The notes beneath the pieces are model-generated. The model made no database searches. It was not told where the DNA came from and worked only from the letters and a program-made list of their open reading frames with translations. From NCBI GenBank assembly GCA_964604315.1, contig CAZRYK010000001.1, positions 2,459-66,458 of the forward strand: a stretch of DNA of 64,000 bases, written 5' to 3'. The position numbers and the translations under genes are program-made. The number at the start of each line of letters is the position of its first letter. Position 1 is the stretch's first letter. Below, one piece after another: positions 1 through 64,000 of this stretch. The stretch comes from an uncultured Gammaproteobacteria bacterium (GTDB lineage Bacteria > Patescibacteriota > Patescibacteriia > JACPL01 > CAZRYK01).

Positions 1-1365
1 GTCCGCCACAAGCGCATTCACGGTATGCAGTTTTTGCAACGTTGCCGCGTCCTTAATGAGGATACCTTCTTTTGCACCTTTACCCACACCGACAATAATC
101 GCGGTTGGCGTTGCTAAGCCCAGTGCGCACGGGCAGGCAATAACCAGAATGCCCACGAACGACATGAGCCCCAAAGACAAACTTTCCGCAAGACCGATCG
201 AAGGAATGCCAAGCACCAGCCAAACGCCCAACGCCACAAATGCTAAAACCAAAACGATCGGCACAAAGACCGATGAAATTTTATCGGCCAGGCCTTGAAT
301 CGGGGCTTTACTGCCTTGCGCCTCTTGCACCATTTTAATAATGTGCGCCAACAAGGTTTCAGACCCCACTTTTGTTGCGCGAAACGTAAACGCCGAGTTA
401 GTATTAATGGTACCCGAGGCAACAGAATCGCCGACCTTTTTTTCGGCAGGCATCGGTTCGCCGGTCACCATAGACTCATCAATAAACGGCGCGCCTTCTG
501 TAATTTCGCCGTCCACGGGAATTTTGGAACCCGGTTTAACAATCACTTCATCGCCTACCACTACCTTCTCAATAGGAATTTCCATTTCTTTACCGTCACG
601 CATCACGAACGCTGTCTTTGCTTGTAAGTTTAAGAGCTTCTCAATCGCATCACCGGTTTTGATTTTTGACCGCGCTTCCAAATATTTTCCCAAGGTGATA
701 AAGGCAATCACGACAATCGTGACATCGTAATACGTTTGTTCCACGTTAATATATTGCCGCAACGATTCCTCAAACGCCGTAACCGCAAAACTATACAGAA
801 ACGCGGCCGATGTGCCTAGACCAATAAGTGTATCCATGTTCGCTTTGCCGTAGCGCAAAAAACGATAAAACCCTTGCAAATACGGTTTGCCCACGACAAA
901 AAAGACATAGGTCGCAATAATCGGCAACAGATGATGGAAAAACTCGCCCCAGAACATTGGCATTTCGGCTACAACCTCTTGCTGAATCAGAATATCCCAA
1001 ACCATCACAAAGACACTGATGACAACCAATGGAATGGAAACCAAAACATGAAAACGCATTTGGCCAAGCTCTTGCAACTTTTCTTTTTTGCTCTGATTCA
1101 ACCCCATGTGCTCGGCATGTTCACTCGCCGTCATCCCTGGCATTTGTTCTTCCATGGAGCTCAACGTATACCCCAAGGGTTCAATGGACTTTGACAGCTC
1201 ATCGGACGTGACATGCTGCGGATCAAAAGACACTTTGGCCGTTTCCGTGCCATAGTTTACTTGCGCTGCTGTTACGCCGGGTTTCTTTTTAAATGTGCGC
1301 TCAATGATCCCAGCGCACGAGGCACAATGCATGCCGTGAACTTTAAATGTTTGTTCGCGCGCCAT
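1..1365 (-). CDS. copA: Heavy-metal (Cu+) translocating P1B-type ATPase, N-terminal part; gene continues past the window start
   Basis: Minus-strand frame is open to the window edge; ATG at 1363-1365. N-terminal HMA domain with GMHCASC (CxxC). Downstream 'PVDGEITEGAPFIDESMVTGEPMPAEKK' and TM segments typical of P-type ATPases. Confidence 0.85.
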   Translation of the reverse strand, partial: MAREQTFKVHGMHCASCAGIIERTFKKKPGVTAAQVNYGTETAKVSFDPQHVTSDELSKSIEPLGYTLSSMEEQMPGMTASEHAEHMGLNQSKKEKLQELGQMRFHVLVSIPLVVISVFVMVWDILIQQEVVAEMPMFWGEFFHHLLPIIATYVFFVVGKPYLQGFYRFLRYGKANMDTLIGLGTSAAFLYSFAVTAFEESLRQYINVEQTYYDVTIVVIAFITLGKYLEARSKIKTGDAIEKLLNLQAKTAFVMRDGKEMEIPIEKVVVGDEVIVKPGSKIPVDGEITEGAPFIDESMVTGEPMPAEKKVGDSVASGTINTNSAFTFRATKVGSETLLAHIIKMVQEAQGSKAPIQGLADKISSVFVPIVLVLAFVALGVWLVLGIPSIGLAESLSLGLMSFVGILVIACPCALGLATPTAIIVGVGKGAKEGILIKDAATLQKLHTVNALVAD

Positions 1366-1366
1366 A

Positions 1367-1642
1367 TTAGTTCGATAAATGATAGATTTTTAAAAGTTCC
1401 TTAATCGCCTGTTCTTTATTTTCTTTTAACTGATACACAGCGCAGGTGTCTAAGTGTCCGGCCAACAATTCTTTTTTCACGGTTTTCAATAAACCCATGA
1501 CGCTATCGACCTGCTGAATAACCTCGGGGCAATAGGTGTCGTTTTCGATCATGACAACCACGGTATCTAGCGTGCCTCGGGCCTGCTTAGAAAGTTTTAA
1601 CGACTTTGCTTTTTGAGCAACAAGTTTTTTATGCATAGACAA
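1367..1642 (-). CDS. csoR: CsoR/RcnR-family metal-sensing transcriptional repressor
   Basis: 91 aa; conserved Cys/His positions ('YCPEV...HLDTC'); immediately upstream of, and co-oriented with, the P-type ATPase. Confidence 0.8.
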   Translation of the reverse strand: MSMHKKLVAQKAKSLKLSKQARGTLDTVVVMIENDTYCPEVIQQVDSVMGLLKTVKKELLAGHLDTCAVYQLKENKEQAIKELLKIYHLSN

Positions 1643-1645
1643 AAT

Positions 1646-1679
1646 ATTAATACCTATTACCTAGGGTATAGGTATTAAT
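1646..1679. promoter_or_regulatory. Inverted repeat (candidate CsoR operator) immediately upstream of csoR
   Basis: ATTAATACCTAT-TACCTAGGGTA-TAGGTATTAAT: 12-bp perfect outer arms and a TACC-N-GGGTA core resembling described CsoR operators. Confidence 0.5.
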
Positions 1680-1731
1680 AAAAAATGTCAAATGGGGATA
1701 ACTTTTTATCCCCTCTTCTCTGTCTTCTGTA

Positions 1732-2202
1732 CTATGACCTTACAGTAAACGGAAGCTGTTGTCTTTTCTCTAAGAAACCTAGTAACGCCTCAATTTCATT
1801 TTTTAAAAAATCTTCCGCTTCAGGAAAGTTTTTTAATTCTTCTGGCGTCAACCATTCTACTCGAGCGGTATCCTCTAAAGGTTTTGCGGCATTGTTGAGC
1901 GCATGGCACAAAAAGGTTAAATTCACCACCTGCACGCCATCCACTCGCTGGAAGGTATTGTTGTAGACAAATTCAATGTCGTCGGTAATTTCTAAACCGA
2001 CTTCTTCCGCAATTTCTTTTTTCAAGGTTTTTTCAACAATGCGTGACTCGCCCTCTTCTTCCACTTTCCCACCAGGAATAGACCACGCCCCGGGTTTATG
2101 GACCTCGTTCATGCTTCTTTGTGCTAGCAAAAATTTGCCGTGGTACTCCACCCAACCCTTCACTAACACAATATAGAATTTTGCACCATCCGCCGTTTCC
2201 AT
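1732..2202 (-). CDS. NUDIX hydrolase
   Basis: Nudix box 'GGKVEEEGESRIVEKTLKKEIAEEVG'. Confidence 0.8.
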   Translation of the reverse strand: METADGAKFYIVLVKGWVEYHGKFLLAQRSMNEVHKPGAWSIPGGKVEEEGESRIVEKTLKKEIAEEVGLEITDDIEFVYNNTFQRVDGVQVVNLTFLCHALNNAAKPLEDTARVEWLTPEELKNFPEAEDFLKNEIEALLGFLEKRQQLPFTVRS

Positions 2203-2207
2203 GAAGG

Positions 2208-2501
2208 CTATTGGTTTAACAACTCATTCACGAATTCATTTTGTCCGGTTGCGCCCAAATAGGCCCCGATAGAAGCATTAATAAGCGAAAGAACCAAACC
2301 AATAATACATAAAACCAAACCCGCGACTGCCCACCCGCGCTTTGCGGATTTCATACCTTTGACGCTTAAAACCAGCCCAACAATCTGAACAGGAAAACCC
2401 ACAATCGGAATAAACCACGCCACCATGCCGATAATGCCTAAAATCAAACCGGCCTTTGCTTTGCCGCTCATATCGGCAACCTGGCCATTCGCATTGTCCA
2501 T
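2208..2501 (-). CDS. Small membrane protein (DUF4190-like)
   Basis: 97 aa; two hydrophobic helices with G/I/V-rich repeats. Confidence 0.45.
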   Translation of the reverse strand: MDNANGQVADMSGKAKAGLILGIIGMVAWFIPIVGFPVQIVGLVLSVKGMKSAKRGWAVAGLVLCIIGLVLSLINASIGAYLGATGQNEFVNELLNQ

Positions 2502-2629
2502 AAAGAGAGATGAATAATAAGAGTTTTATTATATCATAAACGGGGTTTTATTTCTGCCAAGATTAAGCTTTTCTTCCACGTTGACCACGGTGCTAGGGAA
2601 TGGTAAACTTTTTTCGCTGCTATTCTATT

Positions 2630-2700
2630 GCGAGAGTAGTATAATGGTAATACGTGGCCTTCCCAAGGCTAAATCGGGGGTTCGATTCCCCTCTCTCGCT
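2630..2700 (+). tRNA. tRNA-Gly (anticodon CCC)
   Basis: Cloverleaf read by hand. Acceptor GCGAGAG/CTCTCGC, D stem GTAT/ATAC, anticodon stem TGGCC/GGCTA with loop TTCCCAA, T arm GGGGG-TTCGATT-CCCCT. Confidence 0.8.
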
Positions 2701-2760
2701 CAAATAAAATATGCCTACTTTGATCGTCTTAAATCCCTCGGAGATCTTTAAAATCAATTT

Positions 2761-3612
2761 ATGGAAAACCATTTTGAAAATTCCATCAACAACCCTGAAA
2801 AAGAGCAAAAGGAAATAAGTGAAACAGATCTTTATCCTATTATAAACGCCTCATTACAACAACGTTACGACCGTATTGCGTCTTATTGGAACACCGATAT
2901 TTATGAAGGCACACGGCGCGACGATCTTATTCCTTTTATAATTGAGTCCGCAGATGTGCAGGATGGCATGACGGTTCTTGAAGTAATGTGCGGAACAGGT
3001 ATATTGTCCTCCGGATTAAAAAAAGAATTCCCAAAGTCTAAAGTCTATGCTCTCGACTTTAGCCGAGGCATGTTAAATGCTGCTCAAAATGATCTTCATA
3101 AAGTCCAATCCTCCATACTTGCGACTCCCTTTTCTGATCAAAGTTTTGATAGAATCTTTTTAAGATCCGCAATCTATGATTTACCTCGCCGCGCCCAAGT
3201 TAAAGCTTTACACGAGATAAAAAGGGTTTTAAAAAACAGAGGGATCTTCACCCTCCAAACTTACTATGCCTCTCCCCAGACGCGAGAAGTTTTGAATAAT
3301 ATTGTTAATATTAAGGATCTGGCTTCCGGACAATACCAAGATATGGGAAAAGAATTTCCAAGATATTTTGCTACTGCCGCGGAGTTAGAACACTGGTTTT
3401 CTGAAGCCGGTTTCACATTTAATCGATTATTGGATTTTGAAGGAGTCATAAGGTATATGCACACAAAAGAAATGACCGAACTTGGGCAGTCGATGTGGAT
3501 TGAATATATTGAAAAATTGCCCAAAAAAATTCAGGACGCAATTAAACTCCGTCGAGAAGAAAATGGAAGTCTTGTTTATAACTTCCCGGGGGCAATTTAT
3601 AAACTTTCTTGA
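2761..3612 (+). CDS. Class I SAM-dependent methyltransferase
   Basis: Motif I 'VLEVMCGTGILS'; 283 aa. Confidence 0.7.
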   Translation: MENHFENSINNPEKEQKEISETDLYPIINASLQQRYDRIASYWNTDIYEGTRRDDLIPFIIESADVQDGMTVLEVMCGTGILSSGLKKEFPKSKVYALDFSRGMLNAAQNDLHKVQSSILATPFSDQSFDRIFLRSAIYDLPRRAQVKALHEIKRVLKNRGIFTLQTYYASPQTREVLNNIVNIKDLASGQYQDMGKEFPRYFATAAELEHWFSEAGFTFNRLLDFEGVIRYMHTKEMTELGQSMWIEYIEKLPKKIQDAIKLRREENGSLVYNFPGAIYKLS

Positions 3613-3661
3613 CTTGATTTGGTCTCAAGTCAAAATTTTGAGTTAGAACCCCTACATGTTG

Positions 3662-3925
3662 TTACTTATACACCTGATTATGCGTTCCCACATCTAAGAA
3701 GATCACAACAGTATAGTTGTCGTATTCTCGAAAAATGATACGGATATCGCCAGTAACAGAAAACGCCCGTCGCCCCCGTAAGCCCCCTGTTAATGGATGA
3801 TTCCGCAATGTTGGATGATTCGGATGAGAGATAAATTTTTCTATAGCCTTAAGAACCTTCGATTTTATGTTAGGTGTTAGTTTTCGAAAACGCTTTTCAA
3901 AATCTTTGTGATAATGAATTTCCAT
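3662..3925 (-). CDS. yafQ: Type II toxin, RelE/YafQ family mRNA interferase
   Basis: 87 aa; RelE/ParE-like sequence; overlaps the upstream antitoxin gene by 1 nt. Confidence 0.7.
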   Translation of the reverse strand: MEIHYHKDFEKRFRKLTPNIKSKVLKAIEKFISHPNHPTLRNHPLTGGLRGRRAFSVTGDIRIIFREYDNYTVVIFLDVGTHNQVYK

Positions 3926-4206
3926 TACAGCGACTTCAAGTACTCAATTGCTGCCTTTTTGGTTACGAATTTTTTTATGTTTTTCCCTTCAGAAGCTTCT
4001 GCATCGGCTTGCCGAATGCGATCCTCTTCTTCCAAAGTCAAACCGTTCTCTGTGACAATCTTAAAAGGAATACCTTTATACACAACAACTTGCCGCAAAT
4101 AAAGCTTCACAGCAGAACTCATATCGATCCCTAAATCTTCAAAAATTTTCTTAGAGGCATTTTTGGTTTTCTCATCGATACGAACTTGCAAAGTAGTCAT
4201 AAACAT
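3925..4206 (-). CDS. dinJ: RelB/DinJ-family antitoxin
   Basis: 93 aa; RHH-type N-terminus 'LQVRIDEKTKNASKKIFEDLGIDMSSAVKLYLRQVV'; paired with the toxin downstream. Confidence 0.7.
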   Translation of the reverse strand: MFMTTLQVRIDEKTKNASKKIFEDLGIDMSSAVKLYLRQVVVYKGIPFKIVTENGLTLEEEDRIRQADAEASEGKNIKKFVTKKAAIEYLKSL

Positions 4207-4315
4207 TGAGCTGAATAATAACTCGCTATCTTTAGCTTAGCATGAGCTTCAATTAATGTCAATACATTGTCATTACAAAACACCCCGCGGTTTTAGCGGA
4301 GTGTTTTGTGTTTCT

Positions 4316-4924
4316 TTAGAGAACATGAATCGCGTAACGTTTGACACCAAACTGTATAGCTTCTTGACGTGACGGCATCCAGATATCGATGCGCGGTGAC
4401 AATCGGGTGGAATGTCTATCCCAAACCGTATACACCACGTCACCACTATATTCCGGAATCGTAAACTGTGTACCCATGGGGAAAGCATTACTTGCCGTCA
4501 CGCCAGGTTCCACGCGTTTTCCCGAAGCCGTGGTGAACGGATCACCATCGGTTTGGTCGGGCGTGCTGGAATAGGCCGTCATTAAGAAGGTCTGGACTTT
4601 CCGCGGCGGTTTTTGCGGCGCCACAGGAAATCCTTGAGCCGGAGTTTGCGTCGAAACTGACGCCTCCCGCGCTTCTAAGACACTTGCCAATTCCTGACTT
4701 GCCAATTCCGTACTTTGAATATAATCGGTTCGAGTCATCAGCCGGGGTTCAGGTTTTTCCGTGATTTCCAAGGCATACGCAGGCGGTACCACCGCGGTAA
4801 CCCCGATGATGCTGACGAAAATGACTAATGACGTCGCCCCCTTCGCAAAGCTACGAATAATCATAAATGCGATGAAGGATAAGGTCCGTGCCCCAAAAGT
4901 GTTATGCTCTTTTGCAACTGGCAA
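4316..4924 (-). CDS. 3D-domain protein (MltA-like cell-wall-associated fold) with N-terminal membrane anchor
   Basis: C-terminal '...MTAYSSTPDQTDGDPFTTASGKRVEPGVTASN...' matches the 3D domain pattern. Confidence 0.6.
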   Translation of the reverse strand: MPVAKEHNTFGARTLSFIAFMIIRSFAKGATSLVIFVSIIGVTAVVPPAYALEITEKPEPRLMTRTDYIQSTELASQELASVLEAREASVSTQTPAQGFPVAPQKPPRKVQTFLMTAYSSTPDQTDGDPFTTASGKRVEPGVTASNAFPMGTQFTIPEYSGDVVYTVWDRHSTRLSPRIDIWMPSRQEAIQFGVKRYAIHVL

Positions 4925-5125
4925 AGAGGAACAAACAGCTTTGGACGGATCAAAAAAGCCTATTCAGGCTTACGCCTCCTAGGCTTTCATGACCGAACAA
5001 CTTAGCATAGAGGGGGTCTTATGTCAAGGATTTTGGCATAAATAAGACTAATATTAGCAAATAATTTTTACACATCTCACCCTGCCTCTTAAAACCCTTT
5101 TGTGATATACTAAAAGTATAGAAAG

Positions 5126-5347
5126 GTGGTGATAAATATGATGAAAGGAAAAAATATGATGATGGTTAAGGGCCTAGTTCTCGTGGTGGTGGGCGTTTTA
5201 TGGTGGCTAACAAACTATGATGTTTTAGACGCAACGTTATGGGACTGGCTTTTGCCACTTCTCGTGGTTCTTTTGGGTCTGTGGTGGATGATGCCGCAAA
5301 CACATGAACATGAATGCTGTAAAACAGAAGAAAAACACGAAGGCTAA
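5126..5347 (+). CDS. Small Trp-rich membrane peptide with C-terminal His/Cys tail
   Basis: 73 aa; two TM helices (LWWLTNY / LGLWWMM); tail 'QTHEHECCKTEEKHEG'. Confidence 0.4.
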   Translation: MVINMMKGKNMMMVKGLVLVVVGVLWWLTNYDVLDATLWDWLLPLLVVLLGLWWMMPQTHEHECCKTEEKHEG

Positions 5348-5370
5348 AAGACCGTTTCTATACCAAAACA

Positions 5371-5404
5371 ACCCCCTGCTGAAAATTGCGGGGGTTTGTT
5401 TTTT
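5371..5404 (+). terminator. Rho-independent terminator
   Basis: CCCCCTGC-loop-GCGGGGG followed by TTTGTTTTTT. Confidence 0.55.
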
Positions 5405-5421
5405 ACTAAAAATATGTAGTT

Positions 5422-5579
5422 TGTGTGAGTGTGAGTAGTTCGCCCGCCTTTGCTAGAGCTTCGGCGAGGCAAGTATTTAGGGGTAAACTTTGCTCAAGAG
5501 GTTTTAAAAATGTTCTGCCTTGCGCTAAGTACAAAATACTAATTACGCATTACTCAAACTTTGCGTGAGCAAAGTTTAC
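5422..5579 (-). repeat. tRNA 3'-flank repeat element, copy C
   Basis: Reverse complement aligns along its length with the elements at 58987-59156 and 62553-62708. Begins CGTAAACTTTGCTCACGCAAAGTTTG directly after the tRNA-Cys 3' end and ends ACTCACACTCACACA. Confidence 0.7.
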
Positions 5580-5581
5580 GG

Positions 5582-5654
5582 AGGCCTAGATGGGATTTGC
5601 ACCCATGAATAGCGGTTTTGCAGACCGCCGTGTTAGCTACTTCACCACTAGGCC
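5582..5654 (-). tRNA. tRNA-Cys (anticodon GCA)
   Basis: Hand-folded. Acceptor GGCCTAG/CTAGGCC, anticodon stem GCGGT/ACCGC with loop CTGCAAA, T arm TGGGT-GCAAATC-CCATC. Confidence 0.6.
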
Positions 5655-5680
5655 GCATTTCAAGATTTTTCTTCATCCGA

Positions 5681-6262
5681 TCAGGATCCGACCTTTCTGG
5701 AGGTCGGATCCTCCGTGGCTACATTACCTTGAGCGGCCAAATCGTGCAAGCGAATAATTTCTTGGGCAACTTCCCGCGGATGCGGAACCTCTTCAAAAAC
5801 AAATCGCTTCTGTTCACCGGCAGACTGAATATGCACATTGCCAAAATCCAAAAACGTTTGCAGTTTCCCCCGAACTTCACTGGTGACATCTTGCACTTTA
5901 GAAATATTCGTTTCCGAAATCACGCGGGAAAAAAGGCCTTCTTGCTCAATGTTCAACAGCCGCTCGTTGGTGACAATCCAAATGTCTAAATAATAATCCA
6001 CCCAGTTATGGAAGAACGTCAGCCACGCATACAAGTAAATAAGAGACGTTACAAAGACCGCAAGAACTTGCGCTATTCCCGCCTTAAAAAAATCAACGTC
6101 TAATGCGATGGCGAAAAAGGCAAAAAGCGCAATAGGAATAAACCACAACAGCAGTAATAAGAGAATATGTTTAATCATAATCAACCCATGTCGACGAATA
6201 ACATGCACCACTTTTTCATTGGGCCGTTTATCGGGAAAAAATCTGTCGTCGTTGCTGTGCAT
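5681..6262 (-). CDS. Membrane protein with bacterial PH (bPH_2/YdbS-like) domain
   Basis: Two TM helices followed by a PH-like beta-rich C-terminus. Confidence 0.55.
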   Translation of the reverse strand: MHSNDDRFFPDKRPNEKVVHVIRRHGLIMIKHILLLLLLWFIPIALFAFFAIALDVDFFKAGIAQVLAVFVTSLIYLYAWLTFFHNWVDYYLDIWIVTNERLLNIEQEGLFSRVISETNISKVQDVTSEVRGKLQTFLDFGNVHIQSAGEQKRFVFEEVPHPREVAQEIIRLHDLAAQGNVATEDPTSRKVGS

Positions 6263-6269
6263 GAGCGAT

Positions 6270-6515
6270 TTAATTAATCAAAAAATCACTTTCTTCAGCC
6301 GCGGGGAATAAATCTTGCGACCAATCCACCTGCACAATATACCAACCCGAGAACAAAAAGATCACCAGCGAGACAACAAGATAGGTTATAATCATATACC
6401 GCGTTGTCGAACTCATGAAACCAAACTTATAAATATGGTACAGGCTAAAAAAACTTCCCAAGATGTACCCCAGGATTCCAAAGGTATAAAGAATAAGCAA
6501 CAGACTGTACGTCAT
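6270..6515 (-). CDS. Hypothetical small membrane protein
   Basis: 81 aa; two TM helices; stop overlaps the ruvB start. Confidence 0.4.
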
Positions 6516-7534
6516 AAAAGCGTTTGCAAATGCGCGGGCGGCACGCGTTTTAAATGTTCATAAGCTCGCTTAGTCGCCATGCGTCCACGAGGTGTGCGGG
6601 TTAGAAAACCTTTTTGCATAAGAAACGGTTCAATCACATCTTCCAACGTTTCAGTTTCTTCGCTCGTTGCCGCGGCAATGGTAGAAAGCCCTACGGGTCC
6701 GCCGTCAAATTTATCCATAATCGCTTCTAAAATAGCCCGATCCATGTGGTCTAGTCCTTCGTCGTCAATTTCCAGTTGGCGCAAAGCATGCTCGGTTAGG
6801 CTTTCGGTAATGGTATCATGTTGCGACACTTGCGCAAAGTCACGAACGCGGCGCAAAAGCCGATTGGCAATGCGCGGTGTACCGCGCGACCGACGAGATA
6901 AGAGAGAGACCGCGGACGCTTCAATGGCTATTTGCAACAACCGCGCAGAACGCACAAGAATATCTGCCAAATCCTGCGCGTCATAATAGGACAAACGAAA
7001 ATGATGCCCAAAGCGATCCCGCAATGGCGAAGATAACTGACTCAACCGCGTGGTGGCGCCTACAATCGTAATCGGTGGAATGGAAAGCTGAATCGAGCGC
7101 GCGGCCATGCCTTTGCCCACAACCAAATCTAACACCCCGTCTTCCATGCAGGGGTAAAGCAACTCTTCAACGTTTTTTGGCAAACCGTGAATTTCGTCGA
7201 TGAACAAAATGTCGCCGGGCTGACAATTGGTAATAATCGCGGCTAAATCCCCAGCGCGTTCAATTGCCGGCCCTTGCGTTTGCCGAACGTTTCCTTGCAT
7301 CTCGGTTGCAATAACATGCGCCAACGTGGTCTTGCCTAAACCCGGCGGGCTCACCAGTAAACAGTGCTCTAACGGTTCCTGCCTTTGCCGCGCGGCTTGC
7401 ATAAACACTCGCAAATTGTCTTTCACTTGCTTTTGCCCAATATACTCGCCCAAACTTTTTGGCCGCAATGCGTGATCAAAAACCGCATCATCCGATTGTG
7501 CTTTCTTATCTGTTACGCGTTCCTCGATGGTCAT
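6512..7534 (-). CDS. ruvB: Holliday junction branch-migration helicase RuvB
   Basis: Walker A '[13 protein letters not shown]', 'DEIHGL', sensor regions; 340 aa. Confidence 0.92.
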
Positions 7535-7544
7535 ATATTATATA

Positions 7545-7660
7545 GTTTCAGCTGTCAGCAGACCCGCCTGCCATTTGCCTGTCATGGCGGGCAGGCAGCA
7601 GTCAGATTTTTGAAGTAATTTTTTTCCGATCACTGACAGCTGATGGCTGACTGCTGGTTA
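7545..7660. repeat. Intergenic inverted-repeat element of the CAGCTGTCAG / CTGACAGCTG / GCTGACTGCTGG family
   Basis: CAGCTGTCAG at 7549-7558 and CTGACAGCTG at 7633-7642, with a GC-rich inner palindrome. Related motifs occur at 16801-16868 and 49268-49380. Confidence 0.45.
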
Positions 7661-7727
7661 TTCAAGTATAGCACATTAACAAAATAGCTAAAACTAGCTA
7701 AATTTAAGGCTATCACCCCCGCTCATA

Positions 7728-7756
7728 TTGACAAAAACGAAATTCAGTGCTACAGT
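7728..7756 (+). promoter_or_regulatory. Sigma70-type promoter (TTGACA-17-TACAGT with upstream TG)
   Basis: TTGACA at 7728-7733, 17-nt spacer, TGCTACAGT at 7748-7756. No plus-strand CDS follows. Confidence 0.5.
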
Positions 7757-7763
7757 ATGAAGT

Positions 7764-7892
7764 TATTTTGGTGAAAAGGCCTCGTTAACCTGCGGTCACG
7801 ACAAGCATGGGGACTATTCTCTGGGTCAAGAGGTTTCGACTTCTTTATTGCATGGAATAGTCTTCTTGACTGCAGGTTAGTGGGGCTTTTTT
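7764..7892 (+). ncRNA. Candidate small RNA: long irregular hairpin ending in a U-tract
   Basis: 13-bp closing helix TAACCTGCGGTCA (7786-7798) / TGACTGCAGGTTA (7867-7879). Inner helix GACTATTC/GAATAGTC. Ends GGGGCTTTTTT at 7882-7892. Confidence 0.4.
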
Positions 7893-7903
7893 AATTCCTC
7901 GGA

Positions 7904-8012
7904 GGGGAAAACCCTCAAGGAAGGGTTTTCCCCTTCCGACGCTCCTCCGACGAAACGTCGGGGTCACTGCCTCCCCTTTCCAAGGTGCCTTGGAGCGGAG
8001 AGTAAATCTCCG
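7904..8012. repeat. Array of four perfect GC-rich hairpins
   Basis: GGGGAAAACCCT..AGGGTTTTCCCC; CCGACGAAACGTCGG; CCAAGGTGCCTTGG; CGGAGAGTAAATCTCCG. Confidence 0.4.
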
Positions 8013-8060
8013 TCCAAGGCGAAGGAGTAAAAAATTTGCAAACGTGAAAGTCCTCTCGTT

Positions 8061-9911
8061 TTATTGCGTTTTGGCTTTACCCACTAAACACACGGCCTGC
8101 CAGGGCTTATATTTGGATGTAAACGTGGTTTCTTCTTTGCGACCATCGGCGTACTCTACGCTATAATCAAACGCTGTCGATGTTCCGCGATGCGCTTTTT
8201 CAATACACTTGGTCTCGCCCGGAGCCAAATCTTCGGTTTCAACATTTTTTAACGGTGGCGGGTCTACACATGCGCCCACACGCGTTTCGGATTGCGCAAT
8301 TTTTCGCCCATCCTTGGTGCCATAAAACGCAACGGTAAAATCATCGCCTTTGATTTCGGTTTCAATTAAAATCCAATGTCCCGTGTCATTTTTAAAACGG
8401 TAGTCCGGCGCTGGGTCATAAATGGTAGCATCTGTCCCTGGCCGTCCTTTAGTATCATTGTAATACGAAACAACATAACTATGATTGCGCCGTTGGGTTA
8501 CCGGCAGGCCCGATGCCAGCGTTGCACGGAAAACGGTTGTACCAAACTGGCACGCTCCGCCGCCAAATTCCGGAACCGTTTTGTCGCCTTTAATCACCAG
8601 TTCCGGCAACCAGCCATCTTCCGGACCAAAGTCGCCCAACACTTTTAACAACGAAAATTCTTCGTCCGGCGCAACCAACGTGCCATCAATAAGACTGGCG
8701 CCATTGGCAATATTATGACGGCGATTTTTTGGGCTACCGGCAAAGTTAGAACGTCCCACGCCTAACAATTCTTTAATGCCTAAGTTATTGACATCGGTGT
8801 TCGTGACGCGCGGTAAAACCTCTTTAACCACAACGGAAACGTCGCGCCGCGAGCTTGTTAACACCGCGTCTTTCGTCACTTCATAGGTTTGCGATTGATC
8901 GACTTCCCGCCCCGCACGACTTTCTTGAAATTCTGCAACCTTGCCGTCTTGCATGCGAAACTTTCCTTCCTGCGCTGGCAAGTCAATTTCTGCGGCGACT
9001 TTTTTTAAAAAATTCCCCACGCGTTCTTCCTGTAAATGTAAAAACACATCTTGCGAAGACACACCCAAAACCGCTTGCCCGGTGGATTCGTCGTATTCCG
9101 GTGCAGAGGTGCCTAATGCCAACCATGTGCGATATTCACTTTCCGGCACATGCCATTGTTGATCTTCAAAAATAAAAGTCGGCAAGCCCGCCGAGACCAT
9201 GTCTTCTGCGCGCTGAATCATTTTTTCTGCATTGGCTTTGGTGATCGAGGGAATATCGTCATGCAAACTTAACACCACTTCTTCGTTGCGAAGGGTAAGA
9301 ATTTGCGATCGCACATTGGTAACCGCTTTTGGCAGTTCCAAACTCTTCCCGATTTTTTCCCTTTGAATACTAAACGACAAATCCGGCATGACGATTAACT
9401 GCGCGTCCTGGCCCGGTTCTTCGTAGGTTTTGAATTGCTCCTCTAATAATGACAGCGCCTCTTTGCTGTTAAAGGTGGAACTTGTTTCAAGGAGCGTGGG
9501 TTCTAAGAGCAACGCAACATGTTGCCGCAATCGTTCCAGCGGGGTTCCTTTCCGCGCAACAGCAAAAGCGTTCGCCGCGGTTTTGCGGCTGTCGATAGCA
9601 TAGAGCGTAATGTCTAAATCTGCACTCACGCCCCATTCCGGGTTGAGGCGCAACTCGGTATCGTTGTACCGAACGCGAAAGCCCTGATGCTGGAGCGTAT
9701 TACTATACGTTTCCACGATTTCTTGCGCCTGCGCGGGCGTCTTCCACGCTAAGGATCGTTCCCCTAAAAACACGCCCGGAGCAATACGATTTTGAACCGA
9801 CACCTCTAACATTACCGCGCCGGCAACAGGCAACAATAGCAAGCCCACCACAAAAATGATGATACCAGGTTTCTTTGAAAAGGTTTTAGGCGACTTCTTT
9901 TGTTTTTTCAT
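8061..9911 (-). CDS. VanW-family protein
   Basis: N-terminal TM anchor; C-terminal VanW domain 'GGGACQFGTTVFRA'; 616 aa. Confidence 0.7.
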   Translation of the reverse strand: MKKQKKSPKTFSKKPGIIIFVVGLLLLPVAGAVMLEVSVQNRIAPGVFLGERSLAWKTPAQAQEIVETYSNTLQHQGFRVRYNDTELRLNPEWGVSADLDITLYAIDSRKTAANAFAVARKGTPLERLRQHVALLLEPTLLETSSTFNSKEALSLLEEQFKTYEEPGQDAQLIVMPDLSFSIQREKIGKSLELPKAVTNVRSQILTLRNEEVVLSLHDDIPSITKANAEKMIQRAEDMVSAGLPTFIFEDQQWHVPESEYRTWLALGTSAPEYDESTGQAVLGVSSQDVFLHLQEERVGNFLKKVAAEIDLPAQEGKFRMQDGKVAEFQESRAGREVDQSQTYEVTKDAVLTSSRRDVSVVVKEVLPRVTNTDVNNLGIKELLGVGRSNFAGSPKNRRHNIANGASLIDGTLVAPDEEFSLLKVLGDFGPEDGWLPELVIKGDKTVPEFGGGACQFGTTVFRATLASGLPVTQRRNHSYVVSYYNDTKGRPGTDATIYDPAPDYRFKNDTGHWILIETEIKGDDFTVAFYGTKDGRKIAQSETRVGACVDPPPLKNVETEDLAPGETKCIEKAHRGTSTAFDYSVEYADGRKEETTFTSKYKPWQAVCLVGKAKTQ

Positions 9912-10145
9912 AAAAATGCACTCCGCATTGCAACCATACTAAATAATGGAGAATTTGTGAAGCCCTCAAACCAGATCAAACCAGATCGGATCTAAAACCC
10001 CCTCTTGAGATCGGATCTCAAAGGCCCTTTTTGGATCCGATTTCACTGATCGAGTTCCGTACTAAACCAAGTACGGAACTTGTAGTAAAACCAAAACCAC
10101 CCCGACACGAAGCCGGGATGGTCTTTTTTGCGATGCAAAACCACT

Positions 10146-10388
10146 TTAGAGATCGATATTCATGTCCAACTCGGGTTGCGCAAGTTCCGACTCTAGTGTC
10201 GGAATGCCATTCAGGACGTCGGTCACGCCTTCGACTTTCAAAACAGATGTATCGATCGAATCCGCAGTGGAGGTGTTGGTCGAATTGGCGTTTCTCGACA
10301 ATGTCCCCGAGTCTTTTAAGGCCACGGCCAATGCCACCACGATCAGCACCACAATGACGATGAAGAAAACTGTCAGCATTCCGCGCAT
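10146..10388 (-). CDS. Hypothetical membrane-anchored small protein
   Basis: 80 aa; N-terminal TM helix then S/T-rich segment. Confidence 0.35.
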   Translation of the reverse strand: MRGMLTVFFIVIVVLIVVALAVALKDSGTLSRNANSTNTSTADSIDTSVLKVEGVTDVLNGIPTLESELAQPELDMNIDL

Positions 10389-10397
10389 AGATGATTA

Positions 10398-11660
10398 TTA
10401 AGAATTAGAAGGTTGCAAGGAGATAGTTACCGGGTCTGCCGTAAAATTGTATTCCTTACCCGTCTTGCTGGTTTTGTATGTACCTTTACCGGTTAAAGTC
10501 ACGCTTCCTGTGCCTTCGGTGATCAAATCCATACTGTTCCCTTTTGCTGTTACCAACACGTTCGTTCCTTTGACCTTAACGTTTCCAATACCCGTAATGG
10601 TAATCACTTTTTGGCCTTGGGCATTGGTGCTTTCCGAGCGATTGCCTGTGCCGTTGGTATCGATTGTGGCATCGCCGCCCCGATCAACAACCGTGACACT
10701 TCCAGTGCTATTGTTCGATACTTTTCCGTCCACCGAACCGTTGCCATCTAAAACCGCTTCACCATCACCCGTTGCATACAGACGGCCCGTACCGCTCACC
10801 GAAACGTTGTCTAGTTTAATGTCGTCAAGTTCTTTGACAATCTTTACCAGACTGGCATGCGCATCGCGTGTTGCTTCCTCCGCATTCCGTAAGAATTCTC
10901 GGCCTTCGCTAAAGAGCGCATCGGCTTCTGTGAGATTGGTAATTTTCTGGAACGATGCTACGGCTTTGTCGTATTCAGCATTGGCAGTTGCCACATCGGC
11001 TTTAAAGTCGGCGTATAATGCCTCGAGCTCTGCCACGTCTTGACCATCTTCTTTCACCACATTAATTTTTGCCTGCACATCATCGTTCAACGCTTCCAAA
11101 GAATCCAACACATAATTTACGCGTCCGGCTAAAATTTGGCCCGTCTGTTTTTTGGTGCTTACCCGAATACTTTCCCAGTAATCCGACACTTTCTTGGCTT
11201 CGGCAACCAAAGCCTCGCGGCCCGTGGCATTCTGAATCACCGCTTGCTCATTAATGAGCCAATCAATTTGGGTTTGCAGCTCCGCCGTAATACTCGTCTG
11301 TGTTGCGTCGTCAATACCTTTCATTTCTTGCACTTTGGATTGCAACAGCTCAACGTATTCTAACGCGGCTTTATCGGCGTTCAATAAAAAGGTTTTGCCT
11401 TTTTCCACGGCAACATCTAAGTTCGTCGCATTTTTGCGCTCTTGGTACTTCAATTTTGCGGTTAAATAATCCTCCCGTGCGGATTTGTACGTCGAAACCG
11501 CATTAGTATAGGCTTTTTTGGCATCATTATAGATGCGCTTAGCAGAATCGTTCTCGTCGCTTAACGAGAGCGCGCTTGCTTGCGGCGCAAATGACACTAA
11601 AAGCATAACCGCAACGAGGACACTGAAAAACTTTTTAGTCACATGGTTCATATTTTCCAA
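10398..11660 (-). CDS. Secreted protein with N-terminal coiled coil and C-terminal G/T/S-rich beta-repeat region
   Basis: Signal peptide 'MLLVSFAPQASA'; 420 aa; no recognised catalytic motif. Confidence 0.5.
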   Translation of the reverse strand: MENMNHVTKKFFSVLVAVMLLVSFAPQASALSLSDENDSAKRIYNDAKKAYTNAVSTYKSAREDYLTAKLKYQERKNATNLDVAVEKGKTFLLNADKAALEYVELLQSKVQEMKGIDDATQTSITAELQTQIDWLINEQAVIQNATGREALVAEAKKVSDYWESIRVSTKKQTGQILAGRVNYVLDSLEALNDDVQAKINVVKEDGQDVAELEALYADFKADVATANAEYDKAVASFQKITNLTEADALFSEGREFLRNAEEATRDAHASLVKIVKELDDIKLDNVSVSGTGRLYATGDGEAVLDGNGSVDGKVSNNSTGSVTVVDRGGDATIDTNGTGNRSESTNAQGQKVITITGIGNVKVKGTNVLVTAKGNSMDLITEGTGSVTLTGKGTYKTSKTGKEYNFTADPVTISLQPSNS

Positions 11661-11692
11661 TTAAATAGTAGTGTGACGCGCACTTTCAAAAA

Positions 11693-12208
11693 CTACTCGG
11701 CATCAACGGCCTTTACTTTAATACTTCGGGATTGCGAACTTGCGGATTTAGGTAAGCGAACGGTGAGAATGCCGTTCTCTAAACTCGCCTCGACTTTTTC
11801 TGTGATCACATCGACCGGAAGGATAATGGTTCGGGAAAACCCGCCCCAATAACATTCCTGGTAAAAGTAATCGTCCTCCAAAACCTCGGTTCCATGATGC
11901 CGCTTACCTTTAATCGTCACCATGTCATGTTGGACAGAAATATCGATGTCGTCTGGTGCAACCCCGGCAATAGTGGACTGAATCACAATGTCATTTTCGG
12001 TTTGATACACATCCACCGCCAGTTGACCTTCATAGCTTTCGGAAAGCCATTCGTCTGATTCTTCTGTCGCGGACGGGTTACGCTTAGGTACGGTATCTTT
12101 GCCAATATTAGCCATATTATCATTTGTAACCGAAACATCGGAAATCTGTTGCATTTCAGGGTTAGTATTTTGATTCAATTTTGACAGTAACATGTCTTTG
12201 CGAGACAT
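11693..12208 (-). CDS. Hsp20/alpha-crystallin family small heat-shock protein
   Basis: ACD region 'GQLAVDVYQTENDIVI...DDIDISV...VTIKGKR...ENGILTVRLPK'. Confidence 0.85.
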   Translation of the reverse strand: MSRKDMLLSKLNQNTNPEMQQISDVSVTNDNMANIGKDTVPKRNPSATEESDEWLSESYEGQLAVDVYQTENDIVIQSTIAGVAPDDIDISVQHDMVTIKGKRHHGTEVLEDDYFYQECYWGGFSRTIILPVDVITEKVEASLENGILTVRLPKSASSQSRSIKVKAVDAE

Positions 12209-12324
12209 AGCGTTCGTTCCTCCTTAAATCCAATAATATTATACCCTGTTTATGGCAAATCGCGCAACCAAAACCTGTGGATGAAAAATGAAAACCGTAT
12301 TCTTGACGTCAATGAACTTCTATG

Positions 12325-12550
12325 ATTACCTATCACCGAGCGAGGGAACACTACACGTTGGGTGCTACCCGAAAGGGTGGGTGGGTTCGAACCCCACATA
12401 GTGGTTCCTAAGATAGGGGCGCGCACGAAGGATAGGCGGGAGGCTCTGAAGCCGCCCTTCTGGGGACGGCTGATACGCCACCCTTGAAATACCGCCTGGC
12501 GCTCTGACAAGCGGTGGACATTGTCCACAATCGCTTCAAGGGATCCCTCG
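12325..12550 (+). ncRNA. GC-rich structured element with embedded tRNA-like T-arm, closed by a P1-type helix; unclassified
   Basis: CGAGCGAGGGA (12325-12335) pairs with TCCCTCGCTC (12541-12550). Canonical T-arm GTGGG-TTCGAAC-CCCAC at 12375-12391. Flanking 9-bp acceptor-like helix GGAACACTA/TAGTG(G)GTTCC. The only ORF here (12250-12555, minus) looks spurious. Confidence 0.35.
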
Positions 12551-12717
12551 CTCACATCCCTTTATTTATTCGAGCACCGCTCGAGGATTTTTGTTTTAAT
12601 CGCCTCGGGGAAAAATGTTACTGTGTATCATATGTGAAATGCCGTGTCAGGTATAAAATCAGCCACAAATCTTCGTCACCACAAAGGACGAAAAATATGC
12701 TATAATGACTTTAAAAT

Positions 12718-15039
12718 ATGGTAAAAAGATCTTCTCCCAAATCCTCCAAACGCTCATGGGGCGGTCCTGCGTCGGTCAAATCGACCCGCGACGATATTAG
12801 CTGGTTTGACCTACACCCGGAAACCACGCGCGGGATTATTGTTATTCTTCTACTTTTGGCCGCAGTCTTAGCGGTTTTAAGCTTTTTTGGGCTTTCAGGA
12901 ACGTTAGGCGCGGGCATTGTGAAAGTCTTATCGTATGCCTTTGGCTGGGGGCGATTTCTTTTCCCATTGATTGTCTTAGTTCCGGCCATCATGCTCTTTT
13001 TGGACGATCGGTTTGAATGGAACTGGAGCAACACCGTGGGCATTGTCCTTTTGGCGCTGTCAATCACCGGCATTTTCCATATTTTTACGCCGGTTGCGGA
13101 ATCGGTAGCAAAGGTTTCTACTGGTGACGGCGGCGGCTACTTGGGCGTCGCGATTTCTTACCCCTTGCTCAAAATCATGGGAACCTATGCCTCGTTTGTG
13201 GTGCTATTGGCCTTACTTCTCATTGCGGTTTTGTTAGTGTTCCGCACGTCATTACAATCGCTCATGTCCGGCGCAGGATTTTTTGCCTGGGTAGGCGATA
13301 TTACGTTAACCGTTTGGGGATTTGCGCGTTCCATCCCGTCCAAGTTGCGCGGGGAAAAACAACAAACGTTTGCAGGCGACGAAAGCGAGAACGAAGAACC
13401 TACAACCGAAGGGCCCTTACCCCAATTTGCGGCGCGCGATTTAAGCGAAAGCGGAAAACTTGCCGTCAGTCAACCGGGTCAGCAAAGCGAAATGCCTCTC
13501 GGGGAACAACCGGCCAAAACGCCAAAGCTGCGCATGCGACTTTCAACCGATTTGCTGGAAACCAACGTCACGAACCCGACCAGCGGCAATATTGACCAAA
13601 ACAAAGAAATTATTCAACGAACGCTCGACAACTTTGGCATTCCGGTAGAAATGGGCGAGGTATCCGTAGGCCCCACGGTGACGCAATATACCCTCAAACC
13701 TGACGAAGGTGTGAAATTATCACAGATCACCACTCTGCAAAACGATTTAGCCTTGGCGTTGGCCGCCCACCCCATTCGTATTGAAGCGCCTATTCCGGGA
13801 AAGTCCTTAGTGGGCATAGAAATTCCGAACCAGAAAGTGTCCATGGTGCGGTTAAAAGAAATTATTGATTCGCAAGTGTTCAAAAAACGCAGCTCTAATC
13901 TTGCGGTGGCTTTAGGCAAAGACGTGGGCGGAAATGCCGTGATAGCGCATTTAGACGCCATGCCGCATTTATTGATTGCCGGTGCCACAGGCTCTGGGAA
14001 GTCGGTGATGATCAACTCGCTCATTGTAAGCTTGCTGTTCCAAAGCGCGCCCGAAGATTTGCGCCTGATTTTAGTCGACCCCAAACGCGTAGAAATGACC
14101 GTGTACAACGACATTCCCTATTTGTTAACGCCCGTAATTACCGAAACCAAAAAAACCATCAACGCTCTGCGCTGGTTGGTTTCAGAAATGGACAGACGCT
14201 ATGAAGTCTTGCAACACGCGGGCAAACGCAACATTGCTTCCTATAATAAAGATGCGCAACAACACATGCCGTATATTGTGCTGGTCATCGATGAGTTGGC
14301 CGACTTAATGGCGGTTGCGGCAAACGACGTGGAAGCCGCGATTGTGCGATTAGCGCAAATGGCGCGCGCTGTGGGTATTCACTTGGTGGTGGCAACTCAA
14401 CGGCCGAGCGTGGATGTGATCACCGGCTTGATTAAAGCCAACATTACCAGCCGCGTTGCCTTTACCGTTGCCTCGCTCATCGACTCTCGCACCATTATTG
14501 ATTCCTCGGGCGCGGAAAAGTTGCTGGGCCGTGGAGACATGTTATTCGTTTCTGCGGAAAGCTCCAAACCCAAGCGGATTCAGGGCGTGTTTGTGTCAGA
14601 CCAAGAAATCGGCCGGGTCTGCAGTTTCTTAAAAGAACAGGGCGAGCCGGAATACGATGAAGAAGTCACGGTGAAAACCGTGGGGTCTGGGCAGTCCGGC
14701 GGCGTCGTCAGCAATGACGACAATAACGACCCCATGTTAGAAGAAGCAACGGAAATCATTGTCGCGGCTGGCAAAGGCTCGGCAAGCATGTTGCAGAGGC
14801 GGTTACGATTGGGCTATGCACGCGCCGCACGCATATTGGATATCTTAGAAGAACGTGGTATTATTGGACCAGCAGACGGGGCAAAACCGCGCGAAGTGTT
14901 GGTATCTAAAGAACAATTTGCCGCCAATTCCAGAGAAGAAAGTGGAAGCCCTGAAGGTGCAGAAACCGAAGAGGCAAACGAAGCCTTTGAAGACACAACG
15001 CAAGAAGAAGAGGAAGAAAACTTTGAAGAAAAGTTTTAG
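12718..15039 (+). CDS. ftsK: DNA translocase FtsK/SpoIIIE
   Basis: N-terminal TM region; Walker A 'GATGSGKSV'; C-terminal gamma domain; 773 aa. Confidence 0.9.
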   Translation: MVKRSSPKSSKRSWGGPASVKSTRDDISWFDLHPETTRGIIVILLLLAAVLAVLSFFGLSGTLGAGIVKVLSYAFGWGRFLFPLIVLVPAIMLFLDDRFEWNWSNTVGIVLLALSITGIFHIFTPVAESVAKVSTGDGGGYLGVAISYPLLKIMGTYASFVVLLALLLIAVLLVFRTSLQSLMSGAGFFAWVGDITLTVWGFARSIPSKLRGEKQQTFAGDESENEEPTTEGPLPQFAARDLSESGKLAVSQPGQQSEMPLGEQPAKTPKLRMRLSTDLLETNVTNPTSGNIDQNKEIIQRTLDNFGIPVEMGEVSVGPTVTQYTLKPDEGVKLSQITTLQNDLALALAAHPIRIEAPIPGKSLVGIEIPNQKVSMVRLKEIIDSQVFKKRSSNLAVALGKDVGGNAVIAHLDAMPHLLIAGATGSGKSVMINSLIVSLLFQSAPEDLRLILVDPKRVEMTVYNDIPYLLTPVITETKKTINALRWLVSEMDRRYEVLQHAGKRNIASYNKDAQQHMPYIVLVIDELADLMAVAANDVEAAIVRLAQMARAVGIHLVVATQRPSVDVITGLIKANITSRVAFTVASLIDSRTIIDSSGAEKLLGRGDMLFVSAESSKPKRIQGVFVSDQEIGRVCSFLKEQGEPEYDEEVTVKTVGSGQSGGVVSNDDNNDPMLEEATEIIVAAGKGSASMLQRRLRLGYARAARILDILEERGIIGPADGAKPREVLVSKEQFAANSREESGSPEGAETEEANEAFEDTTQEEEEENFEEKF

Positions 15040-15050
15040 GTAATATATTT

Positions 15051-15725
15051 ATGGTCGCTTTTCGACGAAAAAAAATACGCGGATCCGAAACCTTGGGGGA
15101 ATCGTTGGCTATGAACCGCAAAGAAGAAGGATTGTCGCGGGCGGCGTTGTCCGAAAGTTTACATATTCCCGAGCATTATTTGGAAGCCATTGAAAACGAC
15201 CGGTACGATCAGTTGCCCGAGGGGTTGTATGCGCGGCGATTTTTAGAAAAATATGCGCAGGCGTTGTACTTGCCGCTGGATCGGGTGCTGGAACTCTATG
15301 AAAAAGAAATGCGCGTAACGGCTCCGCGACAAAAAAAACGCCTTGCTTCGCTTTTCTCGCCGCAGAAATTACCCAAAGCGATTCTTACTCCCCGCATTAT
15401 GCGCGCAAGCTGTACCGGTCTTGGGGTTCTTGCCTTACTTTTATATATTGGTACGCAAGTCGTGCATATTATGGAGCCCCCGACCTTAACCGTGAACCCG
15501 GAAAATGCTAATTTAGTTTTGCAAGATCATAGCATTGTGATTGAGGGCGTGACCGACCCGGAAGCCGAAGTGATGATTAACAACAAAGAGGTTGTGGGTA
15601 CGCAAGAAGGGCATTTTAGCGAAACGATTCAATTGAATAAGGGCGTGAATATTTTGGAAATCACGGCGAAGAAAAAACGCAGTGATGTGACGACAGTCTA
15701 CAAAAAGATTCTGGTTGAATCGTAA
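15051..15725 (+). CDS. rodZ: RodZ-like protein (HTH_XRE, single TM, DUF4115-type C-terminal domain)
   Basis: HTH 'LGESLAMNRKEEGLSRAALSESLHIPEHYLEAIEND', TM 'GLGVLALLLYIGTQVV'. Start may instead be M at 15111. Confidence 0.6.
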   Translation: MVAFRRKKIRGSETLGESLAMNRKEEGLSRAALSESLHIPEHYLEAIENDRYDQLPEGLYARRFLEKYAQALYLPLDRVLELYEKEMRVTAPRQKKRLASLFSPQKLPKAILTPRIMRASCTGLGVLALLLYIGTQVVHIMEPPTLTVNPENANLVLQDHSIVIEGVTDPEAEVMINNKEVVGTQEGHFSETIQLNKGVNILEITAKKKRSDVTTVYKKILVES

Positions 15726-15789
15726 AAATAAAAATAAAAACATGGGCGATGATGGGCGTAGGGGGAACTTTAATTCTTAGATTATCATT

Positions 15790-16800
15790 ATGGCAACACA
15801 AGACCCTGGGCGCATTGCTGCGGTTGACGCGGCAATAACACAAATCAAAGATCGATTCGGCGACGGATCGATTATGAAGTTGGGCGAAGCACAAAAAATG
15901 AACGTCGAGACGGTTTCGACGGGCTGTTTATCGTTAGACATTGCCTTGGGCAGTGGCGTTCCTCGTGGACGCATTATTGAAATCTATGGGCCGGAAAGTT
16001 CGGGCAAAACCACGCTAGCGCAACACATTATTGCCGAGGCGCAAAAAAATGGCGGCATTGCGGCGTTTATTGACGCCGAGCATGCATTGGACCCAGAATA
16101 TGCCAAAAAATTGGGCGTGAACGTGAAAGAACTTCTCATTTCCCAACCCGATACCGGCGAACAAGCATTAGAAATTTTAGAAACCATTGTTCGCTCAAAC
16201 GCGGTCGATGTCGTGGTGGTGGATTCGGTTGCGGCTTTAACACCCAAAGCAGAATTAGAAGGCGACATGGGCGATCAACACATGGGCTTGCAGGCGCGGC
16301 TCATGAGCCAAGCGTTGCGAAAACTTGCAGGCGTGGTGAGCAAAAGCCGAACCATGGTAATTTTCATTAACCAAACACGGTTGAAAATTGGCGTGTTCTT
16401 TGGTAACCCAGAAACGACCACCGGTGGAACAGCGTTGAAGTTTTACTCATCGGTGCGTATCGAGGTCCGTCGCGCCGCGCAAATTAAGCAAGGCGAACGC
16501 GTGATTGGCAATCGCGTGAAAGCGAAAATTGTCAAAAACAAAGTGGCCCCGCCGTTCCGCACCACGGAGTTCGACATTATGTACAATGAAGGCATTTCAC
16601 TTTCCGGAGATTTGCTCGACCTTGGCGTTTTGCATGGCGTGATTCAGAAAAACGGAAATTCGCACTCGCACGGAGAAGAAAAACTTGGCGTTGGCCGCAT
16701 GGCGTCGATCCAATTTTTGCGCGAAAACCCCAAACTGCGTAGCGTCATTCGTAAAGAAATCTTAGAGGCCGTTGAAAAGGAAAACAAAGAAGCCACATGA
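15790..16800 (+). CDS. recA: Recombinase RecA
   Basis: '[16 protein letters not shown]', L1/L2 loop regions; 336 aa. Confidence 0.95.
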
Positions 16801-16868
16801 CAGTCTTCAGCCGTCAGCGGTCAGTGATTTTAAAAACCTTCTATTAATTACTGACTGCTGTCTGCTGA

Positions 16869-17429
16869 TTACACCCTTTCCACGTACTCGCCGGTTTCGG
16901 TGTTGATGCGAATAATATCACCTACTTTTACAAAAAGCGGGGCGTTCACCACATACCCTGTTTCCACAGTGACGGGTTTGGTGACTTTGCCTTGCGCTGT
17001 ATCGCCGCGAATACCTTCGGGCGATTCGGTGACTTTCAGTTCAACTTTCGTCGGCAAAGACAACGACACGGGTTTACCCTCAAAATTCAAAATCTCGACG
17101 TTCGAGCCCTCGCCAACAAAGTGTGAAATTTCCCCAACCTGATCTTTAGGAAGTGAAAACTGCTCGAACGATTCGTTATCCATGAAAAAATAATTATCGC
17201 CTTCCCGATGCGTTAATTGCGCCTGCGATCGCGATAAATCGGCTTCATCAATTTTGTCGCCGCCTTTAAACGTGCGTTCTAACACCTGACCCGTAATGAG
17301 ATTTTTTAATTTGGTACGCAAAACCGCCGAACCCCGACCCATCTGCACATGTTGGGTATACTGAACAACATACGGCGCGGCCTCAAAGGCAATCACGGTT
17401 CCGATTTTGAGATCGTTCATTTGGAACAT
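16869..17429 (-). CDS. efp: Elongation factor P
   Basis: 186 aa; KOW-like N-terminus and OB domains; 'KPGKGQA'-equivalent loop 'RTKLKNLITG'. Confidence 0.88.
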   Translation of the reverse strand: MFQMNDLKIGTVIAFEAAPYVVQYTQHVQMGRGSAVLRTKLKNLITGQVLERTFKGGDKIDEADLSRSQAQLTHREGDNYFFMDNESFEQFSLPKDQVGEISHFVGEGSNVEILNFEGKPVSLSLPTKVELKVTESPEGIRGDTAQGKVTKPVTVETGYVVNAPLFVKVGDIIRINTETGEYVERV

Positions 17430-17515
17430 AAAGTAGCAATAGCGGTAAGTAGTAAGTAATAAGTAGTAAGTAAAGCTTTAAAAATACTTATTACTTACAG
17501 CTTACTACTTGCTGC

Positions 17516-17734
17516 TTATCTTGTCGTGTACGGAATCAAAGCCATGAACCGCGCGCGCTTGCATGCCTGCGTTAATTTGCGCTGGTGCTTGGCGCAGGTT
17601 CCGGTTTTCTTTCGGGGTAAAATCTTGGCGTAACTCGAAAGGAACCGACGAAAATTTTCGGTTTCCAGATACGGAACATCTTCAATGCCATTGGTACAAA
17701 AATAGCATTCTTTAATGGGTTGTTGTTGCATCAT
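17516..17734 (-). CDS. rpsR: 30S ribosomal protein S18
   Basis: 'CYFC...CAKHQRKLTQACKRARFMALIPY'. Confidence 0.85.
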   Translation of the reverse strand: MMQQQPIKECYFCTNGIEDVPYLETENFRRFLSSYAKILPRKKTGTCAKHQRKLTQACKRARFMALIPYTTR

Positions 17735-17743
17735 AGTGAGCTC

Positions 17744-18184
17744 TTAAAAGGGAATATCTTCAATGCTTATTTCTTCATCTGACGGAGTGCCGGATGGCGC
17801 GCTTTGGTTTTGCGCCGGCGCTTGCGATGCCTGTGTCGGACCCGCACTACTACCCGAAGGACTGCCTAACATAATCATGTTGTCGGCAACAATTTCTGTG
17901 CGGTATTTTTTTTGCCCGGTTTGGTCTTCCCATGATCGCGTTTGCAAGCGACCTTCAATATACACCTGTTTGCCTTTGGTTAAATACTGCCCCACAATGT
18001 CGGCAAGTTTCCGCCAGGCAACCACATTGTGGTATTCCGGTCGGTCTTGCTTATTACCCTGTTGATCTTTCCACGAATAATTCGTTGCCACAGAAAACGT
18101 TGCAACGGTTTGCCCACTGGGGATGGTTTTAACCTCGGGATCCCGTACCAAGCGCCCAATAATCATGACTTTGTTAAGATCCAT
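17744..18184 (-). CDS. ssb: Single-stranded DNA-binding protein
   Basis: OB fold '[13 protein letters not shown]...'; acidic tail ending DIPF. Confidence 0.9.
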
Positions 18185-18194
18185 AAAAATTGCC

Positions 18195-18725
18195 TTAAGA
18201 ATCTTTTGGCGAATCCATTATGTCGTCGGACATAATTTCATCGAGTTTTTTATCTAATTCTTCAATCGTCGCCTTGCGTTCCGCGTCCGTTAACTCTTTA
18301 TACGCCTCCGGCTTAGTGACTTCCTTCACGCGTTCTTCCCGTTCCTTGCGTTTAACATCTTCTTGCGTTTGACGTCGCTTCATTTGCAATCTCTCGCGCA
18401 GAGCTTGTTCTTTTAAGCGTTGCTCTTCGCTTTTTTCTACGGTCACAATACAAAGATGACGCAATACGCGTGCATTATGACGAATTTCTTGATCGATCTT
18501 AGCCAATTTTTCTGGCTCCACGTCAAATTCCACCACAGTGTAGTATCCGTAGTGCAAACCTTTAATAGGGTACGCTAATCGACGCTTGCCAAAGCCCTCG
18601 GCGTTCACGGTTTTGACCGTGCCTTCTTCGGATTGAATAAGATTCGTGACTTCGCTTACTACCGCGGCGGAGTCTTCTTCGGACACATTGCCCGGTACCA
18701 ATAACAATAATTGATAGTGTTGCAT
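18195..18725 (-). CDS. rpsF: 30S ribosomal protein S6 with charged C-terminal extension
   Basis: '[10 protein letters not shown]...[11 protein letters not shown]'; classical rpsF-ssb-rpsR order. Confidence 0.85.
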
Positions 18726-18751
18726 AGTTGTCTACCCGTTGTAAGAGGTTA

Positions 18752-18912
18752 GAGCTCCTTTCAATAATCGCTTTCTTGCCATTTTGGATGATCGTGAGAG
18801 CGAAACGCGTAAAGAACGAGGAGGAATAGCGAAACTATTCTGACGAGTTCTGAATGCGTTGTAGCCTCATGAGCGCCAAAAGGGCTGAATCGGGATTATG
18901 GAAAGGAGCTCC
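18752..18912. repeat. IR-bounded conserved structured element, copy 1 (homologous to 58607-58772)
   Basis: Terminal IR AGAGCTCCTTTC / GAAAGGAGCTCC. Shared core GACGAGGAGGAATAG-hairpin-CTATT..GACGAGTTCTGAA.G.GTTG.AGGCC. Lies 26 nt upstream of the rpsF start. Confidence 0.5.
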
Positions 18913-19011
18913 TACAACATGGATTTAAAGAGTAGAGTACGTTTTTACCTCAAGGGGTACCCTACCAAAACTTACCTTGTATGTCAAGCGCGAAACTGAT
19001 AATATCCCTTT

Positions 19012-20220
19012 ATGACAAAAGAACTCTTTGTGATTTTTGGGCGGAATACCGAGCTGGCTTTGGCCGAATGGGAAGCCGGAATGCACCTGTTAGGGTTAAC
19101 ATGGAAAACTCGCGAATACGGCGGTCAGGTACTCTTGGGTTCGGTTTCCGGGGAAAAAAGTGATGCAGAAAAATGGCAACAGCAATATGGCGGAGTGATT
19201 AAGATTGGTGAAATTTTGGAAACCTTACCGGTTGTGGGAACGCGCGAAGAGACCATTCAACATTTTTTAACCGCAGAGCTGTTAACTGCCGTATTACCAA
19301 AAAGCGACCAACGCCAAAACGTGGGTTTAAGTTTTTATTCTTTGAACAAAAAATCTTCGCCGCAACGGTTAAGCACGCGTATTGTCCGTCATGCGTTGAA
19401 ACTGAAAAATGCCCTAAAAGACCAGGGTAGAAACATTCGCTTCGTGACATCGCACAATGCCGATCTGTCTTCGGTGATTTTGACGCAAGAAAAAGTGTTA
19501 GAACGCGGCGTGGAACTTAATTTTCTTTTAGGCGAAGATGACATTTTTGTTGGGCGCACATTAACGGTTCAAGATTTCAAAAGTTATAGTTTTCGTGATT
19601 ATGGCCGGCCGGCGCGCGATGCGTATTCCGGCATGTTACCCCCCAAGGTTGCGCAAATGATGGTCAATCTTTCGCAATGCCCATTAAACGGCACACTTTT
19701 AGACCCGTTTGTTGGCTCGGGCACGGTTTTGCAGGAAGCCATGCTGTTGGGGTATAAAAATCTGCGCGGATCGGATTTGTCTGAAGACGCTGTGGCAGAC
19801 ACCAATAAAAATCTCACGTGGCTTATGCAAGAGTACAAGGTGGATGCTGACGTGGATCTTTTTGTTTCGGATGTGGTGGATCTTGGCGAGCATATACCGC
19901 GCGGAAGTATTGACGCGATTGTGACAGAACCGTATTTAGGCCCGGCAGATAAGGGGCGCGTCAATGCAACGATTATTCAAAAAAATCTTACGAAGCTGGA
20001 ACATTTATACAAAGACGCTTTCCGCGTGTTAGCCCAGCTGCTAAAACCCCGCGGCACAATGGTAGTGGTGATTCCGTCGTTTGTTTTTCAGGGCCAGACT
20101 TTTCGCCTGCCGCTTGCGTCGCTTTTCCCGCCATCACTTTCTATTCAACAACAACTACCGTATTCCCGACCCAACCAATACGTGACGCGAACCATTGTGG
20201 TGGCCGAAAAAAAACGTTGA
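19012..20220 (+). CDS. Class I SAM-dependent RNA methyltransferase (UPF0020/THUMP-associated, likely m2G type)
   Basis: 'LLDPFVGSGTVLQEA' and 'VTEPYLGP' (DPPY-like) motifs; 402 aa. Confidence 0.6.
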   Translation: MTKELFVIFGRNTELALAEWEAGMHLLGLTWKTREYGGQVLLGSVSGEKSDAEKWQQQYGGVIKIGEILETLPVVGTREETIQHFLTAELLTAVLPKSDQRQNVGLSFYSLNKKSSPQRLSTRIVRHALKLKNALKDQGRNIRFVTSHNADLSSVILTQEKVLERGVELNFLLGEDDIFVGRTLTVQDFKSYSFRDYGRPARDAYSGMLPPKVAQMMVNLSQCPLNGTLLDPFVGSGTVLQEAMLLGYKNLRGSDLSEDAVADTNKNLTWLMQEYKVDADVDLFVSDVVDLGEHIPRGSIDAIVTEPYLGPADKGRVNATIIQKNLTKLEHLYKDAFRVLAQLLKPRGTMVVVIPSFVFQGQTFRLPLASLFPPSLSIQQQLPYSRPNQYVTRTIVVAEKKR

Positions 20221-20256
20221 CAGAAATACAAAGATAGATCACACTCCCAATCAACA

Positions 20257-20523
20257 TTGGAGGTGTGTATGATGTCCGAGTCCGCGATGATCCTCCGGAT
20301 TGTCGAGGGCGTCGCGCGGGACGTCGCGACCAACGGAACGCCAAAGGAGACTCTGCACGAGATGTGCAGGCGTCTTCTGAACGTCGTTGGACCGGCGGAT
20401 TTTCGCTCCGCACTTGATGCCCTTGCGGCACTTGAGCGGATCGAAGACGCCGATGTCGCGGCGGCCGTTCGCCACGCGCGTCTTGCGCTCGAGGAGCGCA
20501 CGCGCCGTTACACGCAACTCTGA
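20257..20523 (+). CDS. Hypothetical small protein in a roughly 65% GC islet; true start probably the ATG at 20269 after GGAGG
   Basis: RBS GGAGGTGTGT-ATG. GC content far above surroundings, and overlapping antisense ORFs are typical of GC-rich coding DNA. No recognised domain. Confidence 0.45.
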   Translation: MEVCMMSESAMILRIVEGVARDVATNGTPKETLHEMCRRLLNVVGPADFRSALDALAALERIEDADVAAAVRHARLALEERTRRYTQL

Positions 20524-20566
20524 CCGGAACCTCAAAGCGAGATGCTTCGGGGTTCCTTGAATTTTA
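20524..20566 (+). terminator. Hairpin (GGAACC...GGTTCC) downstream of the GC-rich gene
   Basis: GGAACCTCAAAGCGAGATGCTTCGGGGTTCC followed by TTGAATTTTA. Confidence 0.4.
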
Positions 20567-20583
20567 CTTTGGAGGGGGAAACC

Positions 20584-21630
20584 CTATGAGAAGTGAAAGT
20601 GCACCACGTCGCCGTCTTGAATGGTGTATTCTTTCCCTTCCATGCGCAATAACCCTTTGTCGCGTGCCGCGGCATAACTTCCGGCATCGACTAAATCTTT
20701 CCAATTTATCACCTCGGCGCGAATAAACCCTTTTTCAAAATCGGTGTGAATAATCCCTGCGGCTTGTGGCGCTTTTGTGCCAGCAGATGTGGTCCATGCG
20801 TGAGTTTCTTTTTCGCCGGCGGTAAAGAATGTGATAAGCCCCAACAGATGGTAACTCGCTTTAATGAGCCGTGTTAAACCGGATTCGGTCACGCCTAAAC
20901 TTTGTAAATATTCGGCCGCGTCTTTTTCTTCCATCTGCGTCAACTCGGCCTCAATTTTTGCCGAGACTTTAATATGGCCGGGAAGCGCAGGCGTGACAAG
21001 CTCACCTTCATCCACATTCTCTACTATTAAAAAAGATTTGGCTGTTAACAAATTGAGATCGCGGGTCAATAACTTCTCGTCATCATCAAGCGCAACCGTA
21101 TTGGCAAGTTTCCCGGAAGAAAGCGCGTCAAATATTTTTTGCACCGCGTCCCGCAATTTCGCGCGTTGTTTGTCCCCGGACTTGGCGTCTTTGGCGGAGG
21201 TCGCTAATCGCTTTTCTACAACCTGCAAATCCGCCAAGATTAATTCGGTTTCAATGGTTTCTTTGTCACTGCGAGGATCTGCGGTTCCATGCACATGCGA
21301 GACATCGGCATCGTGGAAGTACCGCACCACATGAGCTATCGCATCGACTTCGCGGATATGCGACAAAAATTTGTTCCCCAAACCCTCGCCTTTGTGCGCG
21401 CCGGCAACCAGCCCCGCAATATCGACAAACTCCATAACCGCCGGAATCTCTTTTGCCGATGCGAAAGTTTGCGACAACGCGCTAATCCTCGCATCCGGAA
21501 CCGGCACCACGCCAACATTAGGATCAATGGTGCAAAACGGATAGTTCGCCGCATCGACCTGCTGTTTGGTAAGCGCGGAAAAAAGCGTAGATTTGCCGAC
21601 GTTAGGAAGCCCAACAATGCCGATTTTCAT
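20584..21630 (-). CDS. ychF: Ribosome-binding ATPase YchF
   Basis: 'MKIGIVGLPNVGKSTLF'; TGS domain at C-terminus; 348 aa. Confidence 0.9.
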   Translation of the reverse strand: MKIGIVGLPNVGKSTLFSALTKQQVDAANYPFCTIDPNVGVVPVPDARISALSQTFASAKEIPAVMEFVDIAGLVAGAHKGEGLGNKFLSHIREVDAIAHVVRYFHDADVSHVHGTADPRSDKETIETELILADLQVVEKRLATSAKDAKSGDKQRAKLRDAVQKIFDALSSGKLANTVALDDDEKLLTRDLNLLTAKSFLIVENVDEGELVTPALPGHIKVSAKIEAELTQMEEKDAAEYLQSLGVTESGLTRLIKASYHLLGLITFFTAGEKETHAWTTSAGTKAPQAAGIIHTDFEKGFIRAEVINWKDLVDAGSYAAARDKGLLRMEGKEYTIQDGDVVHFHFS

Positions 21631-21757
21631 ATTTTTCCAAAGTAAGATTTGACAAGAAAAAAATTTGTGGTATTAATAGACTTGTCTCGTAGAGCTGTTC
21701 AATAAACCCGAAGGAGGATTTTTGATGCCTCCACGTATTTAATCACAGATCGCTACT

Positions 21758-22216
21758 ATGCTCAAGGTCGTATTAGACACCAATGTTCTTATTAACGGCG
21801 TGCAGGACGAATTTAGCTTTGCGAGCCGAATTATTAATGCTATCATCGAGGGCAAGATGCTCGCTATTGTGAGCCCGCACATTGTCCGTGAAAATACGCG
21901 GCTGGCCGAACGCTTAATTACCGACATGGAATACATGGACAAATTGGAAGACTACCACGACGTCACAAGGCTTGTGATGCCGGTAAAACATTTGCGACTT
22001 TCATCGGACCGCGATGACGATAAATTTTTAGATGCGGCGATTGAAGGATCGGCAAACTTTATTGTGAGCGACGACTCCGACCTGTTGGATTTGGGCGAAG
22101 TTGATGGCGTGCGCGTGGTGGCACCAGAAGAATTTTGGAACATCTACTCCGAAGGCGACGAAACAGAGGAGCAATCGGCGTGGAGCGAATGGGCATCAAC
22201 CATAGGAATCGGTTAG
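21758..22216 (+). CDS. PIN-domain protein (orphan toxin-like nuclease)
   Basis: 'VVLDTNVLI', acidic residues D..E..D; no adjacent antitoxin ORF recognised. Confidence 0.6.
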   Translation: MLKVVLDTNVLINGVQDEFSFASRIINAIIEGKMLAIVSPHIVRENTRLAERLITDMEYMDKLEDYHDVTRLVMPVKHLRLSSDRDDDKFLDAAIEGSANFIVSDDSDLLDLGEVDGVRVVAPEEFWNIYSEGDETEEQSAWSEWASTIGIG

Positions 22217-23040
22217 GGCCGCCGCTTTGATGCTTCTACAACATTAGACAACACCATGGCAACGGTCATGGGACCAACGCCACCCGGAACTGGAGTACGA
22301 AACCCTTCAATGTTTTTTAATCCCAACGGTCGAACGTCACCATAGATGTTGTTATTTTTGCGCGTAATGCCAATGTCAATAATCGCAACCGGCGAATGAA
22401 ACATTTTTGCGCGCAAGGCATGCGGTTTGCCAAGCGCCGTTACCACCACCTCTGCTTCTTTTACCTGTTTACCGTTGAAGCGCGTTTTGCCAAACCCCAA
22501 GACACGCATACCGCGTCGTTCTAGAAGCTTTTCCATGTTCGACAGAAAAATATCGGACTTGCCTAACACGACGGCTTTTTTTCCGCGAAAATCCCACTGC
22601 GTTTCGTCTAAGAATCGTTCAACGGCCAAAAACAACGGTGACCGAATGCCCGGCATATTGTGCTGAAACGCCTGCACGTTTACTGGATGAAAACCATCAA
22701 CGTCTTTTTGAGGGTCAATGGTCTGAATCACCGCATTCGTGTTTACCCCTTTTGGTAAAGGTAGCTGGACTAAAATGCCGTGGATCGCAGGTCTCTCGTT
22801 CCACTTGCGAATCTGCTGACAAATCGTTTCTTGCGGCGTGTTTTTTGGTAAAACGACTCGATCAACCGCAACGCCAATACGTTTTCCTTCGCGGGCTTTT
22901 AACAACGTGTAGACTTCGGATGCCGGATCGTCCCCCACCAATAGCACGCCCAACCCGGGACGCAAATGTTGCTCCTGAATCGTTTTTTTTAAATCGGCAA
23001 GAATGGTTCGCGCTAAAGGTTTGCCTAAAAGTTTTTGCAT
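22213..23040 (-). CDS. folD: Bifunctional methylene-THF dehydrogenase/cyclohydrolase FolD
   Basis: 'GVGPMTVAMVLSNVVEA', NAD-binding 'VVLGKSDI'. Start placed at MQKLL (ATG 23038-23040), 1 nt from the glyA stop. Confidence 0.85.
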   Translation of the reverse strand: MQKLLGKPLARTILADLKKTIQEQHLRPGLGVLLVGDDPASEVYTLLKAREGKRIGVAVDRVVLPKNTPQETICQQIRKWNERPAIHGILVQLPLPKGVNTNAVIQTIDPQKDVDGFHPVNVQAFQHNMPGIRSPLFLAVERFLDETQWDFRGKKAVVLGKSDIFLSNMEKLLERRGMRVLGFGKTRFNGKQVKEAEVVVTALGKPHALRAKMFHSPVAIIDIGITRKNNNIYGDVRPLGLKNIEGFRTPVPGGVGPMTVAMVLSNVVEASKRRP

Positions 23041-23041
23041 A

Positions 23042-24376
23042 CTAGGCGTGGTAAAGCGGGAAAGCTTGACATAATGTTTTGATTTTCTCGCGCAATGTGT
23101 TATGCAGTTCTTCATTCGATGGATTGCGCAATGTCTGTACAATGACATCGGCAACGGCATCGACCTCGGATGCTTTCATGCCGCGCGTCGTCATAACCGG
23201 CGTGCCTAATCGCAAACCCGAGGGGTTCATGGGCTTGCGCGGATCGTTGGGAATCATACTTTTGTTTGTGTGAATCCCAGCATTGTCTAAAATGCTTTCG
23301 GCAGTTTTGCCATCCAGATCGACGCTTTGTAAATCCACCAAAAGAAGATGATTGTCTGTCCCACCCGAAACCAAACGAATGCCGGCTTCCATCAGTTTTT
23401 CAGCGAGCTGTTTAGCGTTTACCAATACCTGCTTCTGGTATTCTCCAAAAGAGGGCAGCATGGCTTCCTGAAACGCCACAGCTTTGGCGGCAATAACATG
23501 ATCCAACGGCCCGCCTTGCATTCCCGGAAATACGGCGCGATCCACCAATTGCGCAAGATTCCATTTTGACTCGGGATGGTATCGGTCTTTATGCCGATCG
23601 TCTTTTTTTGACAATATCAATCCTGCGCGCGGGCCACGAAGCGTTTTATGCGTGGTGCTCGTAATAACATCGGCATGCGGCACAGGATCTGGATGAAGTT
23701 TAGCGGCAACTAACCCGGCAATGTGCGCCATGTCGACCATAAAGTACGCGCCCACTTCATCGGCAATCGCGCGAAACGCGGCAAAATCGATGAGACGAGG
23801 ATACACCGTTGCGCCGGCAAGCAGAATTTTAGGTTTGTGCTGGTGAGCAAGAGTGCGAACAGCGTCCATATCGATGCGCTCATCGGCTCCGACGCCGTAC
23901 GGAACAAAATGAAACAACTTTCCCGAAAAATTTACCGGCGAGCCATGCGTTAAGTGTCCGCCTTGATCCAAGCTCATGGCCATAATGGTTTCCCCGGGTT
24001 CTCCTAACGCAAAATAAGCGGCCATATTGGCTTGGCTACCCGCATGAGGTTGGACATTGGCATGTTCTGCGCCAAAAAGTTTTTTTGCGCGCTCCCGAGC
24101 AATGTCTTCAATACTATCGATAATCTGGTTTCCGCCGTAATACCGCTTGCCCGGATAGCCTTCGGAATATTTATTCGTGAGCGGCGAGCCCATGGCTTCC
24201 ATAACCGCTTGCGACGCGACGTTTTCCGAGGCAATCATTTCTAAACCGTCATTTTGCCGCTGGGTTTCTTTCTGAATGGCGCTATAAATTTCTGGGTCCG
24301 TTTGTTGAAGATGAGGATAGTGCATAGATCTTAAACGATGAAAATAAATAAAATCACGAGTTTTTGAGGAAGTCAT
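23042..24376 (-). CDS. glyA: Serine hydroxymethyltransferase
   Basis: '[12 protein letters not shown]', PLP-Lys region; start may be the internal M ([13 protein letters not shown]) at 24322. Confidence 0.9.
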
Positions 24377-24416
24377 TTTTCATCGCTAGATCATAGAAGG
24401 TTTATCTTTTTTGGAA

Positions 24417-25925
24417 TTAACCAAAGTCCTTAACCATATATTCTTCCTCTAAAGTATACCCCAATTTGCGATAATATTCACGCACACCCACGCCGGCAAT
24501 GACGGCCATGCGTTTAACGCCGAACGCTTTTGCGCGCTGTTCCGCTTCTTCCATCAACCGTTTCCCCAATCCCCGATGTTGGACATGCGTGTCGTGCGAA
24601 CCCGGCGAAATGAGTTCGCCATAGGTATGCACCTCACGAATAAGCGCGGCATTGTGCAATACCGGCAAAAAATGTTTGACGCCGGTAAAGAGTTGGGAGG
24701 GAAAACGCAAACGCAACAACGCATACAGGGTTCGACGATCGTGCGATTCGTAGCTTAAGAAGATTTCTTTTCCACCCGAGGCATTGTATTCGCGTGCCAC
24801 AAGTTCTAGTTCGTCGAGCGTCACCATTTTATTTGCCCGCGGCTCACGACAGCGAATACACGCACAACGCTCGCCACGCTTTGCCATTTCTTGCAACGCC
24901 ACTTGCCGCAAGTTCGTCACGCGCGAACCCGCTTGAATACTTTGGCCCGGAATGTCGCGGAACAATCGCGGAATGCGCACATACGGCGGCACGTATTTTT
25001 TAATCTGCGGAATCATGGCCAACAACGTTTCGGTCGTATACGGTTCAAACTCGCCACGTTTCCATAACTGATGCAAAATCGTCCAACGGTTCACAATGGT
25101 GGGGTAGACTTTTATTTGGTCGGGCTGGTAAGAAGGATTTTCAAATAATTCTTGGAACATGGCAATATCTTTTTCCGGCGTGGCTTTGAATAAACCCGGC
25201 ATCATATGATAGGTGATTTTAAAACCCGCATCTTTAAACAATTGCGTTGCATGCGCAGAATCCTCGGCATAATGCCCGCGACGATTGGCGTCTAAAATCT
25301 CGCGGTCTAAATGTTGAACGCCCATTTCTGCTCGCGTCGCACCCAACACGCGCCATCGCCGCACCTCGTCTTCGGTAACGTAATCTGGGCGGGTTTCCAA
25401 GGTTACGCCAATCACCCGATGCGTGGCAGTTTCATTTTGTTTTTTTGCCTCTTCTAAATTTTTTGACGGCACGCCATTAAATCCATCATAACTTCGCTGA
25501 AGAAATTCTTGTTGATAATCCCACGGAAAAAACGACCATGTGCCGCCCATCACAATCAACTCGCATTTATCTGGATGATGCCCATTGCGTTTTAACATTT
25601 CTAAACGGCTTTGCACCATGCGGTACGGGTCAAAGTCATTAGCCGTCGATCGCATGACCGCGGGTTGGTTAGACAAATAACTTTTGGGCATGTTCGGTTC
25701 CGTGGGACAATAAATACACTTTCCCGGACACGGAAAAGGTTTACTATGAACACCAATCGCCGCAATTCCCGAAAGCGTCCGGATCTCACGGACCTTTAAC
25801 ATTTTTACAAACTGCTCATCTTCGGGCATCTGCTCTTTCTTGACAAGTTGTCGATACGCTTCCAATATGTCACTATTACGCGGTACCAACGTTTTGAGTT
25901 CCTTAGCAACATTTTTTTTCACCAT
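24417..25925 (-). CDS. elp3: Elp3 homolog: radical-SAM plus GNAT tRNA wobble-uridine modification enzyme
   Basis: Radical SAM 'CPGKCIYCP', C-terminal GNAT 'RGLGKRLMEEAE'. Start placed at MVKKNV with RBS GAGGG (ATG 25923-25925). The longer track ORF (to 26171) has an implausible N-terminus. Confidence 0.8.
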   Translation of the reverse strand: MVKKNVAKELKTLVPRNSDILEAYRQLVKKEQMPEDEQFVKMLKVREIRTLSGIAAIGVHSKPFPCPGKCIYCPTEPNMPKSYLSNQPAVMRSTANDFDPYRMVQSRLEMLKRNGHHPDKCELIVMGGTWSFFPWDYQQEFLQRSYDGFNGVPSKNLEEAKKQNETATHRVIGVTLETRPDYVTEDEVRRWRVLGATRAEMGVQHLDREILDANRRGHYAEDSAHATQLFKDAGFKITYHMMPGLFKATPEKDIAMFQELFENPSYQPDQIKVYPTIVNRWTILHQLWKRGEFEPYTTETLLAMIPQIKKYVPPYVRIPRLFRDIPGQSIQAGSRVTNLRQVALQEMAKRGERCACIRCREPRANKMVTLDELELVAREYNASGGKEIFLSYESHDRRTLYALLRLRFPSQLFTGVKHFLPVLHNAALIREVHTYGELISPGSHDTHVQHRGLGKRLMEEAEQRAKAFGVKRMAVIAGVGVREYYRKLGYTLEEEYMVKDFG

Positions 25926-26134
25926 ATTAAAACCCTCGTGCGTAGAAATACTGTTCTCGCGCACGCTTTCTAAACATTTTTGGGCAAAGATTTGATTCAT
26001 TTTGTAAAAATGACTCCGACTGACTTTTCGGCATGAAGTCCTCCCTCGAAGATCAATCATCATGCCCTGCGCTTGCGGCGGAACCTCCGGACGCTTGAGC
26101 AGACTCATCGCCCCGGTATCCATGCGCAAAGCGC

Positions 26135-26932
26135 GTGCATGTGATTGATAGCTTCTCGTCCGGCAATTCATGCCTCAAAGCCATCCTGAGTCATAGTAGT
26201 AATATGAATAACCACATTGCTGAATCGCTTCTAGCGAAAAATACCAGAGCTTACCAAAAAATACAAGCCCATTTTTCGCAAACACGCTATAAACCCTGGC
26301 CGGAATTTGAGGGCTTCAAAAAATATATTAAACCCGGCATGCACATTTTAGATGTCGGCAGTGGCAATGGGCGACTGTTTCAGGAAATCAAAGACATAGG
26401 TATTCATTATACAGGCTTAGATAGCAATGCCTCGTTTATTGACACGGCGCGTCATCAATTTTCCACCCATCCTTCAAAACCCCAATTTATGGTGGGAGAT
26501 GTCCGACACTTGCCGTTTTCTAACGCCACGTTTGATGTGATTTTTTGTATTGCCGTGCTGTATCATCTTCCGTCGTTGACTTTTCGTCAAAAAACCGTAA
26601 ACGAAATGGCGCGCGTATTAAAACCCGGAGGATTTTTGATTATGTTAAACTGGAATCTTTGGCAGAAACGCTTTTGGAAAAATCACCTTCAGGCTATTCC
26701 CTCTATTCTGCGTCGCGATTTAGATGTGGGCGACTGTTGGATTCCATGGAAAAATCCCCAAGGCGTGGTGCAAGCCGAACGATTTGGCCATGCATTAAGC
26801 CTACGCGAACTGCGCACACTTCATAAAGCTGCGGGATTAACTCTCACGGATCTTGCCTACACCACAAAACGGCAAAGCTCGAGTGGCTTTAACGCCAGCA
26901 CACTATTAAGCATTGCACAAAAGATCACTTGA
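26135..26932 (+). CDS. Class I SAM-dependent methyltransferase (Methyltransf_11-like)
   Basis: 'HILDVGSGNGRLFQE'; likely start further in, at M 26204. Confidence 0.65.
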   Translation: MHVIDSFSSGNSCLKAILSHSSNMNNHIAESLLAKNTRAYQKIQAHFSQTRYKPWPEFEGFKKYIKPGMHILDVGSGNGRLFQEIKDIGIHYTGLDSNASFIDTARHQFSTHPSKPQFMVGDVRHLPFSNATFDVIFCIAVLYHLPSLTFRQKTVNEMARVLKPGGFLIMLNWNLWQKRFWKNHLQAIPSILRRDLDVGDCWIPWKNPQGVVQAERFGHALSLRELRTLHKAAGLTLTDLAYTTKRQSSSGFNASTLLSIAQKIT

Positions 26933-27013
26933 CTCTAAGGAAAGGAATGATACACTATTAGATAAAGAAACCGTTATCGGATTCTTCATTTTTATCTTAA
27001 TTATCCTTCAAAT

Positions 27014-28831
27014 ATGGATTCACGCCTAGAACAGAAGCTCATTATCGCATTTCAAGAAAAAAAACTCAATCAAACAGCTCACGACGAGATTCTCCGATGG
27101 CTTAATGATAAGGAATTTGAAGAATTTGTTCCCGAGTTAACTTCTAAAATTGAAGGCGAAGAGTGGGATATGTTGATGGATGCATTTTATCGTACAGTAA
27201 TTTTTGGAACAGGGGGTATTCGTGGAACGATGGATATCGGCACAAATCGCATTAACAATTACACCGTTCGGTGGGCCTCACAATCCTATGCACAATATCT
27301 ACTCAAATATAAAAAGCATCTTGTCAATCGTGGAGTTGCTATTGCTTATGACAGCCGTCTCAATTCTGAGCAATTCATGAAGGAAACAGCGCGCGTTCTA
27401 GCTGCCAATGGAATCTTAGTTCACGTTTTTCCTTATTATCGATCGACGCCAGAGCTTTCCTTTACCGTTCGTTTTTTGAAACTTGCAGGAGGAATTGTCA
27501 TTACCGCAAGTCATAATCCACCGGAATTCAATGGTTATAAAGTATATGATGAGAATGGGGTGCAAGTTCTGCCAGAAATCGGCCTTCAGATCGAAAAAGA
27601 ATTTCAGTCCGTCAAAAAAATTCTTAAAATTTCTTTCGATGAAGCGGTTAAAAAAGATCAAGTTACATTTATACCAGATACCGTAGATAAAGCTTTTGCG
27701 AAATCCGCTCAACAAGTCTCTGTCTACCCTGGACGCGATGTTCATATTGTCTATTCTCCGCTCCATGGCGTGGGTTCCGAATCAGTGCTCCCTGTCTTAA
27801 CAGAAGTTGGCTTTAAACAAATTTCTGTTGTTGAGGAACAGATGAGTCTAGATGGAACTTTTCCGAATGTTAAAGGCCATTTTCCAAATCCCGAATTTGC
27901 CGTAGTCTATGAAGCGTCCTTAGAACTTGCGAAAAAAAACCATGCGGATATTGTCATTGTTTCTGACCCAGATGCCGATCGATTGGGAATTGCCGTTCCA
28001 GATAAGAATGGACACTGGTACAATCTTAGCGGCAATCAAGGGGCAGTTCTTATGGGATATTTTTATATAAAAAATTTAAAAGAGTCGGGCAGAATGCCAA
28101 AAAAACCCGTGATAATCAAAACCTCTGTCACAACCGACCTTGTAAGAGATATTGGAGAGGCTTTCGGCGCTAAAGTGATTGGCGATCTATTAGTAGGTTT
28201 CAAATTTATTGGTGATCGACTGCAAAATCTTCCCCCGGAAGAACAATTTCTATTTGGTTGTGAAGAAAGCGTCGGGTATCTCTTTAGTTCAGATTATCGA
28301 GACAAGGGAGCTGAAACACCAGCTATTGTAGCAGCAGAAATGGGAGCGTGGTGTAAGGCTCAAGGAATGACCCCTGTTGATCTCATGGAGAATATTTATC
28401 ATCAGTTTGGTTTTTACGCTGAGCGACTTTACTACCGACTGATTGAAGGTTTTGGCTCATTTGACCAAATGAATCTTGCTATGGCAGAACTTCGCAAAAA
28501 CCTCCCAACTGAAATTGGCCATCGAAAGGTCATTAAGATCATTGATCGACTTTCCAGTGAAGTACGAGATGGTCAGAGTGGCGCTCTTATCGAAACACGA
28601 GATTGGGACAAAGGAGATATGCTTTCCTTTTTCCTTTCCGATGATGAACGTAATGTTATTCATGTCCGACCTTCAGCGACCGAACCTAAGATGAAATATT
28701 ATACAGCAGTTAAAGACAGCCTACAAAATAGGACAAAAGATGAAATTAATAAAGAAGCAGAGACACTTGAAAAGGCCATTGTAGAAATTTTTGAAAACAT
28801 CCTTTCAAAAATAAAAGTGAATGTTTTTTAG
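27014..28831 (+). CDS. Phosphoglucomutase/phosphomannomutase family phospho-sugar mutase
   Basis: Canonical active site 'GGIVITASHNPPEFNGYKV'; 605 aa. Confidence 0.8.
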   Translation: MDSRLEQKLIIAFQEKKLNQTAHDEILRWLNDKEFEEFVPELTSKIEGEEWDMLMDAFYRTVIFGTGGIRGTMDIGTNRINNYTVRWASQSYAQYLLKYKKHLVNRGVAIAYDSRLNSEQFMKETARVLAANGILVHVFPYYRSTPELSFTVRFLKLAGGIVITASHNPPEFNGYKVYDENGVQVLPEIGLQIEKEFQSVKKILKISFDEAVKKDQVTFIPDTVDKAFAKSAQQVSVYPGRDVHIVYSPLHGVGSESVLPVLTEVGFKQISVVEEQMSLDGTFPNVKGHFPNPEFAVVYEASLELAKKNHADIVIVSDPDADRLGIAVPDKNGHWYNLSGNQGAVLMGYFYIKNLKESGRMPKKPVIIKTSVTTDLVRDIGEAFGAKVIGDLLVGFKFIGDRLQNLPPEEQFLFGCEESVGYLFSSDYRDKGAETPAIVAAEMGAWCKAQGMTPVDLMENIYHQFGFYAERLYYRLIEGFGSFDQMNLAMAELRKNLPTEIGHRKVIKIIDRLSSEVRDGQSGALIETRDWDKGDMLSFFLSDDERNVIHVRPSATEPKMKYYTAVKDSLQNRTKDEINKEAETLEKAIVEIFENILSKIKVNVF

Positions 28832-28919
28832 GTTAATCCAAAATTTTAGAGACTGTCCAACAAGAACACTTGGAGCATCTTTTCCTGTCAGTATTTGATT
28901 CTTTTTTTAAACAATTATC

Positions 28920-29666
28920 ATGATCGGCATTTTTGACTCCGGTATTGGAGGGCTAGGCATATATCATGAATTAAAAAAACGTCTACCCCACGTGGGCGTT
29001 TTGTATGTGGCGGATTATGCCTTTGCGCCATACGGAGACAAAACCCCAAAAGCGATTCGCGAACGCGTCGTTTCTCTTACGCACGACTTAGAAGAAAAAG
29101 GCGCGCAAATGGTTATTGCGGCGTGTAATACCGCCACTGTCTTGGCATTGTCCGAAATGCGCGCCGCAACCTGCATTCCAGTGGTGGGCACGGTTCCGGC
29201 AGTGAAGCCGGCTTGCGAAAAATCCCCAAACGGAAATATTGTGGTTTTAGGCACCACGCGAACATGCAACAGCGCTTACCAAAAAAATCTTATTGCCCAA
29301 TACGGCAAAGAAAAAAATATTCAGGCGTTGGCGTTACCGGGTCTGGTGGATTGCATTGAAAACCGCGATACGCAAAGCGAAACATTCCTTGAACGCATGA
29401 AAATGATTAGTAAGGCGGTTCAAAAACAGAGTGCGGACACGATTGTTTTGGGGTGCACGCACTTCACTCTTATCCAAGACGAAATCCAACAAGCCGTAGG
29501 GAGCGCGGTACATATTATTGATTCGAACGCCGCGGTTGCGCGACAAGCAGAACGGGTTGCTATGCAAAGCGGCCTAGAAATTTCTGGCGGCAATGATCGT
29601 TTTATGAGCACCGATACTCGCGTCGCGTTTCAGACGCGCATCTCCTGGGCTCTTTCTCGTCTCTAA
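28920..29666 (+). CDS. murI: Glutamate racemase
   Basis: 'IGIFDSGIGGL', 'AACNTAT', 'LGCTHF'. Confidence 0.85.
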   Translation: MIGIFDSGIGGLGIYHELKKRLPHVGVLYVADYAFAPYGDKTPKAIRERVVSLTHDLEEKGAQMVIAACNTATVLALSEMRAATCIPVVGTVPAVKPACEKSPNGNIVVLGTTRTCNSAYQKNLIAQYGKEKNIQALALPGLVDCIENRDTQSETFLERMKMISKAVQKQSADTIVLGCTHFTLIQDEIQQAVGSAVHIIDSNAAVARQAERVAMQSGLEISGGNDRFMSTDTRVAFQTRISWALSRL

Positions 29667-29718
29667 GGCCTAAAAACCCATAAGTGTAAATTGCACGGCC
29701 GCCCATTTTACACTTATT

Positions 29719-30699
29719 TTATCGCAAGCCGATGGCCTCATACACGCGATCGCGCGTTTCATTCGCAACCTTCGCGGCTTTTTTTGTACCCTTTTCTAAA
29801 ATCTCTTCAACGTCATGATCCGAAAGGCGATCGTAAGCCTTATGGATGGGTTTCAAGAAATCCACCACAATATCGGCAAGGTCTTTTTTGAATTCTGCGT
29901 ATCCTTTGCCCTGGTACTTTTCTGTTATTTCATGCATCGCCATACCCGTCAACGCATGATAAATCGTCATCAGATTTGCCATCGCTTTTCTGTCCTCGTC
30001 GTAAACAATGGTTCCGGTAGAATCTGTTACCGCACGGGCAATTTTTTTTCGTACGTCTTTTTCTGGATCGAGTAACGAAATAAAATTGTTGGGACTGGGC
30101 GCACTTTTGCTCATTTTTGTTTGCGGGTCATCGAGCCCCATAATCCGCGCGCCATGCTCCACATACTTTCCTTCGGGCACCACAAAGACTTCTTCAAAAA
30201 TATTATTAAACCGTCGGGCAAGCGTTCGGGTTAATTCAATATGTTGTTCTTGGTCTTCGCCAACCGGCACAAAATGCGTTTGGTAAAGCAAAATGTCAGC
30301 GGCCATTAATACCGGATACGTCAACAACCCGGAATTAATATTCGTGCTATGCGTTTGCGCTTTGTCTTTAAACTGCGTCATGCGTTCAAGTTCAGCAATT
30401 TTTACCAACGTGCCCAAAACCCATGACACTTCCGTGTGTGCGGACACATGCGATTGCACAAAGAGAACACATTTTTTAGGGTCTAAGCCCACAGCCAGCA
30501 GAAGTTTTGCCGTGGTTAGCACATTTTTGCGCAGGAGGTCGGGAGCTTGCCGTACCGTAATGGCATGTAAATCCACAATACTATAAAACGCGTCAAAATC
30601 CTCTTGAAACGCAACCCATTGCTTAATCGCGCCAAGGTAGTTGCCAATATGCAAGACGCCGCTTGCCTGCACGCCACTTAAAATACGTTGCTTGGACAT
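29719..30699 (-). CDS. trpS: Tryptophanyl-tRNA synthetase
   Basis: Class I signature 'HIGNYLGA' and 'KMSKS'; 326 aa. Confidence 0.9.
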   Translation of the reverse strand: MSKQRILSGVQASGVLHIGNYLGAIKQWVAFQEDFDAFYSIVDLHAITVRQAPDLLRKNVLTTAKLLLAVGLDPKKCVLFVQSHVSAHTEVSWVLGTLVKIAELERMTQFKDKAQTHSTNINSGLLTYPVLMAADILLYQTHFVPVGEDQEQHIELTRTLARRFNNIFEEVFVVPEGKYVEHGARIMGLDDPQTKMSKSAPSPNNFISLLDPEKDVRKKIARAVTDSTGTIVYDEDRKAMANLMTIYHALTGMAMHEITEKYQGKGYAEFKKDLADIVVDFLKPIHKAYDRLSDHDVEEILEKGTKKAAKVANETRDRVYEAIGLR

Positions 30700-30799
30700 G
30701 AGAATATTATAGCATAGGAAAGGGGTAAGGAATAAGGGTTAAGGGATAAGTAGTTTTAATAAACCTCTTAAACCTTATCCCTTGTCCCTTATACCTGAT

Positions 30800-30842
30800 G
30801 ACACAAAAATCCCCGACGGGATGCCGGGGATTTTTGTGTCAT
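30800..30842. terminator. Bidirectional rho-independent terminator
   Basis: GACACAAAAATCCCCG-acgggatg-CCGGGGATTTTTGTGTC, a perfect palindrome with A/T runs on both sides. Confidence 0.6.
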
Positions 30843-30854
30843 TTTTATTGACGT

Positions 30855-33800
30855 TTAGTTGCTCATTGAGGTTAACGATGTGCCTCCACGGAATCCCGCG
30901 TGTAACGGCGTGAATTGCGAGAGAACATCACCTGTTGCACCGTTGAATGTTCGGACAACCGGGCCTAAACCCGCTCCACCGGCCATCACAACTTCGGCGC
31001 TACCGTTGCCATCTAAGTCCGTTACGGCCATACTGAACGATCCTTTGGTTGCACCGTAACCCGTGAATTGTGTTTTCACGTCGCCATCTTTCGTGAAGAC
31101 GCGCGCTTGAGCTGTGCCGCCCATTTTTGGCATGGTCACAACGTCTAAGATGGCATCGCCATCTACATCACCAACACCAAGTTGGACGCCACCTTTAAAG
31201 CCTGTACCATAACCGTTCCATTGGGCTAACAAGCTTCCGTCGTTATCATGAACGCGCACTTGGGAGCCACCTGTAGCTTGGGCCGTAAGAATTTCCATGT
31301 TGCCATCGCCGTCCAAGTCTGCGGTGTTTAACGCTCCCACGCCGCCTTTGTAGCTCGAGGGATAAGCATTGTATTGCGATAAGCTTTCGCCGTTCCGATC
31401 AAACACGCGCACTTGGGAGCCACCGGTTTTTTGCGCCACCACAATCTCCCCCGTTCCATCACCCGTTAAGTCCGTAAGGGAAAGGTAAGCGCCGCCCATG
31501 TAGGTTCCGAAGGCATTGAAGCGCGAAAGGAGGTTACCATCCCGATCCCACACTTTGACATCGCTCGTGGCGCCGCTTGCCGGCACCGTCACCAGTTCTA
31601 AGTTGCCATCGCCGTCCATGTCGTACGCCGCGGCTTTCATACCGCCTTTGTACCCTGACGGATAGGCAACCCATTGGGAAAGCACATCCCCATCGCCGTT
31701 AAAGCGGCGAACTTGCGCAGGGTAGTTCGAAGAAGGCATTGTAATAACTTCATCCGTGCCATCAGCATCCATATCGGCAACGACGACATCTACACCCATT
31801 CGCAGAGTTTCGCCGTACGCAAACCAGGTAGCAAGGGTATTACCGTCTTTGTCTGCGCGAACCACTTGTGGGCCCGCATTGCTCATTCCGGTTACCACTA
31901 ACGCATGAGCGGCGGCGGTTGCGGTGTTGCCAGACACGGACTGTGCCGCGCCAGAAGCCGCGCCCAAGGTAGCAAATTCCGTAAAGTGGTCAACGTCTGT
32001 TCCAAGGCTGTCGGCCTCGGTGTTTAAGCTGTAGCTTGATGGGGTTTGCCATGTGCCAGAATCCGTATCGAAGTACTTGATAATAAGATTTTCTTCCGGA
32101 ACGCCTGACTCCTCGACTAACGCTTGGTCATACGGCATGTCAATGTGAATCTCATCTTCGAAAGATTGAATCTCTGTGCCACTTTCGTCCGTTGCCGTAA
32201 AGGCCCATGCATAGGTGATTAAAGTTTCATCTTTCGTTTGCATCACCTGCGTGGTAGGCTCGGCGGTAATGGTCACGGTTTCGTCATCGGTACTTAACGC
32301 GGCGGCAGGAACTGTCAGCGTTGTGCCGTCCGGAAGACCGATCTCTTTTTGTTCAGATGCGGAGAAACTTGTTGTCACTGCATCCGGAATCTCGAAACTG
32401 GCCTCTTCTACCGTAATGGTTTGATCGTAATCTCCAGCGCTCGGAACCGACACAATGACTTCCGGGGATCGGTAAAATTTATTTGATCCAAACTCATTGC
32501 CGTCGCATTGCACGAACCAGTCATTTCCAGATTTTACCGCAACGGACGCTGTGCCATTAAAGACTTCACCGCCGGTAAATAGACCATCTGAGGTATACCC
32601 GTGGCAATAGCCAAACGGTAATGTTCCACCCGTGTCTACCGCGACATCAATATTAATGTTCGCATCGGCTTTGCCAAATTGGAAGTTAAGTTCTTTCGTA
32701 TCGCCCACATTCATTTCAACGCGCTGGCCTTCGGGCGGCATTAAGCCTTTCCCGGACATGAAGTGGGGAATACCCGTATTCACAAAGTAGGTTTCACCGC
32801 CAACCACACCTAAAGTATACTCACCGTTTTCATCAGTTTGCGAACCCGAGTCAATACGCTTTTTGGATCCGGCCTCAATAGCGCCGCCGTCTTCGCCTTC
32901 TTTAAAGAATTCTTCGGTGTTCGTTGCAAAGACAAAGGCAAAAGCTACCGGCGCTCCGGTTTCATCTACCACTCTTCCTGTTAATGTTGCATCGGAGCGG
33001 TAGGCTACAACATTATAGTTATACGTTCCGGCTGTCGGCACCGCTAATCCTTCAAAAGAAGGAGGTGTGGGAATAAGATTTCCTGCGCCTGCGTTTTCTC
33101 CGCCTTTTTCAGCGCCCGGGCCCATGAAGCCGGCAAAGAAACCCATGTTGTATTTCTTTGTTGCGTCACTGCGAACCGACATGGAGTAGCTACCAGTCTG
33201 TTGGTCTACTTCTGCTTCACGGAAACCGCCAAAACCTCCATCAGCTGATCGCGTCTCGGCAACCACGCGCGCAAAGGTGTTAGTGACTTTGGCGCCTGTT
33301 TGGTCAACCAAGAACCCTTCAATCGTTGAATCGTTTTTTACTAAAGTTACTGTTGCAGTTGCGGATGCGTCATTGCCAACAACAACCGTTACAGGCGCAT
33401 CCATGGAATAATCTTGTTCATTCGGCGGCATGTGCACGTCACATTCATAGGTTTTGTTATCCGGAACCGGCAATGTTGCCGTTGCATTCTGGAAACCGCC
33501 AAAGTAATCGTTTCCTGGGCCAAACATTGTGCCCTTCACATGACAGCTTGCGCCATACCACTTATTGCCTAACGAGGCTCCGTCGCTTGCTACCAAGGTC
33601 AATACGATCGAACCCGTCACGCGAACCACGTTAAAATTCTTGCCAGAAACGGTCTCATTGTCTTTTACTTCCAGTTCAATAGGCATGTTGTTTTCCGGCT
33701 GATAAGAATCTGTTGACGTGCCTGGAGTGGCGTTCGGATCTTGCCGTTGGAACGTGTCGATTTGCACGCCCCATTTTCCCGGGTTGACAAAGAGTTCGTA

Positions 33801-35303
33801 ATTACCAGAAGAATCGGTTTCGTCATCGGCCCATCCAAAACCCCCGCCCACCTGAAATGCGCGGACGCGAAGGCTTGCAACGCCAGCGCCTGTGTCTTTG
33901 TCCATCACTTTGCCGGTAATCTTCGAATTGCGTTTCTTTAATTGAATCACGCCAACATCTAGCGTTTGATCTTTTTCAACTGTGACTTTTACCTCATCGT
34001 TATAAAGCTCGCTATTATTGGTCCAAACCGACAAGCTATAGGAACCCGCCTGCACCGAGACCTGAAAAGCGCCATTTTGAATGCCCGAGCTTGTCCCCAT
34101 GCCATTCGTGCTACGAATGTCTACGGAACCTTGATTATACAGATTACCATTTGTGTCTTTCACGGTTCCTTTAATTGTTGCGTCGGCTTTATCGACTTCA
34201 ATAGTCACACTGACTGTTTCTACGGTTTTGTCATCTTTAAAGTTTGCGCTAATAGGTTCACCAAAGGGCTGAATCCAATCCACGGTTTGCTGTTGTCCTG
34301 TTTGCTCATTGAAAGCTGGCATGACGTTCAGTTGCCAAGATCCGCCTTGCGCCAGGCTTAAGGTTGCCTGCCCGCTTGCGTTCACGCTAGCAGAAGCGTT
34401 CCCTGCGGCTCCGGGGCGGAACGCGCTCACTTGAGCCGTTGTGACTGCGGCTCCGGTGCCTTTATATTTTACCGTGACAACGAGTGTTTTAGAAGCGGTA
34501 ATTAAGGCAATGTCTTGTCGCACCGTTGCGCCGGCAAGAGTCAACGCAATAGGATCCGGCGCTGATTGACCGCTTGGAGCATTGCGAGGATCTAAGAAAA
34601 CTTCTAATTTTACCGCACCGATGACGCTGGAAATATCCATCGAAAACGTCCCTGCGGCGTTCGTGTTGCCAAAAACAAATTTCGAAAAGGTATCATCGTG
34701 CAGGTTCACGCCCGAGTTCGCAATCGGCGTTGCACCATCGGATTGCGTGAAGACGCCGAACAGTACACCCGTTCCGATCACATTCGGCGCACTTGGCATA
34801 CCTTGCGTCTGTTGACCAAACCCCTCTTGAGGTTGTGATTGATCTTCTGTGCTCACAAACACATTGTACGCTGTTGCGCGTGACGGGTTCGTGACATTAC
34901 TAATCCGGAACAAGGAGTTCCCCGCCGCTATCTGTGACGGTGTTGTGACGGATATCATTCCACCGCCGGCATTGGACGGGATCGTTGTCACGGAACCACC
35001 CTGGGCGACGCGCCCGATGGTTGCAGAGGAGAGGTTAAACTCCCCGGCAGAAAAATCGGCCGAATTAAAATTAAAAGATAACGGCGTATTGGCCGGTATC
35101 GCCTGGGTACTCGTGATCCGAATGTCATAGTTTGCTGTTGCACTGGTCGTCGTCGATGTCGACGAAACGATAGTGACACCTGTGACTAACGGATCGCTCA
35201 CAGCGCTAGCAGGCTTGGCACTGGCCCCAAACCCCACGGCTGCGACAAACGCTAATAGAGCCGCAAGACTCCATCGGCGCACATGCAAATGCTCGTTCTT
35301 CAT
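30855..35303 (-). CDS. Giant secreted cell-surface protein: Ig-like/carboxypeptidase-regulatory-like repeats plus C-terminal FG-GAP beta-propeller repeats
   Basis: Signal peptide; 1482 aa; repeated 'D(M/L)DGDG..E(I/L)V' FG-GAP motifs in the C-terminal third. Confidence 0.7.
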   Translation of the reverse strand: MKNEHLHVRRWSLAALLAFVAAVGFGASAKPASAVSDPLVTGVTIVSSTSTTTSATANYDIRITSTQAIPANTPLSFNFNSADFSAGEFNLSSATIGRVAQGGSVTTIPSNAGGGMISVTTPSQIAAGNSLFRISNVTNPSRATAYNVFVSTEDQSQPQEGFGQQTQGMPSAPNVIGTGVLFGVFTQSDGATPIANSGVNLHDDTFSKFVFGNTNAAGTFSMDISSVIGAVKLEVFLDPRNAPSGQSAPDPIALTLAGATVRQDIALITASKTLVVTVKYKGTGAAVTTAQVSAFRPGAAGNASASVNASGQATLSLAQGGSWQLNVMPAFNEQTGQQQTVDWIQPFGEPISANFKDDKTVETVSVTIEVDKADATIKGTVKDTNGNLYNQGSVDIRSTNGMGTSSGIQNGAFQVSVQAGSYSLSVWTNNSELYNDEVKVTVEKDQTLDVGVIQLKKRNSKITGKVMDKDTGAGVASLRVRAFQVGGGFGWADDETDSSGNYELFVNPGKWGVQIDTFQRQDPNATPGTSTDSYQPENNMPIELEVKDNETVSGKNFNVVRVTGSIVLTLVASDGASLGNKWYGASCHVKGTMFGPGNDYFGGFQNATATLPVPDNKTYECDVHMPPNEQDYSMDAPVTVVVGNDASATATVTLVKNDSTIEGFLVDQTGAKVTNTFARVVAETRSADGGFGGFREAEVDQQTGSYSMSVRSDATKKYNMGFFAGFMGPGAEKGGENAGAGNLIPTPPSFEGLAVPTAGTYNYNVVAYRSDATLTGRVVDETGAPVAFAFVFATNTEEFFKEGEDGGAIEAGSKKRIDSGSQTDENGEYTLGVVGGETYFVNTGIPHFMSGKGLMPPEGQRVEMNVGDTKELNFQFGKADANINIDVAVDTGGTLPFGYCHGYTSDGLFTGGEVFNGTASVAVKSGNDWFVQCDGNEFGSNKFYRSPEVIVSVPSAGDYDQTITVEEASFEIPDAVTTSFSASEQKEIGLPDGTTLTVPAAALSTDDETVTITAEPTTQVMQTKDETLITYAWAFTATDESGTEIQSFEDEIHIDMPYDQALVEESGVPEENLIIKYFDTDSGTWQTPSSYSLNTEADSLGTDVDHFTEFATLGAASGAAQSVSGNTATAAAHALVVTGMSNAGPQVVRADKDGNTLATWFAYGETLRMGVDVVVADMDADGTDEVITMPSSNYPAQVRRFNGDGDVLSQWVAYPSGYKGGMKAAAYDMDGDGNLELVTVPASGATSDVKVWDRDGNLLSRFNAFGTYMGGAYLSLTDLTGDGTGEIVVAQKTGGSQVRVFDRNGESLSQYNAYPSSYKGGVGALNTADLDGDGNMEILTAQATGGSQVRVHDNDGSLLAQWNGYGTGFKGGVQLGVGDVDGDAILDVVTMPKMGGTAQARVFTKDGDVKTQFTGYGATKGSFSMAVTDLDGNGSAEVVMAGGAGLGPVVRTFNGATGDVLSQFTPLHAGFRGGTSLTSMSN

Positions 35304-35613
35304 AATACCTTTTTAGGACGCCGCTTCTCTTTACAAGCATGTAAGAGAAAAAGCTTCCGGTTTATTAAGTACTTAGCAACTAAAATATTTTCGCGTTTTT
35401 ATCTTTAATACGCAAAAAAGGCTACTAACGATCTATCGTGAGCAACCTTTTTGGCCAAAAGACGCCCCCCGAAAGAGAGGGTAGGCACGCTTCTTAAAAA
35501 TATCTTTTTAAACCTCCTAAACATGTTTCGTTGTAGACAGAAACAATTGATAAATACATTATACACCGCTTATGCCTTTCTGTCAATCAGATTGTGGAAA
35601 AATCTGGAGCTTG

Positions 35614-36399
35614 TTAAAATAACTGCGCCTGATGCGTGGAGTTTTCAGAGATAATGGATGCATCGATAAACCGCGCAACGGGCACCTGGCGCACTTCATG
35701 GCGTGTGTGACAGTAAGCAATAACGACATTTTCGCTATAACGCTGAATGTCAAATGTGCTTTTTTCGCGGGTTGCGATGTTGTTGCGAAGATCAATAAAT
35801 TCCACGGCCACGCGTTGATGATTGGTGGCGGCAAGACTTAAAATGTTTGCAATCGTCTGCTCTTGCCCCCACGGAACCGGAACTTTCCGTTGCTCTGCCC
35901 CGGATTTATACCAAATATAGCCGTGATTTTGCCCGTAATCATATAAATCTTTGGTTAAACGCACGTCATCCAAACAGTAACGTTCCAAATCTTCCCAGTT
36001 GCCTTCGCGGTAATACCGAATCGCGTCTAACCCGTGCCCAGACTTGCCTTCGTAAAGCGTGGCTTGAGCAAAACTTTCCAGTTTGATGCGAAAACCCTCG
36101 CTTTCTTGAGCTTGCGCCATAATATCGATCTGCGGCAAACTTGCTAAACGGATGTGCTGGCAATAGGGCTGCAGGACAAGCAAATCAAAATGGATTTGAT
36201 TAAACCCCACCATTTCGGGTTTGTTTTGAATAAGATACTCTTCAAATTGCGGCAAATCGTCTGCGCGGTAGGCTTTATAAGTATCTGTGTCATAAAAATA
36301 CACACCCAACAGCGAGACTCCCAACAAGTGAATATTGTGGTAGCCGCCAACATCCTGAAAACTTCGAGGGGTTTCTAAGTCGAGGACAATGCGGGGCAT
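35614..36399 (-). CDS. DEDD-type 3'-5' exonuclease related to the PolB exonuclease domain (PF10108-like)
   Basis: Exo I 'IVLDLET', Exo II 'GFNQIHFDLLVL', Exo III 'YCLDDVRLTKDLY'. Start placed at ATG 36397-36399; the track ORF begins at an upstream TTG. Confidence 0.55.
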   Translation of the reverse strand: MPRIVLDLETPRSFQDVGGYHNIHLLGVSLLGVYFYDTDTYKAYRADDLPQFEEYLIQNKPEMVGFNQIHFDLLVLQPYCQHIRLASLPQIDIMAQAQESEGFRIKLESFAQATLYEGKSGHGLDAIRYYREGNWEDLERYCLDDVRLTKDLYDYGQNHGYIWYKSGAEQRKVPVPWGQEQTIANILSLAATNHQRVAVEFIDLRNNIATREKSTFDIQRYSENVVIAYCHTRHEVRQVPVARFIDASIISENSTHQAQLF

Positions 36400-36485
36400 A
36401 GGAATGAGTCTGTAGTTGGTAGTTAGTAGTTTGGTAATGAGAAAAGACAATTATGATAGATGGATCGCTTGAGGGCTTCTACTAA

Positions 36486-37238
36486 TTATAGCTCTTCTCC
36501 ATCAATCAACACCTGAATTTCTTTTTGCTTGGGGCAGATTTCTAAAAAATCACAGGTCTTACAGTGCGGATTGATTGTAGCAGGAAACGCGTTATCGGCA
36601 AGAATGGTTTGCACGTCGTTCTGCACACGGGTAAGCGCATCTTGCATCACGGACTCGTCTATGGCAATGGTCTGCCATGTGTTATTTTGCAAGTACAAAT
36701 ACGAGGCGCGGGTAACGGGTTTTTCGGTTCGCCCATGCATGATTAACCCATACAACGCCAACTGCAACGGATCCGGTGGCGTTTCTGGAAGCTTGCCGGT
36801 TTTATAGTCGATAATATGTAAACCCTCATCGTCGCTATCTACGCGGTCAATGCGCCCCAAAATCTTTAAGCCAGGATCGATCATGCGGTCGTAATAGTTC
36901 TCTAAAAACACCGGTTGAATTGCGAGATTGTTCTTATAGCAAAAAAGTTTAAGCATCTGGATAGCTTTCGTTCCCCATTTTGCTTCATCTTCTTTGCCGC
37001 TGAACCCTTTGCGATTTTCCCGCCAGCGATTGCGCAAAATCGCCTCGAGCGTTGGAAAATCCCGTTTTTCGGGCTTTAATTCAAAAAAATCCTTTAGCGC
37101 GTTATGCACATGTGCGCCCATGGTAAGGTAAGGTTTTGGCTTTTTGTATTGATCCGCAAGGCCATCAACGTATGTAAATTTATACGCCTGCGGACATTGA
37201 GCGTACATTTGTAACTTAAAACTCGATGCGCGGAACAT
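36486..37238 (-). CDS. PD-(D/E)XK nuclease with Fe-S Cys cluster (Cas4/AddB-nuclease-domain-like)
   Basis: 'RIDRVD...IIDYKTGK', 'QLALYGL', Cys at 'CPQAY' plus C-terminal 'CKTCDFLEIC'. Confidence 0.6.
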   Translation of the reverse strand: MFRASSFKLQMYAQCPQAYKFTYVDGLADQYKKPKPYLTMGAHVHNALKDFFELKPEKRDFPTLEAILRNRWRENRKGFSGKEDEAKWGTKAIQMLKLFCYKNNLAIQPVFLENYYDRMIDPGLKILGRIDRVDSDDEGLHIIDYKTGKLPETPPDPLQLALYGLIMHGRTEKPVTRASYLYLQNNTWQTIAIDESVMQDALTRVQNDVQTILADNAFPATINPHCKTCDFLEICPKQKEIQVLIDGEEL

Positions 37239-37328
37239 AGGGGGGATCAGCGCTCGGCTTGGCGTTCGGAGTCACTACATTGGTGACCTCCGGCGAGTGA
37301 CTCCTTAACGCCAATCCAATCGCTGATG

Positions 37329-37631
37329 TTATTTTAGGAGTATTTGCAAAATGGCAAGGGCGGCAAAAAGGCTCATGAAAATCAGGGCCCAGATCATGCC
37401 CGTAAGAAACGCCGCAGAAAGCACTTTGTTTTCTCGCAAAAACGCCCATAGCGATAACCCCAACAACACGCCGAACAAAATAATGACCCACCCCAATGAC
37501 CCAGAGAACAAAAACTGCTTTCCACTGCTGGATTCGACAATGGCCACAAAAAACAGCGTTAACAGCGCAACCAGAAAACCGCTCCCTAACGACGACGCCC
37601 AAAAAAGTTTATGGCTCGACGCTTTAATCAT
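37329..37631 (-). CDS. Hypothetical membrane protein (3 TM)
   Basis: 100 aa; start overlaps the xseB stop (ATGA). Confidence 0.45.
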   Translation of the reverse strand: MIKASSHKLFWASSLGSGFLVALLTLFFVAIVESSSGKQFLFSGSLGWVIILFGVLLGLSLWAFLRENKVLSAAFLTGMIWALIFMSLFAALAILQILLK

Positions 37632-37843
37632 ACGACTTCTTCATCGTTATGGAACTTTTCTTTGATGGTCTCGATTTTTTTCTCTACATCGGAAAGCCGT
37701 TTTTTGAGTTCTTGCGCAATGATTAAACCTTCTTCGAACTTTTTTAACCCCGCATCTAAATCGACGTTCTCGCCTTCGAGTTCTTCGGTGATTTTTTCTA
37801 AGCGTTCAAATTGTTGCTGAAAACTGGGTTGTTTTGTTGGCAT
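37628..37843 (-). CDS. xseB: Exodeoxyribonuclease VII small subunit
   Basis: 71 aa coiled-coil 'FEEGLIIAQELKKRL'. Confidence 0.8.
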   Translation of the reverse strand: MPTKQPSFQQQFERLEKITEELEGENVDLDAGLKKFEEGLIIAQELKKRLSDVEKKIETIKEKFHNDEEVV

Positions 37844-37848
37844 AGATC

Positions 37849-39081
37849 TTATTGTACCACAGAACGGAAGCGTCCTTTAGCAAGCGTTGTGGATACACTG
37901 TCGCCCTTAGAAAGTTGAGACACATCGCGCACAACGCGGCCGTTTTCCGCCGTTGTGACGCTATACCCGCGTTCTAACACGCGCAACGGGGAAAGGGACG
38001 TTAAAAGCTCGGTTGTATGCAAAACTTTTTGCTGTTCCATGTCGAGTTTGCGTTCAAGTTTTTCATAAATGCTGGTTTCGCCTATCACGATCTCTTGGCG
38101 TTGACGTTTTAACTGTTCGGAAAAACGCGCAACCGCATGGGGAAAATCTGCCAAAATCAGACGAAGACGCTGGACCGGAAGCCGAATACGCTGTTCCATA
38201 TGATTCACGGCGTCGCGGAACCGCTCTTTTTCTATGTGCAAGCTTGTTGTAAGCGCCCGAGCTCCCCTGTCCGACAGCTGGTTCAGCACATACATGACAT
38301 CGTCATGGTGAGGAACGGCTAATTCCGCGGCATTCGATGGCGTGGCGGCACGGACGTCGGCAACATATTCCACTAAAGTTTCATCGCGCTCATGACCCAC
38401 GCCGGTTACGGTCGGCACTTTGCAGGCAAAAACCGCACGGCAAACCTCTTCGCTGTTGAACGCTTGTAAATCTTCTAAACTTCCGCCGCCGCGAGTAAGA
38501 ATCGCCGTGTCTATCATCTCGGCTTCTTGGTTTACCCATTGAACCGCGCGCAAAATTCCCGGAATTGCCTCTTTGCCTTGAACGCCCATGGGAAAGACAG
38601 AAACCTGCGCATAGGGCCAGCGATTGGCTAAAACGCGTTTGACATCGGTTAATGCCGCGGAATCTAACGACGTCAGCACCGCGACATGCTCGGGGAATTT
38701 AGGCAAAGGCCGTTTATGCGACGCATCAAAAAGGCCTTCTTTTTCCAGTTGATTTCTTAACCGTTCGTATTCTTTTTGCAGAGCGCCCACGCCGACCAGC
38801 TCGATTTTTTTGATGGCTAAATGAAATTTGCCGGATTTTTTAAACAGACTGGGGCTGGCCGTGACAACGATCTCCATACCATCTTCTAAAGCAACATCTA
38901 AGCTGAACGCCATCATAAAACAGCTGATGTAACTTGCCGTGTCTTTTAAATCAAAAAACACCAACCGGCCTTGGTTAAGATGAAAATTACTGACCTCGCC
39001 GCGAACCTTTACGGTCATATCCGCCAACATCATGCGCATGGCATCGACGAATTCGGAAACTGAATAGATGGGTTCGTCCAT
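37849..39081 (-). CDS. xseA: Exodeoxyribonuclease VII large subunit
   Basis: N-terminal OB fold, catalytic domain; 410 aa. Confidence 0.85.
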   Translation of the reverse strand: MDEPIYSVSEFVDAMRMMLADMTVKVRGEVSNFHLNQGRLVFFDLKDTASYISCFMMAFSLDVALEDGMEIVVTASPSLFKKSGKFHLAIKKIELVGVGALQKEYERLRNQLEKEGLFDASHKRPLPKFPEHVAVLTSLDSAALTDVKRVLANRWPYAQVSVFPMGVQGKEAIPGILRAVQWVNQEAEMIDTAILTRGGGSLEDLQAFNSEEVCRAVFACKVPTVTGVGHERDETLVEYVADVRAATPSNAAELAVPHHDDVMYVLNQLSDRGARALTTSLHIEKERFRDAVNHMEQRIRLPVQRLRLILADFPHAVARFSEQLKRQRQEIVIGETSIYEKLERKLDMEQQKVLHTTELLTSLSPLRVLERGYSVTTAENGRVVRDVSQLSKGDSVSTTLAKGRFRSVVQ

Positions 39082-39201
39082 AGATTTCAGCGGTCAACGA
39101 AGAGAAGAGCGCTCGGCTTGTTGCGAAGAACGGCACTCGCCGGAGGATCCAATGTGTGACGCCGTGTAACAAGTCGAGCGCTCATTGGCCGCCAAAGTAA
39201 T

Positions 39202-39768
39202 TTATCCCTTACGCCTTATTTCCAGATCGTACAAAATTTCTTCCATGCGCTTAAGATTGCGCTTGGCGTCATCGAACTTCTGCCGCAACTTGCTGGTTAA
39301 ATTCATCTCTAACATCTGCGCCACCACTTCTTCCACGGTTTTGACACTCTCCCGAACATCGGTCTGGCCGCTCGACACCATTTTGATGGTATGGCGCACA
39401 ATTTCGCCGGTCATGTCTGCTAGACCGCCAAGATATTCTTCGTAAAAGACGTTCATGCCTTTAATGGCCGTAAACGGTTTCTTTTCTATGTGACGCAAAA
39501 ACATCGTAGCTTCGACAAATTCTTCCACCGCGGCGCGATAGCTTCCCTCAAACTCCAATTTGGGGTTTTTAGCAAACGATGTTTTGAGCGATGCTAATTT
39601 TCCCTGCGCCAACGCCAAATTCTTTTTGGCCTGTTGCTTATCGCCACGATGCAGATCAAAAACCGCCCGCTTGGACAATTGCAAAGCTTCAGACGATGTG
39701 CGCACAATGCGATTGCGTTCGCGGTAATAAGTTGCGTGCTCGGTTTTGAGTTTTTGGAAAAGCGTCAT
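39202..39768 (-). CDS. All-alpha hypothetical protein, possibly Translin-family
   Basis: 188 aa; C-terminal pattern 'GGLADMTGEIVRHTIK...EEILYDLEIR'. Weak assignment. Confidence 0.35.
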   Translation of the reverse strand: MTLFQKLKTEHATYYRERNRIVRTSSEALQLSKRAVFDLHRGDKQQAKKNLALAQGKLASLKTSFAKNPKLEFEGSYRAAVEEFVEATMFLRHIEKKPFTAIKGMNVFYEEYLGGLADMTGEIVRHTIKMVSSGQTDVRESVKTVEEVVAQMLEMNLTSKLRQKFDDAKRNLKRMEEILYDLEIRRKG

Positions 39769-39806
39769 ATCTGTACTATAGCGGCTTCACGCTCAAAACG
39801 CAATGG

Positions 39807-41252
39807 TTATTGCGACGCCTTTTGAAAGACTTCTCTACCGATTTTTAAGAGCTCGGACGCGCGGGCAGGGTCTTGACTTTCGGCAAAAATGCGAAACACC
39901 CCGGCTTCGGTTTTCGACGCGCGATACCAGATAAATTCCCCTGCTTTTGGCAGAATTTTTAACCCACCCGTGGCATCGCCTGTTGTCTGAATGGCAAATC
40001 CTTGAGCGCGAAATGTCTCTTCGATTTTTTGGCGCACCTGCATCTGTTTTTCTGCCACACATTGCAATTTGTCGCGCAGAGTTGTGTAAGATGGAAAGGT
40101 TAAAAGAATATCGGAAAGGCTTTTGTTTTGCCGCACCATGCTACGCAAGATCATGGCCATCGTCAATATGCCATCGCGGCATTTGCTGGGGGGAAAAATG
40201 CCGCCCGACGACGAACCTTCGCCGCCAACCGGGCTGTTGTTTTTTTCCATGGCCTCGACCACATTGATTTCCCCGACCTCGACCTCTTGCACGGTCGCGC
40301 CATAACGATTGGCCACATCGGAAACCACGTTGGATGTTGCATCGTTTACTGCCACGGTTTGAGAAGAGGGGTTGGGGTGCGTTGCCAAGACTTCATCAAC
40401 TAAAAGCGCAAGAATATATTGTCCGGAGATCATAGCGCTGTTCTTTTGCGCGTAGGCTGATTGCGAAGGGACAACTAACTCCACACGATCGGCGTCGCAA
40501 TCGAACGCAAAACCCGCGTCAGCGTTCAGCGCGTCGGTTTTTTGAGCCAACGCGGTTAAGACTTCGGGTTTGGGTTCAATTAAACGTTCAAAATGTCCGA
40601 GCGTTCCATGGATGGTTGCGGCTTTCAGCCCAAAAGTTTCTACAAAATCGTTAAGATAATGCGTTGCCGACCCGCCGTTGGGGTCTAACACCACCGAGAC
40701 GTGGGTTTTGCGAATCGCACTGACCGCGCCATCACCCACAATACGCGCAATTTCGTGAATATAGGCCTTTCTGCACTCTTCTGCCCGATCTTCTCTTTTC
40801 GCCTTTAACAAGTTCCGAACCTGTACAAGTTCCGAACCTGCATGAAAGTTGGCGATCATTTTGTCGGCCAAAGCCGGGCGCAACATACCGCCATCCGGGC
40901 CTAAAAATTTTAGACCATTAAATTCCGGTTCCGTGTGCGAGCCAGTAATAATGCAACCGCCGGAAGCCTGAAAATGCCGAACCGCAAACTGCACCGCCGG
41001 CGTTGGTGCAATCCCCACATCGATAATCGTTTTCCAGCCAGCTTGCTTTAGGCCTTCAGCGACCGCCTCTTTTAAAACATCGTGGCTCGGCCGCGAGTCC
41101 CCGCCCACAACCAATGTGTCAAACACCGAGTGTTTGACAAAGGTTTTCATAAGCTTTCCATACACCAAACCATACTTCCGGCACAAATCCGGTGTCATGG
41201 ATTGTTGCGCATTCCCACGAATGCCGGAAAAACTTTCGACCAAATCTTCCAT
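39807..41252 (-). CDS. Phosphohexomutase family protein (GlmM/PMM-like) with non-canonical active-site motif
   Basis: Four-domain architecture; catalytic-Ser loop reads 'TGSHTEPEFNG' instead of 'ASHNPPE'. Confidence 0.7.
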   Translation of the reverse strand: MEDLVESFSGIRGNAQQSMTPDLCRKYGLVYGKLMKTFVKHSVFDTLVVGGDSRPSHDVLKEAVAEGLKQAGWKTIIDVGIAPTPAVQFAVRHFQASGGCIITGSHTEPEFNGLKFLGPDGGMLRPALADKMIANFHAGSELVQVRNLLKAKREDRAEECRKAYIHEIARIVGDGAVSAIRKTHVSVVLDPNGGSATHYLNDFVETFGLKAATIHGTLGHFERLIEPKPEVLTALAQKTDALNADAGFAFDCDADRVELVVPSQSAYAQKNSAMISGQYILALLVDEVLATHPNPSSQTVAVNDATSNVVSDVANRYGATVQEVEVGEINVVEAMEKNNSPVGGEGSSSGGIFPPSKCRDGILTMAMILRSMVRQNKSLSDILLTFPSYTTLRDKLQCVAEKQMQVRQKIEETFRAQGFAIQTTGDATGGLKILPKAGEFIWYRASKTEAGVFRIFAESQDPARASELLKIGREVFQKASQ

Positions 41253-41385
41253 AATATTCTCCTGTAAGGAGTAAGCGGTAAGTAATAAATAAACCAGAGC
41301 AACCAGCTTGCCGTTAAGGAGTCACTCGGCGGAGCAATCCAATGCCAAGACGTCCGAACGGCAAGCTGGTCGCTCTTTCGCCATT

Positions 41386-42108
41386 CTACAATTCTCCCAA
41401 CTTTTTAAAATGCTCGCTCATGGTGACCACATCTTCGGGACGGCCAAAATCGTACCAATAATCTTTGAGCTTCACCACTTTCACTTTTTTCTTTTCCGCA
41501 AGCGCCGTTACCGCATCGGTGAGTTCATATTCCCCGCGCGCCGAGGGTTGCACTTTTTTACATTCCCCAAAAATCTCTGGCGTAAACTTATACAAACCGG
41601 TATTTACCAAATTCGATTCGGGATTTTTGGGTTTTTCCACAATTTTTTCCAAAACCCCGCCGGCATTCTCGTAAATCACGCCATAATCTTCGGGGTGATC
41701 CGATTGCATGGCGCCAATATAGTGAAATTTATCGTCAATGCGCATCCGGGCTAAATCGTCCACGCTAAAAACGCCGTCAGAATTCACCACACAAAATTGA
41801 TCGTCGCCAATAAATTCTTCGCACGCCAAAATCGGCAACGCGGTACCCAATTTGTCTTCCCCTGAAAAACTAAATTGATTCACAATGGTTGCCTGAAAAT
41901 CAAATCGCTTCACAAAATCTTCCATTTGTTCTTTAAAGTGACCGACAACCAAAATAATATGATCAAACCCCGCTTTTTCAAAAAGCTTCATTTGGTAATA
42001 CAAAAACGGTTTGCCATTCACCTCGATTAAGGGTTTTGGCGTTTTTTTAGTTAAATGCTTCATTCTTGTGCCTTTGCCAGCGGCCGGAACAACGACTTTA
42101 GAGATCAT
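41386..42108 (-). CDS. Sugar-phosphate nucleotidyltransferase (NDP-sugar pyrophosphorylase)
   Basis: 'VVPAAGKGTRMKHLTKKTPKPL'. Confidence 0.8.
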   Translation of the reverse strand: MISKVVVPAAGKGTRMKHLTKKTPKPLIEVNGKPFLYYQMKLFEKAGFDHIILVVGHFKEQMEDFVKRFDFQATIVNQFSFSGEDKLGTALPILACEEFIGDDQFCVVNSDGVFSVDDLARMRIDDKFHYIGAMQSDHPEDYGVIYENAGGVLEKIVEKPKNPESNLVNTGLYKFTPEIFGECKKVQPSARGEYELTDAVTALAEKKKVKVVKLKDYWYDFGRPEDVVTMSEHFKKLGEL

Positions 42109-42169
42109 AATTTGGAATTAAAAATAAGCCTCCGCTATATTTCAAGATTAGCATATCGCGGCCAAAAAT

Positions 42170-43150
42170 TCAAGATCGTTTTAATGCGCGAAAAAGCCGG
42201 TATTTTTTCTCGTTCAAGGGAATTTCCTTGGTGTGTTCAAACGTGATCGTACGCCCACCAAACCCTTCTTTGAACTGCGTAATGCCTGCCCAAGTTCTTT
42301 CTTGTGCAGAAGTTCCGGCAACACCAAAAAAATCATAGTTTTGCGCGCCGTGTTTTTTGGCATCGCACATCGCTTGCCATTGCAAGGCGTACGACGCTCT
42401 TATAGTCCTTCCTCGCTCCGATGACGCACCATGAAGATAATATGCGGTTCCGGCAAAAAGAACAAAAATCCCCACAGAATATGTTATGTTGTCGCGACAA
42501 GCCTCGTAGATCCAAAAGCGTTTTGTGTCAGACAATACCTTTTCCATGTGACGATAATACTTATCCGGATGCGCTTTGATGCCTTGGCGCTTGCTGGTCT
42601 CGTGCAAAAGTTTTAAAAAATGTTTTAACGGTTTTCGTCCGGTATGCGCTTTAATTTCTATTCTATAGCGCGTTGCAAGGCGAATGTTATAGCGCGTTTT
42701 GGATTTCATTTGCGCTAACAGTTCTTCTTCGGTCTGCGAAAGATCGACCATGCGCGTTGCCCATGGTTGCATCATGGGACCGGGTTGTGCGCTCGGATGA
42801 TTCCAAACATCGATAGGATCGTAACGCACAAAAAGCGCTTTGCGAAGATGTGCAGCGTCTTTAAGGTATTGCACAAACGTCTGCATGACATCTTCACGCG
42901 AAACGTCTTGCGCGATTTGTAACGGCCCGCGCGGACAATAAATATACCGTTGCCAAAAACGCCCGGGCATCTGAATACCTTGAACAATAGCCACGGTTTT
43001 CCCTTCCACAACAAAAGCAAGCCGGAAGACTTTACGTTTTAAGGATAGCTGAAACTGCCCCCAAGCCCAGGATTGTAAAAACGTCGGGTGCGGGCTTTTT
43101 TGCACCGCATCGTCCCATGTTTTTTCGTCTGTGATGTGTTCAACAATCAT
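42170..43150 (-). CDS. FemAB-family / GNAT-fold peptidoglycan peptide-bridge transferase-like protein
   Basis: 326 aa; 'FLQSWAWGQFQ' FemAB-like N-terminus; stop overlaps the ruvA start. Confidence 0.5.
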   Translation of the reverse strand: MIVEHITDEKTWDDAVQKSPHPTFLQSWAWGQFQLSLKRKVFRLAFVVEGKTVAIVQGIQMPGRFWQRYIYCPRGPLQIAQDVSREDVMQTFVQYLKDAAHLRKALFVRYDPIDVWNHPSAQPGPMMQPWATRMVDLSQTEEELLAQMKSKTRYNIRLATRYRIEIKAHTGRKPLKHFLKLLHETSKRQGIKAHPDKYYRHMEKVLSDTKRFWIYEACRDNITYSVGIFVLFAGTAYYLHGASSERGRTIRASYALQWQAMCDAKKHGAQNYDFFGVAGTSAQERTWAGITQFKEGFGGRTITFEHTKEIPLNEKKYRLFRALKRS

Positions 43151-43698
43151 CGGGAAAGTTTTTGCAAAGCCGATTTAATTTGTTCTTCTAAAGGAAGGTT
43201 GGTAGGAAGCGTTTGCACAACCTCTCGAATTTCGCGCGCCTTATACCCCAAGGCTTCCAAGGCTTGCGCGGTTTCGTTTTGCGGAACAAAGGCCGTACCG
43301 CTCGAGACTTTTTCTTTGAGCTCGATGGTAATGCGTTCTGCCGTGCGTTTGCCAATGCCCGGCACGTCGGTTAAGAACGCAATGTCTTGATCGTTGATCG
43401 CGGCAATAATTTGTTCTGCGGTGTTCATGCCAAACATGGCCAACGCGGTTTTAGGCCCCACGCCAGAAACGGACAAGAGTTCTTTAAACAACGCGCGATC
43501 GTCCCAATTTTCAAAACCATAAAGCGCGTTAATGCCTTCGCGGATGTCATGGTAAATGACCATGTCAATGACGTCGCCGATTTTCGGTTTGGTAAGAAGC
43601 GACAGCGGCACATGCACTTCATAACCAATGCCACTGACTTGAATCACAAGCGCATTGGCGGATTTCTGAAGAAGAGTTCCGTGAAGATGGCCGATCAT
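43147..43698 (-). CDS. ruvA: Holliday junction DNA helicase RuvA
   Basis: 'MIGHLHGTLLQKSANALVIQVSGIGYEVHV', HhH motifs. Start set at ATG 43696-43698; the longer GTG-initiated track ORF runs into the MITE-like repeat. Confidence 0.85.
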   Translation of the reverse strand: MIGHLHGTLLQKSANALVIQVSGIGYEVHVPLSLLTKPKIGDVIDMVIYHDIREGINALYGFENWDDRALFKELLSVSGVGPKTALAMFGMNTAEQIIAAINDQDIAFLTDVPGIGKRTAERITIELKEKVSSGTAFVPQNETAQALEALGYKAREIREVVQTLPTNLPLEEQIKSALQKLSR

Positions 43699-43737
43699 AT
43701 GCTCGTATCGTATCAAAATTCCTCTCTTTGGCAAAGT

Positions 43738-43920
43738 TATAGACCTCACATTATGAAATAGGACTTAGAAATACAAAAACAAGATGAGATGCGACGGGTT
43801 GGAGCAAGAAAAAAGAGGAAGTGTAGCCATAGCTACATTGAGTGTTTTTTCTTGGGAAACCCGAGCAGATCGCTTGCTTTTTGTATTTATGGAGTACTCT
43901 TTCATAGGGTGAGGTCTATA
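43738..43920. mobile_element. MITE-like near-palindromic element with about 45-bp imperfect terminal inverted repeats, flanked by TA
   Basis: TATAGACCTCACATTATGAAATAGGACTTAGAAATACAAAAACAAG ... CTTGCTTTTTGTATTTATGGAGTACTCTTTCATAGGGTGAGGTCTATA. Central palindrome TGTAGCCATAGCTACA. A second copy starts at 63895. Confidence 0.5.
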
Positions 43921-43956
43921 CCTTGGCAAGAGCTAAGCTCTTGCCAAAATCAAAAT

Positions 43957-43977
43957 GTTCGAAACTCGGTTTCGAAC
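43957..43977. repeat. Conserved hairpin GTTCGAAA-CTCGG-TTTCGAAC (family of three)
   Basis: Same stem and loop at 63334-63362 and 63816-63836; preceded here by the perfect hairpin TTGGCAAGAGC-TAA-GCTCTTGCCAA at 43923-43947. Confidence 0.45.
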
Positions 43978-43990
43978 AACAAAAAAACAG

Positions 43991-44665
43991 TCCCGTGTGA
44001 GGGGGGGGTGGGTGGAGCGACCGTCGTCGCGGGTTTGGTCGGAATTGGCATATCCGAATCCATTGCGCGCCATGTGCCGGCGCTCCACCCGTTTCTCGAC
44101 GAGACCCTTCCTTTTGAGGGATCGATCGCGCCGTAGGATAGGCGCTTTCGACCCCAAGGGGGTCTCGTTCGTTCGCTGGGAGCCGTCGGCTCCCAAATCC
44201 CATAGTCGCCGCGGAGGGACAAAGTCATTCCGGTATGGAAACCGGAACTCCTCCGGGCAACGGTTTGCCGGTGAAAACCGGCAGGGGACTCTCGGGCGCC
44301 CAGCGAAACTGGCCGTATATTAAACCGACGGCAAAAATCTGTCAAGTAAAAAACATGTCCAACACCTTGGTGTTGGACAATAAGCAATTTCATCAAAAGG
44401 GAAGGTGGGTGGGGGTGTGTCCTGTCGTCGGCTCCGGCGCCACCGTAATAGCGCGCGACATTTGCGCACCCCCACCCTTCCTCTCGACCCTGGAACCAGT
44501 TTCCCGAGCGGTCTCGGGGAACTGTGGCGCATCCAAGGCCGTGGTTTCGCGAGCCTAAACCCCGGCAGGGGGCTGACACGAGGCCAGGCATCAACGAAAC
44601 CGACTCTATCCTATGCTCACCTTGCCTTCCCGTCAAGCCCTTACTTGAAGAATCCCAAGCCGCAG
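43991..44665. other. 675-bp GC-rich (about 62%) non-coding block with dense nested helices; unclassified structured RNA or foreign insert
   Basis: All ORFs on both strands are overlapping, Arg/Trp/Gly-rich and low-complexity. Perfect local helices include GGGTGGAGCG/CGCTCCACCC, GGGAGCC-GTC-GGCTCCC, CCGG-TGAAAA-CCGG, GTCCAACACC/GGTGTTGGAC and GGAAGGTGGGTGGGGGTG/CACCCCCACCCTTCC. Confidence 0.35.
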
Positions 44666-44679
44666 GATAGTATAGGAGA

Positions 44680-46677
44680 ATGTCATTATTTAAACTTCGG
44701 TCTCCTTATAAACCCACGGGTGATCAGCCGCAAGCCATTAAAAAACTTGTTGGCGGGATTGAAAAAGGCTACCGCGACCAAACGCTTTTAGGAATAACGG
44801 GTAGTGGAAAAACATTTTCAATGGCTTCCGTGATTGCTAAAGTGCAAAAACCCACGCTGGTGATTTCGCATAACAAAACGTTGGCCGCGCAACTGGCAAG
44901 CGAGTTCCGCGATTTCTTCCCAAAAAACGCGGTGCATTATTTTGTCTCGTACTACGATTACTACCAACCCGAAAGTTATCTTCCGCAATCCGACACCTAC
45001 ATTGAAAAAGAAACGCAACTCAATGAAGAAATCGATCGCCTGCGCCATGCCTCAACGCAAGCCTTACTGTCGCGCAACGATGTGATTATTGTTGCTTCGG
45101 TCAGTTGTATTTACGGCTTAGGCAACCCTGTGGAATACAAAGCCATGGCAAAAACCGTTGCGCGCGGAGAGCATATTAAACGTTCCACACTTTTGCATGA
45201 CTTAGTAAAAATGCAATATGCGCGCAATGCCGTGGATTTTCGCCGCGGCACCTTCCGCGTTAAAGGCGAGGTGGTAGAAATTTACCCCACGGCGTCAGAC
45301 CAACGCATTATGCGTTTGCAATTCTTTGGCGACGAGCTGGAAAAAATTTCTGAACACGATCACCTCACCGGCAATCGGATAACCGATTTAGAACGCGTCG
45401 ATATTTACCCGGCCAAACACTATGTGACGGAATCTCAACGGTTTAAAGAAATCAAGACAGAAATTCTTCACGATCTGGAACAGCAGATCGCAAATTTCCA
45501 GAAGGCGCATTTGCTTGTGGAAGCACAAAGGCTCGAACAGCGCGTGCGCTTTGACCTTGAAATGTTGGAACAAACCGGCTATGTGAACGGCATTGAAAAT
45601 TATTCACGCTATTTTGATGGCCGCAAACCCGGCACTCCGCCCTATACCTTAATCGATTTCTACCCGAAAGATTTTCTCATGTTCATCGATGAATCGCATA
45701 TCACCATTCCGCAAATCGGCGGCATGTATGAAGGCGACAAAAGCCGCAAGAAAAATTTGGTGCAATACGGGTTTCGGCTTCCGGCGGCCTACGACAACCG
45801 CCCGCTGAATTTTACCGAATTCACGTCCAAGGTGCATCAAGTGATTTATGTTTCCGCAACACCAAAACCGTACGAAATCTCACGCTCCAAAGTCGTTGCC
45901 GAACAAATTATTCGTCCAACCGGTTTATTGGACCCAGAAATTTTTATTCGCCCCACGCGCAATCAGGTCGATGATTTATTGGCCGAAGTTCAACAGCGCA
46001 CAAAAAAACACCAGCGCGTGTTAGTGACCACGCTCACCAAACGCATGGCCGAAGAGTTGACGGAATATTTACAAAGCCTCAACATCAAAGTGCAGTATTT
46101 GCATTCCGAGGTGGACACCATGGAACGGTTGGAAATTTTGCGCGACTTGCGTTTGGGCGTGTACGATGTCGTTGTGGGCATCAATTTATTGCGCGAGGGC
46201 TTAGATTTACCCGAAGTGTCGTTGGTGGCGATTTTGGACGCGGACAAGGAAGGATTTTTGCGCAGTGAAACCTCGCTCGTGCAAACTATTGGCCGGGCCG
46301 CGCGTCATGTGGAGGGCACCGTCATCATGTACGCCGACAAAATCACCGATTCCATGCAAGCCGCCATTTCGGAAACCGAGCGGCGACGTAAACTGCAACA
46401 AGCGTATAATCGCACGCACGGCATTACGCCGCAAACCATTGTGAAAACGATTCGCGAAGATCGGTTAAGCGGCAAAAAAGAAGAAGACCAGAAAGCCGAA
46501 GAAACAAACGCCGCAGTGAAACATGTAAGCGACTATTCCAAAGAAGAGTTCGCCGCCGTATTGCGCGAGCTGGAGGAACAAATGATTCTGCATGCGCGCA
46601 ATATGGAATTTGAACAAGCCGCCGAACTGCGTGATAAGATGATGGCGTTTAAGAACGCGCGAAAGAAAAACGTATGA
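44680..46677 (+). CDS. uvrB: Excinuclease ABC subunit B
   Basis: 'GITGSGKTF', helicase motifs, C-terminal UVR domain; 665 aa; RBS AGGAGA. Confidence 0.95.
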   Translation: MSLFKLRSPYKPTGDQPQAIKKLVGGIEKGYRDQTLLGITGSGKTFSMASVIAKVQKPTLVISHNKTLAAQLASEFRDFFPKNAVHYFVSYYDYYQPESYLPQSDTYIEKETQLNEEIDRLRHASTQALLSRNDVIIVASVSCIYGLGNPVEYKAMAKTVARGEHIKRSTLLHDLVKMQYARNAVDFRRGTFRVKGEVVEIYPTASDQRIMRLQFFGDELEKISEHDHLTGNRITDLERVDIYPAKHYVTESQRFKEIKTEILHDLEQQIANFQKAHLLVEAQRLEQRVRFDLEMLEQTGYVNGIENYSRYFDGRKPGTPPYTLIDFYPKDFLMFIDESHITIPQIGGMYEGDKSRKKNLVQYGFRLPAAYDNRPLNFTEFTSKVHQVIYVSATPKPYEISRSKVVAEQIIRPTGLLDPEIFIRPTRNQVDDLLAEVQQRTKKHQRVLVTTLTKRMAEELTEYLQSLNIKVQYLHSEVDTMERLEILRDLRLGVYDVVVGINLLREGLDLPEVSLVAILDADKEGFLRSETSLVQTIGRAARHVEGTVIMYADKITDSMQAAISETERRRKLQQAYNRTHGITPQTIVKTIREDRLSGKKEEDQKAEETNAAVKHVSDYSKEEFAAVLRELEEQMILHARNMEFEQAAELRDKMMAFKNARKKNV

Positions 46678-47126
46678 AACGCAACAAGCGCACAAAAACA
46701 TTATGCTTTGGCACGTTTGATTTTTTTCACGAAGGACATCAAGATTTGTTTCGCCAAGCACGACTACACGGCACACACTTAACCGTGGTTGTTGCGCGCG
46801 ATGTGAACGTCCGCCGGTATAAGCACTGCGAGCCCACGCATAACGAAACCCATCGCTTAAAAACGGTGCAAGCCTCGCCTTTAGTAGACCGCGCGATTTT
46901 AGGCTATGTCCGCGACCCCTACCGTGTGATAGAGGTTATTGCGCCCGACGTGATTTGTTTGGGGTATGATCAAAATATTTTTGTTGGCGGCTTAAAAAAA
47001 GCCTTGCGCGAACGCGGGCTAAAACCGCGCATTGTTCGGCTTTCTCCGTTTAAACCCCATCTATACAAATCCTCCATTATTCATAAACGCCAGGTATCAC
47101 GCATTGTTAGGGGGCGGTCATTGTGA
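46674..47126 (+). CDS. Cytidylyl/adenylyltransferase-like nucleotidyltransferase ((H/T)xGH family)
   Basis: 'CFGTFDFFHEGH'; start overlaps the uvrB stop. Confidence 0.65.
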   Translation: MKRNKRTKTLCFGTFDFFHEGHQDLFRQARLHGTHLTVVVARDVNVRRYKHCEPTHNETHRLKTVQASPLVDRAILGYVRDPYRVIEVIAPDVICLGYDQNIFVGGLKKALRERGLKPRIVRLSPFKPHLYKSSIIHKRQVSRIVRGRSL

Positions 47127-47204
47127 TACTATTCAGACAACTATAAAGTCGAATCTTACGGAATCTAAGTTTTATTTAAAATGGTAACCTTATATTAAGA
47201 TCAC

Positions 47205-57750: not shown

Positions 57751-57839
57751 ACGAAACTATTTAATGATGAGAGGCGCTCAAAAAAAATGAGCGCCCGTAA
57801 TTCTTCGGACGCCCATCCTTTTATAGTATAGAGTTTTCT

Positions 57840-58520
57840 TTAGGGGAACGCAAGCCCATCCGGATTGGCAATGTGCAAACCCGCGCTTAAATCCTTTACC
57901 CCGACTTCTAATGTGTAGCCCAAATCGTAATAGCCGTAGACCTTATTTTTATCTGCCGATCCAATGGGGGTGTAGCTATATTCCTGCCCGCCGGGCGTGG
58001 GATTCTTAGGAATGTCTTTCATGTATTTCGGAGCTAACTCGTCCATTTTTTCCGGGTAACCTTTGCGATCATCATAAAACTTTTTCAATGCACTGCGTAG
58101 AGATTCAATTTCCTCAACGCGTTCGTTGTCGCGGTCTGTTGCTTTCGGCACATCTTCTTTGGCAACTTCCGGAACTTTTTCCACAGCGTCATCGGCTGTT
58201 TCGGCATTCGCTTCTTCGTCCACGGTGGCATTGTCATCTGTGGTTTCTGCAGGTGTTTCTTGGCCAGGCTGTTGCGTGGCTTGTTCGCCTAACACTTCGC
58301 CTTCATCGTATTGCGATTCATCATACGCAAATTCCGAATCGTCATTGGTGTTTGCAGTTTCGGTTTCATCGCCCGAAGGACGATTCACCGCAATGGCTAC
58401 CACTGCAATAACCACAACAGCTAAAACGGCAAGTCCTAACATTTTTTGCCGTTTATTTCCATCGTTCATGCCGGGTCTTTCGAACGCTGGACTTTTTCTT
58501 ACAACGTTATTGTCTGCCAT
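57840..58520 (-). CDS. Membrane-anchored protein with GspG/pseudopilin-like C-terminal domain but no prepilin signal
   Basis: 'LRSALKKFYDDRKGYPEKMDELAPKYMKDIPKNPTPGGQEYSY' resembles the pilin globular domain; acidic linker; no G/FTLIE motif. Confidence 0.4.
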   Translation of the reverse strand: MADNNVVRKSPAFERPGMNDGNKRQKMLGLAVLAVVVIAVVAIAVNRPSGDETETANTNDDSEFAYDESQYDEGEVLGEQATQQPGQETPAETTDDNATVDEEANAETADDAVEKVPEVAKEDVPKATDRDNERVEEIESLRSALKKFYDDRKGYPEKMDELAPKYMKDIPKNPTPGGQEYSYTPIGSADKNKVYGYYDLGYTLEVGVKDLSAGLHIANPDGLAFP

Positions 58521-58606
58521 AAGTTTAAAGATAGTATTAAAACATTTACACTATACTGTAAAACATTTATTTTGTCAAATTCAACCGGTTGACACAACGG
58601 CGATTT

Positions 58607-58772
58607 TTTAGAGCTCATCTCAAAAATAGCTTTCAAGACATTTGAGATGCCATTTGAGCCGAAACACTTGAAGGACGAGGAGGAATAGTGGTACTATTGC
58701 GACGAGTTCTGAAAGTGTTGCAGGCCAAATGGGGCTAAAATGGCCGGAAGATTATTTTTGAGATGAGCTCTA
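58607..58772. repeat. IR-bounded conserved structured element, copy 2 (homologous to 18752-18912)
   Basis: 20-bp perfect terminal IR TTTAGAGCTCATCTCAAAAATA / TATTTTTGAGATGAGCTCTA. Same conserved core, with hairpin GAATAG-TGGTA-CTATTG. Confidence 0.5.
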
Positions 58773-58814
58773 GTACCAATAAGCAGTAACGTTTTATAAA
58801 AACCCCATATAAGG

Positions 58815-58901
58815 GGGCAGGTGGTGTAACTGGTAGCCACGTAAGGTTTAGGACCTTATGCCTTTACCGGCGTGAGGGTTCAAATCCCTCCCTGCCCACC
58901 A
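58815..58901 (+). tRNA. tRNA-Leu (anticodon TAG), class II with long variable arm; CCA encoded
   Basis: Acceptor GGGCAGG/CCTGCCC, anticodon stem TAAGG/CCTTA with loop TTTAGGA, long variable arm, T arm GAGGG-TTCAAAT-CCCTC. Confidence 0.8.
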
Positions 58902-58912
58902 AGAATAAATCC

Positions 58913-58986
58913 GCGCGCTTAGCTCAGTTGGTTAGAGCGTTTGCTCGACACGCAAAAGGTCGGAAGTTCGAATCTTCCAGCGCGCA
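58913..58986 (+). tRNA. tRNA-Val (anticodon GAC), with unusual C at position 33
   Basis: Acceptor GCGCGCT/AGCGCGC, D arm GCTC..GAGC, anticodon stem TTTGC/GCAAA with loop TCGACAC, T arm GGAAG-TTCGAAT-CTTCC. Confidence 0.65.
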
Positions 58987-59156
58987 CGTAAATTTTGCTG
59001 ACGCAAAGTTTGGGTAATGAGTAATTAGTACTTTGTACTTAGCGCAAGGTAGGATATTCTCAAAATATCTTGAGCAAAGTTTACCCCTAAATACCCGCCC
59101 GCCACGCAAGCCGAGCATGCGAGGCGTTGCGGGCAGGCCAATTACTCACACTCACA
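58987..59156 (+). repeat. tRNA 3'-flank repeat element, copy V (includes GC-rich palindromic module 59094-59137)
   Basis: Starts CGTAAATTTTGCTGACGCAAAGTTTG right after the tRNA-Val discriminator; ends ACTCACACTCACACA, overlapping the last codons of vapC. Confidence 0.7.
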
Positions 59157-59538
59157 CAGTATAAATCTCAAGATCAGGGATCCCTTGAAAATCCCCCGTA
59201 TTTAATGTTGCCAGTTCTGCCTTATTAATGATCGCTGTTGCGGCAATACCCGCATCGACAAATTCTATGGGCCGCAAAAGATCACGCGCAATCTTCCCGG
59301 CGAATTCTGCGGTTTCAAATGTATAAGGAAGAATACGCAGTGGCGCAATCGTTGCAAGCAGATAATCTTCTTTCACCGAATCGCGTGTGCTTCTGCCTTC
59401 ATATAATTCTTGCACCGTGAGTAACGATATTGCTAAATTGGCTTTCGGCACGCGTTTTGCCATTTCCATAAGAAGCGTTGTCGCCGACCCACGCTGACGC
59501 AAATGATCAATAATGATATTCGTATCAAGAATTACCAT
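59152..59538 (-). CDS. vapC: PIN-domain toxin VapC
   Basis: 'MVILDTNIIIDHL'; 128 aa. Confidence 0.8.
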   Translation of the reverse strand: MVILDTNIIIDHLRQRGSATTLLMEMAKRVPKANLAISLLTVQELYEGRSTRDSVKEDYLLATIAPLRILPYTFETAEFAGKIARDLLRPIEFVDAGIAATAIINKAELATLNTGDFQGIPDLEIYTV

Positions 59539-59828
59539 ACTTTCTTTCGTTCTTTTGATGCGGCGAGCTCTTGAGCTTTTCGTTGTTTGTGCAACGATGC
59601 TTCGCTATCTCGCCCCCATGAGCCTCTGGTTTTTTCTAAGATTTTAAGATATGTATTCTCCTCGTCTACATCCCCCACCACTTGCTGAATGAGGGAAATA
59701 TAAATACCCTTGCCTTGAAGCACAATATTAAGTGGAGTGGCAGAATGGATGCCAAGCGTATCCCGCAACGATTTCGGGATCACTATTTGGCCTTTGGTGT
59801 TAGGAGTGGTAATTATTCCTATCTTCAT
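59532..59828 (-). CDS. vapB: AbrB/SpoVT-type antitoxin VapB
   Basis: 'MKIGIITTPNTKGQIVIPKSLRDTLGI'; overlaps vapC. Confidence 0.7.
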   Translation of the reverse strand: MKIGIITTPNTKGQIVIPKSLRDTLGIHSATPLNIVLQGKGIYISLIQQVVGDVDEENTYLKILEKTRGSWGRDSEASLHKQRKAQELAASKERKKVW

Positions 59829-59913
59829 ACTAGTTCTATTTTATTACAAGTCTGACATTCTGTCAATGTCCTAAGCTTAGCTTAGGACATTCGGTTTGAT
59901 TTGAATTTCGTCA

Positions 59914-59972
59914 AAAGAAAAAGCCCGGGAAGAGTTGGTGTACAACTCTACAACCCGGGCTTGGTGCTTTTT
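59914..59972. terminator. Nested-palindrome rho-independent terminator, usable in both directions
   Basis: AAAAAGCCCGGG-[AGAGTTG GTGTAC AACTCT]-CCCGGGCTT..CTTTTT. Confidence 0.55.
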
Positions 59973-59996
59973 GACCAGAAGCATAACTGGGCGGGA

Positions 59997-60650
59997 CTAC
60001 GCGAGCGAGGTGATCGCCATACCGTTCGCGTCGAAGCAGTAGTCAGCCTCGCTCGCGGGGTCATAGTCGCTGACCTGCGAGCAAATGATCAGCCGTGCGC
60101 CACCCGCGGGCATGTCGTCCATGGGCTCGCCGAAGAGGTATTCGTACGCGGGCTCGTGGGTCGTTCCGTGGCCCACGACGATCAGGACCGTGCGGTGATC
60201 GACGCAGTTGAGAAGTTCGTTGATCGCCGAGCCTGCCCGCTGTCCCACGACTCCGACGCTCTCGGTGCCGACGCTCGACAGAAGGCGCAAATCCGCGTTG
60301 CGCCACGCCTCCATGAACCCATGCTCGTAGGCCGGCAGATCGGGCACGGCGCCACGGAACTTCCCGAGGTTCTGCATCTCGCACCCCAAACTCGCATTGG
60401 GTGCCAGAAGGCGGACAGCGATGTTCATGTTGCGCAGGACCTGGGTGTAGCGCGCGGCCCCTTCCATGGCACGCGGCTCGTCGCTCGACACAACGGCAAC
60501 CGTGAGAGCGTCGCCTGCGTTCTTGAGAGCTTGGATCTGTTCGCCCACCCAGCGGGCCGAACGCTCGAGCTGTGCGAAGCCGCGTGGAGTTGTCCGGTTG
60601 TTCTTGTGGTCACCGTGACGAGCCAGCACCAACATCTGATTGAAGTTCAT
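59997..60650 (-). CDS. Histidine phosphatase (phosphoglycerate-mutase-like) family protein, encoded in a roughly 62% GC segment
   Basis: 'LVLARHGDH'; start placed at MNFNQ with RBS GGAGAAGAAA (ATG 60648-60650). Confidence 0.7.
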   Translation of the reverse strand: MNFNQMLVLARHGDHKNNRTTPRGFAQLERSARWVGEQIQALKNAGDALTVAVVSSDEPRAMEGAARYTQVLRNMNIAVRLLAPNASLGCEMQNLGKFRGAVPDLPAYEHGFMEAWRNADLRLLSSVGTESVGVVGQRAGSAINELLNCVDHRTVLIVVGHGTTHEPAYEYLFGEPMDDMPAGGARLIICSQVSDYDPASEADYCFDANGMAITSLA

Positions 60651-60898
60651 TTTCTTCTCCGTCAGGCCACGCAACGCGGGATTGCGTTGTTTCTTGGCCT
60701 GGAATAAGCGCGTCTTTTGAGACGATCTTATGCCAGACCAAGAAGTTGACAATTTGTCAAAGTTCTAGCGTAACGAAAGATAATATCACATGGCACATTA
60801 AGTGTCACAAATGCCGGCATTTTTATAAAATACTTGATTATTTGGCTTATGTATGATATACTTATGTTGTCGTAAATGCCGACATAAATGACAAAATC

Positions 60899-61642
60899 AT
60901 GAAAAATGAACAAATAATCAATCTTGTAAAGGAGCTTGGCTTATCTGATCTTGAGGCAAGAGTCTATTTTTCTACCCTTTCTTTGGGTCCAACAACGGTA
61001 CTCAAAATCGCCCGATCTTCGGAAATCAAGCGATCCACGGTCTATTCTGTTCTTGAAGACTTAATCAAGAAGGGGTTTATGCGCGTGGAGCCCAAGGGGT
61101 TTAAGCGACTGTTCGCGGCCGAAAACCCGCGCGCTCTTGAGCGAGCGTTGGAAGACCGGCGCAAGCGGTTCCGCACGGTTCTGCCGGAACTTGAGGCGCT
61201 CTACAACCAACGCGAGGGCAGTTCCGTGATTAAGTATTATGAGGGTATCAAAGCCGTAAAAGGCGTATACGAATCGCTTTTACTGGAACTACGGCCACAC
61301 ATGGATTACATGGTGATTGCTAACATTCAACAATGGCTCGCGGCAGACGAGGACTTTTTTCTAAAATGGCGCGTGAAACGATCAAAGTTAAAACTGAACA
61401 GCCGATTGATTTTTGAAGATAACGAACAAGGCCAACAATTCAAAAAAAACGCCGCAAACTATTTTGAAGCGGTTAAACTCCTGCCCACCGAGCGACATGT
61501 GGACACAAGTCTCGTGATCACGCCCACAAAAGCCATTATTCACCAGTATACCGAGCCTGTGAGCGTGTTGGTGAACGAAAGCAAGGCAAGTTTACTGCTC
61601 TACCGCGAAATGTTCGAAATGATTTGGGACGCGCTTCCATAA
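60899..61642 (+). CDS. TrmB-family (archaeal-type sugar-responsive) transcriptional regulator
   Basis: wHTH 'LSDLEARVYFSTLSLGPTTVLKIARSSEIKRSTVYSVLEDLIKKG'; 247 aa. Confidence 0.7.
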   Translation: MKNEQIINLVKELGLSDLEARVYFSTLSLGPTTVLKIARSSEIKRSTVYSVLEDLIKKGFMRVEPKGFKRLFAAENPRALERALEDRRKRFRTVLPELEALYNQREGSSVIKYYEGIKAVKGVYESLLLELRPHMDYMVIANIQQWLAADEDFFLKWRVKRSKLKLNSRLIFEDNEQGQQFKKNAANYFEAVKLLPTERHVDTSLVITPTKAIIHQYTEPVSVLVNESKASLLLYREMFEMIWDALP

Positions 61643-61805
61643 GAAGACGCTTTTTAGAAGAGTCTTCCATTTTCCAAGTATTTTTGTTAGAGTACGTTCG
61701 CATACTTCTTAAATGCTCTTAATTCTCCAATGCGTTATAAGGGCAATATCAAAATGCAATTAAAATCATCTTGTACATAGATAAACTCTATGGTACGATG
61801 TTATC

Positions 61806-62480
61806 ATGCGTGCTTATAGCAAGATACAACAAAAAGCTATTCTCTTAAGAAGAGGAGGAAAGACCTACTCCGAAATCCAGCGCATTCTTAAAATAAAAAT
61901 CCCAAAAAGTACTCTCTCTACATGGTGCCACCAATATTCTCTTTCGCAAGAACACCAACAAAGGATCGATAAGATCGTTAATTTGAACCTTAAAAAAGCA
62001 CGAGAAATAGGATTACTTGTCCATGTAAAAAAAAGGAAATTATACTTCGCGGAAATAGAGTATAGAAATCGTGGACTACTAGCTTCACTAAGAAATAAGA
62101 AAGTTGCAAAACTTGCGCTTGCAGTTCTCTATGTCGCGGAAGGTAGTAAAAGGAATATTGGCTCTTTAACTTTTGGAAATTCCGATCCTGGCATCATAAA
62201 ACTCTTTTTTCAACTCCTGCGATACTGTTACTCCATCGATGAAACAAAATTTCGATGTACCCTCCAATGTCGGGCTGACCAAGATACTGAAAAATTAGAA
62301 GAATTTTGGTCGAGAGTCACGCGAATCCCTCGAAAACAATTTTATCATGCAAGAGTTGATCCGCGAACGGTTGGGAAACCTTCACGAAAAATCGATTACA
62401 AGGGGGTTTGTAGAGTTAATTATTTCTCTGCTGAAATTTTCCACGAACTTTCTATAATAGGAAAAATGATAACATCATAA
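61806..62480 (+). CDS. Free-standing LAGLIDADG-like homing endonuclease with N-terminal HTH, in an AT-rich islet
   Basis: 'LAKLALAVLYVAEGSKRNIGSLTFGNSD' resembles the single-motif LAGLIDADG core (compare I-CreI 'LAGFVDGDGS...LSLTFQV'). About 36% GC versus 47% surroundings. Stop is immediately followed by tRNA-Ala. Confidence 0.5.
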   Translation: MRAYSKIQQKAILLRRGGKTYSEIQRILKIKIPKSTLSTWCHQYSLSQEHQQRIDKIVNLNLKKAREIGLLVHVKKRKLYFAEIEYRNRGLLASLRNKKVAKLALAVLYVAEGSKRNIGSLTFGNSDPGIIKLFFQLLRYCYSIDETKFRCTLQCRADQDTEKLEEFWSRVTRIPRKQFYHARVDPRTVGKPSRKIDYKGVCRVNYFSAEIFHELSIIGKMITS

Positions 62481-62552
62481 GGGCCCTTAGCTCATTTGGT
62501 AGAGCGTCTGGCTGGCAGTCAGAAGGTGACCGGTTCGATCCCGGTAGGGTCC
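62481..62552 (+). tRNA. tRNA-Ala (anticodon GGC)
   Basis: Acceptor GGGCCCT/AGGGTCC with G3:U70, anticodon stem TCTGG/TCAGA with loop CTGGCAG, T arm ACCGG-TTCGATC-CCGGT. Confidence 0.85.
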
Positions 62553-62708
62553 ACAACACGTACCGTATGGTACGTGGTCCACGTAAACTTTGCTCACGCA
62601 AAGTTTGTGTAATGAGTCATTCGTAGTTGATACCTAGCGCAAGGTAGAATTTTCTTAAAATCTCTTGAGCAAAGTTTACCCCTAAATACAAACTACTCAC
62701 ACTCACAC
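62553..62708 (+). repeat. tRNA 3'-flank repeat element, copy A
   Basis: After a 28-nt hairpin (ACGTACC-GTAT-GGTACGT) that re-duplicates GGTCCA of the tRNA end, the sequence CGTAAACTTTGCTCACGCAAAGTTTG...ACTCACACTCACACA aligns with copies V and C. Confidence 0.7.
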
Positions 62709-62710
62709 AA

Positions 62711-63091
62711 TTGCTGGCGAAATTTTGTATGCCCATTCTTACTGGCAACACGCGCGAACGTATTCAACAAAAACCCGAACATAACGCCTGGTTTGTTGGC
62801 CATTTTTTAACGGAAGATTCTCCGCTGAAAAATGATCACGCGGAAGTGAAATGGATCGAGCGCAAAAAAGGCATGACAAAACAGAACAAAAAACATACCC
62901 AAACGGCACATTCGCTTATTATCTTGATCGCGGGGAAAATACAATTTCATTTTCACGAAACCCAAAAATCCTATACACTATCTAAGCAAGGCGATTATCT
63001 TTACTACGATGCCAGTGAGGATTCCCATGAAAGTCTGCCTCTTGAAGATGTGACGGCAATCGAAATTCGCTGGCCATCGAAACGATCGTAA
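62711..63091 (+). CDS. Hypothetical small protein (possibly cupin-like); track ORF starts at TTG, first ATG at 62729
   Basis: 126 aa; beta-rich; no catalytic motif recognised. Confidence 0.35.
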   Translation: MLAKFCMPILTGNTRERIQQKPEHNAWFVGHFLTEDSPLKNDHAEVKWIERKKGMTKQNKKHTQTAHSLIILIAGKIQFHFHETQKSYTLSKQGDYLYYDASEDSHESLPLEDVTAIEIRWPSKRS

Positions 63092-63110
63092 AATACATCC
63101 GCAATAGAGT

Positions 63111-63183
63111 CGGGGTATGGCGCAGTTGGTAGCGCGCACGCTTCGGGTGCGTGAGGCCCCCGGTTCGAGTCCGGGTACCCCGA
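63111..63183 (+). tRNA. tRNA-Pro (anticodon CGG)
   Basis: Acceptor CGGGGTA/TACCCCG, D stem GCGC/GCGC, anticodon stem CACGC/GCGTG with loop TTCGGGT, T arm CCCGG-TTCGAGT-CCGGG. Confidence 0.85.
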
Positions 63184-63242
63184 CTCTGTTACGGATTAAA
63201 ATAACGGCGCGCCCCGACGTACGTCGGGGAGGTCGAGGGTAT

Positions 63243-63284
63243 CCCGCCCGCCACGCAAGCCGAGCTTGCGAGGCGTTGCGGGCA
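63243..63284. repeat. Isolated copy of the GC-rich palindromic module of the tRNA-flank repeat
   Basis: CCCGCCCGCCACGCAAGCCGAGCTTGCGAGGCGTTGCGGGCA matches 59094-59137 apart from one base; lies 60 nt after tRNA-Pro. Confidence 0.5.
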
Positions 63285-63435
63285 CGCGAATCCGGCATCC
63301 CCGACCAAGAGAGAAAAAAATGAGGCCAAGGGTGTATGTTCGAAACTCGGTTTTGGACATACGATCTGTGGACAGTTTTTTTGCTTAATCGCAAAAAATC
63401 TATTATACTTGAGCTCTCATCACTAACACTTTTTT

Positions 63436-63783
63436 ATGAACAGAGAAACAGAACTCCCCATGGAGGTTCGTATAGCACAGGAATTGATCCCTGCTATTGA
63501 AAAAGCGAGCACAGCCACCGGGTACGACGGAACGGTCAGAAGCATTGATAGCCTCTACGGGTATTTAGCTAATGGCGGAAAAATAGACGATAAGACAAAG
63601 GTAGACCTTTTGCGCGCTCTTAGCGAATGGACTCGGATACAAAAATTAAACTTTACTACGGGCCTTAATATTATAAAAATGCTGGAAAAAAAATCCCCCG
63701 ATGATTCAGGACTTACACAAACAGTTCATTCTGAAAATGATGGCGTAAGCATAGAAGAATCTAAAGGACTGACGGAACAATAA
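63436..63783 (+). CDS. Hypothetical protein
   Basis: 115 aa; no motif recognised. Confidence 0.4.
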   Translation: MNRETELPMEVRIAQELIPAIEKASTATGYDGTVRSIDSLYGYLANGGKIDDKTKVDLLRALSEWTRIQKLNFTTGLNIIKMLEKKSPDDSGLTQTVHSENDGVSIEESKGLTEQ

Positions 63784-63894
63784 ATTCAACAACCGCGAAC
63801 AGTTGCGATGATGAAGTTCGAAACTCGGTTTTGAACATACGGTTCAAGAGGTTTTTGTTATTGCGTTGTAGGTGTACCCTTCCCCAGACTATAC

Positions 63895-64000
63895 TATAGA
63901 CCTCACACTATGAAAGTGAACTTAGAAATACAAAAACAAGATGAGATGCGACGGGTTGGAGCAAGAAAAAATACGAAGTGTAGCCATAGCTACATTGAGT
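63895..64000. mobile_element. Second copy of the MITE-like element (truncated by the window end)
   Basis: TATAGACCTCACACTATGAAAGTGAACTTAGAAATACAAAAACAAGATGAGATGCGACGGGTTGGAGCAAGAAAAAA...GTGTAGCCATAGCTACATTGAGT aligns with 43738-43845; again preceded by TA. Confidence 0.45.

Follow-up and report, generated by a model that had tools for sequence, protein, structure and literature searches.

What is a repeat doing right behind tRNA genes? The DNA analysed here, a stretch of 64 kb termed the window in the following, contains a 130-170-base non-coding repeat directly 3' of three different tRNA genes and in tRNA orientation. The tRNA genes, identified with ARAGORN and Rfam, and the copies of the repeat are:

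58913..58986, + strand: tRNA-Val(GAC), no encoded CCA, second gene of a tRNA-Leu/tRNA-Val pair
58987-59158, + strand: Val copy, consisting of core, GC palindrome and tail
58987..59094, + strand: 108-nt core of the Val copy; its first base C adjoins discriminator A58986 of tRNA-Val
59143..59158, + strand: CA-rich tail of the Val copy, TACTCACACTCACACA
62481..62553, + strand: tRNA-Ala(GGC), no encoded CCA
62554..62581, + strand: spacer of 28 nt that separates tRNA-Ala from its copy, unrelated to the repeat
62582..62709, + strand: Ala copy, consisting of core (62582-62689), AA and tail (62692-62709), no GC hairpin
5582..5654, - strand: tRNA-Cys(GCA), no encoded CCA, unusual T-loop TGCAAAT
5422-5580, - strand: Cys copy, consisting of core, GC hairpin and tail
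5473..5580, - strand: 108-nt core of the Cys copy; one extra C (5581) lies between core and discriminator U (5582)
5422..5439, - strand: CA-rich tail of the Cys copy, ACTACTCACACTCACACA

Each copy is composed of a core, a slot that can hold a GC-rich hairpin and a CA-rich tail of ~18 nt. The cores share ~88% pairwise identity over 108 nt, and this value is equal for the three pairs, though the loci are unrelated. The distal end is sharp and common to all copies, which have a CACACA boundary. An earlier note on this DNA had described the repeat with one copy behind each of the three tRNAs in the same relative orientation, and this is confirmed. The motif segments it quoted are borne out as well: The 26-nt hairpin, the 26-nt CTTGAGCAAAGTTTACCCCTAAATAC block and ACTCACACTCACACA each occur exactly three times, a number never reached in 100 shuffles. 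Its shared layout holds for these motifs and the 88% identical cores, but not for the GC slot, which differs among the copies. A 27-mer is invariant in all three cores, with a length that barely exceeds chance (P = 0.06). Coding potential is lacking, as stops are found in all three plus-strand frames in two of three copies and no start is conserved. The consensus search suggested by the earlier note was performed in the window, where nhmmer and blastn yielded no copies beyond these three, with Val and Cys at the tRNA end and Ala 28 nt off. The probability of finding three copies at tRNA 3' ends in tRNA orientation by chance is estimated at ~4e-10, with the Ala copy admitted only via a duplicated tRNA end.

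The claim that all three copies start right after the tRNA is correct for Val and Cys, where 1-2 nt past the discriminator are involved, but not for Ala, whose copy begins at 62582 and not at 62553. Copy ends are corrected to 59158, 62709 and 5422. The junctions differ: discriminator A + C + GTAAAT at tRNA-Val versus discriminator U + CC + GTAAAC at tRNA-Cys. The Ala spacer contains an 8-bp hairpin (62557-62576) followed by GGTCCA (62576-62581), a duplicate of the tRNA-Ala end (62548-62553). Since the Ala copy directly follows the duplicated GGTCCA, the simplest explanation is that it once abutted the tRNA and was later separated from it by a 22-nt palindromic insertion. The terminal sequences of the three tRNAs differ (...GCGCGCA in Val, ...GGTCCA in Ala, ...GGCCTC in Cys). 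Therefore, the target is probably recognized by tRNA structure or processing, either as RNA or as cloverleaf-forming ssDNA, and not by a DNA motif. The element is absent from tRNA-Gly and tRNA-Pro, which likewise lack an encoded CCA. Two copies are located on the + strand and one on the - strand; GC skew is negative over most of the window, and its cumulative curve declines steadily without a switch. As copies are found on both strands and skew is uniform over the window, orientation seems to be set by the tRNA, not by replication, a conclusion that is weak with n = 3.

Three further features bear on transcription and on the neighbourhood of the copies:

62431-62458, no strand assigned: promoter-like site of tRNA-Ala, from the consensus scan
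5373..5394, no strand assigned: bidirectional intrinsic terminator, the first terminator-like site 3' of tRNA-Cys, past the element
59152-59538, - strand: vapC, convergent with the Val copy, stop codon within the Val tail

Consensus scans detected no promoter-like or terminator-like site between tRNA and element or inside the element. Hence, the element is probably transcribed as the first part of the tRNA 3' trailer.

As a single strand, the core is predicted to form a 14-bp helix between positions 2-15 and 85-98 that encloses variable internal hairpins. In the alternative predicted fold, a 9-10-bp hairpin is located at the 5' end. The first arm GTAAACTTTGCTC thus has two possible partners, GCAAAGTTT (core 17-25) and GAGCAAAGTTTAC (core 86-98). 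RNA folds are more stable than those of shuffles (z -2.6 to -4.0). Long invariant blocks are present in the core, among them CCCCUAAAUAC, which is single-stranded in the predicted fold. Two substitutions are C-to-U and preserve G-U pairs on the tRNA-sense strand. In the central hairpin of the Ala copy, two pairs are altered on both sides in a non-compensatory manner. The alternative pairing, interpreted previously as switch-like, is real in the sequence, but covariation in four sequences lends a switch no support (18 variable columns, 0 compensatory pairs, 0/31 predicted pairs). An inverted repeat of 14 bp in which one arm recurs once more internally would produce it equally well.

This inverted repeat (core 2-15/85-98) is the only one and is internal: 10 nt and the 18-nt tail are conserved outside. 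The ends themselves, CGTAAACTTTGC... and ...ACTCACACTCACACA, are not inverted copies of one another. A check for target-site duplications, also proposed in the earlier note, revealed no direct repeat flanking the three copies (left ...GCGCA, ...GTCCA and ...CCTC; right GTATAA, ATTGCT and AACTAC). The three 5' flanks do not have a tetranucleotide in common, and a second copy of at least 12 nt of any tRNA 3' end is found nowhere else in the window. A Pfam scan of ~58 of the 68 ORFs in the window detected no transposase, integrase, recombinase or reverse transcriptase.

The GC-rich palindromes need separate treatment:

59094..59142, + strand: GC-rich imperfect palindrome of the Val copy, nested between core and tail, folding at -24 kcal/mol
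5440..5472, - strand: GC hairpin of 33 nt that occupies the Cys slot, unlike the Val type, missing from the orthologue in a related strain (L014, see below)
63243..63291, + strand: solo GC-rich palindrome, 59 nt past tRNA-Pro, 94% identical to the Val palindrome

The slot holds a 44-49-nt palindrome in Val, a different 33-nt hairpin in Cys and nothing in Ala. The left hairpin is present in all three copies and the right GC hairpin in two, with two types, and the latter is missing in the L014 orthologue. In L014, a palindrome of the GC family is found inside the core, where the central hairpin has its predicted apex; according to the fold model, an insertion there is tolerated by the folded molecule. 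Since such palindromes follow the core in Val, stand by themselves near tRNA-Pro and interrupt the core in L014, they are better regarded as a separate nested mini-element. The recurrence of the palindrome after tRNA-Pro was noticed earlier and is correct. The 44-49-nt palindrome, called optional in the earlier note, is carried by Val only among the three copies and is better described as such a mini-element. The comparison with L014 indicates that GC palindromes are mobile within ~5% sequence divergence. Behind the solo palindrome, a degenerate copy of the tRNA-Pro 3' end (14/21) is located at 63284-63304.

How far is the element distributed? The Val copy was found in three independent Logan assemblies (L002-L004), identical with the exception of 1 SNP, and the Cys copy is identical in another one (L013); support from independent assemblies covers the Val and Cys copies and not the Ala copy. 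The ~95%-identical relative L014 has retained the element at the same Cys locus between flanks of 81-96% identity. Its partial copy is identical at 55/59 positions over the 3' core. As the 3' core differs by ~7% between the two strains, as does neighbouring intergenic DNA, purifying selection is not clearly discernible. Among RuvB relatives, the sole close one (L005, 88% identity) has a contig that ends inside tRNA-Cys, and the next ones are ~60% identical and not syntenic. Between strains, homology stops at the 5' end of tRNA-Val. Exact 18-20-mers of the invariant block yielded one chance match within a coding region (L001) in species-representative genomes, and none in JGI metagenomes or viral contigs. 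The two substitutions of L014 within the invariant block partly account for these empty scans. No match was obtained by blastn against phages and plasmids, and no candidates were retrieved when the open minus-strand frame of the element was used as protein query against 5.8 billion proteins. Rfam 15 covariance models at the gathering threshold identified only tRNAs in the whole window. At E <= 10, region 58700-59300 matched no HDV-like, hatchet, twister, pistol, hammerhead or other ribozyme. Probing with the three tRNA 3' ends revealed in viral contigs only an unrelated high-GC att fragment (L009) and in metagenomes a phage-like contig (L010) with the last 22 nt of tRNA-Cys in an attP-like arrangement.

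The earlier note had offered three options without preferring one: a tRNA-targeting MITE/SINE-like element, a 3' trailer or processing signal, and att-like scars. The first two are viable and compatible with each other, and the best explanation joins both, whereas att scars are disfavoured. We propose, tentatively and with a chance somewhat short of even, a lineage-restricted, non-coding, non-autonomous repeat family that inserts at the 3' boundary of CCA-less tRNA genes and is co-transcribed as their trailer. One unit would have been copied onto at least three tRNA genes. From the transcript, the element would be removed where the tRNA 3' end is processed, presumably through a cut of RNase Z type, after which CCA would be added. 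Such a release would mean that the 5' end of the element is defined by the tRNA machinery. An unrelated GC-rich palindromic mini-element would repeatedly enter the slot behind the core. A viable case for spread can be made from the sequence: The equal ~88% identities at unrelated loci, the tail extending over the vapC stop codon and the presence of other MITE-like families nearby all support it. The stable predicted folds, the retention at the Cys locus in L014 and the precedent of theta ribozymes (see below) also speak for this reading. Against it speak the small sample of three copies plus one partial orthologue, the lack of covariation, the ~7% divergence of the 3' core and the tRNAs for Gly and Pro, which lack the element. 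To our knowledge, insertion of DNA at tRNA-gene 3' ends regardless of sequence has not been described for any enzyme.

Alternatively, the element could be selfish at the DNA level only. As a MITE or palindrome-associated element, it would depend for its movement on a transposase from another part of the genome, e.g. a ssDNA-specific HUH/Y1 enzyme. This enzyme would read the hairpin or cloverleaf that the tRNA gene adopts as ssDNA and insert the element at the 3' foot of this structure. Transcription along with the tRNA would be a by-product and the RNA without a role. We regard this as possible but unlikely. It agrees with a short, multi-copy, structured unit with a hairpin close to its left end and, in two of three copies, another close to the right end, and with the other MITE-like or palindromic families of the genome. 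The GC palindromes that move within ~5% divergence, the stop codon supplied to vapC by the tail, and the lack of covariation and of excess conservation point in the same direction. However, the true ends lack terminal inverted repeats, the 14-bp repeat being internal, and neither a target-site duplication nor a conserved 4-5-nt target of the IS200/IS605 kind nor, in the window, a transposase was found. Orientation independent of the replication strand is a further, weak counterargument (n = 3).

Correia/CREE, RUP, ERIC, RPE and REP/BIME elements are short, hairpin-forming, multi-copy, lineage-restricted and often co-transcribed with neighbouring genes. They are either bounded by terminal inverted repeats and target-site duplications or simply palindromic, and their targets are short sequences such as TA or REP loops. 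The element resembles such bacterial MITEs and intergenic repeats in being short, non-coding, multi-copy, hairpin-forming and lineage-restricted, but differs from them by lacking terminal inverted repeats and target-site duplications and by having a gene boundary as target. A classical DDE-type MITE does not fit, as terminal inverted repeats and a target-site duplication are missing. Within the 64 kb, no cognate autonomous IS with the same ends was found. An IS200/IS605-derived or REP-RAYT element fits poorly, since the copies have no conserved 5' target and no replication-strand bias (weak at n = 3). A full-text literature search found no bacterial MITE or repeat family registered to the last tRNA base in tRNA orientation.

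A host-beneficial trailer RNA or processing module, which would aid 3' maturation of CCA-less tRNAs or provide an RNase Z-released small RNA, is rather unlikely. The extreme version would be a new ribozyme with self-cleavage at the 5' end of the element, in the manner of theta/HDV-like ribozymes. The exact start at the 3' processing site of the CCA-less tRNAs for Val and Cys, the long invariant blocks including the single-stranded CCCCUAAAUAC, the stable predicted fold, the wobble-type substitutions that fit sense-strand pairing and the palindrome tolerated at the hairpin apex in L014 are all consistent with it. In addition, there is a precedent: Theta ribozymes, minimal HDV-like ribozymes that adjoin phage tRNAs mostly without encoded CCA, were proposed to make the tRNA 3' end (Kienbeck et al. 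2024, PMC10879173). Like them, the element is structured and located immediately 3' of a CCA-less tRNA in Val and Cys, with 28 nt distance in Ala. In contrast to them, it does not match an HDV-like or other ribozyme model, is two to three times longer (108-172 nt) and resides on a bacterial chromosome instead of a gut phage genome. The HDV-like nested double pseudoknot (P1, P1.1, P2, P3, P4, catalytic C) was rejected as a model, since manual threading leaves 4-5 nt between the P1-like strands. One or two C separate the discriminator from the first paired G, so that a cut at the helix base would leave a partial CCA. At tRNA-Ala, however, the distance of 28 nt means that cleavage there would not mature the tRNA. 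Against a beneficial module also speak the empty ribozyme search at E <= 10, the tRNAs for Gly and Pro, which manage without the element, the missing covariation and a substitution rate that equals that of flanking DNA.

Plant tRNA-snoRNA genes and the MHV68 tRNA-miRNA genes carry a small RNA 3' of a tRNA, use the tRNA promoter and release the product by RNase Z at the discriminator. These are eukaryotic and viral Pol III systems, and the function of the product is known. The element resembles such dicistronic genes in orientation and in having no consensus promoter or terminator between tRNA and element.

The element might also act on the RNA level, as a parasite or a partner of tRNA maturation, which we consider improbable. 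It would be either a new class of trailer RNA, self-cleaving or released by RNase Z, or an element that spreads when the 5' end of its RNA is joined to tRNA 3' ends, by template switching of a reverse transcriptase or by ligation onto tRNAs with a partial CCA, and the product is then copied into the genome. If so, the C (Val) and CC (Cys) before the first paired G could be footprints of incomplete CCA addition. Joining at the RNA level would be a bacterial counterpart to tRNA-linked SINE or retroplasmid biology. The autonomous retrotransposons TRE5/TRE3 of Dictyostelium and Ty3 of yeast find their target via Pol III transcription factors and insert tens of bp from the tRNA gene (PMC5911963). 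The element would share with them an insertion site set by the tRNA gene, not by a motif, and a fixed orientation or distance. In contrast, it begins at the discriminator base, and no reverse transcriptase was found in the window.

Quite improbable are attL-side left-arm remnants of related integrative elements or islands that integrated at the 3' ends of different tRNA genes. Like attL/attR sites, the element is located at tRNA 3' ends, and traces of such integration exist in the lineage: Mobile DNA uses its tRNA 3' ends, with L010 carrying just the last 22 nt of tRNA-Cys, and degenerate duplicates of their own 3' ends lie behind tRNA-Ala and tRNA-Pro. The break of strain homology at the tRNA-Val 5' end and the TA modules and orphan or phage-like ORFs downstream would fit, too. 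Unlike at att sites, however, the defining duplication of the tRNA 3' segment is missing: homology begins past the tRNA and not within it, and no direct repeat of at least 12 nt of the tRNA 3' ends occurs in the window. Moreover, the scanned ORFs (~58/68) do not include an integrase, and both boundaries are common to the copies; the common CACACA end would not be expected from independent decay of islands. Finally, the duplicated tRNA-Ala end lies upstream of the element, which makes the element the original flank and not incoming DNA. For these reasons, the att-like scars of the earlier note are disfavoured. Integron attC sites and the Vibrio cholerae repeats (~100-130 nt) share with the element an imperfect palindrome, high similarity of the copies within one genome, outer AAC...GTT triplets (GTAAAC...GTTTAC) and nearby TA cassettes. 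Unlike attC, the element is not part of a cassette array with an integron integrase, and attC biology leaves the tRNA link unexplained. Furthermore, the attC assignment was rejected due to the perfect 14-bp stem, which has neither extrahelical bases nor an unpaired spacer in its centre, and due to conservation of at least 28 nt beyond the would-be R' (GTTTAC).

Very improbable is a role as binding site of a sequence-specific protein (operator, roadblock terminator or recombinase site), composed of the perfect 9-bp inverted repeat AAACTTTGC-N4-GCAAAGTTT and a third half-site: Its palindrome geometry is operator-like and GCAAAGTTT occurs 8 times versus 1.5 expected, but all occurrences lie within the three copies, so that the 64 kb contain no regulon, more than 100 nt are conserved outside the sites, and the single-nucleotide registration with the tRNA end is left without a reason.

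If the tRNA link of the preferred repeat family is true genome-wide, this would be a bacterial repeat family that targets the 3' boundary of tRNA genes regardless of sequence. Specificity for tRNA genes is known in eukaryotic retroelements and was not found in the literature for bacterial MITE-like elements. Such a link would point to an insertion guided by structure or processing and, for a streamlined genome that is probably of CPR type, would provide a natural case of small RNAs driven by a tRNA and delimited by RNase Z. Should the element be catalytic, ribozyme-assisted maturation of tRNA 3' ends would have a second solution, unrelated to the first. Should the link fail genome-wide, one further lineage-specific intergenic repeat would have been described.

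ORF126, located 3' of the Ala copy, has no homologue except itself, and neither ORF126 nor ORF115 has a record in other assemblies. TA modules and orphan or phage-like ORFs are found downstream of the copies. The same 64 kb contain several other MITE-like or palindromic families, including classical repeats bounded by terminal inverted repeats. The predicted structure of an ORF of 224 aa (61806-62480) that adjoins tRNA-Ala has a mean pLDDT of 54.7, too low a value for searching by fold, and no PDB, Pfam or PHROG assignment was obtained for this ORF.

The window contains six tRNA genes, on which ARAGORN and Rfam agree. Among them, only the tRNA-Leu gene encodes CCA. The tRNA-Cys gene has an unusual T-loop, TGCAAAT, in place of TTCGAAT or TTCAAAT. 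Three of the genes are accompanied by a non-coding repeat (the element), which comprises a 108-nt core, a slot for an optional GC hairpin and a CA-rich tail. Its copies are named after the preceding tRNA.

tRNA genes (ARAGORN, Rfam) and copies of the element (alignment, blastn, nhmmer)
2630-2700, + strand, tRNA-Gly, anticodon CCC
5422-5580, - strand, Cys copy of the element
5582-5654, - strand, tRNA-Cys, anticodon GCA
58815-58901, + strand, tRNA-Leu, anticodon TAG
58913-58986, + strand, tRNA-Val, anticodon GAC
58987-59158, + strand, Val copy of the element
62481-62553, + strand, tRNA-Ala, anticodon GGC
62582-62709, + strand, Ala copy of the element
63111-63183, + strand, tRNA-Pro, anticodon CGG

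The 108-nt cores align without gaps, with 88% identity for every pair. They differ in 18 columns and share an invariant 27-nt block, TCTTGAGCAAAGTTTACCCCTAAATAC. The motifs quoted in the earlier note occur exactly three times each, a count unmatched by any shuffle, and a fourth copy was not detected in the 64 kb by alignment, blastn or nhmmer. The Val copy was recovered in three independent Logan assemblies (L002-L004) with a single SNP and the Cys copy in a fourth (L013), which rules out an assembly artefact. The Ala copy is known from the source assembly alone; contig L008 stops inside tRNA-Ala. As originally observed, each copy has the orientation of its tRNA, on both DNA strands. The chance of finding copies at three tRNA loci in register and orientation was estimated at ~4e-10, with the family sampled as three copies and one partial orthologue.

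The proposal that the copies start directly at the tRNA 3' end holds for two loci. At the Val junction, the discriminator A is followed by C and GTAAAT, at the Cys junction the discriminator U by CC and GTAAAC, which differs by one base. The predicted closing helix starts at the G and is thus separated from the tRNA by one C at the Val junction and two at the Cys junction. The Ala copy had been placed at 62553, which is the terminal A of tRNA-Ala; the repeat begins at 62582, after 28 nt (62554-62581) unrelated to it. This spacer contains an 8-bp hairpin, CACGTACC-GTAT-GGTACGTG, and ends with GGTCCA, the last six bases of tRNA-Ala, directly before the Ala copy (prior chance at exactly that spot ~2e-4). 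In the simplest reading of these sequences, the Ala copy would formerly have abutted tRNA-Ala and been displaced by a 22-nt palindromic insertion plus a 6-bp duplication.

A ~130-nt unit in one register and orientation behind three tRNAs with differing ends argues for copying between loci by something that would recognise the tRNA end and not a sequence, be it as RNA or as single-stranded DNA folded into a cloverleaf. No promoter- or terminator-like site was found within the copies or between copies and tRNAs, which makes co-transcription with the tRNA the default expectation. The first terminator downstream of tRNA-Cys (5373-5394) lies past the element. The element would thus be transcribed as a tRNA trailer, and tRNA 3' processing would define its 5' end. 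Our preferred, still tentative reading is a non-autonomous, lineage-specific repeat of this kind that targets tRNA 3' ends.

A purely DNA-level selfish element is a possible but rather doubtful alternative. Several short repeat families occur in the 64 kb, so the source genome evidently has active small selfish repeats. The gene content is that of an ordinary chromosome (recA, ftsK, ssb, rpsF, efp, uvrB, polA, ruvA/B, glyA and an aminoacyl-tRNA synthetase gene), and transposase or reverse transcriptase domains were absent from the ~58 of 68 window ORFs scanned with Pfam. Pseudopilin-like, LTD and FemAB proteins are also encoded and suggest a small-genome, CPR-like organism.

The GC-rich imperfect palindromes (33-49 nt) are such repeats.

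GC-rich palindromes
59094-59142, in the slot of the Val copy, 49 nt
63243-63291, solo copy 59 nt past tRNA-Pro, 94% identical to the Val unit
5440-5472, in the slot of the Cys copy, 33 nt
about 742-783 of L014, an 801-bp contig of a ~95%-identical relative (GCA_040960375.1)

The earlier note had described one optional palindrome. Indeed, the Val unit recurs after tRNA-Pro, but the palindromes are not of a single type: the Cys slot holds another hairpin at the same position in the element, and the Ala slot is empty. Since their positions differ between ~95%-identical strains, they are REP-like nested mini-elements with a family of their own; the palindrome is a separate, fast-moving unit.

The core can form a 14-bp closing helix (positions 2-15 with 85-98). 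The suggested alternative pairing is also possible at sequence level, as a local hairpin of positions 4-12 with 17-25, because GCAAAGTTT is present twice directly and once inverted. Single-strand folds of the copies are more stable than those of shuffles (z -2.6 to -4.0), largely owing to the 14-bp inverted repeat. RNAalifold predicted 31 pairs on the three sequences with 0 compensatory changes. Substitutions C7U (Val) and C45U (Cys) retain G-U pairs on the tRNA-sense strand, and two pairs of the central hairpin of the Ala copy are altered on both sides in a non-compensatory manner. The invariant 27-nt run has P = 0.06 when 18 variable columns are placed at random. Together, these data leave structure and constraint plausible, albeit unproven. 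The three copies share no conserved coding frame, and Rfam returned no known RNA family. A host-useful trailer RNA or a novel ribozyme is considered unlikely.

Direct searches of representative genomes, metagenomes, viral contigs, phages, plasmids and proteins yielded no match to the element elsewhere. The lineage is barely sampled, as the best non-self matches of RuvB are one at 88% and the next at ~60%. L014 was reached via an identical 69-aa protein and matches the window at 81-96% identity in its flanks. It holds the element between tRNA-Cys and terminator as in the window, with 55/59 identical positions in the 3' core and 17/19 in the tail, so the element is older at the Cys locus than the split of the two strains. 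In L014, no GC hairpin separates core and tail, and the core is interrupted by a Val/Pro-family palindrome at the predicted apex of the central hairpin. Hence, the core tolerates insertion of a hairpin at a predicted loop, which is how a folded nucleic acid would behave. At ~7%, substitutions in the element are about as frequent as in neighbouring intergenic DNA (7-19%), so there is no clear selection signal; the element's rate is below the synonymous-only change of the adjacent gene (roughly 9 changes in 210 nt).

Att remnants, also considered originally, are very improbable, although tRNA 3' ends of this lineage are used by mobile DNA. An AT-rich, phage-like 1.6-kb metagenome contig (L010, WNFM01113570.1) carries at 1237-1258 only the last 22 nt of the lineage's tRNA-Cys (T-arm and acceptor strand) and no full tRNA, which looks like an attP core for tRNA-Cys integration. 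At +101 from tRNA-Pro (63284-63304), a degenerate copy of its 3' end (14/21, P ~0.02) brackets two GC hairpins, one of them the perfect palindrome CCCCGACGTACGTCGGGG, and may be an integration scar. In L003 (Logan SRR12113422, 1324-1769), the sequence from tRNA-Val through the element to vapBC does not differ from the window, and homology breaks off precisely where tRNA-Val starts (window 58912/58913), with a DoxX-like gene upstream in place of tRNA-Leu; this is a strain-level rearrangement with its breakpoint at the tRNA boundary. However, homology among the copies begins only past the tRNA and all share one distal boundary, no tRNA 3'-end duplicate of at least 12 nt exists in the window for any tRNA, and the scanned ORFs (~58 of 68) lack an integrase. 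A protein-binding DNA site is hardly credible.

The nearest functional analogues include dicistronic tRNA-small-RNA genes, whose small RNA is freed by RNase Z, and eukaryotic retroelements that target tRNA genes (review PMC5911963). Bacterial MITE, REP and ERIC-type repeats are the nearest structural analogues. Theta ribozymes, located directly after CCA-less phage tRNAs (PMC10879173), are a further functional analogue. The element lacks defining features that were tested and is therefore placed in none of these families. Full-text literature searches turned up no bacterial repeat family whose copies stand in register with tRNA 3' ends. The element is a dispersed intergenic repeat, unusual in its gene-boundary-specific placement, which is striking and cheap to test.

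Other classes were rejected. A classical MITE does not fit, as the true ends have no terminal inverted repeats and the copy flanks no target-site duplication, which the earlier note had suggested looking for. An IS200/IS605-type element in the simple sense would have a conserved target tetranucleotide, which is absent; orientation tracks the tRNA on both strands, and GC skew does not switch across the window. Integron attC and HDV-like ribozymes were dismissed on architecture.

Downstream of the Val copy lies a convergent vapBC module, and the CA-rich tail of that copy supplies the final two vapC codons (GTG TGA, 59152-59158) on the opposite strand. After the Cys copy come a terminator and the gene of a small membrane protein. 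Orphan ORF 62729-63091, located between the Ala copy and tRNA-Pro, weakly matches PHROG 24762 (function unknown, E = 8e-9) and has no homologue except itself among 5.8 billion proteins. A 224-aa ORF (61806-62480) runs right up to tRNA-Ala, with the putative tRNA promoter inside its 3' end. Pfam, PHROG and PDB gave no match for it, and its AlphaFold model is poor (pLDDT 55). Its HTH-like N-terminal region precedes an alpha-beta-beta-alpha-beta-beta-alpha pattern, which suggests a LAGLIDADG-type fold.

Further repeats were observed. A ~164-bp family (58609-58772, 18752-18911; internal identity 71%) has ~38-bp terminal inverted repeats, TAGAGCTC...GAGCTCTA; tRNA-Leu begins 42 nt downstream of one copy. 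The family's motifs CGAAAC and CTGACGAG/GCGACGAG resemble the hammerhead core, with no Rfam match. A MITE-like element of ~207 bp with 40-bp inverted repeats is found at 43726-43932, overlapping the annotated ruvA start, and at 63895-64000, truncated by the window edge (94% identity over 106 nt). A terminator-like 26-nt hairpin, GTTCGAAACTCGGTTT(C/T)G(A/G)ACA, occurs at 43957-43982, 63338-63363 and 63816-63841, the latter two on either side of orphan ORF 63436-63783. The palindrome TTGGCAAGAGCTAAGCTCTTGCCA lies beside the 207-bp element (43922-43946) and also in L005 (4124-4147), a contig of the relative with 88%-identical RuvB, where it forms an insertion immediately 5' of tRNA-Cys, a site at which the window lacks it.

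What the first reader, a model, noticed from the sequence alone, without database searches (positions are those of the whole stretch)
58987..62708. Compositionally mosaic variable region between tRNA-Val and tRNA-Ala, bracketed by direct copies of the tRNA-flank repeat
Two co-oriented copies of the 160-bp repeat bracket about 3.5 kb. The bracketed region contains a VapBC toxin-antitoxin pair, a 62% GC histidine-phosphatase gene with its own strong terminator, a TrmB-type regulator, and a 36% GC LAGLIDADG-like endonuclease gene fused to the 5' edge of tRNA-Ala. Three different compositions within 3.5 kb, together with TA and homing-endonuclease genes, look like an accretion hotspot or island. 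No integrase is present. If the repeats act as att-like sites, this would be an integrase-independent or decayed integrative island.
Basis: inference. Interest (0 to 1): 0.55.

Follow-up and report, generated by a model that had tools for sequence, protein, structure and literature searches.

The report
tRNA-trailer repeats flanking a patchwork locus
The two repeats are real, but they are copies of a short structured element that follows three different tRNA genes in this ultra-small (CPR) bacterium, not the ends of a mobile island; between them lie one clearly foreign gene, a toxin-antitoxin pair, and an ancient protein-gene/tRNA-Ala pair conserved across the phylum.

Summary
Two co-oriented repeat copies (58987-59158, 62582-62709; 88% identical core) bracket 3.6 kb. 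That stretch holds VapBC, a 63.6% GC histidine-phosphatase gene, a TrmB regulator, and a 37% GC ORF that abuts tRNA-Ala(GGC).

The island reading does not hold.
- A third repeat copy follows tRNA-Cys, 53 kb away. All three copies start 1-3 nt after a tRNA discriminator base and contain no tRNA sequence. They are about 12% diverged.
- No integrase or transposase was found in the ORFs scanned across the 64-kb window.
- The "LAGLIDADG" ORF plus tRNA-Ala(GGC) is a conserved module in 9 of 9 Patescibacteria lineages examined. It has a conserved leaderless promoter, and in six relatives the stop codon is tRNA nucleotides 8-10. Its low GC is a family trait, not a sign of recent arrival.
- LAGLIDADG membership was not confirmed by Pfam, hhalign or Foldseek.

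What remains of "accretion": the histidine phosphatase is a strong compositional outlier (GC3 81%, z +6.5) with almost no relatives, so it is probably a recent foreign gene. VapBC is a typical accessory cassette. In the one informative relative, 14 kb of synteny ends exactly at the tRNA-Val 3' end.

The locus is an ordinary tRNA-adjacent plasticity zone. The two by-products worth following up are the tRNA-trailer repeat and the ORF-tRNA-Ala module.

The parts
58815..58901 (+). tRNA-Leu(TAG). It is the first gene of the Leu-Val tRNA pair, and its synteny with the pilin-like gene, the LTD gene and PolA is conserved in relative L013.
   Evidence: ARAGORN; Rfam; L013 tRNAs; tblastx
58913..58987 (+). 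tRNA-Val(GAC). No CCA is encoded. The 14-kb synteny block shared with relative L013 ends at its 3' end.
58987..59158 (+). tRNA-flank repeat, copy 'after Val'. The core is 58987-59099 and is closed by the 13-14-bp inverted termini GTAAAYTTTGCTS...GAGCAAAGTTTAC. A GC-rich hairpin insert lies at 59094-59142. The tail ACTCACACTCACACA lies at 59144-59158 and contains the vapC stop codon.
   Evidence: the repeat finder; alignment; folds; nhmmer E 9.8e-37; reproduced in an independent assembly, L010
59152..59538 (-). vapC, a PIN-domain toxin of 128 aa. GC is 44.4%, native-like.
   Evidence: Pfam PIN E 1.5e-10; NCBIfam VapC models E 2e-13, below their cut-offs; composition
59532..59828 (-). vapB, an AbrB/MazE-fold antitoxin of 98 aa. 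It overlaps vapC by 7 nt.
   Evidence: Pfam MazE_antitoxin E 1.1e-5; TIGR01439 AbrB domain 34.6 bits, above its 28.3 cut-off
59838..59891 (-). Promoter-like site for vapBC (TTGACA-17-TAAAAT, 11 of 12 matches). It overlaps a 12-bp-stem palindrome at 59865-59891, which is a candidate operator or terminator.
   Evidence: scan (consensus match only)
59910..59975 (-). Intrinsic terminator of the histidine-phosphatase gene: a long GC-rich hairpin followed by UUUUUCUUUU.
   Evidence: fold (-32.3 kcal/mol, z -4.2)
59997..60650 (-). Histidine phosphatase (branch 1), 217 aa, with an RHG motif. GC is 63.6% and GC3 is 80.7%. It is probably a horizontally acquired single gene. The likely start is the ATG at 60650, preceded by a GGAGAA ribosome-binding site.
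   Evidence: Pfam His_Phos_1 31.3 bits, above the 21.7 cut-off; composition; only itself in the word-indexed search; 15 hits, best 35% identity, among 1.84e9 representatives
60899..61642 (+). TrmB-family winged-helix regulator, 247 aa, native GC (47.0%). TrmB genes also lie within 4 kb of the ORF/tRNA-Ala module in L017 and L018.
   Evidence: Pfam TrmB E 8.5e-16
61771..61799 (+). Conserved promoter of the ORF/tRNA-Ala module: TTGTAC-N17-TACGAT here, consensus TTGCAC-N17-TAC(G/A)AT. It ends 6 nt before the ATG, which implies a leaderless mRNA.
   Evidence: alignment of 8 lineages; upstream sequences
61806..62480 (+). 224-aa protein of a Patescibacteria-wide family that is in neither Pfam nor NCBIfam. 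It has an N-terminal HTH, a long helix, and an alpha/beta C-domain with an invariant 'EG' at the end of a helix. It is always immediately upstream of tRNA-Ala(GGC).
   Evidence: more than 320 homologues at 50-61% identity; alignment; AF2 pLDDT 91; HTH_SB in 19 of 37 and HTH_23 in 6 of 37; context
62481..62554 (+). tRNA-Ala(GGC), the conserved partner of the 224-aa ORF.
62555..62582 (+). 28-bp insert between tRNA-Ala and its flank repeat. It consists of a 21-nt stretch carrying the palindrome ACGTACC-gtat-GGTACGT plus a second copy of GGTCCAC, the last 7 nt at the tRNA-Ala 3' end. Without it, the repeat would abut the tRNA as in the other two copies.
   Evidence: read directly from the sequence; alignment
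62582..62709 (+). tRNA-flank repeat, copy 'after Ala'. It has the core and the tail but no GC hairpin.
   Evidence: nhmmer E 6.5e-36
5422..5580 (-). tRNA-flank repeat, third copy, directly after tRNA-Cys (5580-5654, minus strand). It carries a different GC hairpin and the same tail. A separate intrinsic terminator follows about 40 nt further downstream.
   Evidence: nhmmer E 1.7e-36
63243..63291 (+). Second copy (94%) of the GC-rich hairpin that is inserted in the Val repeat copy. Here it stands alone, 59 nt after tRNA-Pro(CGG) (63111-63184).
   Evidence: the repeat finder; blastn

Best explanation
This is a chromosomal tRNA-gene neighbourhood of a Patescibacteria (CPR) genome related to Kerfeld-/Buchananbacteria. 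It is not an integrative island. It has three layers of different age.

1. Old core: the 224-aa HTH protein gene plus tRNA-Ala(GGC). This is a phylum-wide unit with its own conserved leaderless promoter. The native-composition TrmB regulator probably belongs with it.

2. A lineage-specific structured repeat of 130-170 bp. It has 13-14-bp inverted termini, an optional GC hairpin and a CACACTCACACA tail. It sits as a 3' trailer directly after three unrelated tRNAs (Cys, Val, Ala). It most likely spread by insertion or gene conversion at tRNA 3' ends and is co-transcribed with the tRNAs. In the Cys copy it lies between the tRNA and the original terminator. Two of its copies bracket the 3.6 kb only because tRNA-Val and tRNA-Ala are on the same strand.

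3. Recent accretion in the gap downstream of tRNA-Val: a VapBC toxin-antitoxin cassette, and a single foreign, high-GC histidine-phosphatase gene that has its own RBS and terminator.

Shown: the anatomy, the copy number, the composition, the conservation of the ORF-tRNA module, the synteny break at tRNA-Val, and the absence of a recombinase from the ORFs scanned in the window. Inferred: the order of events, that the repeat is transcribed, and how it spread.
For: - Three repeat copies are present, each starting 1-3 nt after a tRNA discriminator base and in the same orientation as the tRNA.
- The copies are about 12% diverged, with differences unique to each copy and no recombinant mosaic.
- The exact 20-mer of the repeat is absent from 185,579 species genomes and from the JGI metagenome contigs, apart from one chance coding hit. 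The repeat is also absent after tRNA-Val in relative L013, which has a plain terminator there.
- No integrase or transposase appeared in the Pfam scans of the ORFs tested.
- ORF+tRNA-Ala(GGC) adjacency holds in 9 of 9 lineages, while the other neighbours vary.
- The ORF stop codon is tRNA U8-A9-G10 in 6 relatives.
- The promoter is conserved in 8 of 8 lineages aligned.
- ORF GC tracks the host genome GC but lies 4-11 points lower in the six relatives measured and in this window.
- ORF identities to its homologues (50-61%) match those of PolA (50-61%), as expected for vertical descent.
- HisPhos has GC z +5.8 and GC3 z +6.5, and the high-GC boundaries coincide with the coding sequence. It has only 15 distant relatives among 1.84e9 representatives.
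- Synteny with L013 runs from window 44.9 kb to 58,988 and then stops.
- The junctions are confirmed in three independent assemblies.
Against: - Only one relative (61% PolA identity) was informative for synteny, and the right-hand boundary could not be tested. The window ends 1.3 kb after the second repeat, and L013 shows nothing matching it.
- The closer relative (84% PolA identity, L012) has a contig that stops before the tRNAs.
- With three copies there is no covariation, so an RNA-level role for the repeat is unproven: 0 compensatory pairs and one G-U-compatible change.
- No target-site duplication or parent transposase was seen, so the way the repeat spread is unknown.
- Recombination between the two copies (longest identical run 27 nt) is physically possible and cannot be excluded as an occasional deletion route.
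- Not every short ORF of the window was scanned for recombinase domains.
Confidence: 0.72

Rival explanations
1. Decayed or integrase-independent integrative island. The 3.6 kb entered as a unit by recombination at the repeat, so the two copies would be attL and attR.
For: - Direct, co-oriented repeats bracket the segment next to a tRNA.
- The segment contains a toxin-antitoxin pair and two compositional outliers.
- Synteny with L013 breaks exactly at the start of the left repeat.
Against: - A third copy lies after tRNA-Cys, with no island-like content beside it.
- The repeats do not overlap the tRNA genes and are 12% diverged, whereas att duplicates start out identical.
- No integrase was found in the ORFs scanned across 64 kb.
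- The segment includes the phylum-conserved ORF+tRNA-Ala(GGC) unit and a native-GC TrmB gene.
- Compositions within the segment differ from each other, so a single donor is unlikely.
- No empty-site variant was seen in three other assemblies of the population.
Confidence: 0.06
2. The repeat is a functional tRNA 3'-trailer RNA rather than a selfish element. It would be a structured 3' external transcribed spacer, released by RNase Z-type processing, that acts as a small RNA or sponge or as a processing or stability signal. It would be kept similar by selection or gene conversion.
For: - All copies start right after the discriminator base, with no terminator in between.
- A 14-bp closing stem plus internal hairpins is predicted, with fold z-scores of -2.1 to -3.7.
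- The one substitution in the stem is C-G to U-G, which is tolerated in RNA but not in DNA.
- The 5' arm can pair alternatively with either of two GCAAAGTTT copies.
- 3'ETS-derived regulatory RNAs are an established class, for example 3'ETS-leuZ (mentioned in PMC6191717).
Against: - There are no compensatory changes, and three sequences give no statistical power.
- There is no Rfam match.
- The element is absent from all other genomes searched, including after tRNA-Val in L013.
- Optional hairpin inserts at one position and a 28-bp insertion look like junk-DNA dynamics.
- The genome carries at least two other palindromic intergenic repeat families, which favours a generic MITE/REP-like nature.
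Confidence: 0.2
3. The 224-aa ORF is an active free-standing homing endonuclease. Its target would be the tRNA-Ala(GGC) 5' region, and its constant position would reflect repeated homing rather than vertical inheritance.
For: - The insertion point relative to the tRNA is the same in 9 of 9 lineages although the other neighbours differ.
- An invariant acidic residue plus Gly lies at the C-terminal end of a helix ('LYxxEGSK'), followed by a beta-hairpin, as in LAGLIDADG enzymes.
- An N-terminal HTH could extend DNA recognition.
- 3 of 37 members give weak LAGLIDADG_2 hits (E 0.012).
- Several weak BFVD structural hits are to homing endonucleases or intein-bearing proteins.
- GC is always below the host genome.
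- There is precedent: the phage T4/T6 SegB endonuclease gene sits in a tRNA cluster (PMC13096335).
Against: - Neither Pfam nor NCBIfam assigns the window protein to a family.
- hhalign against I-CreI gives probability 0.2.
- Foldseek against PDB, with the full model and with the C-domain model, returns no LAGLIDADG enzyme; the best TM-score is 0.27-0.41.
- Identities fall in a narrow 50-61% band like PolA, with no near-identical copies across distant hosts.
- GC co-varies with host GC, which points to long residence.
- The promoter is conserved across lineages.
- No displaced tRNA fragment lies upstream of the ORF.
Confidence: 0.2

Closest known systems
tRNA-associated genomic islands (integrase-mediated, with attL/attR made from the tRNA 3' end)
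   Same: Accessory genes (a toxin-antitoxin pair and a gene of foreign composition) sit directly downstream of a tRNA gene. Direct repeats flank the segment. Synteny with a relative breaks at the tRNA 3' end.
   Different: There is no integrase. The repeats contain no tRNA sequence, are 12% diverged, and belong to a family with a third copy behind an unrelated tRNA. Nearly half of the bracketed DNA is conserved core.
MITE / REP-like intergenic repeats of bacteria (for example Correia elements, RUP, BOX, REP/BIME)
   Same: The element is short (130-170 bp), non-coding and multi-copy. It has terminal inverted repeats, a strong hairpin potential and a modular make-up with optional hairpin inserts. 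The same genome holds other palindromic repeat families.
   Different: Every copy seen abuts the 3' end of a tRNA gene in a single orientation. No target-site duplication is visible. The conserved sequence extends about 30 nt beyond the right inverted terminus. No parent transposase is known.
tRNA 3' external transcribed spacer RNAs (for example E. coli 3'ETS-leuZ)
   Same: It is a structured sequence directly 3' of a tRNA, inside the tRNA transcription unit.
   Different: Here the same trailer is repeated behind three different tRNAs. There is no evidence of expression or of a target.
Type II VapBC toxin-antitoxin modules
   Same: An AbrB-fold antitoxin gene lies upstream of, and overlaps, a PIN-domain toxin gene. 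A strong promoter-like site with a palindrome lies upstream.
   Different: Nothing unusual. The vapC stop codon lies inside the tail of the flank repeat.
LAGLIDADG homing endonucleases and free-standing endonuclease genes in tRNA clusters (phage T4/T6 SegB)
   Same: The gene occupies a fixed position beside a tRNA gene. A helix ends in an invariant acidic residue plus Gly, followed by a beta-hairpin. An extra DNA-binding domain is present.
   Different: There is no significant sequence or fold match to LAGLIDADG enzymes. About 45 residues are inserted between the third and fourth strands. The divergence pattern looks vertical. In six relatives checked the stop codon is built from tRNA nucleotides 8-10.

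Membership tests
Integrative genomic island at a tRNA gene | Integrase or recombinase gene at one end, or a recognisable remnant of one | tested here: not met
   Pfam found none among the five bracketed genes or among the other window ORFs scanned
Integrative genomic island at a tRNA gene | Flanking direct repeats that duplicate the 3' part of the target tRNA (att core) | tested here: not met
   The repeats begin after the discriminator base, hold no tRNA sequence, are 88% identical, and have a third copy after tRNA-Cys
Integrative genomic island at a tRNA gene | Presence or absence of the whole segment between conserved flanks in related genomes | tested here: inconclusive
   The left flank is conserved in L013 up to tRNA-Val, and the content then differs. 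The right flank was not recoverable. The closer relative L012 has a truncated contig.
Integrative genomic island at a tRNA gene | Composition of the segment deviates from the genome as a block | tested here: not met
   Only HisPhos (z +5.8) and the 224-aa ORF (z -3.5) deviate, and in opposite directions. TrmB and VapBC are native-like. The low GC of the ORF is a family trait.
LAGLIDADG homing endonuclease | Significant match to a LAGLIDADG profile (Pfam LAGLIDADG_1/2/3) or to a known member | tested here: not met
   The window protein has no hit. 3 of 37 homologues hit LAGLIDADG_2 at E 0.012, far from significance. hhalign against I-CreI gives probability 0.2. A profile search against PDB sequences found nothing.
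LAGLIDADG homing endonuclease | alpha-beta-beta-alpha-beta-beta-alpha core fold superposable on solved enzymes | tested here: inconclusive
LAGLIDADG homing endonuclease | Conserved catalytic acidic residue at the C-terminal end of the motif helix | tested here: met
   E112-G113 are invariant in 37 sequences and lie at the end of helix 98-112
LAGLIDADG homing endonuclease | Site-specific DNA cleavage, and patchy distribution driven by homing | not testable with these tools
   This needs biochemistry and a census of ORF-less tRNA-Ala(GGC) alleles.
MITE (miniature inverted-repeat transposable element) | Short, non-coding, multi-copy, with terminal inverted repeats | tested here: met
   Three copies of 128-172 bp with the termini GTAAACTTTGCTC and GAGCAAAGTTTAC
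MITE (miniature inverted-repeat transposable element) | Target-site duplication flanking the inverted termini, and a related autonomous element | tested here: not met
   No duplication is visible at the three copies. The conserved sequence continues past the right terminus. No transposase was found in the window ORFs scanned.
Integron attC recombination site | RYYYAAC and GTTRRRY core sites, plus an IntI integrase | tested here: not met
   The ends read CGTAAAC and GTTTACC, which do not fit the core consensus (direct reading). No integrase was found.
tRNA 3'ETS-derived small RNA | Lies within the tRNA transcript, 3' of the mature end and before the terminator | tested here: met
   All copies start 1-3 nt after the discriminator base. 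In the Cys copy the terminator lies downstream of the repeat.
tRNA 3'ETS-derived small RNA | Stable processed RNA with a function | not testable with these tools
   No transcript data are available, and there is no covariation with only three copies
VapBC type II toxin-antitoxin | PIN-domain toxin preceded by a small, overlapping DNA-binding antitoxin gene | tested here: met
   PIN scores 42.2 bits against a 23.6 cut-off. MazE_antitoxin scores 25.7 against 24.7. The AbrB domain scores 34.6 against 28.3. The genes overlap by 7 nt.
Histidine phosphatase superfamily, branch 1 | Pfam His_Phos_1 above the gathering score, and the catalytic RHG motif | tested here: met
   31.3 bits against a 21.7 cut-off. 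'LARHGDH' and a later 'GHG' can be read in the translation.

The most novel reading that the evidence does not exclude
The 224-aa ORF and tRNA-Ala(GGC) may form a previously undescribed, Patescibacteria-wide fused expression unit. One conserved leaderless promoter would drive an mRNA whose 3' end is the tRNA. In six of the eight relatives examined the stop codon is tRNA nucleotides U8-A9-G10. RNase P cleavage at tRNA nucleotide 1 would then remove the stop codon, which would couple tRNA maturation to expression of an HTH protein with an unclassified, possibly LAGLIDADG-derived, nuclease-like domain. That protein could be a domesticated site-specific nuclease or regulator docked on this one tRNA gene. 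Separately, the flank repeat could be a mobile element that targets the first nucleotides after a tRNA's discriminator base.
Probability: 0.3. Interest if true: 0.75.

Novelty: new member of a known kind. Interest (0 to 1): 0.38.

Why it matters
The flagged feature itself matters little. It shows how two same-strand tRNA genes that each carry the same trailer repeat can mimic the attL/attR signature of an island. It also shows that tRNA 3' ends are plasticity points even in very small CPR genomes.

Two by-products could matter more.

1. A protein family with hundreds of members is always docked on the 5' edge of tRNA-Ala(GGC). It has a conserved leaderless promoter and a stop codon built from tRNA nucleotides. 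I found no description of this in the literature searched. It offers a concrete case for studying mRNA-tRNA co-transcripts and their processing in CPR bacteria.

2. A structured repeat found only behind tRNA genes may be either a tRNA-end-targeting mobile element or a family of 3'-trailer RNAs.

Tried and rejected
- Repeat 20-mer scans. I scanned GAGCAAAGTTTACCCCTAAA against genome contigs and metagenome contigs. Both returned only the same chance hit inside a Bacillales coding gene.
- Rfam. Gathering thresholds and permissive E-values both found nothing for the repeat or the region apart from the tRNAs.
- attC-like reading of the repeat. Rejected, because the terminal sequences do not fit RYYYAAC / GTTRRRY.
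- Displaced tRNA-Ala 5' fragment upstream of the ORF, as an integrating element would leave. An 8-mer (ATAAGGGC) is shared in the window, but 97 of 300 shuffles do as well, and the relatives show nothing. Rejected.
- Origin of the histidine phosphatase. The word-indexed search found only itself. Full HMMER found 15 distant, unnamed metagenome proteins. No donor lineage could be named.
- Phage similarity of the 3.7 kb. Only the tRNA-Ala matches.
- The closest relative (PolA 84% identical, L012). Its contig ends 294 bp upstream of PolA, so it says nothing about the tRNA locus.
- Look-up of the 115-aa ORF at 63436, to extend past the window end. It is not on record.
- Covariation test of the repeat structure. 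Three sequences gave 0 compensatory pairs, which is uninformative.

Full report
**Where the window comes from**

PolA (52479-55232) has its best named relatives at about 55% identity in Candidatus Kerfeldbacteria and Buchananbacteria. The window otherwise carries ordinary core genes: RuvAB, RecA, FtsK, EF-P, SSB, S6, SHMT, TyrRS/TrpRS-class synthetase, UvrB and PolA. It is therefore a chromosomal stretch of a Patescibacteria (CPR) genome with 47.1% GC.

**1. The observation**

ARAGORN and Rfam find these tRNAs:
- tRNA-Leu(TAG) at 58815-58901
- tRNA-Val(GAC) at 58913-58987
- tRNA-Ala(GGC) at 62481-62554
- tRNA-Pro(CGG) at 63111-63184
- tRNA-Gly and tRNA-Cys near 2.6 kb and 5.6 kb

The repeat finder reports a 110-nt direct repeat, 58985-59094 vs 62580-62689, at 88% identity. 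It also reports a shared 19-nt tail, 59140-59158 vs 62691-62709. The Val copy holds an extra GC-rich hairpin at 59094-59142.

Pfam confirms PIN, AbrB/MazE, His_Phos_1 and TrmB.

I measured composition against 39 Pfam-supported genes of the window (GC 47.2 +/- 2.9%, range 38.7-51.4%).

| Gene | GC | z | GC3 |
|---|---|---|---|
| Histidine phosphatase | 63.6% | +5.8 | 80.7% (z +6.5) |
| ORF 61806-62480 | 37.2% | -3.5 | 29.8% |
| TrmB | 47.0% | about 0 | |
| VapC, VapB | 44.4%, 43.4% | | |

The high-GC stretch coincides with the coding sequence. The gene is followed by a strong hairpin-plus-U-run terminator.

Three contigs assembled independently from other sequencing runs reproduce 58932-62380 (one mismatch), 60278-62516 and 59880-61306. 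The mosaic is therefore not an assembly chimera.

**2. What the repeat is**

Short sub-motifs of the repeat match three times in the window, where 0.02-0.04 matches are expected by chance. The third copy lies at 5422-5580 on the minus strand, directly after tRNA-Cys. An nhmmer profile finds exactly these three copies (E about 1e-36 each) and none in the 17 related loci fetched.

All three copies begin 1-3 nt after the discriminator base of a tRNA, on the tRNA's strand. The tRNAs themselves are unrelated.

The Ala copy looks displaced by 28 bp. That insert is a small palindrome plus a second copy of GGTCCAC, the tRNA-Ala 3' end. Removing it restores the same junction as in the other two copies.

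The anatomy is modular:
- a 97-nt body closed by GTAAACTTTGCTC / GAGCAAAGTTTAC. The 5' arm can alternatively pair with a nearby second GCAAAGTTT;
- then CCCCTAAATAC;
- then an optional GC-rich hairpin. The sequence differs between the Cys and Val copies, and the Ala copy has none. The Val version recurs on its own after tRNA-Pro at 63243-63291;
- then a CACACTCACACA tail.

Predicted folds are moderately better than shuffles (z -2.1 to -3.7). With three sequences there is no compensatory change, only one C-G to U-G change.

In the Cys copy a normal intrinsic terminator lies downstream of the repeat. In relative L013, tRNA-Val(GAC) is followed directly by a simple terminator with no repeat. The element therefore looks like an insertion between the tRNA and its terminator.

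The invariant 20-mer occurs nowhere else in 185,579 species genomes or in the JGI metagenome contigs, apart from one chance hit in a coding gene. There is no Rfam family.

The genome holds at least two more palindromic intergenic repeat families: 18750-18885 ~ 58609-58772, and 43726-43932 ~ 63895-64000.

My reading: this is a lineage-specific, MITE/REP-like structured element that is linked to tRNA 3' ends and is necessarily co-transcribed with them. Whether it is selfish or serves as a 3'-trailer RNA cannot be decided here.

**3. The ORF called 'LAGLIDADG-like'**

It has no Pfam, NCBIfam or PHROGs family. It does have more than 320 homologues of the same length at 50-61% identity in Portnoy-, Lipton-, Kaiser- and Uhrbacteria and in many unnamed CPR contigs.

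In all eight independent homologue loci fetched, the gene is followed at once by tRNA-Ala(GGC) on the same strand, while the remaining neighbours vary. With the window that makes 9 of 9.

In six relatives the stop codon is the tRNA's U8-A9-G10, and the last two residues (G-P, G-H, G-I or G-L) are encoded by the acceptor stem. About half of the 36 aligned homologues end in such a G-X tail. In the window the TAA stop abuts tRNA nucleotide 1.

Upstream, all eight loci aligned share TTGCAC-N17-TAC(G/A)AT, ending 6-9 nt before the ATG. This is a conserved promoter for a leaderless mRNA.

The ORF's GC is 4-11 points below its own genome in all six relatives measured and in this window, and it follows the host GC (31% in a 34% genome, 46% in a 57% genome). 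The 37% GC here is therefore a family trait and not a sign of recent arrival. The identity band equals that of PolA, as expected for vertical descent.

AlphaFold (pLDDT 91) gives an N-terminal HTH, a 40-residue helix and an alpha/beta C-domain. A helix in that domain ends in the invariant E112-G113. HTH_SB or HTH_23 are detected in 25 of 37 members, but LAGLIDADG_2 only in 3 of 37, at E 0.012. hhalign against I-CreI gives probability 0.2. Foldseek against PDB, with the full model and with a C-domain-only model, returns no LAGLIDADG enzyme (best TM 0.27-0.41). BFVD gives only weak hits, a few of them to homing endonucleases or intein-bearing proteins.

Membership in the LAGLIDADG family is thus not shown, although a distant derivation remains possible. 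No remnant of a displaced tRNA fragment lies upstream.

**4. Is the bracketed segment an island?**

Evidence against:
- The third repeat copy exists.
- The repeats contain no tRNA sequence, are 12% diverged, and their differences are star-like.
- No integrase, recombinase or transposase was found in the ORFs scanned across the 64 kb.
- The core nature of ORF+tRNA-Ala, and probably of TrmB. TrmB genes also lie near the module in L017 and L018.
- There are opposite compositional deviations within the segment.
- Phage databases match only the tRNA.

Evidence for some plasticity:
- Relative L013 (PolA 61% identical) is colinear with the window from UvrB (44.9 kb) through the ATP-grasp genes, PolA, the LTD protein, the pilin-like protein and tRNA-Leu to tRNA-Val. 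It has an IS3 element inserted between the two tRNAs.
- Similarity stops exactly at 58,988. None of the bracketed genes occurs within the 4.6 kb that follow.
- The histidine phosphatase is nearly an orphan: only itself in the word-indexed search, and 15 hits with a best identity of 35% among 1.84 billion representatives. It is compositionally foreign.
- VapBC is a standard mobile cassette with a strong promoter-like site and a palindrome.

**5. Most likely history and mechanism**

The locus is an old tRNA neighbourhood. Leu(TAG), Val, Pro(CGG), Ala(GGC), Arg(CCT) and the CCA-adding enzyme recur near the module in several lineages. It acquired, in this lineage, a trailer repeat behind several tRNAs. 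More recently it acquired VapBC and a single foreign phosphatase gene in the gap after tRNA-Val. The 'bracketing' is a by-product.

Shown: the anatomy, the copy number, the composition, the conservation and the synteny break. Inferred: the order of events, transcription of the repeat, and how it spreads.

**6. Verdict**

The island/att interpretation is not supported, and the accretion-hotspot idea is partly supported. The feature as flagged is ordinary: a new member of known kinds. Two side results deserve follow-up: the tRNA-linked repeat, and above all the phylum-wide ORF/tRNA-Ala(GGC) fused unit.

Noticed in passing
window 61771-62554; loci L002-L007, L015-L018: A 224-aa HTH protein family (more than 320 homologues, no Pfam or NCBIfam model) is always immediately upstream of tRNA-Ala(GGC), in 9 of 9 lineages. 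It has a conserved leaderless promoter, TTGCAC-N17-TACGAT. In six relatives the stop codon is formed by tRNA nucleotides 8-10. I found no description of this in the literature searched.
   Followed up: yes
window 62555-62582: A 28-bp insert lies between tRNA-Ala and its flank repeat. It is the palindrome ACGTACC-gtat-GGTACGT plus a 7-nt duplication (GGTCCAC) of the tRNA 3' end. It looks like a small insertion or a footprint with a target duplication.
   Followed up: partly
window 59094-59142 and 63243-63291; a different hairpin at about 5440-5472 (minus strand): A small GC-rich hairpin module, 94% identical between two places. One copy is nested inside the Val flank repeat and the other stands free after tRNA-Pro. 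The Cys repeat carries a different hairpin at the same position. The single polymorphism between independent assemblies (L010 vs the window) falls in this hairpin.
   Followed up: partly
window 58609-58772 and 18750-18885: A second repeat family of about 165 bp with long inverted termini (TAGAGCTC...GAGCTCTA), 75% identical between copies. One copy lies just upstream of tRNA-Leu and the other between rpsF and a methyltransferase gene. No Rfam match.
   Followed up: partly
window 43726-43932 and 63895-64000 (runs off the window end): A third palindromic intergenic repeat family of about 207 bp. The two copies are 94% identical over 106 nt. No Rfam match above noise.
   Followed up: partly
window 20251-20535 (-) and 43950-44636 (-): Two more high-GC stretches (62.5% and 58.4% GC). 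Their ORFs have no Pfam match and there is no Rfam hit. They may be further foreign genes or GC-rich non-coding elements.
   Followed up: partly
L013 5035-6115: In the relative with 61% PolA identity, an IS3-family element (HTH_Tnp_1 + rve) is inserted between tRNA-Leu(TAG) and tRNA-Val(GAC). This is independent evidence that this tRNA pair is an insertion-prone spot.
   Followed up: no
L002, L005, L007, L017, L018: The CCA-adding enzyme gene and tRNA-Arg(CCT) recur within a few kb of the ORF/tRNA-Ala(GGC) module in five of the eight distinct relatives examined. In L002 and L006, tRNA-Ser(CGA), DUF4446, IF-2 and RbfA follow it.
   Followed up: no
window 59144-59158: The stop codon and the last codons of vapC lie inside the conserved tail of the flank repeat. 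The next ORF after the Ala copy (62711) starts right after the same tail.
   Followed up: no
window 3925-4206 (-) and 21758-22216 (+): Further toxin-antitoxin parts occur elsewhere in the window: a RelB antitoxin and a PIN_3 protein. TA genes are therefore not peculiar to the flagged segment.
   Followed up: no
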